The notes beneath the pieces were generated by a model, which worked only from the letters and a program-made list of their open reading frames with translations, was not told where the DNA came from and searched no databases. Positions 1 to 38,575 of a stretch of DNA of 38,575 nucleotides are shown one piece after another. The position numbers and the translations under genes are program-made. The DNA comes from a virus (lineage: Duplodnaviria; Caudoviricetes). Numbering within the stretch: the stretch's first letter is position 1; the number at the start of each line of letters is the position of its first letter. Where the stretch lies: positions 1 through 38,575 of the IMG/VR virus record IMGVR_UViG_3300024309_000089, one strand, 5' to 3'.

Positions 1-123
1 CGCCAGCTCGCGCAGGAACGCTTGCCCGCGCTTACCGCGCAAGGCGCTCGCTACCCGTCCGCGCCACCGGCCCAGCGCCAGGGGATCGTAGCCATCGTCG
101 TCGACATATCCGCTGCGGCTCAT
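1..123 (-). CDS. Conserved phage hypothetical protein, 5' part only (MSRSGYVDDDGYDPLALGRWRGRVASALRGKRGQAFLRELA...), runs off the window edge
   Basis: Translated by hand; ATG at 123-121 overlaps the TGA of the upstream gene; the RWRG..ASA.RGKRGQAFLREL motif is recognisable from phage early proteins. Confidence 0.7.
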   Translation of the reverse strand, partial: MSRSGYVDDDGYDPLALGRWRGRVASALRGKRGQAFLRELA

Positions 124-413
124 CACGCCTCTCCCTGCTGCGGGACCTGGGCGGTCAGACTGCGCGCGTATTCGAGTAGCTCTGGAATGGTCCGCGCCCC
201 GTCATCGCCGAGCGCGAATCGGATATCAACAAGCACGCTCACCGGGTCTTTAATGTCTTTTGCTGTCATACGCTGCGTATACTCAAGCAATTCCTCATAG
301 TCCTTCCAAAGCACATATCGGACGGCCAACGGGTCACCGGCTGCGGTGCGCTGCATGTGATGCTGCCCTGGCTTGTGGGTTAGCCACACCTGGCTGGGGG
401 GAGTGTCAGGCAT
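123..413 (-). CDS. Phage early hypothetical protein
   Basis: ORF track, restarted at ATG 413 behind an AGGAGGA SD. Confidence 0.6.
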   Translation of the reverse strand: MPDTPPSQVWLTHKPGQHHMQRTAAGDPLAVRYVLWKDYEELLEYTQRMTAKDIKDPVSVLVDIRFALGDDGARTIPELLEYARSLTAQVPQQGEA

Positions 414-443
414 CGTCATCCTCCTGCTGCGGGACCTGGGCGG
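134..443. repeat. 21-bp direct repeat CCTGCTGCGGGACCTGGGCGG at 134-154 and 423-443
   Basis: Exact copies at the 3' ends of two adjacent genes, both encoding AQVPQQ. Confidence 0.9.
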
Positions 444-1101
444 CGAGGGCAGCAACCCCATAGCCCTTCGCCTGAAGCTCTTTCAAAAGGCCCAGTCCAC
501 GGTCGATGTAATCTCCGGCCGACGCCTGACTGGCTTTCGTGCAAGCCTCGCCAATCCGCCATGCGATTACGTTGTCGCAAGGTTGCGACGTGTACGTGAA
601 AAGTTGCTGGTCCCAGCCCTGGCGGGTCACCAGAGATACTGTGCCCAGCGCATCGCCAGCAGCGGGAGCGGCGGGAGCATCAGCAGAAGCGCGAGCGGCC
701 TGCCAGCCAAGCCAGCGGTTGTAGTGATTGGCCTCATCGGGCTCGTAGCTGCCGAATTCACTTTTGTGCCACGCCTCGAACGCCTGGCGCTCGTCCTGCG
801 AATCCCCAGGCGCTGAAGGGGCGGGCGTGCAGTCCGGGCACGGCTGGGCGTCGTATCCGGAATGCGGCGTCAAGCCACCAGCCATCCCGTGGCCGTTGCA
901 GGTCAGGCAAGGCTCAGCAGGCAGCGGCATCCAGTGCTTGGGCGTGTAGATGCTGTGCCACTCGTTGCACGTCTCGGTGACCCAGCCGTCGCGGCTGTGG
1001 TTCATCGCAACGCAGATGCCCATGCGCTTGGTCGGGCCTACCAGGATCAATTCGTCCCTCGGAGCGCTCGAGATAGACTTCCATTCGTTCTTTTCAGACA
1101 T
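406..1101 (-). CDS. Modular early protein: DUF551-like N-terminus, CxxC...CPDC motif, Ala/Pro linkers
   Basis: WKSISSAPRD...PKHWMPLP motifs; ATG at 1101. Confidence 0.65.
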   Translation of the reverse strand: MSEKNEWKSISSAPRDELILVGPTKRMGICVAMNHSRDGWVTETCNEWHSIYTPKHWMPLPAEPCLTCNGHGMAGGLTPHSGYDAQPCPDCTPAPSAPGDSQDERQAFEAWHKSEFGSYEPDEANHYNRWLGWQAARASADAPAAPAAGDALGTVSLVTRQGWDQQLFTYTSQPCDNVIAWRIGEACTKASQASAGDYIDRGLGLLKELQAKGYGVAALAAQVPQQEDDDA

Positions 1102-1103
1102 TC

Positions 1104-1244
1104 TCAGCTCCAGATTGATGCGCGGAAGATCCAGATGACAGCAAGGGCGATTTCGACGGCAGACACCAGCGCAACCCACGCTATCGGGTTCACGCCGCCC
1201 TCAGACTCGTCGTCCATCGGCACGTATTCCATGTTCTCTTCCAT
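1104..1244 (-). CDS. 46-aa membrane peptide
   Basis: Translated by hand (MEENMEYVPMDDESEGGVNPIAWVALVSAVEIALAVIWIFRASIWS); coupled to both neighbours. Confidence 0.55.
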   Translation of the reverse strand: MEENMEYVPMDDESEGGVNPIAWVALVSAVEIALAVIWIFRASIWS

Positions 1245-1408
1245 CACATCCCCCTCAGGAGCTTCCGCTCCTTGGCTTGGGTAATCAGGTCGTCAGGGTC
1301 CACATATCGCGCCAGAATCTCGGCATAGCGCTCCATGTACTGCTTGTCGGTAGTCAGGCCGTCAAGACGGTCTGCGTCTGCCTGCTCGAGTTGCTGGGCG
1401 ATGTCCAT
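1244..1408 (-). CDS. 54-aa hypothetical protein (MDIAQQLEQ...)
   Basis: ATG at 1408 with AGGAG SD. Confidence 0.55.
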   Translation of the reverse strand: MDIAQQLEQADADRLDGLTTDKQYMERYAEILARYVDPDDLITQAKERKLLRGM

Positions 1409-1419
1409 GTGAACTCCTG

Positions 1420-1569
1420 TTAGGCAGGGACGTACTTGCGGATGCGCGATGCTCCTGGCCCGAAGTGGGCTGACTGATAGAACCGAGCGCTGCCACGGGT
1501 GTGAAACGCGGTCACAAAGCGCCATTCGCCTCGGTAGAGCGATTCGACCGCCCAAATATGCGTAGACAT
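1420..1569 (-). CDS. 49-aa hypothetical protein (MSTHIWAVESLYRGEWRF...RIRKYVPA)
   Basis: Translated by hand; GGAG SD; fills the gap in the operon. Confidence 0.6.
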   Translation of the reverse strand: MSTHIWAVESLYRGEWRFVTAFHTRGSARFYQSAHFGPGASRIRKYVPA

Positions 1570-1649
1570 GGATATCTCCAAGGAATAGGGTGGCAGACCT
1601 CAGCGGTTGCTGCGGCTCCAGGTGGGTTGTGCCGGGGGCTGCCGGAAGA

Positions 1650-2081
1650 TCAAAACGGCGGAGGATCCGCGTCGTCGTAGCCGCCAGACTGGGCCGGGGC
1701 TTGGCGTTGCGGCTGCTGCGGTGCGGGGCGTTGCGACGGGGCGCGGTCTACTTCGTCACCCTTGCCGCCCAGCATTTGCATTTGGTCAGCAACGATCTCG
1801 GTGCTGTAGCGGTCCTGTCCGGTGTCCTTATCAGCCCACTTTCGCGTCGTCATCCGGCCAGAAACGTAGACCTGTTTGCCCTTAGCCAAGTAGTCGCTGC
1901 AAATCTCCGCTAGCTTGCCAAATGCAACGATGCGCACCCATTCGACGCCTTCCTTCTCCTTCGTCTTCCAGCCGACTGCCAGGGAGAAGTTGCAGACAGC
2001 GGTCCCGTCCGGTGAGTGCCTCGTTTCGGGGTCCTTGCCCAGTCGCCCGATGAATTCACATCGGTTCAAATCGTTCGCCAT
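1650..2081 (-). CDS. ssb: Single-stranded DNA-binding protein
   Basis: OB-fold motifs (IGRLGKDPE, YLAKGKQVYVSGR); acidic C-terminal tail ending DDADPPPF. Confidence 0.96.
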   Translation of the reverse strand: MANDLNRCEFIGRLGKDPETRHSPDGTAVCNFSLAVGWKTKEKEGVEWVRIVAFGKLAEICSDYLAKGKQVYVSGRMTTRKWADKDTGQDRYSTEIVADQMQMLGGKGDEVDRAPSQRPAPQQPQRQAPAQSGGYDDADPPPF

Positions 2082-2083
2082 AC

Positions 2084-2596
2084 TTAGTCCTTATGAATAA
2101 TCTGGGCTTTCCCACTTTTCGCCCAATATGAAATACCGCCATGCGAGAGTCCAAGCACGCGCTCGGCTTCCCGAATGGAGCCGAACTCCTGGCTGCCAAC
2201 TAGCACACGCTTAGATTGAGGGTTGCTTGACCCTCGCCTGGGGTTAGGTTTCCCTTGGCGCCGCCTCCCCTTCCTAATCATGTCCCTCATGTTTTCCAGG
2301 TGCGATGCGGCGAACAGGTGGTCGGGGTTTACACAGTTCCTGGTGTCGCAGGAATGGCAAATGTCCTTCCCCTCAGGCAGGAACCCATGGTTTGCATAGA
2401 AGGCAGCCCTGTGCGCAGGAACGATCTTCCCTAGAAGGCGCGTTTGCCCGTATCCGTTAGACCACTTGTATCCGGTCCATAACCAGCACCCATCGGCCTC
2501 CTTCGCCGTATGGCGATCTAGCAAACGTCGGAGACGTTCCCGGTAATCCGCCGGGTCAAGTTGCAAAAGCCATGCCCCACGGTTAGCCGTTTCCAT
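2084..2596 (-). CDS. HNH homing endonuclease
   Basis: CWLWTG, AHR, ICHSCDTRNCVNPDHL...N motifs; C-terminal FGSIREAER DNA-binding motif. Confidence 0.9.
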   Translation of the reverse strand: METANRGAWLLQLDPADYRERLRRLLDRHTAKEADGCWLWTGYKWSNGYGQTRLLGKIVPAHRAAFYANHGFLPEGKDICHSCDTRNCVNPDHLFAASHLENMRDMIRKGRRRQGKPNPRRGSSNPQSKRVLVGSQEFGSIREAERVLGLSHGGISYWAKSGKAQIIHKD

Positions 2597-2599
2597 GTT

Positions 2600-3238
2600 C
2601 TATCCTCGGTGCTCTTCGCCAATGCGCTGCATGGCTTCTATGACGTATTGCTGGGCCGCTAAAGCGCGGGCTTCCATCTTTTCTTCCAGTTCGCGGTCAC
2701 GGGTGTACTGGACGCGAGTAATGCGTAGAACCTCGTCAATGTGATCGACGTAGTGCAGGTCCGGATCCTCGTAGCCCACAAGCTCGTCCGGCGTGTTGAC
2801 CAGGCAGTACGCAACCTCAGCCTCGTCCACGTCCCACAGCTTCATGTAGCCCCGCATCTGCCACTCGTATTCCTTGCAGGCCCCCATGGTGGCGGTAGCA
2901 GGGAAGGTGTGCAGCGACCATGCAGACTTGATGTCGATGATCTTGGAGCCGGTGAAGATGTCGCACTCGCCAGTCAGATAGTCTGTTTCGCGCCGCTCGG
3001 TGTTCTTCGTGTGATTCGTGAAGAAGACCGAGTTGTAGAGGGCAATGGCCTGATCCTCGACGATCTTTCCCTTCTCCATGTACTTGGCGGTGGGGCTGTA
3101 CGTGTAGCCGTAGACCAGTTCCTTAGCCACCCCTTCCAAGTACGTTTTGGCCCCTTCCGACAGCACCGCAGACTTGGCCTTGGGATCGGTCATGATCACG
3201 GACAGGGAGGAGCAGCGGACCTTAAACAGTGGCTTCAC
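2600..3238 (-). CDS. YqaJ/lambda-exonuclease-like recombination nuclease
   Basis: RCSSL, MEKG..ED.AI, GECD...IIDIKS, YEWQMRGYM motifs; GTG start with GAGGAGG SD. Confidence 0.8.
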   Translation of the reverse strand: MKPLFKVRCSSLSVIMTDPKAKSAVLSEGAKTYLEGVAKELVYGYTYSPTAKYMEKGKIVEDQAIALYNSVFFTNHTKNTERRETDYLTGECDIFTGSKIIDIKSAWSLHTFPATATMGACKEYEWQMRGYMKLWDVDEAEVAYCLVNTPDELVGYEDPDLHYVDHIDEVLRITRVQYTRDRELEEKMEARALAAQQYVIEAMQRIGEEHRG

Positions 3239-3707
3239 TGATCGCCTCCTCAAGTTCGCGCTCCTGTTCGTCCGTCAGGGCGAAGTTGGCGCGCAGCTTG
3301 TCGGTGGAGTACTCGCCAGCCTTGATCGACGTGAGCGCCTTGGCGAACCGTTCCGGCGTGATGGCCGGGCGTTGTTTGGCGGTAACCTTGGGACGGACCC
3401 GGAGGCATTCGACCGTCTCCCCGGCAAGCTTCGTGGTGCTGGCGTACAGCGTGATCGGCTTGCCCGCCCAGTCCTCGATGTACGGCCCGTAGAGTTTGGC
3501 GATCATCTTGGAGTTGGTCACGTTCAGGATCATCGGCTTCTGCCCGACAAGGTGTGCGACGGTGCAATCTTCCTTCTTGCCGCCGGTCCCAGTGACCGTC
3601 TCCTGCTGGACCCAGTCAATGGTCACCGTCAGATCCTGACCTTCTTCCAGCGCGTAGGCTCCGATGTAGTCAGGGTTGATCAGGAGCCTCCAGTGTGTCT
3701 TGGACAT
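3222..3707 (-). CDS. Conserved phage protein of the recombination module (possible ssDNA-binding/annealing partner)
   Basis: MSKTHW...NPDYIGAY, KPMILNVTN, WAGKPITLY motifs; directly upstream of exonuclease and ssb. Confidence 0.55.
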   Translation of the reverse strand: MSKTHWRLLINPDYIGAYALEEGQDLTVTIDWVQQETVTGTGGKKEDCTVAHLVGQKPMILNVTNSKMIAKLYGPYIEDWAGKPITLYASTTKLAGETVECLRVRPKVTAKQRPAITPERFAKALTSIKAGEYSTDKLRANFALTDEQERELEEAISEATV

Positions 3708-3709
3708 TG

Positions 3710-3901
3710 CTAATCCTTCGCGACGACCACGGTCTTGCCGCAGCCTTCGCAGGCGGTGAGGGTGGATTGGGCTTGCTCGTCGCGCTGCTGGCGGTCGCCG
3801 AGGGCCAGGACGATGCCGCCGATGAAGACGGCGCAGCAGGCCGCCCCGACCCATTCGTAGCGGTCGAGACGCAGCAGGGTGCGCAGGAGGCTGCGGATCA
3901 T
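3710..3901 (-). CDS. Small membrane protein
   Basis: One hydrophobic segment and a C-terminal CxxC. Confidence 0.5.
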   Translation of the reverse strand: MIRSLLRTLLRLDRYEWVGAACCAVFIGGIVLALGDRQQRDEQAQSTLTACEGCGKTVVVAKD

Positions 3902-4122
3902 TGGGCACCTCGGGCGGCCTGCAAGGCGCTGACTACCTTGCTGTGCATCTCATCAACCGTGTCGTGCAGATAGCTGGCCTGCAGTTCTATCTCCGTCTTG
4001 CTGCCCGACTTGAAATCGACGCGGCGCCCGTCTTGGTGCGCTGCGCGCAATCCGCCTGAAATCTCGGCGAGGTAATGCCCGTCATGGAACAGGGCCAGGA
4101 TGTTGCCGTTGGGTGCGCTCAT
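3898..4122 (-). CDS. Hypothetical protein
   Basis: ATGA overlaps on both sides. Confidence 0.55.
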   Translation of the reverse strand: MSAPNGNILALFHDGHYLAEISGGLRAAHQDGRRVDFKSGSKTEIELQASYLHDTVDEMHSKVVSALQAARGAQ

Positions 4123-4454
4123 TGCTGCTCTCCCTTGGCCTTGGCGATGGCGGCGCGCGCAGTGTTCAGCGCGTTGTTTTCCTTGCAGAAGCAGACGCCG
4201 GCCTCGTGTTCGCAGGTCGGGCCGCCGCCTTGCTCGATAGCCCATTCCAGGGCGCCCTGGCAGGCTTCCAGCGCCTCCAGCATCTCGGGCGCGGCGCTGC
4301 GGATGCGCTCGTAGCGAGCGATTGCCTCGTTGGCGAAGGCGTTGCTGACGTCGCTCTGCGCGTCGCCGAACTCGAACCAGCCGTGCTTTTCGTTCAGCTC
4401 GTGCACTTGATCGGGGCTGATGAAGACCGGCCCGGGCGTGTGTTTCGTCGTCAT
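4119..4454 (-). CDS. Phage early hypothetical protein (KHTPGP...AAPEMLEALE...ARAAIAKAKG type)
   Basis: Recurrent phage motifs; GAGG SD. Confidence 0.7.
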   Translation of the reverse strand: MTTKHTPGPVFISPDQVHELNEKHGWFEFGDAQSDVSNAFANEAIARYERIRSAAPEMLEALEACQGALEWAIEQGGGPTCEHEAGVCFCKENNALNTARAAIAKAKGEQQ

Positions 4455-4789
4455 GCTGACTTCCTCAGGTAGGCCCATCCGGGCCAGAAGCCGCGGACAT
4501 GCTCTATGGTTTTGTGGTGGGCGACGTGGGCGATTGCCAGGGTCATCTGGTCCCGGCACTCGGGACCGATAATCCCTGAGGCGGCGAGTTCCAGGATCTT
4601 TTCCCGCCGATCCGCGTTGCCAGCAATGAACGCCAGCATCTCGGCATACGGATCCGGGAATTCTTGTTCGAATGCCTCTATGACCGCCTGCCGGTGGGTG
4701 AATAGGTCGCCCTCAATTTCCTTGACCACTTCCCCATACTTCTCGCCGTAGATTTCCTGGGGCGGGTCGAAGGTGAAGCGAGATCCCAT
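4451..4789 (-). CDS. Hypothetical protein
   Basis: ORF track, restarted at ATG 4789; ATGA coupling. Confidence 0.55.
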   Translation of the reverse strand: MGSRFTFDPPQEIYGEKYGEVVKEIEGDLFTHRQAVIEAFEQEFPDPYAEMLAFIAGNADRREKILELAASGIIGPECRDQMTLAIAHVAHHKTIEHVRGFWPGWAYLRKSA

Positions 4790-4790
4790 G

Positions 4791-4880
4791 TCACCACCCC
4801 ACAACGATCCCGAGCGGGACAAAAAGGATTGCGTAGAACCACCAGAAGCTACGGACGTTATTGATCAGCACCTTCAGCAT
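4791..4880 (-). CDS. 29-aa hydrophobic peptide (MLKVLINNVRSFWWFYAILFVPLGIVVGW)
   Basis: Translated by hand; strong AAGGAG SD. Confidence 0.5.
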   Translation of the reverse strand: MLKVLINNVRSFWWFYAILFVPLGIVVGW

Positions 4881-5133
4881 GGTTGTTCTCCTTGGGAGGG
4901 GCGAGTTGCCAGCAAACCGGCTTCTCGTCATCAAGGCGGCGGACGAGGCCTAGGTGTTCAAGATGAAGTAGCCAGGACCGCACGGCGGCGCTGTGCATGT
5001 GGTTGGTGTTGCCGAACATCGGTTGGACCTTCTTGGCCACATCGCGGGTTAGGAGACCGCCGTCACTGGGTAGGGCTGCCAGGACCTTTTTCTCGTACTC
5101 GTCGAGCGGGCGACGGGCGTTCAGTTCACTCAT
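4858..5133 (-). CDS. Small winged-helix-like protein
   Basis: AAGGAG SD; LTRDVA...VRSWLLHLEHLGLV pattern. Confidence 0.55.
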   Translation of the reverse strand: MSELNARRPLDEYEKKVLAALPSDGGLLTRDVAKKVQPMFGNTNHMHSAAVRSWLLHLEHLGLVRRLDDEKPVCWQLAPPKENNHAEGADQ

Positions 5134-5231
5134 GGCTGTTCTCCTTGGGCGGAGCGGGGAGGGGTATCCAGTGCGTTGAGCCATGGACGTTCCTAATCCA
5201 CCAGTCTGCGGCTGGGAAAGGGTTGAATTGG

Positions 5232-5705
5232 TTAAGGGATAAATCTGCGGACGGGACGAACCCGGAACTCGTTGTTGCGGCGCCAAAGGCCGACATTGCC
5301 GTCCTCGAAATTCACCGCCCAGGCGTAGAAGGAGCCGTAGGGCGTTGAGGTCCAGTAGTAGGACTTTTGGAACAGCCCGGCGACCGCAGCAAGGCAGGCC
5401 ATGCCCTCATTCTTGGTAGGGAGGCGCCAATCTTCAAAACCACCTCCTTCATATTCTTTGGCGTGCTGGCTGGCTACTTCCCATTCCTGCGTGCCAAGGT
5501 CCTCGCGAGCAACGATCAGATGGTGCACATGGCCATCTTCGATGTAGGGGCCGGCATAAATGCCGCCCTGAAGTTCGGCGCCGATGCTGGCGAGAAGCAG
5601 GAAAGGCGCTGCTGTGGGGACCGACGCCGAGGTTGCGAAAAGGTCCTGGACCTGCCGGCGGATTGCTTCAGCGTCGTCGCCTTCGATATGAATCTGGATG
5701 CTCAT
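5232..5705 (-). CDS. DUF1566 (Lcl C-terminal, CLec-fold) protein 1
   Basis: GGIYAG, DWRLPT, YWTST, AWAVNF, RVRPVR motifs; GGAG SD at ATG 5705. Confidence 0.85.
   Translation of the reverse strand: MSIQIHIEGDDAEAIRRQVQDLFATSASVPTAAPFLLLASIGAELQGGIYAGPYIEDGHVHHLIVAREDLGTQEWEVASQHAKEYEGGGFEDWRLPTKNEGMACLAAVAGLFQKSYYWTSTPYGSFYAWAVNFEDGNVGLWRRNNEFRVRPVRRFIP
5245..5360 (-). repeat. VR-like repeat, copy 1 (116 nt; 103/116 identical to 5908-6023)
   Basis: Aligned by hand; 13 mismatches, all at codon positions 1-2. Confidence 0.9.
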
Positions 5706-5894
5706 GGCTTCTCCATACTTGTTTTGGTCGCTCAGGGCGGCGCACACCAATCGCCCATACCGGAGGGCTTTGGCTTTTCGCGTGTTGGAAAGTTGAAGGG
5801 ATGGCAAGGGGCCCGAGGCCTTGCCTTGATATGCGCCGGCCTGAGCAGCCGTGGGGAGGATGCCCCGGCACGCCGGGGCAAAGGGATTAATTGA

Positions 5895-6347
5895 TCAAGC
5901 GATGATGCTGCGGACGGGACGAACCCGGAACTCGTAGTAGCGGTCCCAACGGCCGACATTGCCGCCCTCGAAATCCACCGCCCAGGCGCGGCGGGAGCCG
6001 TAGGGCGTTGAGGTCCAGGTGTATTCGCCGTCGTCATTGAAGCCCTCCACCGCAACCACCTGCAGCAGCTCGCGGTGGGACGGCAGGTAGAAGTTGTTGT
6101 GGCCGTCCGCCGTATATTCGGTCGCGGCCAGAGCAGCCGGGTGGTTACCGCGCTCCAGCAGCTTGCGGGTGTTCTCGGCGCCATCCAGGTCGGAATAGCT
6201 CTCCAGCTCGTCGCCGTAGCCGCCGAATTCGAACTCACCATCCAGAGGTGCCGAAGCAGCGAACAGGTGGCGCCCTTGCGCGGTCACACCGATATAGATT
6301 CCGCCTTGGCCTTCGGCGTATTGGCCAACTACGAATGCATTGCTCAT
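5895..6347 (-). CDS. DUF1566 (Lcl C-terminal, CLec-fold) protein 2
   Basis: QGGIYIG, DGAENT, FYLPS..EL, WTST, AWAVDF, RVRPVR motifs. Confidence 0.85.
   Translation of the reverse strand: MSNAFVVGQYAEGQGGIYIGVTAQGRHLFAASAPLDGEFEFGGYGDELESYSDLDGAENTRKLLERGNHPAALAATEYTADGHNNFYLPSHRELLQVVAVEGFNDDGEYTWTSTPYGSRRAWAVDFEGGNVGRWDRYYEFRVRPVRSIIA
5908..6023 (-). repeat. VR-like repeat, copy 2
   Basis: Aligned by hand with 5245-5360. Confidence 0.9.
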
Positions 6348-6642
6348 GGTTTCTCCAGGTTCTTGGAAATGCCAGAACCCGGATGGGTTGGCATTCAGAT
6401 GGACCGCTTACGCCCGGTCAGTCGGCAAAGTCACGCTATGCAGATCGTCGCAACGCACAGGGTTGTCCGAACCGTCGGGCCCCACACTGTCCGGGTCACT
6501 GCATCCTGGGGAATAGGAGATGAGGAAAGCGCCTTTGCTGCCGGTGATGTGTCAGCGCGCTCTACCGGCTTACGCGTCCTGGCTATCCCAATAACGGGCC
6601 CGCCCAGGCTGCGGGGTTGGTAATCCATTCGTCAGCCATCGC

Positions 6643-6909
6643 TCATAGAACGGGCTGACTATCCTGCGTAGGCGCCTTGATCCAAGGCGTGTGCACAGAT
6701 AGCGCCATCTCCACGGCTTGCTGGTAGTTCTTGGCTTCGTGGATCAGGACGTACAAGTCCTTGGTTTGCTGGTGGCCGACGATCTTCTTGACAGCAGGGC
6801 TTTTGCTGGCCTTCTCGAACGCTTCGCCAGAATTCGACGCTTTGAACTCGCCGGCCAGCACGGGGCGAGTTAGGCCCGTCTTGGAGTGGACAAACGCGTA
6901 GTAGGTCAT
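6643..6909 (-). CDS. Hypothetical protein
   Basis: ORF track; ATGA coupling. Confidence 0.55.
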   Translation of the reverse strand: MTYYAFVHSKTGLTRPVLAGEFKASNSGEAFEKASKSPAVKKIVGHQQTKDLYVLIHEAKNYQQAVEMALSVHTPWIKAPTQDSQPVL

Positions 6910-7130
6910 AGCGCTTTCCCGAGAATGTCTTTTAGGTAGGGGTGAAGGATGGCGATTGCTTTGTCTGGCTCATTACAGGCAAGCAGCCTGTAGACCTCAC
7001 GAAGAGGGGAGTCAGACATGACTTGATCGCCGTCACCCACTGAAAAGCCCCGGGAGCGAACCTCGTCCACAAGGCTGTCGTCATCAAACTCGTCAAGCTC
7101 AACATCGACCGTGACAGTTACCTCGGCCAT
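6906..7130 (-). CDS. Acidic hypothetical protein, first gene of the PL operon
   Basis: ATG at 7130 with GGAGGT SD (MAEVTVTVDVELDEFDDDSL...). Confidence 0.6.
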   Translation of the reverse strand: MAEVTVTVDVELDEFDDDSLVDEVRSRGFSVGDGDQVMSDSPLREVYRLLACNEPDKAIAILHPYLKDILGKAL

Positions 7131-7392
7131 ATCGACCTCCAGATTCATGAAAATGCCAGGGCACGTATTGCCGGCATTCAGATAAATCCGGGGCGCCCAC
7201 CGCCGCGCAACTCCCAGCATTGCTGGCTCGCAGTCGGTCGGGCGCCTCTTCAATCCCGTGCACACCCTTTGCGATCCCCACGTGAGATCAGGCGTGTCGG
7301 TGATAGCCCCCGGTCTATGCATTCAGGCGTGGGGGATTGCCACCTGCGCTTATCAGCCTTGCGGCTTTAGGCGTATTCCATGGCTTGCTGGT

Positions 7393-7404
7393 TGTTAAAG
7401 AGCG
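7393..7404 (-). promoter_or_regulatory. boxA antitermination element CGCTCTTTAACA
   Basis: Matches the NusB/NusE boxA consensus; about 80 nt downstream of PL. Confidence 0.8.
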
Positions 7405-7486
7405 GGTACTGCTGGTACTGCTGCCGACCCTCTACTGAGCTGGCTTCCGCCTAGGCGTTTTCTGCAGATCGGGATGCGTTGGATGA

Positions 7487-7530
7487 ATATTAGGCGACGC
7501 CTAATCGTTTGTCAATAGGCGACGCCTAAT
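7487..7530 (-). promoter_or_regulatory. PL promoter (TTGACA-17-TAATAT) overlapped by two 17-bp operators (7489-7505, 7514-7530)
   Basis: Palindrome ATTAGGCGACGCCTAAT, identical to an operator before cro. Confidence 0.88.
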
Positions 7531-7541
7531 CATTTGGGCGT

Positions 7542-7565
7542 AAAAAATCCCGCACCGGGCGGGAC
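7542..7565 (-). terminator. Intrinsic terminator insulating PL
   Basis: TCCCGC stem followed by T6 on the minus strand. Confidence 0.75.
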
Positions 7566-7585
7566 TGTGGGTAAAAGCTAGAGGG

Positions 7586-7987
7586 CTAGTGCTTTGATAT
7601 CCATATCACGACCGCCAGCACAATCGCGACGCCAACCCAATACAGGACTTTGCTGGCTCCGGTGTCAGGGATTTCGCCCAATATAGTCTTCAGCGTGCCT
7701 GTCTCTGGTTCTGGATTCTGAGGGACAAGTCGGCACCCACAGTGTTTGCAGACCTTCGCCTCTTTGAGAATTAGTTCAGCGCAGTCTGGGCACTTCACGT
7801 GCGTAGCTGGATTGGGACGTTGCGCTGTTGCAGACAGGTCGGCGCACAACATAACCAGGATGACCGCCAGAAGAGGGCTGATCAAGCACGCTAAAATGAA
7901 CCATCCGAAACCGCTGCGCCCGCGATTGGATGCAATCATGCCCACGGCAAGGGCGAACAGTAGCCAGAAGAATATGATTGTGATCAT
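7586..7987 (-). CDS. Membrane protein with zinc ribbon (moron-like)
   Basis: N-terminal TM hairpin (GRSGFGWF), CPDCAE...CKHCG, C-terminal TM. Confidence 0.8.
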   Translation of the reverse strand: MITIIFFWLLFALAVGMIASNRGRSGFGWFILACLISPLLAVILVMLCADLSATAQRPNPATHVKCPDCAELILKEAKVCKHCGCRLVPQNPEPETGTLKTILGEIPDTGASKVLYWVGVAIVLAVVIWISKH

Positions 7988-8112
7988 GGTTGGATTCTAA
8001 CGGCTGTTGTGTCAAATTGTGCCAAGTCACACCGGATCTGTTGCGCATCAGCAAAAGAGCGCCCCGGTGGCGCCATGCTCAGGATGTACGCTGTAGCTTT
8101 CCGGGAGCCGCT

Positions 8113-8361
8113 ATGGACAAATCCACGATGCTGGCGCTGATGGTGACTGCGAAGAAGGGCGACCCAGGCGACTGGGAGTCGCTGCTTACTGTGTACGCTC
8201 AGCGCCTTGAGCGAATCGCCCCGAAGTTGACCGAGGATGAGCTGTACTCGATGCTCGCCGTGGGCGCAGCCATCTACCAGCGCTGGTGCCAGCACACAGA
8301 TTCGGAGCGGGAGACCGCCGAAGCGCTGTTACGGCTGACGGGGGATAGGCCGTTGGAATGA
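8113..8361 (+). CDS. Hypothetical protein
   Basis: ATG at 8113 with GGGAG SD; helical 82 aa. Confidence 0.55.
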   Translation: MDKSTMLALMVTAKKGDPGDWESLLTVYAQRLERIAPKLTEDELYSMLAVGAAIYQRWCQHTDSERETAEALLRLTGDRPLE

Positions 8362-8382
8362 AAAAGCCACCCGGAGGTGGCT
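8361..8382 (-). terminator. Hairpin terminator AGCCACC-TCCG-GGTGGCT-TTTT
   Basis: 7-bp stem with T run on the minus strand. Confidence 0.65.
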
Positions 8383-8426
8383 CCCTGAAACCACCTATGC
8401 GCGGCGTTAAGCCTATGAAGCAACGC

Positions 8427-8455
8427 TTGCTTTGGGGCGCTCAAAGAATTAAACT
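8427..8455 (+). promoter_or_regulatory. Sigma70 promoter TTGCTT-17-TAAACT
   Basis: Consensus-like hexamers, exact 17-nt spacer, directly before a structured region. Confidence 0.65.
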
Positions 8456-8461
8456 ACAGTT

Positions 8462-8583
8462 GATTTCCGGCGCTTCGGCGTTCGGCTGGAGTCTGAGTGG
8501 ATAAAACCTCTCAGCGGCCCACCGGTGGCGATATCAAGCTGTGGTGGGCGTCTGAAAGCCCCCTTTTTGGGGGCTTTTCTTTT
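8462..8583 (+). ncRNA. Putative structured RNA (three hairpins plus terminator), candidate RNA antitoxin or leader
   Basis: Hairpins at 8462-8493 (cUUCGg loop), 8493-8514 and 8517-8549, then a terminator. Confidence 0.55.
8555..8583 (+). terminator. Intrinsic terminator just upstream of the toxin ORF
   Basis: AAAGCCCCC-TTTTT-GGGGGCTTTTCTTTT. Confidence 0.8.
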
Positions 8584-8596
8584 GCATAAAGACGCC

Positions 8597-9112
8597 GTGG
8601 TAGATAACGCAAAGAAAAATACCGCTCTTCAACTGCACCTCAAGACCGGCGAAGTCGTCATTTGTGACTTCACGGGGCTTCATGAGCCGGAAATGGTCAA
8701 GCGCAGGCCTGTATTGGTCATTTCAAAGACCTCTACGCATTGGCGTGGTCTTTGTACTATCGTTCCGCTCTCCTCCTCGGAACCAAGCGCTAGCCTTCCG
8801 TGGCATGTTCTTCTGTCCCGCAATCCGCTTGCCGGCCATCTTCCCGCGGATCATCCATTTCAGAAAGCTGATCGTGTATGGGCAAAGTGCGACATGCTTT
8901 ACACATTCGCGTTTGATCGCATTACACGACCGCACGTCCGCTCCCAGGGCAGCAGAAGTTACCCTCCTGTTCGGCTACCCAAAGAGGACCTATCGGCAGT
9001 TTTTGATGGGGTCCGTGCATATCTTCCAGCAGCGCCCGTCATCACGACCGTCGAAGTCTCGACACAGACCATTTCCATATCTACGTCAGATCAAATCCCG
9101 CCTTGGGATTGA
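8597..9112 (+). CDS. PemK/MazF-family endoribonuclease (YifN-like), no evident protein antitoxin
   Basis: GEVVICDF, EPEMVKRRPVLVIS, TIVPLS, WAKCDMLYT motifs; probable GTG start after the terminator. Confidence 0.85.
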   Translation: MVDNAKKNTALQLHLKTGEVVICDFTGLHEPEMVKRRPVLVISKTSTHWRGLCTIVPLSSSEPSASLPWHVLLSRNPLAGHLPADHPFQKADRVWAKCDMLYTFAFDRITRPHVRSQGSRSYPPVRLPKEDLSAVFDGVRAYLPAAPVITTVEVSTQTISISTSDQIPPWD

Positions 9113-9175
9113 ACACGCGTTCTGCCCTTTGTTGCGCGACTGCGACATCAAGACCGCACCCACTGCCCCGCCTCA

Positions 9176-10291
9176 TCATCCCGCAGCCTGGCGCCAGCCC
9201 AGCAACAGCCGTTCGTCCACGCCATTGCGCAGGTCGTAGGGCGACCAGAGGACGGTGCCGACGATACGAACGTCGCTGCCGTCGTCCGTCGCGAGGGGGA
9301 AGGGGTGGTACTCAGGGTCCAGGTTGGTGGAGATGGCCATCCACGTGCCGTCGTTCCACTGTTCCAGACACTTCACGATCATCTCGCCTCCGCGGTTGAT
9401 GGCGTAGACGAAACGCGGCTGGACCTCATGTAGTTCGACAGGGTGGATGTCTACCAGCATCGGATTGCGGTGGCGGATGGCCGGTTCCATGCTAAAGCCA
9501 TTGCCATAGCAGATTTTCATGCGCTTGATGGGCCGCTTGAACGATTCCAGGAATGACCGGCGCAGCAGAATCTGGCCTATCTCCGTCTCTTGATAGTTCT
9601 CAATTCCAAGCTTGCCGGCCGCCATGCGCACATCAAGTTCTGGGACCGGCACGAACTCATGGTCGTTCGCAGAGTACCCAGAGTCCTCCACATGGCCCAC
9701 ATTGACCGCGTGGCTGATCCGCAGTGCGTGGCTTTCACGCTCCATCTGCTTGGTGGTCTTGCCGCCTTCCCATGGCGCAGGCAATCCAGGGATCCGCATG
9801 GGGAAGGCGTCGTCAGCGTAATCCATGTCGACCAAGCCACCCGGTTTGTGTGACTGCAAGCTAACAGGCGTAGACGCAGCAGGCGCCCGGGGCGAAACCT
9901 GTATCCCTAGTTTCATCTGGGCTATAGCAAGCTGAATTGCGCCTTCAAGGGCGTTCAATTGGGATTCGGGTAGGTCATGAATCTGATCCTCCGGGATCGT
10001 CTTGAATGGCCATGGCTTTGGCTGCGGCGGAGACTCCGATGCTGCGCTCGATCCCATATCCGGCCACGCCTTCAAACCCCAATGATCCGGCCCGGCGACA
10101 TCAGAGAAGTAGCGCCATAGCTCTGGCAACTTGTCTTTCGAGATGGAACCCTTTTTGATCCAGTCATGGATAGAGGGAGGTTTGACATTGAAATGGCGTG
10201 CAATCGCCGCCTGCGAGGGCGCAGCCCCGCTAGCAATTTTCCTTTCAATGGCGGCCTTAATCGCAGCGCCTAGTTCAGTTCCATTAAGCAT
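9176..10291 (-). CDS. cI: CI-like repressor (HTH, long linker, S24 peptidase)
   Basis: SQAAIARHFNVKPPSIHDWIKKG HTH; AAG cleavage site; GFSMEP catalytic Ser and VKCL Lys; divergent from cro. Confidence 0.92.
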   Translation of the reverse strand: MLNGTELGAAIKAAIERKIASGAAPSQAAIARHFNVKPPSIHDWIKKGSISKDKLPELWRYFSDVAGPDHWGLKAWPDMGSSAASESPPQPKPWPFKTIPEDQIHDLPESQLNALEGAIQLAIAQMKLGIQVSPRAPAASTPVSLQSHKPGGLVDMDYADDAFPMRIPGLPAPWEGGKTTKQMERESHALRISHAVNVGHVEDSGYSANDHEFVPVPELDVRMAAGKLGIENYQETEIGQILLRRSFLESFKRPIKRMKICYGNGFSMEPAIRHRNPMLVDIHPVELHEVQPRFVYAINRGGEMIVKCLEQWNDGTWMAISTNLDPEYHPFPLATDDGSDVRIVGTVLWSPYDLRNGVDERLLLGWRQAAG

Positions 10292-10362
10292 TGCCTAACT
10301 TTCGCCTTGTGATGCCACATTAGGCAATTCCTATTGACAAACATTAGGCGACGCCTAATAAT
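10283..10362 (+). promoter_or_regulatory. OR: operators at 10283-10299, 10319-10335 and 10343-10359; PR promoter TTGACA(10334)-17-AATAAT
   Basis: Perfect and degenerate copies of ATTAGGCnnnGCCTAAT. Confidence 0.85.
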
Positions 10363-10367
10363 GTGGC

Positions 10368-10646
10368 ATGGATACGAAAAACCGTCATGAAGCGCTTTAT
10401 CGCGCCTGCCAGATCGTAGGTGGTCAAGCGGCATTGGCCAGGATTCTGGAGGTCACCCCTGTGACCGTAAACCAGTGGGTCCATCTACAGCGGCCAATTC
10501 CATCTGAACGGTGCCCCGATATCGAAGAGGCGACGAGTCGTCAGGTGATGTGCGAGGAACTTCTTCCGAGCTTTCGCTGGGATGTGCTCCGGAAATCCGT
10601 CAGGACGAAGAAAGCCAAGCAGGAATCGTCGGTTGTTGCTTCGTAG
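10368..10646 (+). CDS. cro: Cro/YdaS-like repressor
   Basis: GGQAALARILEVTPVTVNQW HTH; CPDIEEAT...CEELLP motif. Confidence 0.9.
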   Translation: MDTKNRHEALYRACQIVGGQAALARILEVTPVTVNQWVHLQRPIPSERCPDIEEATSRQVMCEELLPSFRWDVLRKSVRTKKAKQESSVVAS

Positions 10647-10733
10647 AGAAAGTTGAGTTGTTCCATGCGGTGAATCTTAGTTGCGCCGCACAAGGGCCGA
10701 AAGGCTGAAAGAAATCAAATTTCAAGGTGACGC

Positions 10734-11249
10734 ATGACCTGCCGCTATACCAACACTGACTGGCTGGACGTTCTGTACAACTGCGTGCGCAAGACGCCGG
10801 GTGGTGTTGCTGATGCGGCCCGCTTCCTGACGGAGCGCCGCGGCAAGTCGATCCACCCGGAAAGCCTGCGCGCCAAGCTCAAGCGTTCCGAGGGCGATGC
10901 GATCAGCGTGGAAATGGCTGGTCTGCTGTCGGAGTGGATGGAAGAGAAAGAGGGCGGTGTCGAATACGCGCACGACTGGTTCCTGGCCTTTGCTGCAGAG
11001 CAGGGGTTGGCGGTCGACTCGATTCCTCCAGCACCTACAAACGGCTGGGCCTGCGAACTGACCGCGATTCAGTCCAAGGTCATGCAGATCGGCGCCATTA
11101 CGGGCAGCGTGCTTGGCGTGACCGCTGAGACCGTTGCAGACGGCAAGATCGACCAGTCCGAAGCTGACCGGATCGTCGAGTTCGTCCGCGATCTGCGCAC
11201 CATGTGCCACCGCCTTGAGCGCAACGTCCTGCGCGCTGCGAGCAAGTAA
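10734..11249 (+). CDS. CII-family regulatory protein
   Basis: Position after cro; ESLRAKL and ADGKIDQSE motifs. Confidence 0.7.
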   Translation: MTCRYTNTDWLDVLYNCVRKTPGGVADAARFLTERRGKSIHPESLRAKLKRSEGDAISVEMAGLLSEWMEEKEGGVEYAHDWFLAFAAEQGLAVDSIPPAPTNGWACELTAIQSKVMQIGAITGSVLGVTAETVADGKIDQSEADRIVEFVRDLRTMCHRLERNVLRAASK

Positions 11250-11689
11250 TGAGCGCGCCTATCGCATTCCAAGGTGAAGTCATGCTGGCCGGTTGGTCGG
11301 AGACCCACAACGGCGGCGCCAAGGTCACGTTCTGGCTTGCTGACGAAGGTGATCTAGCTGCATTCAAGTCTATGACGGTGGCTAAGGGCAAGACCGCTGG
11401 CCAGCGTCTGGCAATCGTAGCTGTCGAGATTGGCGACGATGAACAGCCTGTATCCCCCCAAGCTGACCAGGCGAAGGGCGGAGAACTGGCAAAGCTGGCC
11501 GGAATTTTCTGCTGCCAATCGGAATTCTATGACTTCGCCGGCCTCACGGATCGAACCATGGAAGGTGCGCGCGACTGGATCTTGCGTGTTTGTGGAATCC
11601 AAAGCCGGCGCGATTTGGATCACAACCCAACCGCCGCGAAGATCTTTCATGACCGCGTGCGCAAGCCCTACTTGGAGTCGCGGAAATGA
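11249..11689 (+). CDS. Conserved phage hypothetical protein
   Basis: CGIQSRRDLDHN..AAKIF motif; coupled ORFs. Confidence 0.7.
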   Translation: MSAPIAFQGEVMLAGWSETHNGGAKVTFWLADEGDLAAFKSMTVAKGKTAGQRLAIVAVEIGDDEQPVSPQADQAKGGELAKLAGIFCCQSEFYDFAGLTDRTMEGARDWILRVCGIQSRRDLDHNPTAAKIFHDRVRKPYLESRK

Positions 11690-12222
11690 CTCAGGAAACC
11701 TGGCGCGACGTTCCCGGATACGGCGGGCTGTACGAGGCTTCCTCGTTGGGAAGAGTTGCGACGAAATCGCGAGTGGTTAGCAAACGTACTAGGCACGGCG
11801 GGATGATGACCCAAAGATATGGCCGGAGAATTCTGTCGGCCACCACCATCAAGGGATACAAGATTGCTCATATTGGTATCAACGGCCAGAAGCTGCGGGT
11901 TGGTATTCATCGCCTGGTGTTGATGGCTTTCTGCGGTGAGGCTGGGCCTGGTCAGATTACGCGCCATCTGAACGGCGATCCTGCTGACAACCGACCCGAG
12001 AATTTAGCTTGGGGCGATCACCAGGAGAACATGCTTGATCGAAAGCGGCATGGTCGGTATGCAGTGGGCGAGCACCATTGCATGGCCAAGATCACCAAAG
12101 AGCAAGCGCTTCATATTAAGTCGTCGACAGCTTCCGGCGCCGACCTAGCACGGGCGCACGGCATAGGCCAATCGCAAGTGTCGAGGATCCGACGCGGCAC
12201 GTCCTGGCAGGAGGCGCTATGA
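11686..12222 (+). CDS. NUMOD4-HNH homing endonuclease
   Basis: ETWRDVPGYGGLYEASSLGRV; HRLVLMAF...RHLNGDPADNRPENLAW. Confidence 0.9.
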   Translation: MTQETWRDVPGYGGLYEASSLGRVATKSRVVSKRTRHGGMMTQRYGRRILSATTIKGYKIAHIGINGQKLRVGIHRLVLMAFCGEAGPGQITRHLNGDPADNRPENLAWGDHQENMLDRKRHGRYAVGEHHCMAKITKEQALHIKSSTASGADLARAHGIGQSQVSRIRRGTSWQEAL

Positions 12223-12578
12223 AAGGTCGCAACCCGACAACCGAGCAGAAGCGCTTTTGGGATCTGCTCGCTACGAATATTGGCTGCGTGGCCTCCAGGA
12301 TGGATGGCTTTTTTGATGGGCATTGTTCGATCCATCACATTGATGGCCGCACCAAGCCGGATGCTCATTGGCTGGTTCTGCCGCTTTCTGCAGGCAACCA
12401 CCAAGACGGAACCGGTATTCCGGGCCGCGTTGCAGTGCATCCGTGGAAAGCGCGATTCGAAGCCCGCTATGGCCGCCAGCGTGATCTTCTCGTCTGGTGC
12501 ATTGAGCAACTTCAGGCCCAAGGCTTGGAAGTCCCGGACGGTGCCTTGCGGGCCGCAGGGATGTTGGAGGTTGTGTGA
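12219..12578 (+). CDS. Ref-family (recombination enhancement) HNH nuclease-like protein
   Basis: MKGRNPT, SIHHIDGRTKP.AH, VHPWKARFE.RYG motifs. Confidence 0.75.
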   Translation: MKGRNPTTEQKRFWDLLATNIGCVASRMDGFFDGHCSIHHIDGRTKPDAHWLVLPLSAGNHQDGTGIPGRVAVHPWKARFEARYGRQRDLLVWCIEQLQAQGLEVPDGALRAAGMLEVV

Positions 12579-13420
12579 ACGCGATGCCCAAGTCTCCGCA
12601 GGTCGAGGACGGCCACATCAAGATTGCCAACGAGTTGTTCGAGGCAATCATGGCCTTTCCGTTCAAGCAGACCACATTGCGTGTCCTGCTCGCCGTCCTG
12701 CGCAAGACCTATGGATATGGGAAAAAGGAAGACGACCTTTCCGCTTCGCAAATCGGCGCGCTTCTGGGCGATATGAAGCGCCAGCACATCACAACGGCCC
12801 TTAACGAGTTGGCCACGATGGGCGTGATCAGCAAGAGGCCGGGAAAGTACGGCTCGCTTGTCGGCATCAACAAAGACTATTCGCGTTGGATTGCTAGTCC
12901 GAAATCCGGACAGGTGAACGAATCTCGGACTAGTCCGAATCTTGGACAGGTGAACGAAATTCGTGCATCTGCTAGTCCGAAATCCGGACAGGTCGATAGT
13001 CCGAATCTCGGACACACAAAAGACAACCTTCCAAAAGACAACCAACAAAATGAATCTGCTGGCGCAGATTCCTGCGGCGAGCAAAGCGTAAAGCTCGCAC
13101 TTGTCCCGACTCCGCCTCCCGTTATTGCCCTACCGGTCAAAGACGGCTCCGAGTTCGAGATCACTGAAGACCTGGTGGCTGAGTGGAGTGCTGCCTACCC
13201 CGGAGTGGATGTGCGCGCTGAGTTGGCAAAGGCTCGTGTCTGGCTGCGCGCATCTCCTCAGAACCTAAAAACTCGCCGCGGCATGGGGAAATTCGTGGTC
13301 GGCTGGCTTGGCCGGTCTGCTAAACCCGCACCGGGCTTTTCTTCCGCGAGGAAATCGGTACATGGAAACTTCAGCTTGCAGGACTACCACGCCGGGGTTG
13401 CAGCGGATGGTTCTTTCTAG
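12575..13420 (+). CDS. Lambda O-like replication initiator
   Basis: PQVEDGHIKIANEL, RKTYGYGKKED, GINKDYSRW motifs; internal iterons. Confidence 0.88.
   Translation: MNAMPKSPQVEDGHIKIANELFEAIMAFPFKQTTLRVLLAVLRKTYGYGKKEDDLSASQIGALLGDMKRQHITTALNELATMGVISKRPGKYGSLVGINKDYSRWIASPKSGQVNESRTSPNLGQVNEIRASASPKSGQVDSPNLGHTKDNLPKDNQQNESAGADSCGEQSVKLALVPTPPPVIALPVKDGSEFEITEDLVAEWSAAYPGVDVRAELAKARVWLRASPQNLKTRRGMGKFVVGWLGRSAKPAPGFSSARKSVHGNFSLQDYHAGVAADGSF
12895..13055 (+). repeat. Replication origin: four 18-bp iterons TAGTCCGAA(N4-5)GGACA (12895, 12931, 12973, 12997) followed by an A-rich tract
   Basis: Repeats visible directly; same layout as lambda ori within O. Confidence 0.85.
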
Positions 13421-14174
13421 CCTCACGCCGGCCAAGGGCCACTGCGAAACGCATGGCGACTTCGACGGCTACACCTTGGGTGGTGGCCCGTACTGCCCAA
13501 CGTGCGCGGAAGAGCGTTTGCAGCAAGATCGGGCAGCTCAGCAAGAGGCAACGATGCGGGAGTACCGCCAGCGTCGAGCGGATTACTTGCTGGGGCGCGC
13601 CGCGATTCCGCCGAGGTTCTCTGATCGCCGACTGTCCAACTTCGTGCCGCATGCCCAAGGCCCGGCCAAAGCGCTGGAGGTGGCCAAGAAGTTTGCCGCA
13701 GATTTCGCCGAATGCGAGAAGACCGGGCAAAGCCTGATCTTCTGCGGCGGCGTTGGAGCGGGGAAGACACATCTGGCGGTTGGCATTTGCCATGAAATCA
13801 TCGCCAAGGACAAGGTTGCCGTCTTCACTTCGGTCCTGAGCGCGATCCGGTCTATCAAGGAGACGTTCCGCAAGGGTTCGGAGATGTCGGAAGCCGACGC
13901 TATCAAGGCGCTGGTCCAGCCAGATCTTCTGGTGCTGGACGAAGTTGGCGTTCAGTTCGGGTCGGACACGGAAAAGATGTACTTGTTCGAGATCATCAAT
14001 GGCCGCTATGAGGCCATGAAGCCGACCATCCTGCTGAGCAACTTGGCCAAAGATGCCTTGACCGAGTTTATCGGCGAGCGGGTCATTGACCGACTACGAG
14101 AAGGCGGCGGGAAGATGGTCGTTTTCGACTGGCCCAGCTACCGCAGGCTGGCGGGTCATGGGGAGCAATCATGA
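13407..14174 (+). CDS. DnaC/IstB-like AAA+ helicase loader
   Basis: Walker A GGVGAGKT, Walker B LLVLDEVG, ERVIDRL. Confidence 0.92.
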   Translation: MVLSSLTPAKGHCETHGDFDGYTLGGGPYCPTCAEERLQQDRAAQQEATMREYRQRRADYLLGRAAIPPRFSDRRLSNFVPHAQGPAKALEVAKKFAADFAECEKTGQSLIFCGGVGAGKTHLAVGICHEIIAKDKVAVFTSVLSAIRSIKETFRKGSEMSEADAIKALVQPDLLVLDEVGVQFGSDTEKMYLFEIINGRYEAMKPTILLSNLAKDALTEFIGERVIDRLREGGGKMVVFDWPSYRRLAGHGEQS

Positions 14175-14545
14175 AATTTGCAAAACACGACAAGCACGGA
14201 GTTGCCATAGTCAATTGCTTGCGAATCTATGGACCTCAGACGATTCGAGACGTGGCCGAATCAATTGGGATAGAGCCGCGGAGAGCGGATTCAACAATGC
14301 GCCGGCTTATTTGCCAAGGCTACGTCGAGCGGACCGGTCAGCGTAAGGGCACTGGCTCGGGGCGTGCGGCAATCTACCGCTGGGCAGACGTGGAGGCGCC
14401 AGAGAAGCCAGAGCCAATGATGAACGCATACGAGCGAAAGCGCGCTATTGCTATGGCATATGAATTGATCCAGACATTGCGGGCTGGGTGGATTCCAGGA
14501 GCGGCAGACCCTTTCCGCGTGCTGCGGGCGCAGGTGTCGGCATGA
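14171..14545 (+). CDS. Winged-helix hypothetical protein
   Basis: GPQTIRDVAESIGI...MRRLICQGYV pattern. Confidence 0.6.
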   Translation: MKFAKHDKHGVAIVNCLRIYGPQTIRDVAESIGIEPRRADSTMRRLICQGYVERTGQRKGTGSGRAAIYRWADVEAPEKPEPMMNAYERKRAIAMAYELIQTLRAGWIPGAADPFRVLRAQVSA

Positions 14546-14718
14546 AGATCGAATTCAAGAACGCCGACATTACGTTCCTAGCGGACTACTGGATGGATAA
14601 GCATCTCCCCGGCTTTATTGGGGCCGAAGTTAAGCGAGAGCTTACGTTTGACGGTGCCGACATCATATTGACTGTCGAAGTCGTGGGGGCTGGGGATATG
14701 AAGAAGGCTTCGACATGA
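14542..14718 (+). CDS. Hypothetical protein
   Basis: ATGA overlaps on both sides. Confidence 0.5.
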   Translation: MKIEFKNADITFLADYWMDKHLPGFIGAEVKRELTFDGADIILTVEVVGAGDMKKAST

Positions 14719-15056
14719 ATCGTTCGTACGCCCTAGGGCGCCTCAAGACCGGCCAGCTCAACAAGACCGAGCAAGCCTATGCCGACTACCTTGGCCAGCT
14801 TCAGGCCGTGGGCGGCATCCTCTGGCACAAGTTCGAGGGGATGAAGTTCCGCCTGGCTGACAACACGTTCTACACGCCCGACTTCGCGGTGATGGCACCT
14901 GACGGCCAGATCCAGCTTCACGAGGTCAAAGGCTTCTGGCAAGACGACGCGCGCGCCAAGATCAAGATCGCGGCCGACATGTACCCGTTCAAGTTCATTG
15001 CAGTTAAGGCCCGCGCCAAGAAAGACGGCGGCGGCTGGCAAATTGAGGAGTTCTGA
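14715..15056 (+). CDS. DUF1064-like PD-(D/E)XK nuclease
   Basis: NKTE, YTPDF...HEVKG motifs. Confidence 0.8.
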   Translation: MNRSYALGRLKTGQLNKTEQAYADYLGQLQAVGGILWHKFEGMKFRLADNTFYTPDFAVMAPDGQIQLHEVKGFWQDDARAKIKIAADMYPFKFIAVKARAKKDGGGWQIEEF

Positions 15057-15057
15057 A

Positions 15058-15417
15058 ATGGCTATGCCGAGAAGCGTTGAAGATTCGAACAAGCAAATGC
15101 GCAATGCCGCCATTGACCGGCTGCGCAGCCAGTACGGCGTGAAGATCACCAAGCACAGCAGTTGCGCTACCAGGATCGCAGAGGAAATCCATAAGGTCGA
15201 TCCGAGTCTTCCGGCTGGTGAGGCAATGACCGTGATCCGGGCCTGGGTGGCTCTAAGGCCCAGTGAAGTGGTGCCCGCCAGACTGGCATTCGGCAGTGGC
15301 CAACCGTACACGCTTGATACGCAGATGCGGCTCGCAAAGGCGCGCTTGCAGGACATGCGTATGCCGAGCCCGGTGAACATGAGCAGCAAGGTGCTGTACA
15401 GCCCGGAGTATGCGTAA
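15058..15417 (+). CDS. Hypothetical protein
   Basis: GAGGAG SD; coupled to the next gene. Confidence 0.55.
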   Translation: MAMPRSVEDSNKQMRNAAIDRLRSQYGVKITKHSSCATRIAEEIHKVDPSLPAGEAMTVIRAWVALRPSEVVPARLAFGSGQPYTLDTQMRLAKARLQDMRMPSPVNMSSKVLYSPEYA

Positions 15418-15941
15418 TGGGCGCGCTCCTGCCTAAGTGGGCGATGGGCGACCCGGCCAAGGTCTATGAACGGATCGAGGAGTTGCGGGTGCGTCCAACG
15501 CGGCAGGAGCTGGCTGGGCAGAAGCTGGCACGACTTTTTAAGGAAGATGATATGGGCCGAAAGCTAGAGATCCCTGGGCGAGTGATGACAGCGATGCACC
15601 AGTGGGGCGAATGGGCCGCCCGCGAACAGTTCTGGACGAATCTGAAAATCACACCGTTCTGCAAAATTTTGGGGATAGCGTCTGGAAGACCGGCCCCTGA
15701 CATTCGGCTGGACCCTCAGTCTCACCAGATTCACAGGCACTATCACCGTGTTCATTGCGAGAAGACGAAGGCCATTCTGTACGCGTACTACGTGGCCCGA
15801 ACCATCTGGAGCGAAGAGCGGGAACTATTTATCAGGTCGGGTATTAGTGAGCCTACTTTCCACAGGCTTTTGAAGGCCGGGAGTGTGCAGGTATACAACG
15901 CTGCTGGCCTTGAAAAGCTTGATGAGGGTATTTCGGTCTGA
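15417..15941 (+). CDS. Probable Q-like late antiterminator
   Basis: WGEW motif and C-terminal HTH-like segment; directly before a promoter and terminator. Confidence 0.6.
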   Translation: MGALLPKWAMGDPAKVYERIEELRVRPTRQELAGQKLARLFKEDDMGRKLEIPGRVMTAMHQWGEWAAREQFWTNLKITPFCKILGIASGRPAPDIRLDPQSHQIHRHYHRVHCEKTKAILYAYYVARTIWSEERELFIRSGISEPTFHRLLKAGSVQVYNAAGLEKLDEGISV

Positions 15942-15947
15942 TATGAT
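15919..15947 (+). promoter_or_regulatory. Late promoter PR' (TTGATG-17-TATGAT)
   Basis: Consensus hexamers at the end of Q, followed by a terminator. Confidence 0.7.
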
Positions 15948-15982
15948 GCTTTTTAGATAGAGTGCGACATTTGCGCTCACAC

Positions 15983-16013
15983 GCCCCGGACAGAGAAATC
16001 GCCGGGGCTTTTT
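15983..16013 (+). terminator. tR'-like terminator
   Basis: GCCCCGG...CCGGGGC-TTTTT. Confidence 0.8.
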
Positions 16014-16031
16014 GCTTTGGATCGGGAAGCC

Positions 16032-16412
16032 ATGTCGGACCACATCAATGTCTCGTACGAGCACTCACCGTCGCAGTTCGGTACCAGAGCAGAAGTCCGC
16101 TTTGAAGGCGTGCTGACCGAGGATGAGGTGAAGACCGCTATTTCCGACTTCATCGAGAGGAAGGAAACGGGTTCTCTGATGAGTCAGCACCCGTTGTACC
16201 AAGTGGCGAATACCGTAGAGCGTGAGCTCGAATGGATTTATGACCAGCAGATGAAGTTGGCTAAAGTGGATCTGAAGGTGACTGTCGAACCGCGCTTTCA
16301 GATGCCGGATTCGGCAACGCCCGACTCAGGGGATGAAGTGATCCGAGCCGTTGTTGAAGACATCCGTCAGAATGGCGAAGTAGCTCAGGCCATCAAGAAG
16401 ACGGTCGGCTGA
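16032..16412 (+). CDS. Hypothetical protein
   Basis: ORF track, restarted at ATG 16032. Confidence 0.6.
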   Translation: MSDHINVSYEHSPSQFGTRAEVRFEGVLTEDEVKTAISDFIERKETGSLMSQHPLYQVANTVERELEWIYDQQMKLAKVDLKVTVEPRFQMPDSATPDSGDEVIRAVVEDIRQNGEVAQAIKKTVG

Positions 16413-16413
16413 G

Positions 16414-16737
16414 ATGACTGAACCCCGGGAGCAGATCCTTCAGATTGAAGGGCGGGAGATAGTTGTTCTGTCGTATCAGGGGTCGGTCAGTGAAGAGCAG
16501 GCACATGCGCTGAAGAAGCAATGGTCTGAGGCAGGTATGCCGGGCGAGCTGATTGTGTTGTGTGAGGGTGCCACGCTCAGCGTGTTGGGCCGGGACGAGA
16601 AGCTGGACCGCATAGAAGCCAAGCTCGACGCCCTGCTAGAAGCCTTGGCAGATGAAGGCGAAGAGATGGAACAGCCCGAACTCACGCTAGATGGCGAGGC
16701 AGTAGGCGGCGAGCGGGACGATACCCAGCCGCTATGA
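16414..16737 (+). CDS. Hypothetical protein
   Basis: LLEALADE...LTLDG C-terminal motif, common before HNH/terminase genes. Confidence 0.65.
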   Translation: MTEPREQILQIEGREIVVLSYQGSVSEEQAHALKKQWSEAGMPGELIVLCEGATLSVLGRDEKLDRIEAKLDALLEALADEGEEMEQPELTLDGEAVGGERDDTQPL

Positions 16738-16928
16738 CTTGGCCATTCCGGAAGCAGCCGGTAGTAGCTGGCTCCTTGTGGGTTAGCAAGATGACCGGGT
16801 CCCAGAAGGAAGTGGTAGAGGTGAAGGACGGACAGGTGCGGTACCGCTTGGTCTCCAAGTCGGCAATCCCTCAGCCGTCCGAGGTTGCATCAGTGGGCCA
16901 GTTTCGTAGTTGGCATAAGCCGCTATGA
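16734..16928 (+). CDS. Hypothetical protein
   Basis: ATGA overlaps on both sides. Confidence 0.5.
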   Translation: MTWPFRKQPVVAGSLWVSKMTGSQKEVVEVKDGQVRYRLVSKSAIPQPSEVASVGQFRSWHKPL

Positions 16929-17215
16929 GATACGGGCAGGGAAGAGGCGGTAGACCTTGGCGCCGTCTGCGAGATCAGATCATGGCCCGCGATGGGTACA
17001 TGTGTCAGTGCGAGAACTGCAAGGGCGTGAAGCTCATCGCACACGAGGTCGATCACATCAGCAACAAGAGGGATGCAGCGGGCAATCTGAACGATGATCC
17101 ATCCAACCTCCGGGCGATGAACCGTGATTGTCATGCGGAAAAGACCAAGCGTGAGGCGAACGGTGGTTACAAGCCGCGTGTCGCGGTAGGGATAGACGGT
17201 TGGCCAGTCCGGTGA
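16925..17215 (+). CDS. Terminase-associated HNH endonuclease (HK97 gp74-like)
   Basis: WRRLR...RDGYMCQC, EVDHI, NL...CH..KT, DGWP motifs. Confidence 0.9.
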   Translation: MRYGQGRGGRPWRRLRDQIMARDGYMCQCENCKGVKLIAHEVDHISNKRDAAGNLNDDPSNLRAMNRDCHAEKTKREANGGYKPRVAVGIDGWPVR

Positions 17216-17396
17216 AGTTGTCCACAGGGTGGTGCTCGGTGTCGCATTTTCACAACAGCGACCGACTTGTCCACTTTGTAACATCGAAGTTATCCACAGG
17301 GGTGGGGCGAAAGTTTAGGGCCTTAGCCTTGGACACCGGCCGCTCCCCTCTTTTTTCATAAACGTCCAGAAAAAACGGGACACAGTAAGGATTGAA
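17215..17396. other. Probable cos/packaging region
   Basis: Non-coding gap between HNH and terS; G-rich GGGGTGGGGCGAAAGTT at about 17299-17315; repeated 9-mers. Confidence 0.55.
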
Positions 17397-17843
17397 ATGG
17401 GCACTCGGGGCCGTAAGTCGACGTCAGAGATGACCGTCGCGGCCCAAGTTGCGCCCGTGTTCAGCACGGACCGACTGCAAGCGCCGGTGCATATGACCGA
17501 TGCGGAAAGGTCGGTGTGGCTGGAGGTGGTCAATGACCAACCGGCCAATGCATTCACCCCGACGCACTCGCCATTGCTGGAGCAATATTGCCGGCATGTG
17601 GTGCAGGCCCGGTTAGTTGCCGACGAGATCATGAGCTTTGACCGCGCATGGTTGGCCGACGATGATGGCCTGAAGCGATACGACCGCCTGCTGGGGATGC
17701 AGGAGCGAGAAGGCCGGGCGGCTTCGTCCTTGGCTACGCGCCTGCGCATCACGCGGCAGGCTACGGCTGACCCGAAGACGGTCGGTCGTGCCAATGGCAA
17801 GCAAGGCAAGGCAAGGAAGCCGTGGGAACTGGTCGAAGACTGA
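17397..17843 (+). CDS. terS: Terminase small subunit
   Basis: MGTRGRKS, LLEQYC, LATRLRIT motifs; position. Confidence 0.85.
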   Translation: MGTRGRKSTSEMTVAAQVAPVFSTDRLQAPVHMTDAERSVWLEVVNDQPANAFTPTHSPLLEQYCRHVVQARLVADEIMSFDRAWLADDDGLKRYDRLLGMQEREGRAASSLATRLRITRQATADPKTVGRANGKQGKARKPWELVED

Positions 17844-19348
17844 GCCGCGGCGAGAGGAATATTGCCTGGATCGAAGCCACGTGCCGAATCCCTGAAGGCA
17901 GGTTCGTCGGTAAGGCGGTCAAGCTGACCAAGGCGCAGAAGGGCTGGATTCGAGCGATCTACGACACGCCGACGCGGATGTTCATCCTGTCGATGGCGCG
18001 TAAGAACGCGAAGACCGCGACGGCGGCGTTCCTACTGCTGCTGCACACGTGCGGCCCGGAGGCGCGGCCCAATAGCCAGCTGTACAGCGCGGCGCAGTCG
18101 AGGGAACAGGCGGCGATCCTGTTCGCCCTAGCTGCGAAGGTGGTGCGTATGTCGCCTCAGCTGAGCGAGTACGTGGTGATCCGGGATACGGCGAAGCAGT
18201 TGTTTTGCCCCGAACTCGGCACGCTGTACCGGGCTCTGTCGGCTGAAGCCAGCACCGCATACGGCCTGTCGCCGGTGTTCACGGTGCATGACGAGCTGGG
18301 CCAGGTGAAAGGTCCAAGGTCGGAGCTGTACGAGGCGCTGGAAACTGCCTCGGCTGCCCAGGAGGCGCCGCTGTCGATCATCATCAGCACACAGGCGCCC
18401 ACCGATGCGGACCTGCTGAGCTTATTGATTGACGATGCGCGTACTGGGGCGGAGCCTCGCAACAAGGTGGTGCTGCATAGCGCGCCGCTCGATGCGGATC
18501 CATTCAGCGAGGAAACGATCCGGCTGGCGAACCCGCATTACGACGAGTTCATGAACAAAGAAGAGGTACGGCGCCAAGCGGCGGATGCCAAGCGCATGCC
18601 GAGCCGTGAGGCTTCGTACCGAAACCTGATCCTGAACCAGCGGGTGGAGGCGAGCAATCCATTTATCTCGCGGACAGTTTGGGAGGAGAACGGCACGCCG
18701 CCCGAGAGTTTGGAGGGCAAGACCGTCTATGGCGGCCTGGATCTGTCCAGCGTCTCGGACCTGACTGCACTGGTCCTGGTGTCGGAAGATGGCGACGTCG
18801 AGTCGACTTTCTGGCTGCCTAGTGAAGGGCTGGCCGAGAAAGCCCGCAATGACCGGGTGCCATACGACGTCTGGGAAGACGAAGGTCTGTTGCAGACCAC
18901 GCCGGGCAGGGCAATCGAATATGAGTACATCGCGCATTACTTGCGGGATGTGTTTGACCGGTACGAGATAAGGGCGCTTGCCTTTGACCGCTACAACATG
19001 CGGTTTCTCAAGCCGTGGCTGGAGCGCGCCGGATTCACCGAAGAAGAACTCGAGCGCTTCGTGGAGTTCGGCCAGGGCTTCGTATCGATGAGCCCGGCTA
19101 TTCGGGAACTTGAAGCTCGGCTGCTGGCGAAGAAGCTTAGGCACGGAAAGCATCCGGTTCTGACGATGTGCGCGGCAAACGCGGTGGCGGTCTCTGACCC
19201 CGCTGGAAACCGGAAATTCACTAAATCGAAAACGTCCGGCCGGATAGACGGCATGGTGGCGCTCGCCATGGCGGTGGGTGTCATGCCGAACGAGACGGAG
19301 GACGACGGCGATTTTGCCGACTTTATCAGGGATCCCATCATCGTATGA
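17822..19348 (+). CDS. terL: Terminase large subunit
   Basis: Walker A-like ARKNAKT, VHDE, GGLDLS..DL, RIDGMVA. Confidence 0.95.
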   Translation: MGTGRRLSRGERNIAWIEATCRIPEGRFVGKAVKLTKAQKGWIRAIYDTPTRMFILSMARKNAKTATAAFLLLLHTCGPEARPNSQLYSAAQSREQAAILFALAAKVVRMSPQLSEYVVIRDTAKQLFCPELGTLYRALSAEASTAYGLSPVFTVHDELGQVKGPRSELYEALETASAAQEAPLSIIISTQAPTDADLLSLLIDDARTGAEPRNKVVLHSAPLDADPFSEETIRLANPHYDEFMNKEEVRRQAADAKRMPSREASYRNLILNQRVEASNPFISRTVWEENGTPPESLEGKTVYGGLDLSSVSDLTALVLVSEDGDVESTFWLPSEGLAEKARNDRVPYDVWEDEGLLQTTPGRAIEYEYIAHYLRDVFDRYEIRALAFDRYNMRFLKPWLERAGFTEEELERFVEFGQGFVSMSPAIRELEARLLAKKLRHGKHPVLTMCAANAVAVSDPAGNRKFTKSKTSGRIDGMVALAMAVGVMPNETEDDGDFADFIRDPIIV

Positions 19349-20580
19349 AAACCAAGGCAAAGCCCGGTCGATTCAAGGCCGCGCTCTTGAACTGGCTCGG
19401 GGTCTCCATCAGCCTGACCGATGAGGCGTTCTGGTCGCAGTTCGGAGTAACTGCGGCGGGGCAGCAGGTTAACGAGAAGTCCATTCTGCAGTTGTCGGCC
19501 GTCTGGGCGTGCGCGCGATTGGTGGCCGAGACCATCTCGACATTGCCGCTTGGCCTGTACGAGCGGACTTCGAACGGACGTGTGTCGGCCGAGCGCCACC
19601 CGCTATACACGCTGATCCATTCCCGGCCTAGTGCGGACACGACGGCGACGGTGTTCTGGGAGGCAAAGATCGTTTCCATGCTGCTGCGTGGGAACGGCTT
19701 CTCGGAGAAGAAGTACATCGGGAACCGCCTGGTAGCCCTGGAATTCCTGATTCCATCCCGGTTGGCGATCTCGAGCGATGCAAACGGCAACGCCCGGTAC
19801 CGGTACACGGAAAAGAACGGCAGGCAGCGGGAGATCCCGGCCAGTCGAATCTTCCGTATTCCGGGCTTCACGCTGGACGGCGATTGGGGACTGAGCGCTA
19901 TTGAGTACGGCGCCGGGGTATTCGGGTCGGCGCTGGCGGCGTCCACCGCGGCCAATAGCACCTTCGAGAAAGGTCTGGCACCCACGGTGGCTTTCACGGT
20001 GGACCGAGTTCTGAAGAAAGAGCAGCGCGAAGAGTTTAGAGAGACCGTTAAGAAAATTAGCGGAGCGCTTAACGCGGGCGAATCCCCCGTGCTTGAGGCC
20101 GGGATGGACGCCAAGGCGATCGGCATCAACCCGAACGACGCGCAGTTGCTGGAGTCGCGCAATTTCAGCGTGGAGGAAATCTGCCGCTGGTTCCGTGTCC
20201 CCCCGCACATGGTAGGGCACACATCCAACTCAACGAGTTGGGGAACAGGCATCGAGCAGCAGATGATCGGGTTCCTGACGTTCACGCTCCGTCCCTGGCT
20301 TACCCGTATTGAACAGGCCATCAACAAGGATCTGCTGTCGCCCGCAGACCAGCTTCGCTACTACGCTGAATTCAGCGTTGAAGGGCTGCTGCGGGCGGAC
20401 TCTGCCGGCCGTGCTGAGTACGAGTCGAAGATGGTGAACAACGGGATCATGACCCGCGATGAAGTGCGACGTCTGGAGAACCTGCCACCGATGGGTGGGA
20501 ACGCCGACGTCCTCACGGTGCAGACCGCCCTTGTCCCGATAGATCAACTGGGCAACGCCCAACCCGTCACCCAGGAGTAA
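19345..20580 (+). CDS. HK97-family portal protein
   Basis: SAVWAC, DAQLLE.R, ICRWFRVPP, EVRRLENLPP motifs. Confidence 0.95.
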   Translation: MKTKAKPGRFKAALLNWLGVSISLTDEAFWSQFGVTAAGQQVNEKSILQLSAVWACARLVAETISTLPLGLYERTSNGRVSAERHPLYTLIHSRPSADTTATVFWEAKIVSMLLRGNGFSEKKYIGNRLVALEFLIPSRLAISSDANGNARYRYTEKNGRQREIPASRIFRIPGFTLDGDWGLSAIEYGAGVFGSALAASTAANSTFEKGLAPTVAFTVDRVLKKEQREEFRETVKKISGALNAGESPVLEAGMDAKAIGINPNDAQLLESRNFSVEEICRWFRVPPHMVGHTSNSTSWGTGIEQQMIGFLTFTLRPWLTRIEQAINKDLLSPADQLRYYAEFSVEGLLRADSAGRAEYESKMVNNGIMTRDEVRRLENLPPMGGNADVLTVQTALVPIDQLGNAQPVTQE

Positions 20581-20586
20581 CCCCCC

Positions 20587-21453
20587 ATGCCCCGAAATCA
20601 CCTTCCGGCAGCACCGGAGGGGCGCCCCTGCGCGGGCGTCCGATACGACCTGTCGCCCAAGGCACTTGACCGCTGGAATCCAGGCATTAAGGCAGCGGCC
20701 GAGGAAGACAACACGATCAGCGTTTTCGACGTGATCGGTCAGGACTACTGGACTGGCGAGGGGGTGACGGCAAAGCGGATCTCCGCGGCGCTGCGGTCCA
20801 TGGATGGCAAGGACGTGACGGTGAATGTGAATTCGCCTGGCGGGGACATGTTCGAGGGCCTGGCTATCTACAACCTGCTGCGCCAGCACAAAGGCGAGGT
20901 GACGGTGCGCGTTCTCGGCGTCGCTGCGTCTGCGGCCTCGATTATCGCCATGGCCGGTGACCGGGTTGAGATCGCCCGGGCCGGCTTTCTCATGATCCAC
21001 AACTGCTGGGTTATGGCTATCGGCAACCGGCACGATTTCCGCGAAGTAGCCGACACGATGGAGCCATTTGACCAGGCCATGGCCGATATCTATGCGGCTC
21101 GCACTGGCGACACACTGGAGTCGATCCAGTCGTTGATGGACGCGGAATCGTGGATCGGCGGTGCCGACGCTGTATCGCAGGGCTTCGCAGACGCGCTGCT
21201 TGCGTCTGACGAGATCACACAAAGCGACCAAAAAGCCAACGCCGCGGCAGTGCGGCGAATGGAAGCCGCGTTGCGCTCATCGGGCATGCCCCGCAGCGAA
21301 GCGATGCGGCTTATCAGCGATTTCAAGACCAGCCTGCGCGATGCGGCTGGCGGCGGTGAGCGTGATGCCACCGAGCAGGGTCTGAGCGAATCGGCCCTTG
21401 TTGCAGCGGTGGGGCGCATGCCCCGAACGAAATTTCAAGTTCCCAACATCTAG
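20587..21453 (+). CDS. ClpP-like prohead protease
   Basis: NSPGGDMFEG, AASAAS, MIHN motifs. Confidence 0.93.
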   Translation: MPRNHLPAAPEGRPCAGVRYDLSPKALDRWNPGIKAAAEEDNTISVFDVIGQDYWTGEGVTAKRISAALRSMDGKDVTVNVNSPGGDMFEGLAIYNLLRQHKGEVTVRVLGVAASAASIIAMAGDRVEIARAGFLMIHNCWVMAIGNRHDFREVADTMEPFDQAMADIYAARTGDTLESIQSLMDAESWIGGADAVSQGFADALLASDEITQSDQKANAAAVRRMEAALRSSGMPRSEAMRLISDFKTSLRDAAGGGERDATEQGLSESALVAAVGRMPRTKFQVPNI

Positions 21454-21462
21454 GGGTGCCAA

Positions 21463-22668
21463 ATGAGCGCAATTGAGCAGGAATACAAACAGGTCCAAGC
21501 CGACCTGAAGCAAGTCGGTGATGATCTCAAGGCTTACGCCGAGCAATCCCAGAAGGAAATCAAGGCACACGCCAAGCTTTCCGAGGACACCAAGGCGTCG
21601 GTGGACAAGCTGCTGGTCCAGCAGGGCGAACTTCAGGCCCGCCTGCAAGCCGCGGAACAGCTCATCGTCAAGATGGAAAACGGCGGCGGCGACATGCGTC
21701 CGGTATCGATGGGCGAAGAGTTCATCAAGGCAGAAGGCTTCGAGTCGTTCGCGGCGAAAGCGTCTGGCGGCATGAAGGGCAGCTTCTCGGTGCCGGTTAA
21801 AGCGGCGATCACCAGCCTGGGCACGTCCGCGGGCGAGTTGATCCAGCCGACCCGGGTTGGCATGGTCATGCCGGTGCAGCAACGCCTGTTCATCCGTGAC
21901 CTGCTGTCCTGGGGTCGGACTGGCTCGAACAGCATCGAGTACGTGCGCGAAACCGGCTTCACCAACAACGCGGACGTTGTGTCGGAAAACCCGACCAACC
22001 CCAAGCCGGAATCGAACATCACGTTCGAGCTGGACACCGATCCGGTGGCGACCATCGCCCACTGGGTGCGCGCCTCGCGTCAGGTTCTGTCGGATGCTGC
22101 CATGCTCGCCAGCTACATCGACGGGCGCCTGCGCTACGGCCTGAAGCTGAAGGAGGAAGCGCAGTTGCTGAAGGGTTCCGGCGTCGGCCTGAACCTGAAC
22201 GGCATCTACACCCAGGCATCGGCCTACGCCAACCCCGGCGTAGCGGTCCAAGCGGAAACCGCGATCGACCGTCTGCGCCTGGCTCTGCTGCAAGTCACCC
22301 TGGCCGAGTTCGACGCTGACGGCATCGTTCTCAGTCCCATCGACTGGGCGGCTATCGAACTGACCAAGACCACGGACAACGCGTATCTGTTCGCCACGCC
22401 CAGCGGCTTGGCCACTCCGGGCCTGTGGGGTCGTCCTGTCGTTCCGACCAAGGCCATGACCGCGAGCGAGTTCCTGGTGGGTGCGTTCCAGCAAGGCGCC
22501 CAGGGCTGGGATCGCGAAGATGTGTCGGTGACGGTTTCGACCGAAGACCGGGACAACTTCGTGAAGAACATGGTCACGATCCTGTGCGAAGAGCGCGTTG
22601 GTCTGTCGGTCTACCGCCCCGAGTCGTTCGTCAAGGGCGATTTCGACGGTCTGCCGGCTTCGGCGTAA
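21463..22668 (+). CDS. HK97-fold major capsid protein
   Basis: Coiled-coil delta domain; KPES, IAHW, LWGRPVV, EERVGL motifs. Confidence 0.95.
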   Translation: MSAIEQEYKQVQADLKQVGDDLKAYAEQSQKEIKAHAKLSEDTKASVDKLLVQQGELQARLQAAEQLIVKMENGGGDMRPVSMGEEFIKAEGFESFAAKASGGMKGSFSVPVKAAITSLGTSAGELIQPTRVGMVMPVQQRLFIRDLLSWGRTGSNSIEYVRETGFTNNADVVSENPTNPKPESNITFELDTDPVATIAHWVRASRQVLSDAAMLASYIDGRLRYGLKLKEEAQLLKGSGVGLNLNGIYTQASAYANPGVAVQAETAIDRLRLALLQVTLAEFDADGIVLSPIDWAAIELTKTTDNAYLFATPSGLATPGLWGRPVVPTKAMTASEFLVGAFQQGAQGWDREDVSVTVSTEDRDNFVKNMVTILCEERVGLSVYRPESFVKGDFDGLPASA

Positions 22669-22671
22669 GGC

Positions 22672-22695
22672 GGCGGGGGCTTCGGCCCCTGCTTC
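22672..22695 (+). terminator. UUCG hairpin after the capsid gene (partial terminator or RNA stabiliser)
   Basis: GCGGGGGC-TTCG-GCCCCTGC with a weak U tract. Confidence 0.5.
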
Positions 22696-22711
22696 TCCAG
22701 GAGAAGGGAAA

Positions 22712-22966
22712 ATGGTAACGGTAACTGCTAAGCAGTCCTTCGACCACGGCGGCAAGCGCATGCCTGGTGAGCAGTTCGAAGTCAGTGATCAGCACGCCAA
22801 GCAATTGGCAGATAAAGGTCTGATCCATTCCACTGACGGTGACACCACTGACCCTCTAAAGGCCGCTGGCGAATCGTCGTCTGCATCGCAAGCGGCCCAA
22901 GCCTCACGGCAGACGACTGCGAAGCGGTCCGGGCGTGGCGGGCGGGGGCGAAAGACCGCGGAGTAA
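22712..22966 (+). CDS. Small capsid-adjacent protein (84 aa); 0-frame product of a probable frameshift gene
   Basis: Purine-rich SD; PGEQFEVS...AKQL..KGLI small head-accessory-like motif; Ser/Thr/Arg-rich tail. Confidence 0.75.
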   Translation: MVTVTAKQSFDHGGKRMPGEQFEVSDQHAKQLADKGLIHSTDGDTTDPLKAAGESSSASQAAQASRQTTAKRSGRGGRGRKTAE

Positions 22967-24342
22967 TCGTTACCAACACCACATTCCGACTCGCTCCATG
23001 GGCTGATGTGCTGTACGCCATGGATCGCGTCTGGTGGAAAGAGTACGGGGAAGAGGCATTGAGCAGCTTTTCCGGTGAGCTTTGGGCGCCGTTGACCGGA
23101 ATCCGGGGCGTTCGGAAAGCCTCTTTTGATTACGGTAAGAATTCCGGCTTGGGCGCCATTTCGTTGGCGGTGCACTGGGGCGCGCAGCGGATCATCTTGA
23201 TCGGCTACGACTGCCAGAAGACGGACGGGAAAGCCCATTGGCATGCCGACCATCCCAATGGGCTTGGCAACGCCGGCGCGGTAGCCAAGTGGCCGCAGCA
23301 GTTCTCGGACCTGGCCAAACGTCTCAGCGCTAAGGTTGTGAATGCCTCCAGGGTGACGGCGTTGGAATGCTTCCCCCGGGTCACCTTGTCTGAGGCCTTA
23401 GAGCAGCAGACGAAACCTCCGCTCTTCATTCAGGGTATGCACGGCCTGGGCGACAACTTGCACCAGAGATCTGTAGTCCGGCAGTTGAGCCGCGATCACG
23501 AAATCTGGCTGGAGACGCCCTGGCCCTGTCTATACCACGACATGCCAGGCGTAAATCTGGTCGGGAAGGGCTCGAAGCTGCGGACCCAGGCCAAGAATGC
23601 GGCGCGCGAGCGCGATCGGTTTACCGAAAGGCCGGTGCCGCGAAACGCAAAGCGGTTGGAAGTGAAGTATCCGCCGGAGGCTGTGCGTCGGCATGGATCG
23701 GTGTTAGCCGCCATGTCAAACCAGTGTGGTGTGGAGCCGGGAGAGTTCCGGTTACCAATTCTCGAAGCTTGGCGGGTCAGGGCGGATGATCTGGTTCGCC
23801 AATGGAGTCCCGATCGGCCGCTGATGATCTACCGCCCGCTGGTCGAGCGGACCGAGTGGGGCGGATGCCGGAATCGCAACCCGGCTCATGAAGCGTATGC
23901 CGACCTTTATAGGAGTGTCCGCGAGTCCTTCTTCGTCGTGAGCGTAGCGGACGTATCGCCCGGCAAGGAGTGGATCGTGGGCGAAAAGATAGATGCCGAC
24001 GTCGAGCTGCACGCCGGGGAGTTGGACATTGAGGTGCTTGCCGCGTTGGTTGCGCAGTCCGCCCTGGTATACACCGCGCCAGGGTTTGCAGTCATCCTGG
24101 CACAAGCGGTAGGGACGCCTTCGGTGGCAGTGTTCGGAGGATATGAGAACTCGCAGTCGTTCTCAGCCGGGGCATCGCAGGCGCCATACCTTGGGATTGA
24201 TCCCATAAAGCCGTGCAACTGTTTCAGCCATAGCCACAGGTGCGAAAAGCGCATCGACGTGGTGGGTGCCAAGCGCCGCCTTTTGGAGTTTGTGAATGCG
24301 CATTGTCCGCAACAGGGAATCAGTCCGGCTCTCGCCGCGTAG
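22852..24342 (+). CDS. Two-domain glycosyltransferase (DUF115/MptE/Maf-like plus GT9-like GT-B), probably reached by -1 frameshift from 22712
   Basis: Frame open from 22852: IASGPSL, NSG..AI.LA..GA..I.LIGYD, then HGLGD and AQAVGTPSVAVFGG; no start codon until 23008. Confidence 0.7.
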   Translation, partial: PSKGRWRIVVCIASGPSLTADDCEAVRAWRAGAKDRGVIVTNTTFRLAPWADVLYAMDRVWWKEYGEEALSSFSGELWAPLTGIRGVRKASFDYGKNSGLGAISLAVHWGAQRIILIGYDCQKTDGKAHWHADHPNGLGNAGAVAKWPQQFSDLAKRLSAKVVNASRVTALECFPRVTLSEALEQQTKPPLFIQGMHGLGDNLHQRSVVRQLSRDHEIWLETPWPCLYHDMPGVNLVGKGSKLRTQAKNAARERDRFTERPVPRNAKRLEVKYPPEAVRRHGSVLAAMSNQCGVEPGEFRLPILEAWRVRADDLVRQWSPDRPLMIYRPLVERTEWGGCRNRNPAHEAYADLYRSVRESFFVVSVADVSPGKEWIVGEKIDADVELHAGELDIEVLAALVAQSALVYTAPGFAVILAQAVGTPSVAVFGGYENSQSFSAGASQAPYLGIDPIKPCNCFSHSHRCEKRIDVVGAKRRLLEFVNAHCPQQGISPALAA

Positions 24343-24886
24343 TTACGAGGCCAAGGGTCTGCCTACGGAGTATTTCAACCCGGGAGAGCTGGATGTTTTG
24401 CTGAGCCTGATGGAATCCGTAAATGCCGAGGTCGTCATCGAGTTCGGCGTGAACAGCGGGCGCAACCCTGCGGCGGTATTCCGTAACCTGCCATCTGTGC
24501 GCCGCTATGTCGGCGTCGATGTGGCTCCGGGCTACCAAACACTCATGCCGGTCCAACGCCGGGAAGTGCTGCGCAACCCGGGGCACTTGGTCAAGGACGA
24601 TGCCCGGTTTGAGTTGCTTGTCCGGCCGAATGGCAGTTTCGATCTGGAGCCGAGCGACCTGCCACAGGCGGATGCAATCTTTATCGACGCGGACCACTCT
24701 CGCGCCGGCGTGCTGAATGACTACGCCCTGGCGCTGAAAGTGATTCGCCCTGGTGGAATCATCATTTTCCACGATGACAACTGTAGGCCGGTGGTGGAAG
24801 TGACGCAAACGCTCAACGAGCTTTGCGACAACGGCGCCGCTATCAAGCACGTGGAAGGAACCTGGATTTCCTATGAGCGTCATTGA
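24296..24886 (+). CDS. Class I SAM-dependent methyltransferase (Methyltransf_24-like)
   Basis: VIEFGVNSG, YVGVD, IFIDADHS, RPGGIIIFHD motifs. Confidence 0.88.
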   Translation: MRIVRNRESVRLSPRSYEAKGLPTEYFNPGELDVLLSLMESVNAEVVIEFGVNSGRNPAAVFRNLPSVRRYVGVDVAPGYQTLMPVQRREVLRNPGHLVKDDARFELLVRPNGSFDLEPSDLPQADAIFIDADHSRAGVLNDYALALKVIRPGGIIIFHDDNCRPVVEVTQTLNELCDNGAAIKHVEGTWISYERH

Positions 24887-25184
24887 CCTTGAGACCGCGA
24901 AGCAGTTTCTGGACGTCATCCATAGCGCGGATGACACCAAGCTACAGATGTTGCTGGATGGCGCTGAAAGAGAGGCGCTGGACTTCATGAACCGAGACGA
25001 GTTCGGCATGGAGGACTGCAGCAGCGAGTCGTCGAGTGAACCCGAGATGATGCCTGACAGTGTTCGCCTCGGCGTTCTGCTCCTGCTGCAGGCTGCCTAC
25101 CAGGCTACGCCCGACGATGCGGCGAAGCTGCGTGCCGCGGCTGAGGTCAAACTGATGCCGTACCGCTGTTACATGGGGGTGTGA
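24873..25184 (+). CDS. Head-tail connector (HK97 gp6-like)
   Basis: IDLETAKQFL...DD..L, VRLGVLLL, LMPYR motifs. Confidence 0.85.
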   Translation: MSVIDLETAKQFLDVIHSADDTKLQMLLDGAEREALDFMNRDEFGMEDCSSESSSEPEMMPDSVRLGVLLLLQAAYQATPDDAAKLRAAAEVKLMPYRCYMGV

Positions 25185-25540
25185 TGCTGGCCGCACGACT
25201 ACGCCACCGCGTTACCTTTCAGGAACAGGTGAACAGCCAAGATCCGGTAACGGGCGCTGTGTCGCTTTCGTGGGAGAACGCGTGGCTCGACTCCAGTACG
25301 GAGCTGAAGGACGTGCCAGCCGAGGTCCTGACCGGTCCCGGGCGGGAATGGGTGGGCGCCGCAACGATCAACGCCGAGACGTCCGCCCGCATCAACCTGC
25401 GCTGGTTCCCTGGCCTGCGCCAATCCTGGCGCATCCTCTGGGATGGCCGCGTCTACAACATCGAGTCAATGGAAACTGACGCAACTGCCCGGAGGGAATG
25501 GCGGCTGCGCTGTGTCGACGGGCCGAGCGAGGGGCTATGA
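25181..25540 (+). CDS. Head closure protein
   Basis: LRHRVTFQ, RILWDGRVYNI motifs. Confidence 0.88.
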   Translation: MMLAARLRHRVTFQEQVNSQDPVTGAVSLSWENAWLDSSTELKDVPAEVLTGPGREWVGAATINAETSARINLRWFPGLRQSWRILWDGRVYNIESMETDATARREWRLRCVDGPSEGL

Positions 25541-26025
25541 AGGTCGAAGTCAATCTGCGCGGTGTCGATGGCGTGATCGCCACTCTCAAGAGCCTACCCC
25601 CAGAGATTGTTTCGAAAAAGGGCGGGCCGGTGAAGTTGGCGCTGGCCAAGGGTGCCCGGCTGATCCGCGATGAGGCCAAGAAGAACCTGCGTCGAGCTAT
25701 CGCCATGAACGGTGACGAATCAACGGGCCTGCTGGAAAAGAACGTCATTTCGAGTCGCGGTAAGCCGCCCAGCACTGGGAAAGGTGAGCGGTATCTGGTA
25801 CGTGTGCGCCGCAAGACGTATCCGGGAAAGAAGGGCAAGCCTGTGACGACCCGGGCCACGGCAAGCTTTATGGAGTACGGGACCGAAGACCAGCCGGCGA
25901 CGCCGTGGTTGCGGCCAGCAGTGCGCCAGCATGGGGAAGCAGCGATCAACGTCATCACGCAGGACTTGAACAAGCGTATTGAAAAGGTGGTGTCCGAAAT
26001 GGGCGCCAAGAACCGGAACAAGTAA
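25537..26025 (+). CDS. HK97 gp10-family neck protein
   Basis: FMEYGT...PWLRPA motif. Confidence 0.88.
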   Translation: MKVEVNLRGVDGVIATLKSLPPEIVSKKGGPVKLALAKGARLIRDEAKKNLRRAIAMNGDESTGLLEKNVISSRGKPPSTGKGERYLVRVRRKTYPGKKGKPVTTRATASFMEYGTEDQPATPWLRPAVRQHGEAAINVITQDLNKRIEKVVSEMGAKNRNK

Positions 26026-26387
26026 TGCTGCCTGCCGTCTTCCTGACCCTTCAGACGCCCGCCGTCCTGGCAATCGTCGGAGGCACGCCCGTTCGCATCT
26101 TCCGTCATGGCGCAGCGCCGCAGGATACCGAAAAGCCCTATGTCACCTGGTTCGAAGTGGCCGGGCAGCCGTATGACCAAATTAGCGGCTCGCCATGCGG
26201 TGATTTTGACAGCGTGCAGATTGATTGCTGGTCCAAGTCGGACCTGCAAGTTGAGCAACTGGCTTCTGCGGTCCGGGATGCGCTGGACTTGGCAGGTATC
26301 GCCAATCGCCTCGTCGTGAACTCTCGTGAGCCAGAGACGCGGCTTTATAGGATCGGCTTGGAAGCCGATTACATCACCTCCCGCTAA
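26025..26387 (+). CDS. Tail terminator (DUF3168-like)
   Basis: APQ...PYVTW, VQIDCW motifs. Confidence 0.85.
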   Translation: MLPAVFLTLQTPAVLAIVGGTPVRIFRHGAAPQDTEKPYVTWFEVAGQPYDQISGSPCGDFDSVQIDCWSKSDLQVEQLASAVRDALDLAGIANRLVVNSREPETRLYRIGLEADYITSR

Positions 26388-26409
26388 ACCTCATTTCCCG
26401 TTTTGACTG

Positions 26410-26432
26410 CCCGCCTCGAGCGGGTTTTTTTA
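26410..26432 (+). terminator. Intrinsic terminator-like hairpin before the tail tube gene
   Basis: CCCGC-CTCGA-GCGGG-T7. Confidence 0.65.
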
Positions 26433-26444
26433 TGGAGTTTTGAA

Positions 26445-26915
26445 ATGCCGATCCGCTCTCAAGGTACCGAGCTTTTCTACGTTCGCCCCGGTTCCACGCC
26501 GGTTCTGGTCAAGCTGCACTGCCCGACCGGCATTACTGGTCTTGGCGGGGCTGCGGATCAAGTCGAAACCACGTGTCTCTCGGACACCGAGGACAAGCAG
26601 TACGTCCGTGGCTTGGGCAACCCTGGCCAGGTCTCGGCGCCGGTCAACTTCGACCCGCAGCAGGCGAGCCACGAAGACATGTTCGACCTGAAGGCGTCCG
26701 GTGAAACCCTTCAATGGATCATCGGTATGTCTGACGGTACGACGCTGCCGACTCTGGACTCCAATGGCGACATCGAGCCTCCTGTTGGCCGTTCCAGCAT
26801 CCAGTTCACCGGCTACATCGCGGACTGGGGCCTGGACTTCGCCGGCAATGACGTCGTGAAAGGCACGCTGACCATCCAGCGTTCCGGCTCGGTCATCTTC
26901 ACCAAGAAGGCCTAA
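26445..26915 (+). CDS. Tail tube protein
   Basis: SQGTELF, ETTCL, GLGNPG, TIQRSG motifs; GGAG SD. Confidence 0.9.
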   Translation: MPIRSQGTELFYVRPGSTPVLVKLHCPTGITGLGGAADQVETTCLSDTEDKQYVRGLGNPGQVSAPVNFDPQQASHEDMFDLKASGETLQWIIGMSDGTTLPTLDSNGDIEPPVGRSSIQFTGYIADWGLDFAGNDVVKGTLTIQRSGSVIFTKKA

Positions 26916-26917
26916 GC

Positions 26918-27268
26918 ATGCTCAACAAGTCGTACTTCACTCCGGAGACTGTGTTCGAAAAGGACGTTGATCTCGGTGACGGCAAACTTCAAAAGCTGCA
27001 CTTTCGCAAGTACAGCGGGGCTGGCTTCGCGGCGTACGGTTACGCCGTTCGATCTCAGGATTCCGTGGAACAAGGCAGGGCAAAGGCCATCTTGATTGCA
27101 GACTGTTATTGCAATGAAGAAGGTCAACGCCAATTGACTCTTTCCCAAGCGTGCGGGTTGAGACCCGAAGCGATGAATGCCATGTTCGTCGCGTTGCTCG
27201 AGGTTAACGGCTTCGTCGTTGACAAGACGCCAGACGAAGAAGATCAGGACGATCCGGGAAACACGTAG
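26918..27268 (+). CDS. Tail assembly chaperone (G)
   Basis: Between tube and tape measure genes; ends in slippery GGGAAAC. Confidence 0.8.
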   Translation: MLNKSYFTPETVFEKDVDLGDGKLQKLHFRKYSGAGFAAYGYAVRSQDSVEQGRAKAILIADCYCNEEGQRQLTLSQACGLRPEAMNAMFVALLEVNGFVVDKTPDEEDQDDPGNT

Positions 27269-27561
27269 AGGCCGGCTCCGACGATTGGTTATGGGCTGTC
27301 CTCGCCATGAGGCTCGGGGGCAGAACCATCCAGGAGTTGATGTCGGCCATGACACAGCATGAGTTTCGTTATTGGAAGGCGTTCTATGAACGGCATCCTT
27401 TCGATGATCTGCACGTGTTCCACCGGCCTGCGGCGTTGATTGCGCAGAGCATGGGTGGAGGTGATTTCGGCCAGAAGGTCGACTTGCTATCGAACCCGTT
27501 CGTCAAAGACTACTCCGACGCAGATTTGCGCACTCTCAAGGCGTTCGGCCTGAAACCTTAA
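27256..27561 (+). CDS. -1 frameshift extension of the tail chaperone (GT)
   Basis: G GGA AAC at 27256-27262; -1 frame open to 27561 (LGGRTIQEL...EFRYW..FY). Confidence 0.85.
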   Translation, partial: GKHVEAGSDDWLWAVLAMRLGGRTIQELMSAMTQHEFRYWKAFYERHPFDDLHVFHRPAALIAQSMGGGDFGQKVDLLSNPFVKDYSDADLRTLKAFGLKP

Positions 27562-27570
27562 GGACAAACA

Positions 27571-29829
27571 ATGGCAACGGCAGGGTCCATAACAATCGAT
27601 CTCAAACTGCTTACTGGCGGGTTTGAGACCGACGCCCAACGTGCGTCCAAGATTTCTGAAAAGCGTTTCAAGGAGATTGAGAAGCAGGCTAAGGCAACGG
27701 CCACAGAGGTCAGCAGCGCATTCACCGGCCTACTTAGCGGGGCGCTCCTGGGTGTCGGCGTTGGCACTGTCTTCAACAAGTTCATCGAGGAAACCAAGAA
27801 CGCCCAGAGCGAGCAAGCCCAGCTCGCCGCCGTTCTGAAGTCGACGGGCAACGCTGCAGGGTTTACCGCGGCTGAGCTGAACAAGATGGCCAGCGGCATG
27901 GCCGGGTTCGTCAGCGAGGGCGACATTAACCGGGCGCAGACCCGGCTGCTTTCCTATACGGGCGTGGTCGGCGAGGAGTTCCCCCGTGCGCTTCAGGCCG
28001 CTATCGACATGTCGGTGCGCCTGGGGATGACGGTTGAGCAGTCTGCCGAGACGGTAGGCAAGGCACTTGACATCCCTAGCAAGGGGCTGACTGCGCTGTC
28101 CAAGCAGGGCTTTCGGTTCACCGAAGACCAGAAGAAGCTGGTCGAGTCGCTGGAGGCTACGGGGCGGGTTGCTGAGGCCCAGGACGTCGTTCTGAAGGCG
28201 CTGGAATCGTCCTATGGTGGTGCCGCGGAAGCTGCCCGGAATACCTTGGGTGGTGCGCTGCAGGCATTGCAGAATCAGATTGACGACTTGATGACTGGCG
28301 ACGATGGCACGGTCAATGGCCTGACGGCGAGCGTCAACGACTTGACCGACGCTCTCGGTTCAGACGAGGCCAAGCAAGCATTCGCCGATTTCGTTGGCTG
28401 GCTGGCTAACATCTCCCGCGCACTTGTGACGGCGGCAGGCGACTTTGCGGAGGGGATGCGCGCTGCTGGAGGTTTCGTTGATGCGCTGATGACCTACGGC
28501 ACCATCAACCCATTCAATTCCCACTCAGAGAACGCTGCGCAGTATCGCAAAGAGCTGGAAGAACTGAACGCCTTTGAGAAGCGAGTGCTGGCCGGGGAAG
28601 AACAGAACCAAGGTATTGACATTGAAGCTCGCAGGCGTCAACTGCAGAATCGAATTTCGTTCTCGGAGCGCAAGGCTAACGCGCAGGAGCGGGATGTTCT
28701 GAGTGCTTATCTCGGTGTAGATGAGACGGGGGCCAGCATCCCTACGCTTAGCCCTATCCGTGCCAGTGCATCATCCCCGACCGAGAAGAAGAAGAAGGAA
28801 AAGGTCGATCAGGGTCAGAAGTTGATTGACCAGCTGAATCAGCGAATCGCGCTGATCGGCAAAGAGACCGAATACGAAAAGCTTCTGGCTGAGATTAGCG
28901 TCGGATCCGTCAAGTTTCGCACCGAGGCACAGAAGGAGGAAGCCCTAGAGGCCGCAAAGGCTTTCGACACCAAATCGAAGGCGTTTGAGGCTACTAAAAA
29001 GCAGGCCGAAGATTATGCGAAGGTCATGGATGACCTCTATCCAGAACAGGAGAAGACTAACGAGTACCTGGCGCAGCTATCCACGCTCAGCCAAGCGTAC
29101 TTTGATGGGACGCTCAATGCAGAGACATACGCCGACGCTGTAAAGCAGTTAGAGAAGAACTTTAGCGGGACCACTGACGAGATGAGTGAGTTCGCACTTC
29201 AAGCTGCTCGCAACATCCAAGACTCGTTGGGCGACACGCTAGAAGACGTCTTGAGTGGGAATTTCGACAACATTGGCTCCAAGTTCGCCGACATGATCGT
29301 AAAGATGGCGGCAAATGCTGCAGCGGCAAACCTTGCTCAAGCTCTGTTCGGTGATTTCGGCAAGTCTGGGCAGATCGGAGGCCTGATTGGGACGGCCTTC
29401 GCGGGCCTGTTTGGTGGCGGCGGATCTGGTCCGACTGCTAGCCAATTGGCCTCATCCACCCAAGGCGTCAATGCTGGTTTGCCTCTCGCGTTCGCTGACG
29501 GTGGCTATACGGGCGCAGGCGGCAAATACGACCCTGCTGGAATCGTTCACGCTGGGGAGTATGTGATACCGGCAGACGCCACCAAAAGGCTTGGAGTGGG
29601 CTTTCTGGACCGCCTGAAGGGGTATGCGGACGGTGGATATGTCGGAGCGTCAGGGATGCCCTCTGCAACAGGAGGATCCACGCGCGTCGAGATCATCAAT
29701 AACGGAACGCCGCAACAGGTAAGCAGCGCCAGCAGTTCTTTCGACGCTCAAGGCGAGGTAATCCGCATCGTTGTCCGAGACATCCAGCGCAACGGCGACA
29801 CCGCACGGGCGATCAAGGGGATGGCATGA
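27571..29829 (+). CDS. Tape measure protein
   Basis: 752 aa, Ala-rich helical; FADGGYTG..GKYDPAGIVHAGEYV. Confidence 0.93.
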   Translation: MATAGSITIDLKLLTGGFETDAQRASKISEKRFKEIEKQAKATATEVSSAFTGLLSGALLGVGVGTVFNKFIEETKNAQSEQAQLAAVLKSTGNAAGFTAAELNKMASGMAGFVSEGDINRAQTRLLSYTGVVGEEFPRALQAAIDMSVRLGMTVEQSAETVGKALDIPSKGLTALSKQGFRFTEDQKKLVESLEATGRVAEAQDVVLKALESSYGGAAEAARNTLGGALQALQNQIDDLMTGDDGTVNGLTASVNDLTDALGSDEAKQAFADFVGWLANISRALVTAAGDFAEGMRAAGGFVDALMTYGTINPFNSHSENAAQYRKELEELNAFEKRVLAGEEQNQGIDIEARRRQLQNRISFSERKANAQERDVLSAYLGVDETGASIPTLSPIRASASSPTEKKKKEKVDQGQKLIDQLNQRIALIGKETEYEKLLAEISVGSVKFRTEAQKEEALEAAKAFDTKSKAFEATKKQAEDYAKVMDDLYPEQEKTNEYLAQLSTLSQAYFDGTLNAETYADAVKQLEKNFSGTTDEMSEFALQAARNIQDSLGDTLEDVLSGNFDNIGSKFADMIVKMAANAAAANLAQALFGDFGKSGQIGGLIGTAFAGLFGGGGSGPTASQLASSTQGVNAGLPLAFADGGYTGAGGKYDPAGIVHAGEYVIPADATKRLGVGFLDRLKGYADGGYVGASGMPSATGGSTRVEIINNGTPQQVSSASSSFDAQGEVIRIVVRDIQRNGDTARAIKGMA

Positions 29830-30173
29830 GTACGTTTCCTGCCTACGCGAAGATCCTGCTTTCCGGTTTCACGGAAGATGCCGATTACGGCGTATTGCGC
29901 ACGGAGATGGACAACGGCATCGCCAAGCAGCGGCCGCGGCGCTCGCTCCCCATTGTCACGCGCACTGTGGTGATCCACGTGGATAGCCTGGCTGACAAGA
30001 ATGCCTTTGACACGTGGCGACGAGTCGACCTTTCCGGAAGCGCTGGGTGGTTTGATTGGACGGATCCTCTGGATGGCGTGACGAAGCAGACGCGAATTGT
30101 GGGTGGCAAGCTCCAGTGGACCAGCCCGGGCAAGGTGTGGCGTGCCGCTGGACAGATAGAGACGGTAGGCTGA
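29826..30173 (+). CDS. Distal tail-like minor protein
   Basis: VLRTEMDNG..KQR, GWFDWTDP motifs; position. Confidence 0.75.
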   Translation: MSTFPAYAKILLSGFTEDADYGVLRTEMDNGIAKQRPRRSLPIVTRTVVIHVDSLADKNAFDTWRRVDLSGSAGWFDWTDPLDGVTKQTRIVGGKLQWTSPGKVWRAAGQIETVG

Positions 30174-30174
30174 T

Positions 30175-30651
30175 ATGCCAGTTCAGTATTCGGATCCCGC
30201 TCGCCAGAATCTACTGGCCACGAGCGCGGATGAGCCTTTCCTGGTAGCTATTGAGATTAGCCATGCGGATCTGACGGTTCCGGCGCGTTTTGTGAACGAC
30301 AGCCAGAACATCGTGATCGAGGGCAATGAGTTCTTCGCTACGGCGTTTCGCGTTGCACTACCCGATGACAAGGACCAGCAGCTGCCGCAGGCACGCTTAG
30401 AGGTCGACAACGTAGGCAGAGATCTGACGCAGTGGCTTGAATTCAGTCGAGGCGGCAAGGGAGCGCGCTGTCGATTAATCCAGATATTGCGCAGCGACCC
30501 GAACGTGATCGAGTTCGACATGACGATGGACTTAACGGGGCTGGTAATCGACAACATGACAGTCAGTGGCCTTCTCGGCTTCCAAAATACCTTGGGTCAG
30601 ACGGCGGTAGCGGTCCGATTCGATCCGCTGACTTCCCCGGGGCTCTGGTGA
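30175..30651 (+). CDS. DUF1833-family minor tail protein
   Basis: EISH, RFVND, LEVDNV, PGLW motifs. Confidence 0.8.
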   Translation: MPVQYSDPARQNLLATSADEPFLVAIEISHADLTVPARFVNDSQNIVIEGNEFFATAFRVALPDDKDQQLPQARLEVDNVGRDLTQWLEFSRGGKGARCRLIQILRSDPNVIEFDMTMDLTGLVIDNMTVSGLLGFQNTLGQTAVAVRFDPLTSPGLW

Positions 30652-31034
30652 TGCATTGGTCGGATAAGTACGTTGGCCTGCCGTACGTTCCCGAGACCGG
30701 GGACTGTGCGGCACTGGCGGCGATGGTGTCGGCCAAAGAGTTCGGCCACGTCCCGGCTATCCCTGGATCTCATGCTTCAACCCTTCGAGAACAGACCGCG
30801 CAGATCCTGGCGCACAGGGACGAGCTGGCTGAGAGGATAGATGCGCCATTTGATGGCTGTCCGGCATTGTTTATCGGGCGCGGCCGGCTGTGTCACATAG
30901 GCGTGATGTGCTGGATTGCCCACGAATGGTGGGTGCTTCACGCGGACCAATCTGCCGGTTCTGTGATTCGGCAAAGACTTCGGGATATGACAAGAATCCA
31001 TTTCCGGCTGGAGGGCTACTACAAATGGAAGTAG
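30648..31034 (+). CDS. NlpC/P60-like tail assembly protein (lambda K-like)
   Basis: YVGLPY...DC, HIGV, VLHA motifs. Confidence 0.8.
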   Translation: MMHWSDKYVGLPYVPETGDCAALAAMVSAKEFGHVPAIPGSHASTLREQTAQILAHRDELAERIDAPFDGCPALFIGRGRLCHIGVMCWIAHEWWVLHADQSAGSVIRQRLRDMTRIHFRLEGYYKWK

Positions 31035-34000
31035 CGGACACGCGGCCTTCTCTAGTCCATCTGCCGAACCCGATCACTCCGGCCGGCAAGGTTGTCAGCT
31101 ACGCGGCGTTCTTGCCCGGAGAGACACTGGAGGCCTACTTGGCGCGGGCTGGGGTGCGGGTTGTAGATGCACCGATGAACGTATGGCACAACGGCTACCC
31201 AGTGCCTGCCAAGTTGTGGAAGCGGCTGATTCCTCGGACTGGCGATCAGATCCTTATCCGCGCCAAGATGGAAGGTGGTGGTGGGGCGAGCAAAATTCTC
31301 AGGACCGTAGCGCTGGTGGCGTTGGTAGTTGTCAGCGCAGGCTATGGGGCGGCGCTGGGTGGCGCGCTCGGGTTCACCGGTGCAACTGCCGGTGCGATCG
31401 GTAGCAGCATGATCATGCTGGCCGGGACGATGCTTATCAATGCGTTGCTACCCATGCCGATGCCCACCGCCGCAAAGCTCGGCGTGGGTGAGAAATACGA
31501 ATCTAGCCCCACGTATGCCATCCAAGGCGGGAGGAATCAGGCGCGGCCTTGGGAGCCGATGATTCTCGTCTTCGGGCGTCATAGGGTAGTTCCGGACCTG
31601 GGCGCTATCCCTTTCACACAGCAGCAGGGCGATGACCAGTATCTGAACCAGATTTTCCACTTCGGCCTTCAGAACTGGGATCTGGTTATTGAAGACCCTA
31701 AGATCGGCGAGACGTCGATCTACAACTATTCCGGCGTGCAGGCTCAGTTGTCTGACGCTCAGGGTCGGGTAAGCCTGTTCCCGGGGAACGTTGACACGCT
31801 TCAGGGTTTCGCGTTGCCCAACCCTGCGGGCTGGATTAGTCGTACCACTGCGCCTGGTGTGACAACAATCTCGGTTGAATTGGCCGCCAGACTATTCCGG
31901 GTAAACGACGATGGATCGTTTTCGGCTAGGTCCGTCGATGTTGAGATCCAATATCGAGATGCAGATGGCGGCGCCTGGGTGTCTTTAGGCTTGATTGGTG
32001 CGGTGTATGCAACGCACTATTGGTCGAAGGTTGTTTATCCCTCTCGGGTACAAATTGGGTTTGGGTCGACGAACTTCGCGGATCATAGTGATGGTGAGTC
32101 GTGGGTAGAAATTGACCCGTACACTGGCACATTTGTATCTGGGCAATGGCAGTGGAAGCCGCATCCGATTCAGTTGGGCCAGCCCTGGGCAGGTATAGCT
32201 CCTAATCCACTACTATCGCCCGCGGCTACTGGCTACCGAATGACCGGGGCGCGTCAAGAGCCCACGCGGCGGGAGGTTACGTGGACGGTGCCGGTCGGCA
32301 GATATGAGGTTCGCGTCCGAAAGGTGACCGGTGATATCAACAATTCCCGCGAATCCAACGAAACGGCCGTATCTCAGATCCTAGCGTTCCAACAAGATAC
32401 CGCTGACTACACCGGCCAGAGCCGTTTTGCCTTGCGCATCAAGGCCACGGGGCAGTTGAACGGGCAGGTTGATCAGCTTAGCGCGACGGTGACGGCCCGA
32501 TGCAATATCTGGAATGGATCTGCCTGGGTGTTTGGGCCGACTAGCAACCCGGCCTGGTGGTTCCTGTGGTACGCGCGCGGGCGGCTTGCTCCGAATGGAT
32601 CGCGGGCGTTCGGGTGCGGCCTGACCGACGCGCAGATTGATATCGAGGCTATCAAGGCGTGGGGCGCATGGTGCGATGCCAAGCGCCTGACGTTCAATTA
32701 CGTGTTGGACCGGAAGATGAGTTCGGCGGACGTGCTGGACATGATTGCCAGAGCTGGTCGCGCGGCGAAGACGCAGCATACCGGCAAGCTAGGGGTAGTC
32801 TGGGATGCCGCCGATCTTCCAGAAGTCGCTACGTTCGGTCCGTTCAACATCAAGGCAGGGTCATTTCAGATCGCGTACCTCAATGAGGGGACGGTAGATG
32901 AAATCGTTCTGAACTTCGTGAACGCGTCGCGCAACTGGACTATGGACGAGGTGCGAGTCCGGGTGCCTGGGTCAACGACGACGACCAACCCTCTCCAGCT
33001 CGATCTGGACGGATGCACCAACTTGGACATGGCTAGCCGTGAGGCGAACTTGCTTGCCGCTTCCCAGGTGTGGCATCGACGTCGAGTGACGTTTGAGACT
33101 GATATCGAAGGATATGTCGCGTCGAAGGGCGACGTTATTCGGCTGACGCACGACCTGACAGTTTGGGGCTATTCCGGCCGGATGATGGCCGGCAGCAATA
33201 GCGGGTCGAGCGGAGAACTGCCCAAAATCGTGCTGGATTCGGCTGTGCCATCAGGCGGTACCGGTACGGCGCTGCTGCGCGATCCGAACGGTGTCATGAA
33301 GGTGGTTTCGGTTACTTCGGCAGTGGGCGATGTGACTGAGCTAACGATTGTCACGGATTTGGACGGGTTTTCGATGCCTGGCGACCCGGCTTTCGAGGGG
33401 GTGAACCCGCTTGACTGGGTGTGGCAGTTTGACCCGTTACAGACGCCTGGACGCCGATTCAAGATCACGTCGGTAGAGCCTTCCGCCGATGGGGTCAAGT
33501 TCACCGCGATTGATGACGACCCAGGCTATTACGCCAGCGAAAACAATCCCTATCAATACACGCCGCCTCGGGATGGGCTACTGCTGGGCGGGGTAGTCCT
33601 TGCGGTTACCTTCGCCGAGTCCATTCGAAGTGTCGCCAACGACGACATCAATGTGCAGATTGGCTGGTCTATTTCCACGCCCTCACGCGTAATCGTCAAT
33701 GTGATGGTTGATGGCATTGCGCTTGAACCGATTGCTACCAATGAGCGGCGGATAAACGTCTCGGCCAAGACGGGCGACGTGATATCGGTCATGATCCAGC
33801 CTGTAAACACGCTGGGCTTGGGCCAACCTTTTAGAAGCCAGTACACCGTAGAGGGCTTGCTTGCGCCTCTGCCTCCTGTGACGGGTTTGACGAGCGTATT
33901 CCGGGATGGGTTGACTACGCTGGTGTGGAACCGCGTAACCGATATCCGTCAGCCTGACTATGAGATAAGAATCGGCACGTCGTGGGCTAACTCAAGAACG

Positions 34001-34885
34001 GTAGGGACCACGCAAGGACTAGACATTCTTGCGGTCGGAAACGGTTTGTACTTCGTTGCTGCTCGGTTCCGACTAGGATCTCAAACCATCTACGGGCTAC
34101 CGGATAGCTTGCTGATATCGGGTGCCATTCTTGTCCGTAATGTATTGGCCACTATCCACGAGGATCCGACCTGGACTGGCGAGCTAGAGGGCGGCGCATT
34201 CATTCATGACGGCGAGCTAACACTGCGCGGCATGGGTGACATTCTCTCTGCGCCAGATGTGTTGAGCCTGCAAGATGTTCTTTGGTTTGGAGGGGTAGAG
34301 TCGGGCGGTATTTATACAACCGACGATTCCAACGTCATCGACATCGGTTATGCGGCTCCCGTAAGAATCGACTTCGAGATTGATGAGTACGCGCTCAACT
34401 TTGGCGAAGACGTTCTGTCTTATGAAGACGTCCTAGCAGTAGCCGATATTCTCAACGATTCGAATCGCCAACATTACTCTGTTCGCCCGCAGATTCAGTT
34501 CGCACAGGACGATGGCGTTTTCGGTGACTGGCAGGACTACATACCCGGAACCGTCAACGCCCGTTATTTCCGGGTCAGGGTAGTGCTGGAAACAGACGAC
34601 CCGCTAATTGTCCCGTTCGTTCGCCACTTCTCGTGGACCATCGACGTTCCTGATCTGGTTCAAACCGGCACCAATCTCATCGTCCCGTCGTCTGGGCTTC
34701 GGGTCACGTACGGTAAAGCTTTCCACGCCACGCCAAATCTTCAGGTGACCATCCTCGATGCAGTCGCTGGTGACAGGGCTGTTGTTCAGCAAAACACTGA
34801 CCCGTTGCTCGGGTTCGATATCAGAATCTTCAACAACTCAACCCCCGTTGAACGGGTAATCAATTGGCTCGCACAAGGGTATTGA
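31025..34885 (+). CDS. Tail tip / host-specificity protein (J-like, fused to an I-like N-terminus)
   Basis: GGRNQARPWEP..LVFG, TSNPAW, FN3-like segments; about 1286 aa. Confidence 0.88.
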   Translation: MEVADTRPSLVHLPNPITPAGKVVSYAAFLPGETLEAYLARAGVRVVDAPMNVWHNGYPVPAKLWKRLIPRTGDQILIRAKMEGGGGASKILRTVALVALVVVSAGYGAALGGALGFTGATAGAIGSSMIMLAGTMLINALLPMPMPTAAKLGVGEKYESSPTYAIQGGRNQARPWEPMILVFGRHRVVPDLGAIPFTQQQGDDQYLNQIFHFGLQNWDLVIEDPKIGETSIYNYSGVQAQLSDAQGRVSLFPGNVDTLQGFALPNPAGWISRTTAPGVTTISVELAARLFRVNDDGSFSARSVDVEIQYRDADGGAWVSLGLIGAVYATHYWSKVVYPSRVQIGFGSTNFADHSDGESWVEIDPYTGTFVSGQWQWKPHPIQLGQPWAGIAPNPLLSPAATGYRMTGARQEPTRREVTWTVPVGRYEVRVRKVTGDINNSRESNETAVSQILAFQQDTADYTGQSRFALRIKATGQLNGQVDQLSATVTARCNIWNGSAWVFGPTSNPAWWFLWYARGRLAPNGSRAFGCGLTDAQIDIEAIKAWGAWCDAKRLTFNYVLDRKMSSADVLDMIARAGRAAKTQHTGKLGVVWDAADLPEVATFGPFNIKAGSFQIAYLNEGTVDEIVLNFVNASRNWTMDEVRVRVPGSTTTTNPLQLDLDGCTNLDMASREANLLAASQVWHRRRVTFETDIEGYVASKGDVIRLTHDLTVWGYSGRMMAGSNSGSSGELPKIVLDSAVPSGGTGTALLRDPNGVMKVVSVTSAVGDVTELTIVTDLDGFSMPGDPAFEGVNPLDWVWQFDPLQTPGRRFKITSVEPSADGVKFTAIDDDPGYYASENNPYQYTPPRDGLLLGGVVLAVTFAESIRSVANDDINVQIGWSISTPSRVIVNVMVDGIALEPIATNERRINVSAKTGDVISVMIQPVNTLGLGQPFRSQYTVEGLLAPLPPVTGLTSVFRDGLTTLVWNRVTDIRQPDYEIRIGTSWANSRTVGTTQGLDILAVGNGLYFVAARFRLGSQTIYGLPDSLLISGAILVRNVLATIHEDPTWTGELEGGAFIHDGELTLRGMGDILSAPDVLSLQDVLWFGGVESGGIYTTDDSNVIDIGYAAPVRIDFEIDEYALNFGEDVLSYEDVLAVADILNDSNRQHYSVRPQIQFAQDDGVFGDWQDYIPGTVNARYFRVRVVLETDDPLIVPFVRHFSWTIDVPDLVQTGTNLIVPSSGLRVTYGKAFHATPNLQVTILDAVAGDRAVVQQNTDPLLGFDIRIFNNSTPVERVINWLAQGY

Positions 34886-34886
34886 T

Positions 34887-35561
34887 ATGACACAGGAAGC
34901 TATCCAACTCTCTACCACGCCGCCTTATCCCGGGCTTGCGATGGTGCAAGATGCAAATGGCGCATTGGCTACCATCGCGACCGACTTTGCCGGCTCATCC
35001 GATCCTGCTGCTTTTGCGGGGCCGTTCATGACGTGGGCGGATACAGCAAACAACCTCATAAAACGCCGGAATGTAGCCAATACGGCATGGGTGCAGGAGG
35101 GGGCATTGCTGCGATCACATATCCCATCTATCCCTTTGGCCGAACTGCCTGGCGAGGACATTGGGCTCGTCTTCGTGCCGGACGATGGCTTCTATCGTTG
35201 GGTCAGCGGCGCCTATGTCAAATCAGATCTTTCGTTTTCGGTGATCTCCACTCTGAAAACGCAGGCTGCGGCAATTCTTGGCATTGGACAGAGTTGGCAG
35301 AACGTATCCGCAAGCCGGGTCTCTGGAACGTCATACACAAACAGCACTGGAAAGCCTATCGTAGTGCAACTTTCGGGAACGCTATCAGCCGAGAACGGCA
35401 ACTACAACACACAGGTAGCTGGTAGAGGGCACGGTCGCCCGGCGTGGGGTGGCGGCTTTATTGGGGGTAGTGTGTCACACAGCTTCATTGTTCCGCCGGG
35501 CGACACATACTCCGTCGTAATCACAAGTATTTCATCGATTTCTTGGTGGGAGTACCGATAA
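34887..35561 (+). CDS. Tail fibre / receptor-binding protein
   Basis: WADT...KRRN..NTAW N-terminus; GIGQSWQNV...YTNSTGKPI...IVPPG...W.E.R knob. Confidence 0.75.
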   Translation: MTQEAIQLSTTPPYPGLAMVQDANGALATIATDFAGSSDPAAFAGPFMTWADTANNLIKRRNVANTAWVQEGALLRSHIPSIPLAELPGEDIGLVFVPDDGFYRWVSGAYVKSDLSFSVISTLKTQAAAILGIGQSWQNVSASRVSGTSYTNSTGKPIVVQLSGTLSAENGNYNTQVAGRGHGRPAWGGGFIGGSVSHSFIVPPGDTYSVVITSISSISWWEYR

Positions 35562-36079
35562 TGCAGCACTTCAAAGATTCGGCCACTGGCCAGTACTGGT
35601 CCCTGGATGATGATGTGGAAGTCATCGATACCGGGGCGGCCCTTGAATTCCGGAATGCGGTCGGCGAGTTGCTAACAAGCATTCCGTCGACGCTGATTCC
35701 CATTCCTGAAATTCCGGCGCCTGAGCCCCCCTCTCTGAACGATTTGCGATCTTCCAAGGAGACCGAGATCAGCCGCGCCTACTCAGCCGCCGCATCTGCA
35801 CTTGCTGAGGGCTATCCCGATGCAGAGCGCGAGACGTGGCCGGTACAGATCACGGAGTCTGCGCTTGTGCTGGGAGGGTCAGAGGACGCGACACCGTGGA
35901 TCGATGCGGCTGCGGCTGCCCGTGGGGTTAGTCGGGAAGATCTAGCCACGAAGATCCGGGATATGGATCTGCAATACCGGCAGACCAGCGGTGCGTTGAC
36001 TGGAAAGAGGCAGGCGCTGCGTGACCAGATTCAGTTGGCGGAAACGCCAGAGGCCATTGCTGCTGTGGTGTGGGACTGA
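35561..36079 (+). CDS. Tail fibre assembly-like protein
   Basis: YP..ERETW..Q..E, G.RQAL.D.I, terminal W motifs. Confidence 0.7.
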   Translation: MQHFKDSATGQYWSLDDDVEVIDTGAALEFRNAVGELLTSIPSTLIPIPEIPAPEPPSLNDLRSSKETEISRAYSAAASALAEGYPDAERETWPVQITESALVLGGSEDATPWIDAAAAARGVSREDLATKIRDMDLQYRQTSGALTGKRQALRDQIQLAETPEAIAAVVWD

Positions 36080-36116
36080 CGCGACAGCCCTGTAATTTAT
36101 CGTGCGATTAGAGCCA

Positions 36117-36137
36117 CCCGCTTAGGCGGGTTTTTTT
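36117..36137 (+). terminator. Intrinsic terminator
   Basis: ACCCGC-TTAG-GCGGGT followed by a T run. Confidence 0.75.
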
Positions 36138-36154
36138 ACGCCTATAAGAACGTT

Positions 36155-36493
36155 ATGGAACAGCCGCACTACGGGGATCTGCCCGCACGCGTAACCGCCG
36201 TCGAAAAGGATGTGGGCCAACTGCGCACCGGCCAGGCAAAGATCATCGCTTGGGGGGCTGGAGCCTTGACGATGTTCTCGGTCCTGTTCGGCATATTGGT
36301 CAGCATCGTTGCGTGGTCTGCCACACGGACGGTTGCGCAGCTTGACGATGTTGGAAGGGGAGTATCCAGCATCCAGACGGATGTGGCCGTGCTTAAGACC
36401 AAGCAGGATACGCAGGATCGATCATGGAAGCTGATCACCCAGCTGGCAAAAAAGGGGGCATCGGATGTGTCAAAAAATCTCAGCGATGAATAG
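36155..36493 (+). CDS. Single-TM coiled-coil protein of the lysis cassette (XhlA-like or holin accessory)
   Basis: Coiled coil-TM-coiled coil; position. Confidence 0.55.
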   Translation: MEQPHYGDLPARVTAVEKDVGQLRTGQAKIIAWGAGALTMFSVLFGILVSIVAWSATRTVAQLDDVGRGVSSIQTDVAVLKTKQDTQDRSWKLITQLAKKGASDVSKNLSDE

Positions 36494-36502
36494 GAGCGAC
36501 GT

Positions 36503-36766
36503 ATGAAACTCATCCCTCAGTGGCGCGAGTGGCACCGATTCTGGTCCGTGCGCCTTCAACTCCTTGGCGCTGCCATCCTCACCCTTGCATTGGAGACTCC
36601 GAATGCACTCCTTACTGTCTGGTCTATGGTCCCTGCTGACCTCCGTACTGAACTTCCGGAAGGCACCGGGAAGTGGATCGGGATCGCCGTCATCGCCCTC
36701 GGCATCGTTGCCCGCCTCATTCACCAGCCCAAGCTCGATAAGCGAGACGGGGCTGACGGTCCTTAA
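36503..36766 (+). CDS. Holin (two TM segments)
   Basis: MKLIPQWR..HRFWSVRL...ARLIHQPKL motif; AGGAG SD. Confidence 0.8.
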   Translation: MKLIPQWREWHRFWSVRLQLLGAAILTLALETPNALLTVWSMVPADLRTELPEGTGKWIGIAVIALGIVARLIHQPKLDKRDGADGP

Positions 36767-37202
36767 GCACTACGAGGGCTGCAAGCTGACGGCCTACCGG
36801 GATTCTGTGGGTGTCCTCACGATTGGGTGGGGGGATACCCAGAAAGTCACGGAAGGCATGACGATCACCCAGGAAGAAGCCGACGACCGGCTGGAGCGCC
36901 GTCTAGGCCGAGACTTCGAGCCTGGTGTAAAGGCTGCGATCCAGGCCCACATGAAGCAGGAGCAGTTCGACGCGATGGTATGCCTTGCGTACAACATCGG
37001 CGTCGGAGCTTTCGCTAAGTCCACCCTGGCCAAGCGGTTCAATGCTGGGGACGTGCAAGGGGCGGCTGACGAGTTCCTGCGCTGGGACAAGGCCGGGGGC
37101 AAGTCGCTCAAGGGCTTGCGCAAGCGCCGTGCTGCTGAGCGCGCCTTGTTCCTGGGTGCCAACGCTGCCTATGCCATTGCGGCAGGAGACAAGACGCCAT
37201 GA
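36603..37202 (+). CDS. GH24 lysozyme endolysin with an N-terminal extension overlapping the holin
   Basis: E-X8-D-X5-T triad (YEGCKLTAYRDSVGVLTIGWG), GLRKRRAAERALF; GGAG SD 7 nt before ATG 36603. Confidence 0.88.
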   Translation: MHSLLSGLWSLLTSVLNFRKAPGSGSGSPSSPSASLPASFTSPSSISETGLTVLKHYEGCKLTAYRDSVGVLTIGWGDTQKVTEGMTITQEEADDRLERRLGRDFEPGVKAAIQAHMKQEQFDAMVCLAYNIGVGAFAKSTLAKRFNAGDVQGAADEFLRWDKAGGKSLKGLRKRRAAERALFLGANAAYAIAAGDKTP

Positions 37203-37435
37203 TGATTCTAGCTGAGTTCTGGCCCTACATCGCAGGCGGGTTTGCTATTGTCCTGGCGTACTTCGGCGTGCGCCTGAAAGGGAAATCTGACGGTCGGCAG
37301 GAAGTGCGCGACCAGATCAACAAGCAGGCGGTAGAAGCCGCCAAGGAAGCCCGGGATGTTCAAGCAAAGATCAATCGGATGCCTGACGGTGGCGCTGTTG
37401 CTGAGCTTAAGCGCAAGTGGGTGCGCGACGAATGA
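37199..37435 (+). CDS. i-spanin (Rz-like)
   Basis: N-terminal TM plus helical domain, after the endolysin. Confidence 0.75.
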   Translation: MMILAEFWPYIAGGFAIVLAYFGVRLKGKSDGRQEVRDQINKQAVEAAKEARDVQAKINRMPDGGAVAELKRKWVRDE

Positions 37436-37580
37436 ACCTATGGGCGCGGAATTCTGCATGGTGTCCATGCCGATATTCATCAGCCAACATGACGTGCTGA
37501 CGGACGGGACGGCCAGGCAGATCCTGACGCACAACGAGCTGGGCGCGAAGCTCTGCGATTGGCCGGGGATGGATGATTAG
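37356..37580 (+). CDS. o-spanin lipoprotein (Rz1-like), overlapped type
   Basis: Signal peptide with lipobox-like ASGC; DVLT..TARQIL.HN motif. Confidence 0.78.
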   Translation: MFKQRSIGCLTVALLLSLSASGCATNEPMGAEFCMVSMPIFISQHDVLTDGTARQILTHNELGAKLCDWPGMDD

Positions 37581-38575
37581 GGGCGGTGCAGCGATTCAGG
37601 CTTAATTTGCGTGTATCGACGCAGCTGGTTCCAACTTCGGTGACCGGTGAAAATGGCAACCTCTTGGATACCATAGCCCATTTCGAACAAGCGGCTAGTC
37701 CCTTCGTGCCGAAGGTCGTGAAACCGCAAGTCCTTGATCTTCAGGTGGGCACATGCCCTCGGGAACGTGGATGAGATTGTGGCCGCGATGTAGGGGAAGA
37801 TCCTCCCCTTATGCGGCTTTGGCTGGCGCTGGATGATCTCCCAGGCAGCCGGTAGCAGGGGCACCACCTGATGGTTCCCGGCCTTGCGTTTAGGGTCTTT
37901 GCGGTCGCGGATGACGACGGTTTTTTTCTTGGTATCCACGTCTTCCCACGTGATGGAGAAGATTTCCCCGGCCCGCATGGCGGTGGCGATGGCGAAATCC
38001 ACGATATCCGCCATGGGAAGCTGATAGCGCCCGGAGGTGTTGAAGTGCGTCTTCAGCTTATTTAGCTCATCCTCGGTAGGGCGTCTGGTCCTTTCCCGAG
38101 GGGTGGTGACGACCCCCAGCATCTTGAACGCCTCTCTGGCATCCCGGATTGGGTCGCCCAGGAACGAGAGCCCCCACAGACTGCGTGCTACGCGTAGCAC
38201 TGTGTTCAGGTAGGACAGTTCCATGGACCACGTAGGAGGGGCTACCCCCCGCTTCTTGGTGTATTCGATTATTCTTGCGCCAGTCAGCCCAGCTAGGGTT
38301 ACATCGGCAAGCTCGGCCCGTAGCACCTTGAAAGACTCCTTCTTGGCAGTCCCCATCCGGTGGGCCTCCTTTTCGTAACGGTCCAGCAGGTCGCCCACGG
38401 TCGTGACGCCCAGCGGTTTGGTATCCTTGAAGTCTCCCCGCTCTATCTCTGCCTCTAGGGCGGTAGCCCATCGGCTGGCCAGGGCCTTCGTGGTGAAGGT
38501 CTTGGTTTGGGTCGGGTGGCCCTTCTTGCGGACCTGGGCGCGCCACTTGCCGTTGATCTGAATTATCGAAGCCAT
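37577..38575 (-). CDS. int: Tyrosine recombinase / integrase
   Basis: TAMRAGEI, FHDLRHEG, TGH, RRYT catalytic residues; N-terminal arm-binding motif. Confidence 0.95.
   Translation of the reverse strand: MASIIQINGKWRAQVRKKGHPTQTKTFTTKALASRWATALEAEIERGDFKDTKPLGVTTVGDLLDRYEKEAHRMGTAKKESFKVLRAELADVTLAGLTGARIIEYTKKRGVAPPTWSMELSYLNTVLRVARSLWGLSFLGDPIRDAREAFKMLGVVTTPRERTRRPTEDELNKLKTHFNTSGRYQLPMADIVDFAIATAMRAGEIFSITWEDVDTKKKTVVIRDRKDPKRKAGNHQVVPLLPAAWEIIQRQPKPHKGRIFPYIAATISSTFPRACAHLKIKDLRFHDLRHEGTSRLFEMGYGIQEVAIFTGHRSWNQLRRYTQIKPESLHRP

Follow-up and report, generated by a model that had tools for sequence, protein, structure and literature searches.

The start-less frame behind the capsid gene

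How does a phage translate an enzyme whose reading frame has no start codon where its conserved sequence begins? This question is raised by the frame ending at 24342 in the window, by which we mean the whole stretch of DNA analysed, a 38.6-kb lambdoid, HK97-type temperate phage genome with integrase, repressor, replication, terminase, portal, ClpP protease, capsid, tail and lysis modules, whose closest relatives occur in Achromobacter genomes (92% in the enzyme domain). The features given below from the capsid gene to the head-tail connector gene lie on the + strand. The HK97-type major capsid gene (21463..22668; Pfam PF05065), whose product ends in ...LPASA, and the head-tail connector gene (24873..25184; PF05135) enclose an 84-aa gene (22712..22966), the long frame whose end is at 24342, and a gene for a SAM-dependent methyltransferase (24296..24886; PF13578). 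The 84-aa gene follows the capsid gene after a 43-nt gap, has an SD-like AGGAG at 22699-703, and encodes a DUF7210/gpFI-like domain (residues 1 to about 44) and then a Lys/Arg-rich tail. The long frame is the -1 frame of this gene. It is open from 22852, reads PSKGRWRIVVCIASGPSL..., and is bounded by a TGA at 22849..22851 which, on reading of the sequence, sets the 5' limit of a shift. The original prediction had stated that this frame holds no ATG, GTG or TTG until GTG 23008, and re-reading gave the same result; importantly, a match to PHROG 4603 begins at residue 12 of the open -1 frame, 40 codons ahead of that first start.

Conservation of the overlap across related loci

We gathered 168 loci in addition to the window and anchored 167 sequences on the SGPS motif of the enzyme (L039 and L134 were not anchored), after which two truncated loci (L072, L136) and a mis-anchored one (L092) were dropped. 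The remainder comprised 134 start-less overlaps and 30 sequences without this arrangement, which at <85% identity gave 95 and 26 distinct loci. Own-start controls number 25, with L121 left out as ambiguous, and counts over 92 rows leave out three loci in which no ATG was found. Our first class rule needed an open frame at the Leu codon of SGPSL, a codon that is CTG in 0/95 overlap loci vs 13/25 own-start loci; loci were reclassed by the small-domain profile alone, and under this profile-only classing an early stop occurred in 0/133 loci. A stop-independent profile rule gives the same split (94/95 overlap vs 0/26 own-start loci), and the small-domain profile lies in the same relative frame in 134 of the 167 anchored sequences, far beyond chance.

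A missing start taken by itself would also fit a sequencing error or a decayed pseudogene, and it is the one point in favour of that reading. Yet the contigs of four public runs have no gap at the site, a check that covers contigs and not raw reads, with three of them (X3, X5, X6) spanning the site in one piece, X3 being near-identical to the window and X4 possibly its source. With the same arrangement found in 134 sequences, including phage D3, an error or pseudogene is refuted by conservation and its probability is practically negligible.

Alternatively, ribosomes could initiate internally on the enzyme frame, using a non-canonical codon, or the enzyme could be the annotated 444-aa protein from GTG 23008. 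Consistent with this, an Ile codon (ATC or ATT) stands two codons ahead of SGPS in 86/95 loci, and gene callers do annotate truncated forms, for example D3 orf7. However, the ATC at 22873, raised in the original prediction as a possible start, is present at that position in 2/95 loci, is not conserved and was ruled out as a start codon; a near-cognate codon accompanied by an SD-like word at or ahead of this position is found in only 2/95; and among the 133 loci with the best match in the -1 frame an independent upstream start is confined to a GTG within 30 codons in only two, with ATG in none. Later starts cost the modelled core its strand 1 or even its entire SGPS loop. Furthermore, internal initiation leaves the slip motif, its replacements, the stem and the in-frame fusions described below unexplained, and we regard it as very improbable.

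A conserved shift-prone tetramer

The overlap loci carry a shift-prone tetramer in the frame of the small gene, 12-17 codons ahead of SGPS, in 94 of 95 cases vs 2 of 25 own-start loci. The conserved overlap, missing start and slip site sought by aligning homologous loci are thus present together. In the window this tetramer is C_CCT at 22852..22855, where, judging from conservation and from published work (PMC4066793), tRNA-Pro would re-pair from CCU to CCC. The 95 distinct overlap loci comprise 85 with C_CCY, nine with another shift-prone motif and one with only C_CCG, the nine replacements being G_GGA_AAA (four loci), A_AAG (two), T_TTT, T_TTC and, in phage D3, C_CCA_AAG; a tetramer allowing cognate re-pairing therefore lies inside the six-codon window in 94/95. 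By comparison, seven control windows of the same loci each contain C_CCY in 0-6 of 94-95 cases, and of the 37 small genes of enzyme-less loci 4 contain it anywhere in codons 38-75. The codon ahead of the site is of 13 kinds, all ending in C because the slip motif requires C. CCT makes up 56 of the 85 Pro codons at the site vs 53 of 421 in the enzyme body, where it is the rarest, and this preference agrees with the ranking reported for E. coli by Sharma et al. (2014), C_CCU = C_CCC > C_CCA, C_CCG (marginal) (PMC4066793). In the same report C_CCU and C_CCC are among six active tetramers, shifting at 0.26-5.6% with an IS3 pseudoknot and a 5-nt spacer, and C_CCA_AAG is the best heptamer (PMC4066793).

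The reading frames bracket the same position. Ahead of the site the -1-frame residues are variable and include stops, one of them directly ahead of the slip codon in 8/95 loci, and past the site they are conserved, with no stop past the slip codon. Two slip sites had been proposed, C_CCT and the A_AAG at 22858-61. The first held up (85/95 C_CCY), and the second appears incidental, being present at that position in 1/95 loci (the window only), overlapping the first base of the stem and leaving no spacer. A slip at C_CCT implies that the junction would be the first of those put forward (...DTTDP/SKGRWR).

An upstream SD stimulator was also considered and rejected, an SD-like word 5-20 nt ahead of the site being found in only 26/92 loci and not conserved. 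Four exceptions have no good motif at the usual place: L137, which has C_CCG, L263, L304 and phage Psp6. In Psp6 (L169:1211-2067), L263, L304 and L121 the enzyme overlaps the small gene or is start-less, with no good motif at the usual distance, and the shift may lie further upstream.

A candidate RNA stimulator downstream of the site

Downstream of the slip site the window can form two stems. Stem 1 pairs 22861-22872 with 22886-22897 (22861..22897) and begins 5 nt past the slip site; stem 2 pairs 22876-22884 with 22909-22917 (22876..22917), with 9/9 Watson-Crick pairs in the window. The spacer between slip site and stem measures 5 nt in 55 of 92 loci, and 68 of the 92 fall in the range of 4-6 nt. 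Across 74 gap-free loci 87% of stem 1 cells are paired, with 19 two-sided changes vs 5.2 +/- 2.0 in shuffled data, while the number of stem 1 pairs showing a two-sided change (4) is not above shuffles (110/500). The pair 22862/22896 (GC 51, CG 6, AU 5, GU 4, other 8; n=74) takes in the free third base of an invariant Gly, which follows its partner, and its CG and AU cases are scattered over a quick tree. Against synonymous randomisation stem 1 gives z -1.37 in overlap loci vs -0.17 in controls, and stem 2 a mean z of +1.85 vs -0.02, in a region that codes in two frames, which constrains its bases independently of RNA structure. Stem 2 is paired in 76% of cells across the family, with few two-sided changes, and a GC[AG]GA[CT] arm is retained, in either of two registers, by 64/95 overlap vs 4/25 own-start loci. 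The RNAalifold consensus did not contain stem 1 and had a weak 4-bp alternative instead; the window stem stands out in the tightest fragment alone (z -2.63), longer fragments being no more stable than shuffles (z -0.77, 0.02 and -0.92), and Rfam gave no match at E up to 1. Taken together, stem 1 is well supported as the predicted 3' stimulator, and stems 1 and 2 are likely to form an H-type pseudoknot.

The position of this structure also bears on whether the slip would occur on the ribosome or during transcription. A small 5' hairpin predicted just ahead of the site in the window is compatible with transcriptional slippage, but the run consists of three C only, the motif preferences obey tRNA re-pairing rules and the conserved structure is found 3' of the site, at the distance expected for a ribosomal slip, which makes slippage of the polymerase extremely improbable.

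Natural fusions and phage D3

The search for in-frame fused versions of small domain and enzyme was successful: such fusions account for 8 of 120, 2 of 150 and 9 of 120 of the matches listed (at least 19 database proteins). Six of the nine in the last of these sets resemble the predicted 543-aa product (48 + 495 aa) in having both transferase domains and a length of 522-554 aa. The eight of the first set occupy three positions on a quick tree, at least two of which are forced by strong branches. These natural fusions show that the fusion is a working architecture. Pseudomonas aeruginosa phage D3 has the same overlap in orf6.5/orf7 (L061:2355-3073), with C_CCA_AAG and the same stem. Its enzyme is single-domain, the predicted fusion being 239 aa, and the annotated orf7, which begins at an ATG further downstream, lacks the first 38 codons and the SGPS motif.

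The original prediction of two products sharing an N-terminal domain (84 and 543 aa, with 48 aa in common) is thus supported by the motif, the stem, the stops and the fusions. Conservation and replacement of the motif, the covarying 3' stem, the bracketing stops and the in-frame fusions all argue for the -1 frameshift that had been proposed, and from this comparative evidence we are highly confident that a -1 ribosomal frameshift joins the small gene to the enzyme frame. Our literature search, which covered mostly open-access texts, returned no report of this frameshift.

The small domain resembles lambda gpFI

Residues 2-38 of the small gene product match Pfam PF23843 (DUF7210) with 31 bits vs a cut-off of 27. 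The model of the domain (pLDDT 84) has as its first-ranked Foldseek match the C-terminal domain of lambda gpFI (2LSM; TM 0.72, E 0.089), and a VIA comparison with 2LSM gave Z 5.7, rmsd 0.9, 41 aligned residues and 29% identity. The GINS B-domain and L9-N tie with gpFI within 1 Z, gpFI having the lowest rmsd and the highest identity of the tied VIA matches. In a PDB sequence search with the domain 2LSM came up at no better than E 1.1, and tblastn of the domain in annotated phages gave no match. The zero-frame tail that follows is basic and of low complexity, with a median net charge of +5 in 92 loci, and many of these tails finish with a run of Ser. The small gene of L098 is interrupted by an additional frame break, and the small-gene tail of L022 is cut by an early stop, through error or decay.

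Of 74 capsid-anchored loci, 50 have the small gene directly behind the capsid gene, and 37 of these 50 lack the enzyme, from which we infer that the small gene is the ancestral resident and that the enzyme was grafted onto it. L032, L148, L144, L014 and L165 have 0.3-0.9 kb of extra DNA between the capsid and small genes, probably an inserted gene.

In lambda the gpFI gene likewise lies directly after the major capsid gene, and gpFI has a separate N-terminal helical domain ahead of its head-binding domain; no frameshift extension of gpFI is known. GpFI is bound to the prohead lattice and works by binding DNA non-specifically (PMC4856287). The protein studied here would share with gpFI its post-capsid position, its small fold and a basic segment putatively able to bind DNA non-specifically. 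Unlike gpFI, in which the domain is C-terminal, the small domain is N-terminal, starting at residue 1, with the basic unstructured tail after it. Since it has no N-terminal helical domain and the domain order is reversed, it may be said to work like gpFI and not to be a strict member of that family. The fold model and the position suggest that the short product is a gpFI-like packaging helper, with a capsid-binding domain and a basic tail that probably binds DNA.

Prediction of a complex between capsid protein and small domain gave a weak signal (0.50 vs 0.00 for the best control; contacts agreeing at >=97%, partner pLDDT >=74), on a mark reached by 116/157 solved and 2/215 mismatched pairs, of which only 18/157 solved pairs and both mismatches reach it at <=0.60. 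The gpFI-like fold, the FI-like position, this prediction and the correlation with a capsid serine described below make it likely that the fusion docks the enzyme on the procapsid. Docking is not needed in every case, since about a fifth of the distinct relatives (26/121) lack the small domain and make an enzyme that has a start of its own. For example, P1 pmgO, P7 hdmB and PAJU2 ORF10, which belong to the same enzyme family, each carry a start codon in frame and lack the small domain. Knockdown showed P1 pmgO to be non-essential (PMC10695390), and the main text of the P1 virion paper makes no mention of it; neither point has a bearing on the frameshift. PAJU2 ORF10 (L064:2471-3040) is annotated as 'structural protein' in its record.

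Enzyme domains and a candidate capsid acceptor

The first -1-frame domain (22852..23409; phrog_4603 at residues 12-186) contains the SGPS motif and has a Maf/CstII-like glycosyltransferase fold (model pLDDT 95; Foldseek E 5e-5 for this type of fold). Its best fold match is Maf 5mu5 (Z 15.5, rmsd 3.3, 169 aligned residues, 18% identity), followed by the MptE diphosphokinase (Z 11.5) and CstI 2p56 (Z 10.2); Pfam PF01973 scored 16.9 bits on it, below the gathering score of 34.6. The reaction that marks enzymes of the Maf/CstII type is transfer of a CMP-activated nonulosonate or Kdo to protein Ser/Thr, and the observation that bears on it here is the capsid-serine correlation given below. The second domain (23422..24342; phrog_6804 at residues 191-469) is a putative glycosyltransferase of GT9-like (GT-B) type, falling in an Atlas cluster (score 0.97) in which 45% of the proteins carry PF01075, and its close matches are named 'glycosyltransferase family 9' in their source records. 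It had no Pfam match and no PDB sequence match, and PDB sequence searches gave nothing significant for either enzyme domain. Maf enzymes O-glycosylate Ser/Thr of flagellin (PMC7591256). The first domain would share with the Maf flagellin O-glycosyltransferases (5MU5) its closest catalytic fold, and with FlmG the modular design of a substrate-binding and a catalytic domain, but unlike Maf it consists of the catalytic core only, with the targeting domain supplied by the predicted frameshift.

What would such an enzyme modify? A serine occurs in the last five capsid residues in 67/82 enzyme-bearing vs 8/58 enzyme-lacking loci, 'enzyme-lacking' meaning no match within a 3.5-kb flank; of the 15 enzyme-bearing capsids without this serine, 14 have Thr. 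A capsid tree from which the last 12 residues had been left out (136 of 140 rows) gave 12 independent pairs, 8.6 changing the same way and 1.1 the other way (median p 0.02, range 0.012-0.18 over pairings). The capsid-end serine thus tracks the enzyme, which points to it as the acceptor, and we propose Ser400 of the capsid protein (codon 22660-22662) as the candidate glycosyl acceptor. The C-termini of HK97-fold proteins are expected to face outward. That the predicted glycosyltransferase acts on the capsid C-terminus is, in our judgement, reasonably probable.

At the C-terminus of the L046, L047 and L187 capsids Ser/Thr/Pro units recur (STPAS repeats), which looks like a glycosylation tag copied several times.

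The frameshift could also be real and the enzyme aimed elsewhere, at the connector loop, the Ser-rich tail of the short protein, the packaged DNA or a polymer on the surface of the host; it could also be a diphosphokinase. The connector of the window has a Ser-rich loop, CSSESSSEP, which is a possible second acceptor, and connector loops with three or more Ser in six residues also track the enzyme (28/68 vs 6/56), a weaker correlation without phylogenetic control. Ser runs end many short-protein tails, as noted above, the second domain resembles LPS heptosyltransferases, and MptE and thiamine pyrophosphokinase have the same fold as the first enzyme domain. On the other hand, the capsid-end serine is the strongest correlation and survives phylogenetic control, the structure closest in fold is that of a protein O-glycosyltransferase, and the neighbours in the head operon across loci are GT2, GT29-like, further glycosyltransferase and methyltransferase genes. 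Tail-tube C-termini showed no serine tag (12 vs 26 sequences). We therefore consider another target or a diphosphokinase unlikely, though clearly the most serious competitor of glycosylation at the capsid C-terminus. The methyltransferase (24296..24886), fused to both transferase domains in several relatives, probably modifies the glycan.

Proposed mechanism and relation to known systems

We propose that a small share of ribosomes slips back one base at C_CCT (22852-55), tRNA-Pro moving from CCU to CCC, with the help of the stem, or probable pseudoknot, 5 nt downstream. The products would be the 84-aa short protein and a rare predicted 543-aa fusion; by analogy with the measurements in E. coli, the slip may occur in about 1% of passages and set a high ratio of helper to enzyme. 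The short product would help packaging, and the fusion would sit on procapsids through the shared domain, where its Maf-like domain would O-glycosylate the serine at the capsid C-terminus; extending or capping the glycan would fall to the GT9-like domain and the methyltransferase. Taken as a whole, this account of frameshift, gpFI-like helper, docking and capsid-serine glycosylation seems to us fairly probable. We hold it slightly likelier true than false that in widespread HK97-type phages of proteobacteria, D3 included, a C_CCY/pseudoknot shift makes the gpFI-like packaging chaperone serve as targeting module for a Maf-like enzyme that glycosylates the capsid at a co-evolving C-terminal serine, amounting to self-glycosylation of the virion in Gram-negative hosts, with its dose set by recoding and hidden from annotation.

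A GC-rich, terminator-like hairpin with a weak T tail lies between the capsid stop and the small gene (22672..22693; -19.9 kcal/mol for 22669-22711). A terminator scan made no call at this hairpin, and similar ones are visible in most of the related loci listed. It may reduce transcription of the genes that follow or shield the capsid mRNA, and possibly forms a second tier of dose control.

The tail assembly chaperone G/GT frameshift is known in phages. In the window, the tail assembly chaperone gene (26918-27268) has G_GGA_AAC (27256-27262) at its end, with the -1 frame open into 27307-27561, and this is a predicted ordinary G/GT frameshift; together with the post-capsid site it means that the late operon likely has two -1 shifts. 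Other late-gene frameshifts give capsid and tail extensions in T3, T7, A2, A118 and PSA (PMC5009743, PMC3711429). The shift proposed here would share with these a place in a late structural operon and the fixing of a protein ratio; unlike them, it is not in a capsid or tail gene, and the extension would be catalytic, not Ig-like or a chaperone. With the IS3-family shift (PMC4066793) it would have in common a Z_ZZN tetramer, a 5-nt spacer, a 3' stem or pseudoknot and a short product alongside a longer fusion. It differs in relying on C_CCY, which is not among the tetramers given there as common in IS1 and IS3 (A_AAG, U_UUY, A_AAA; PMC4066793), and, unlike IS3, it lies in a phage head operon and would join an assembly helper to an enzyme.

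Virion glycosylation, with the capsid as an acceptor, is reported for the mycobacteriophages Che8, Corndog and Myrna (PMC12363180, PMC11256854, PMC4351075). Phage-encoded glycosyltransferases and an O-methyltransferase, in Corndog inside the head operon, are shared with them, in contrast to the proteobacterial hosts, Maf-like enzyme, frameshift-controlled expression and capsid-binding tag predicted here. Late-gene frameshifts in phages and mycobacteriophage virion glycosylation are already known, and the correlation between capsid C-terminal serine and enzyme is newly seen. The analysis exposes a recoded gene whose enzyme is truncated by annotation in many phages, including the classical P. 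aeruginosa phage D3, and suggests a likely role for DUF7210 and a natural family that relies on a C_CCY tetramer. If the proposal is true, Gram-negative phages glycosylate their own heads, with enzyme, targeting domain and acceptor residue named; in mycobacteriophages head glycosylation has been linked to antibody recognition (PMC12363180, PMC11256854, PMC4351075).

Two further observations concern the wider setting of the locus. The 38-kb genome carries three HNH endonuclease genes (2084-2596, 11686-12222 and 16925-17215), and distant relatives of the enzyme domain occur in 13 Caulobacter and 5 Brevundimonas phage records and in 3 Tetraselmis virus records.
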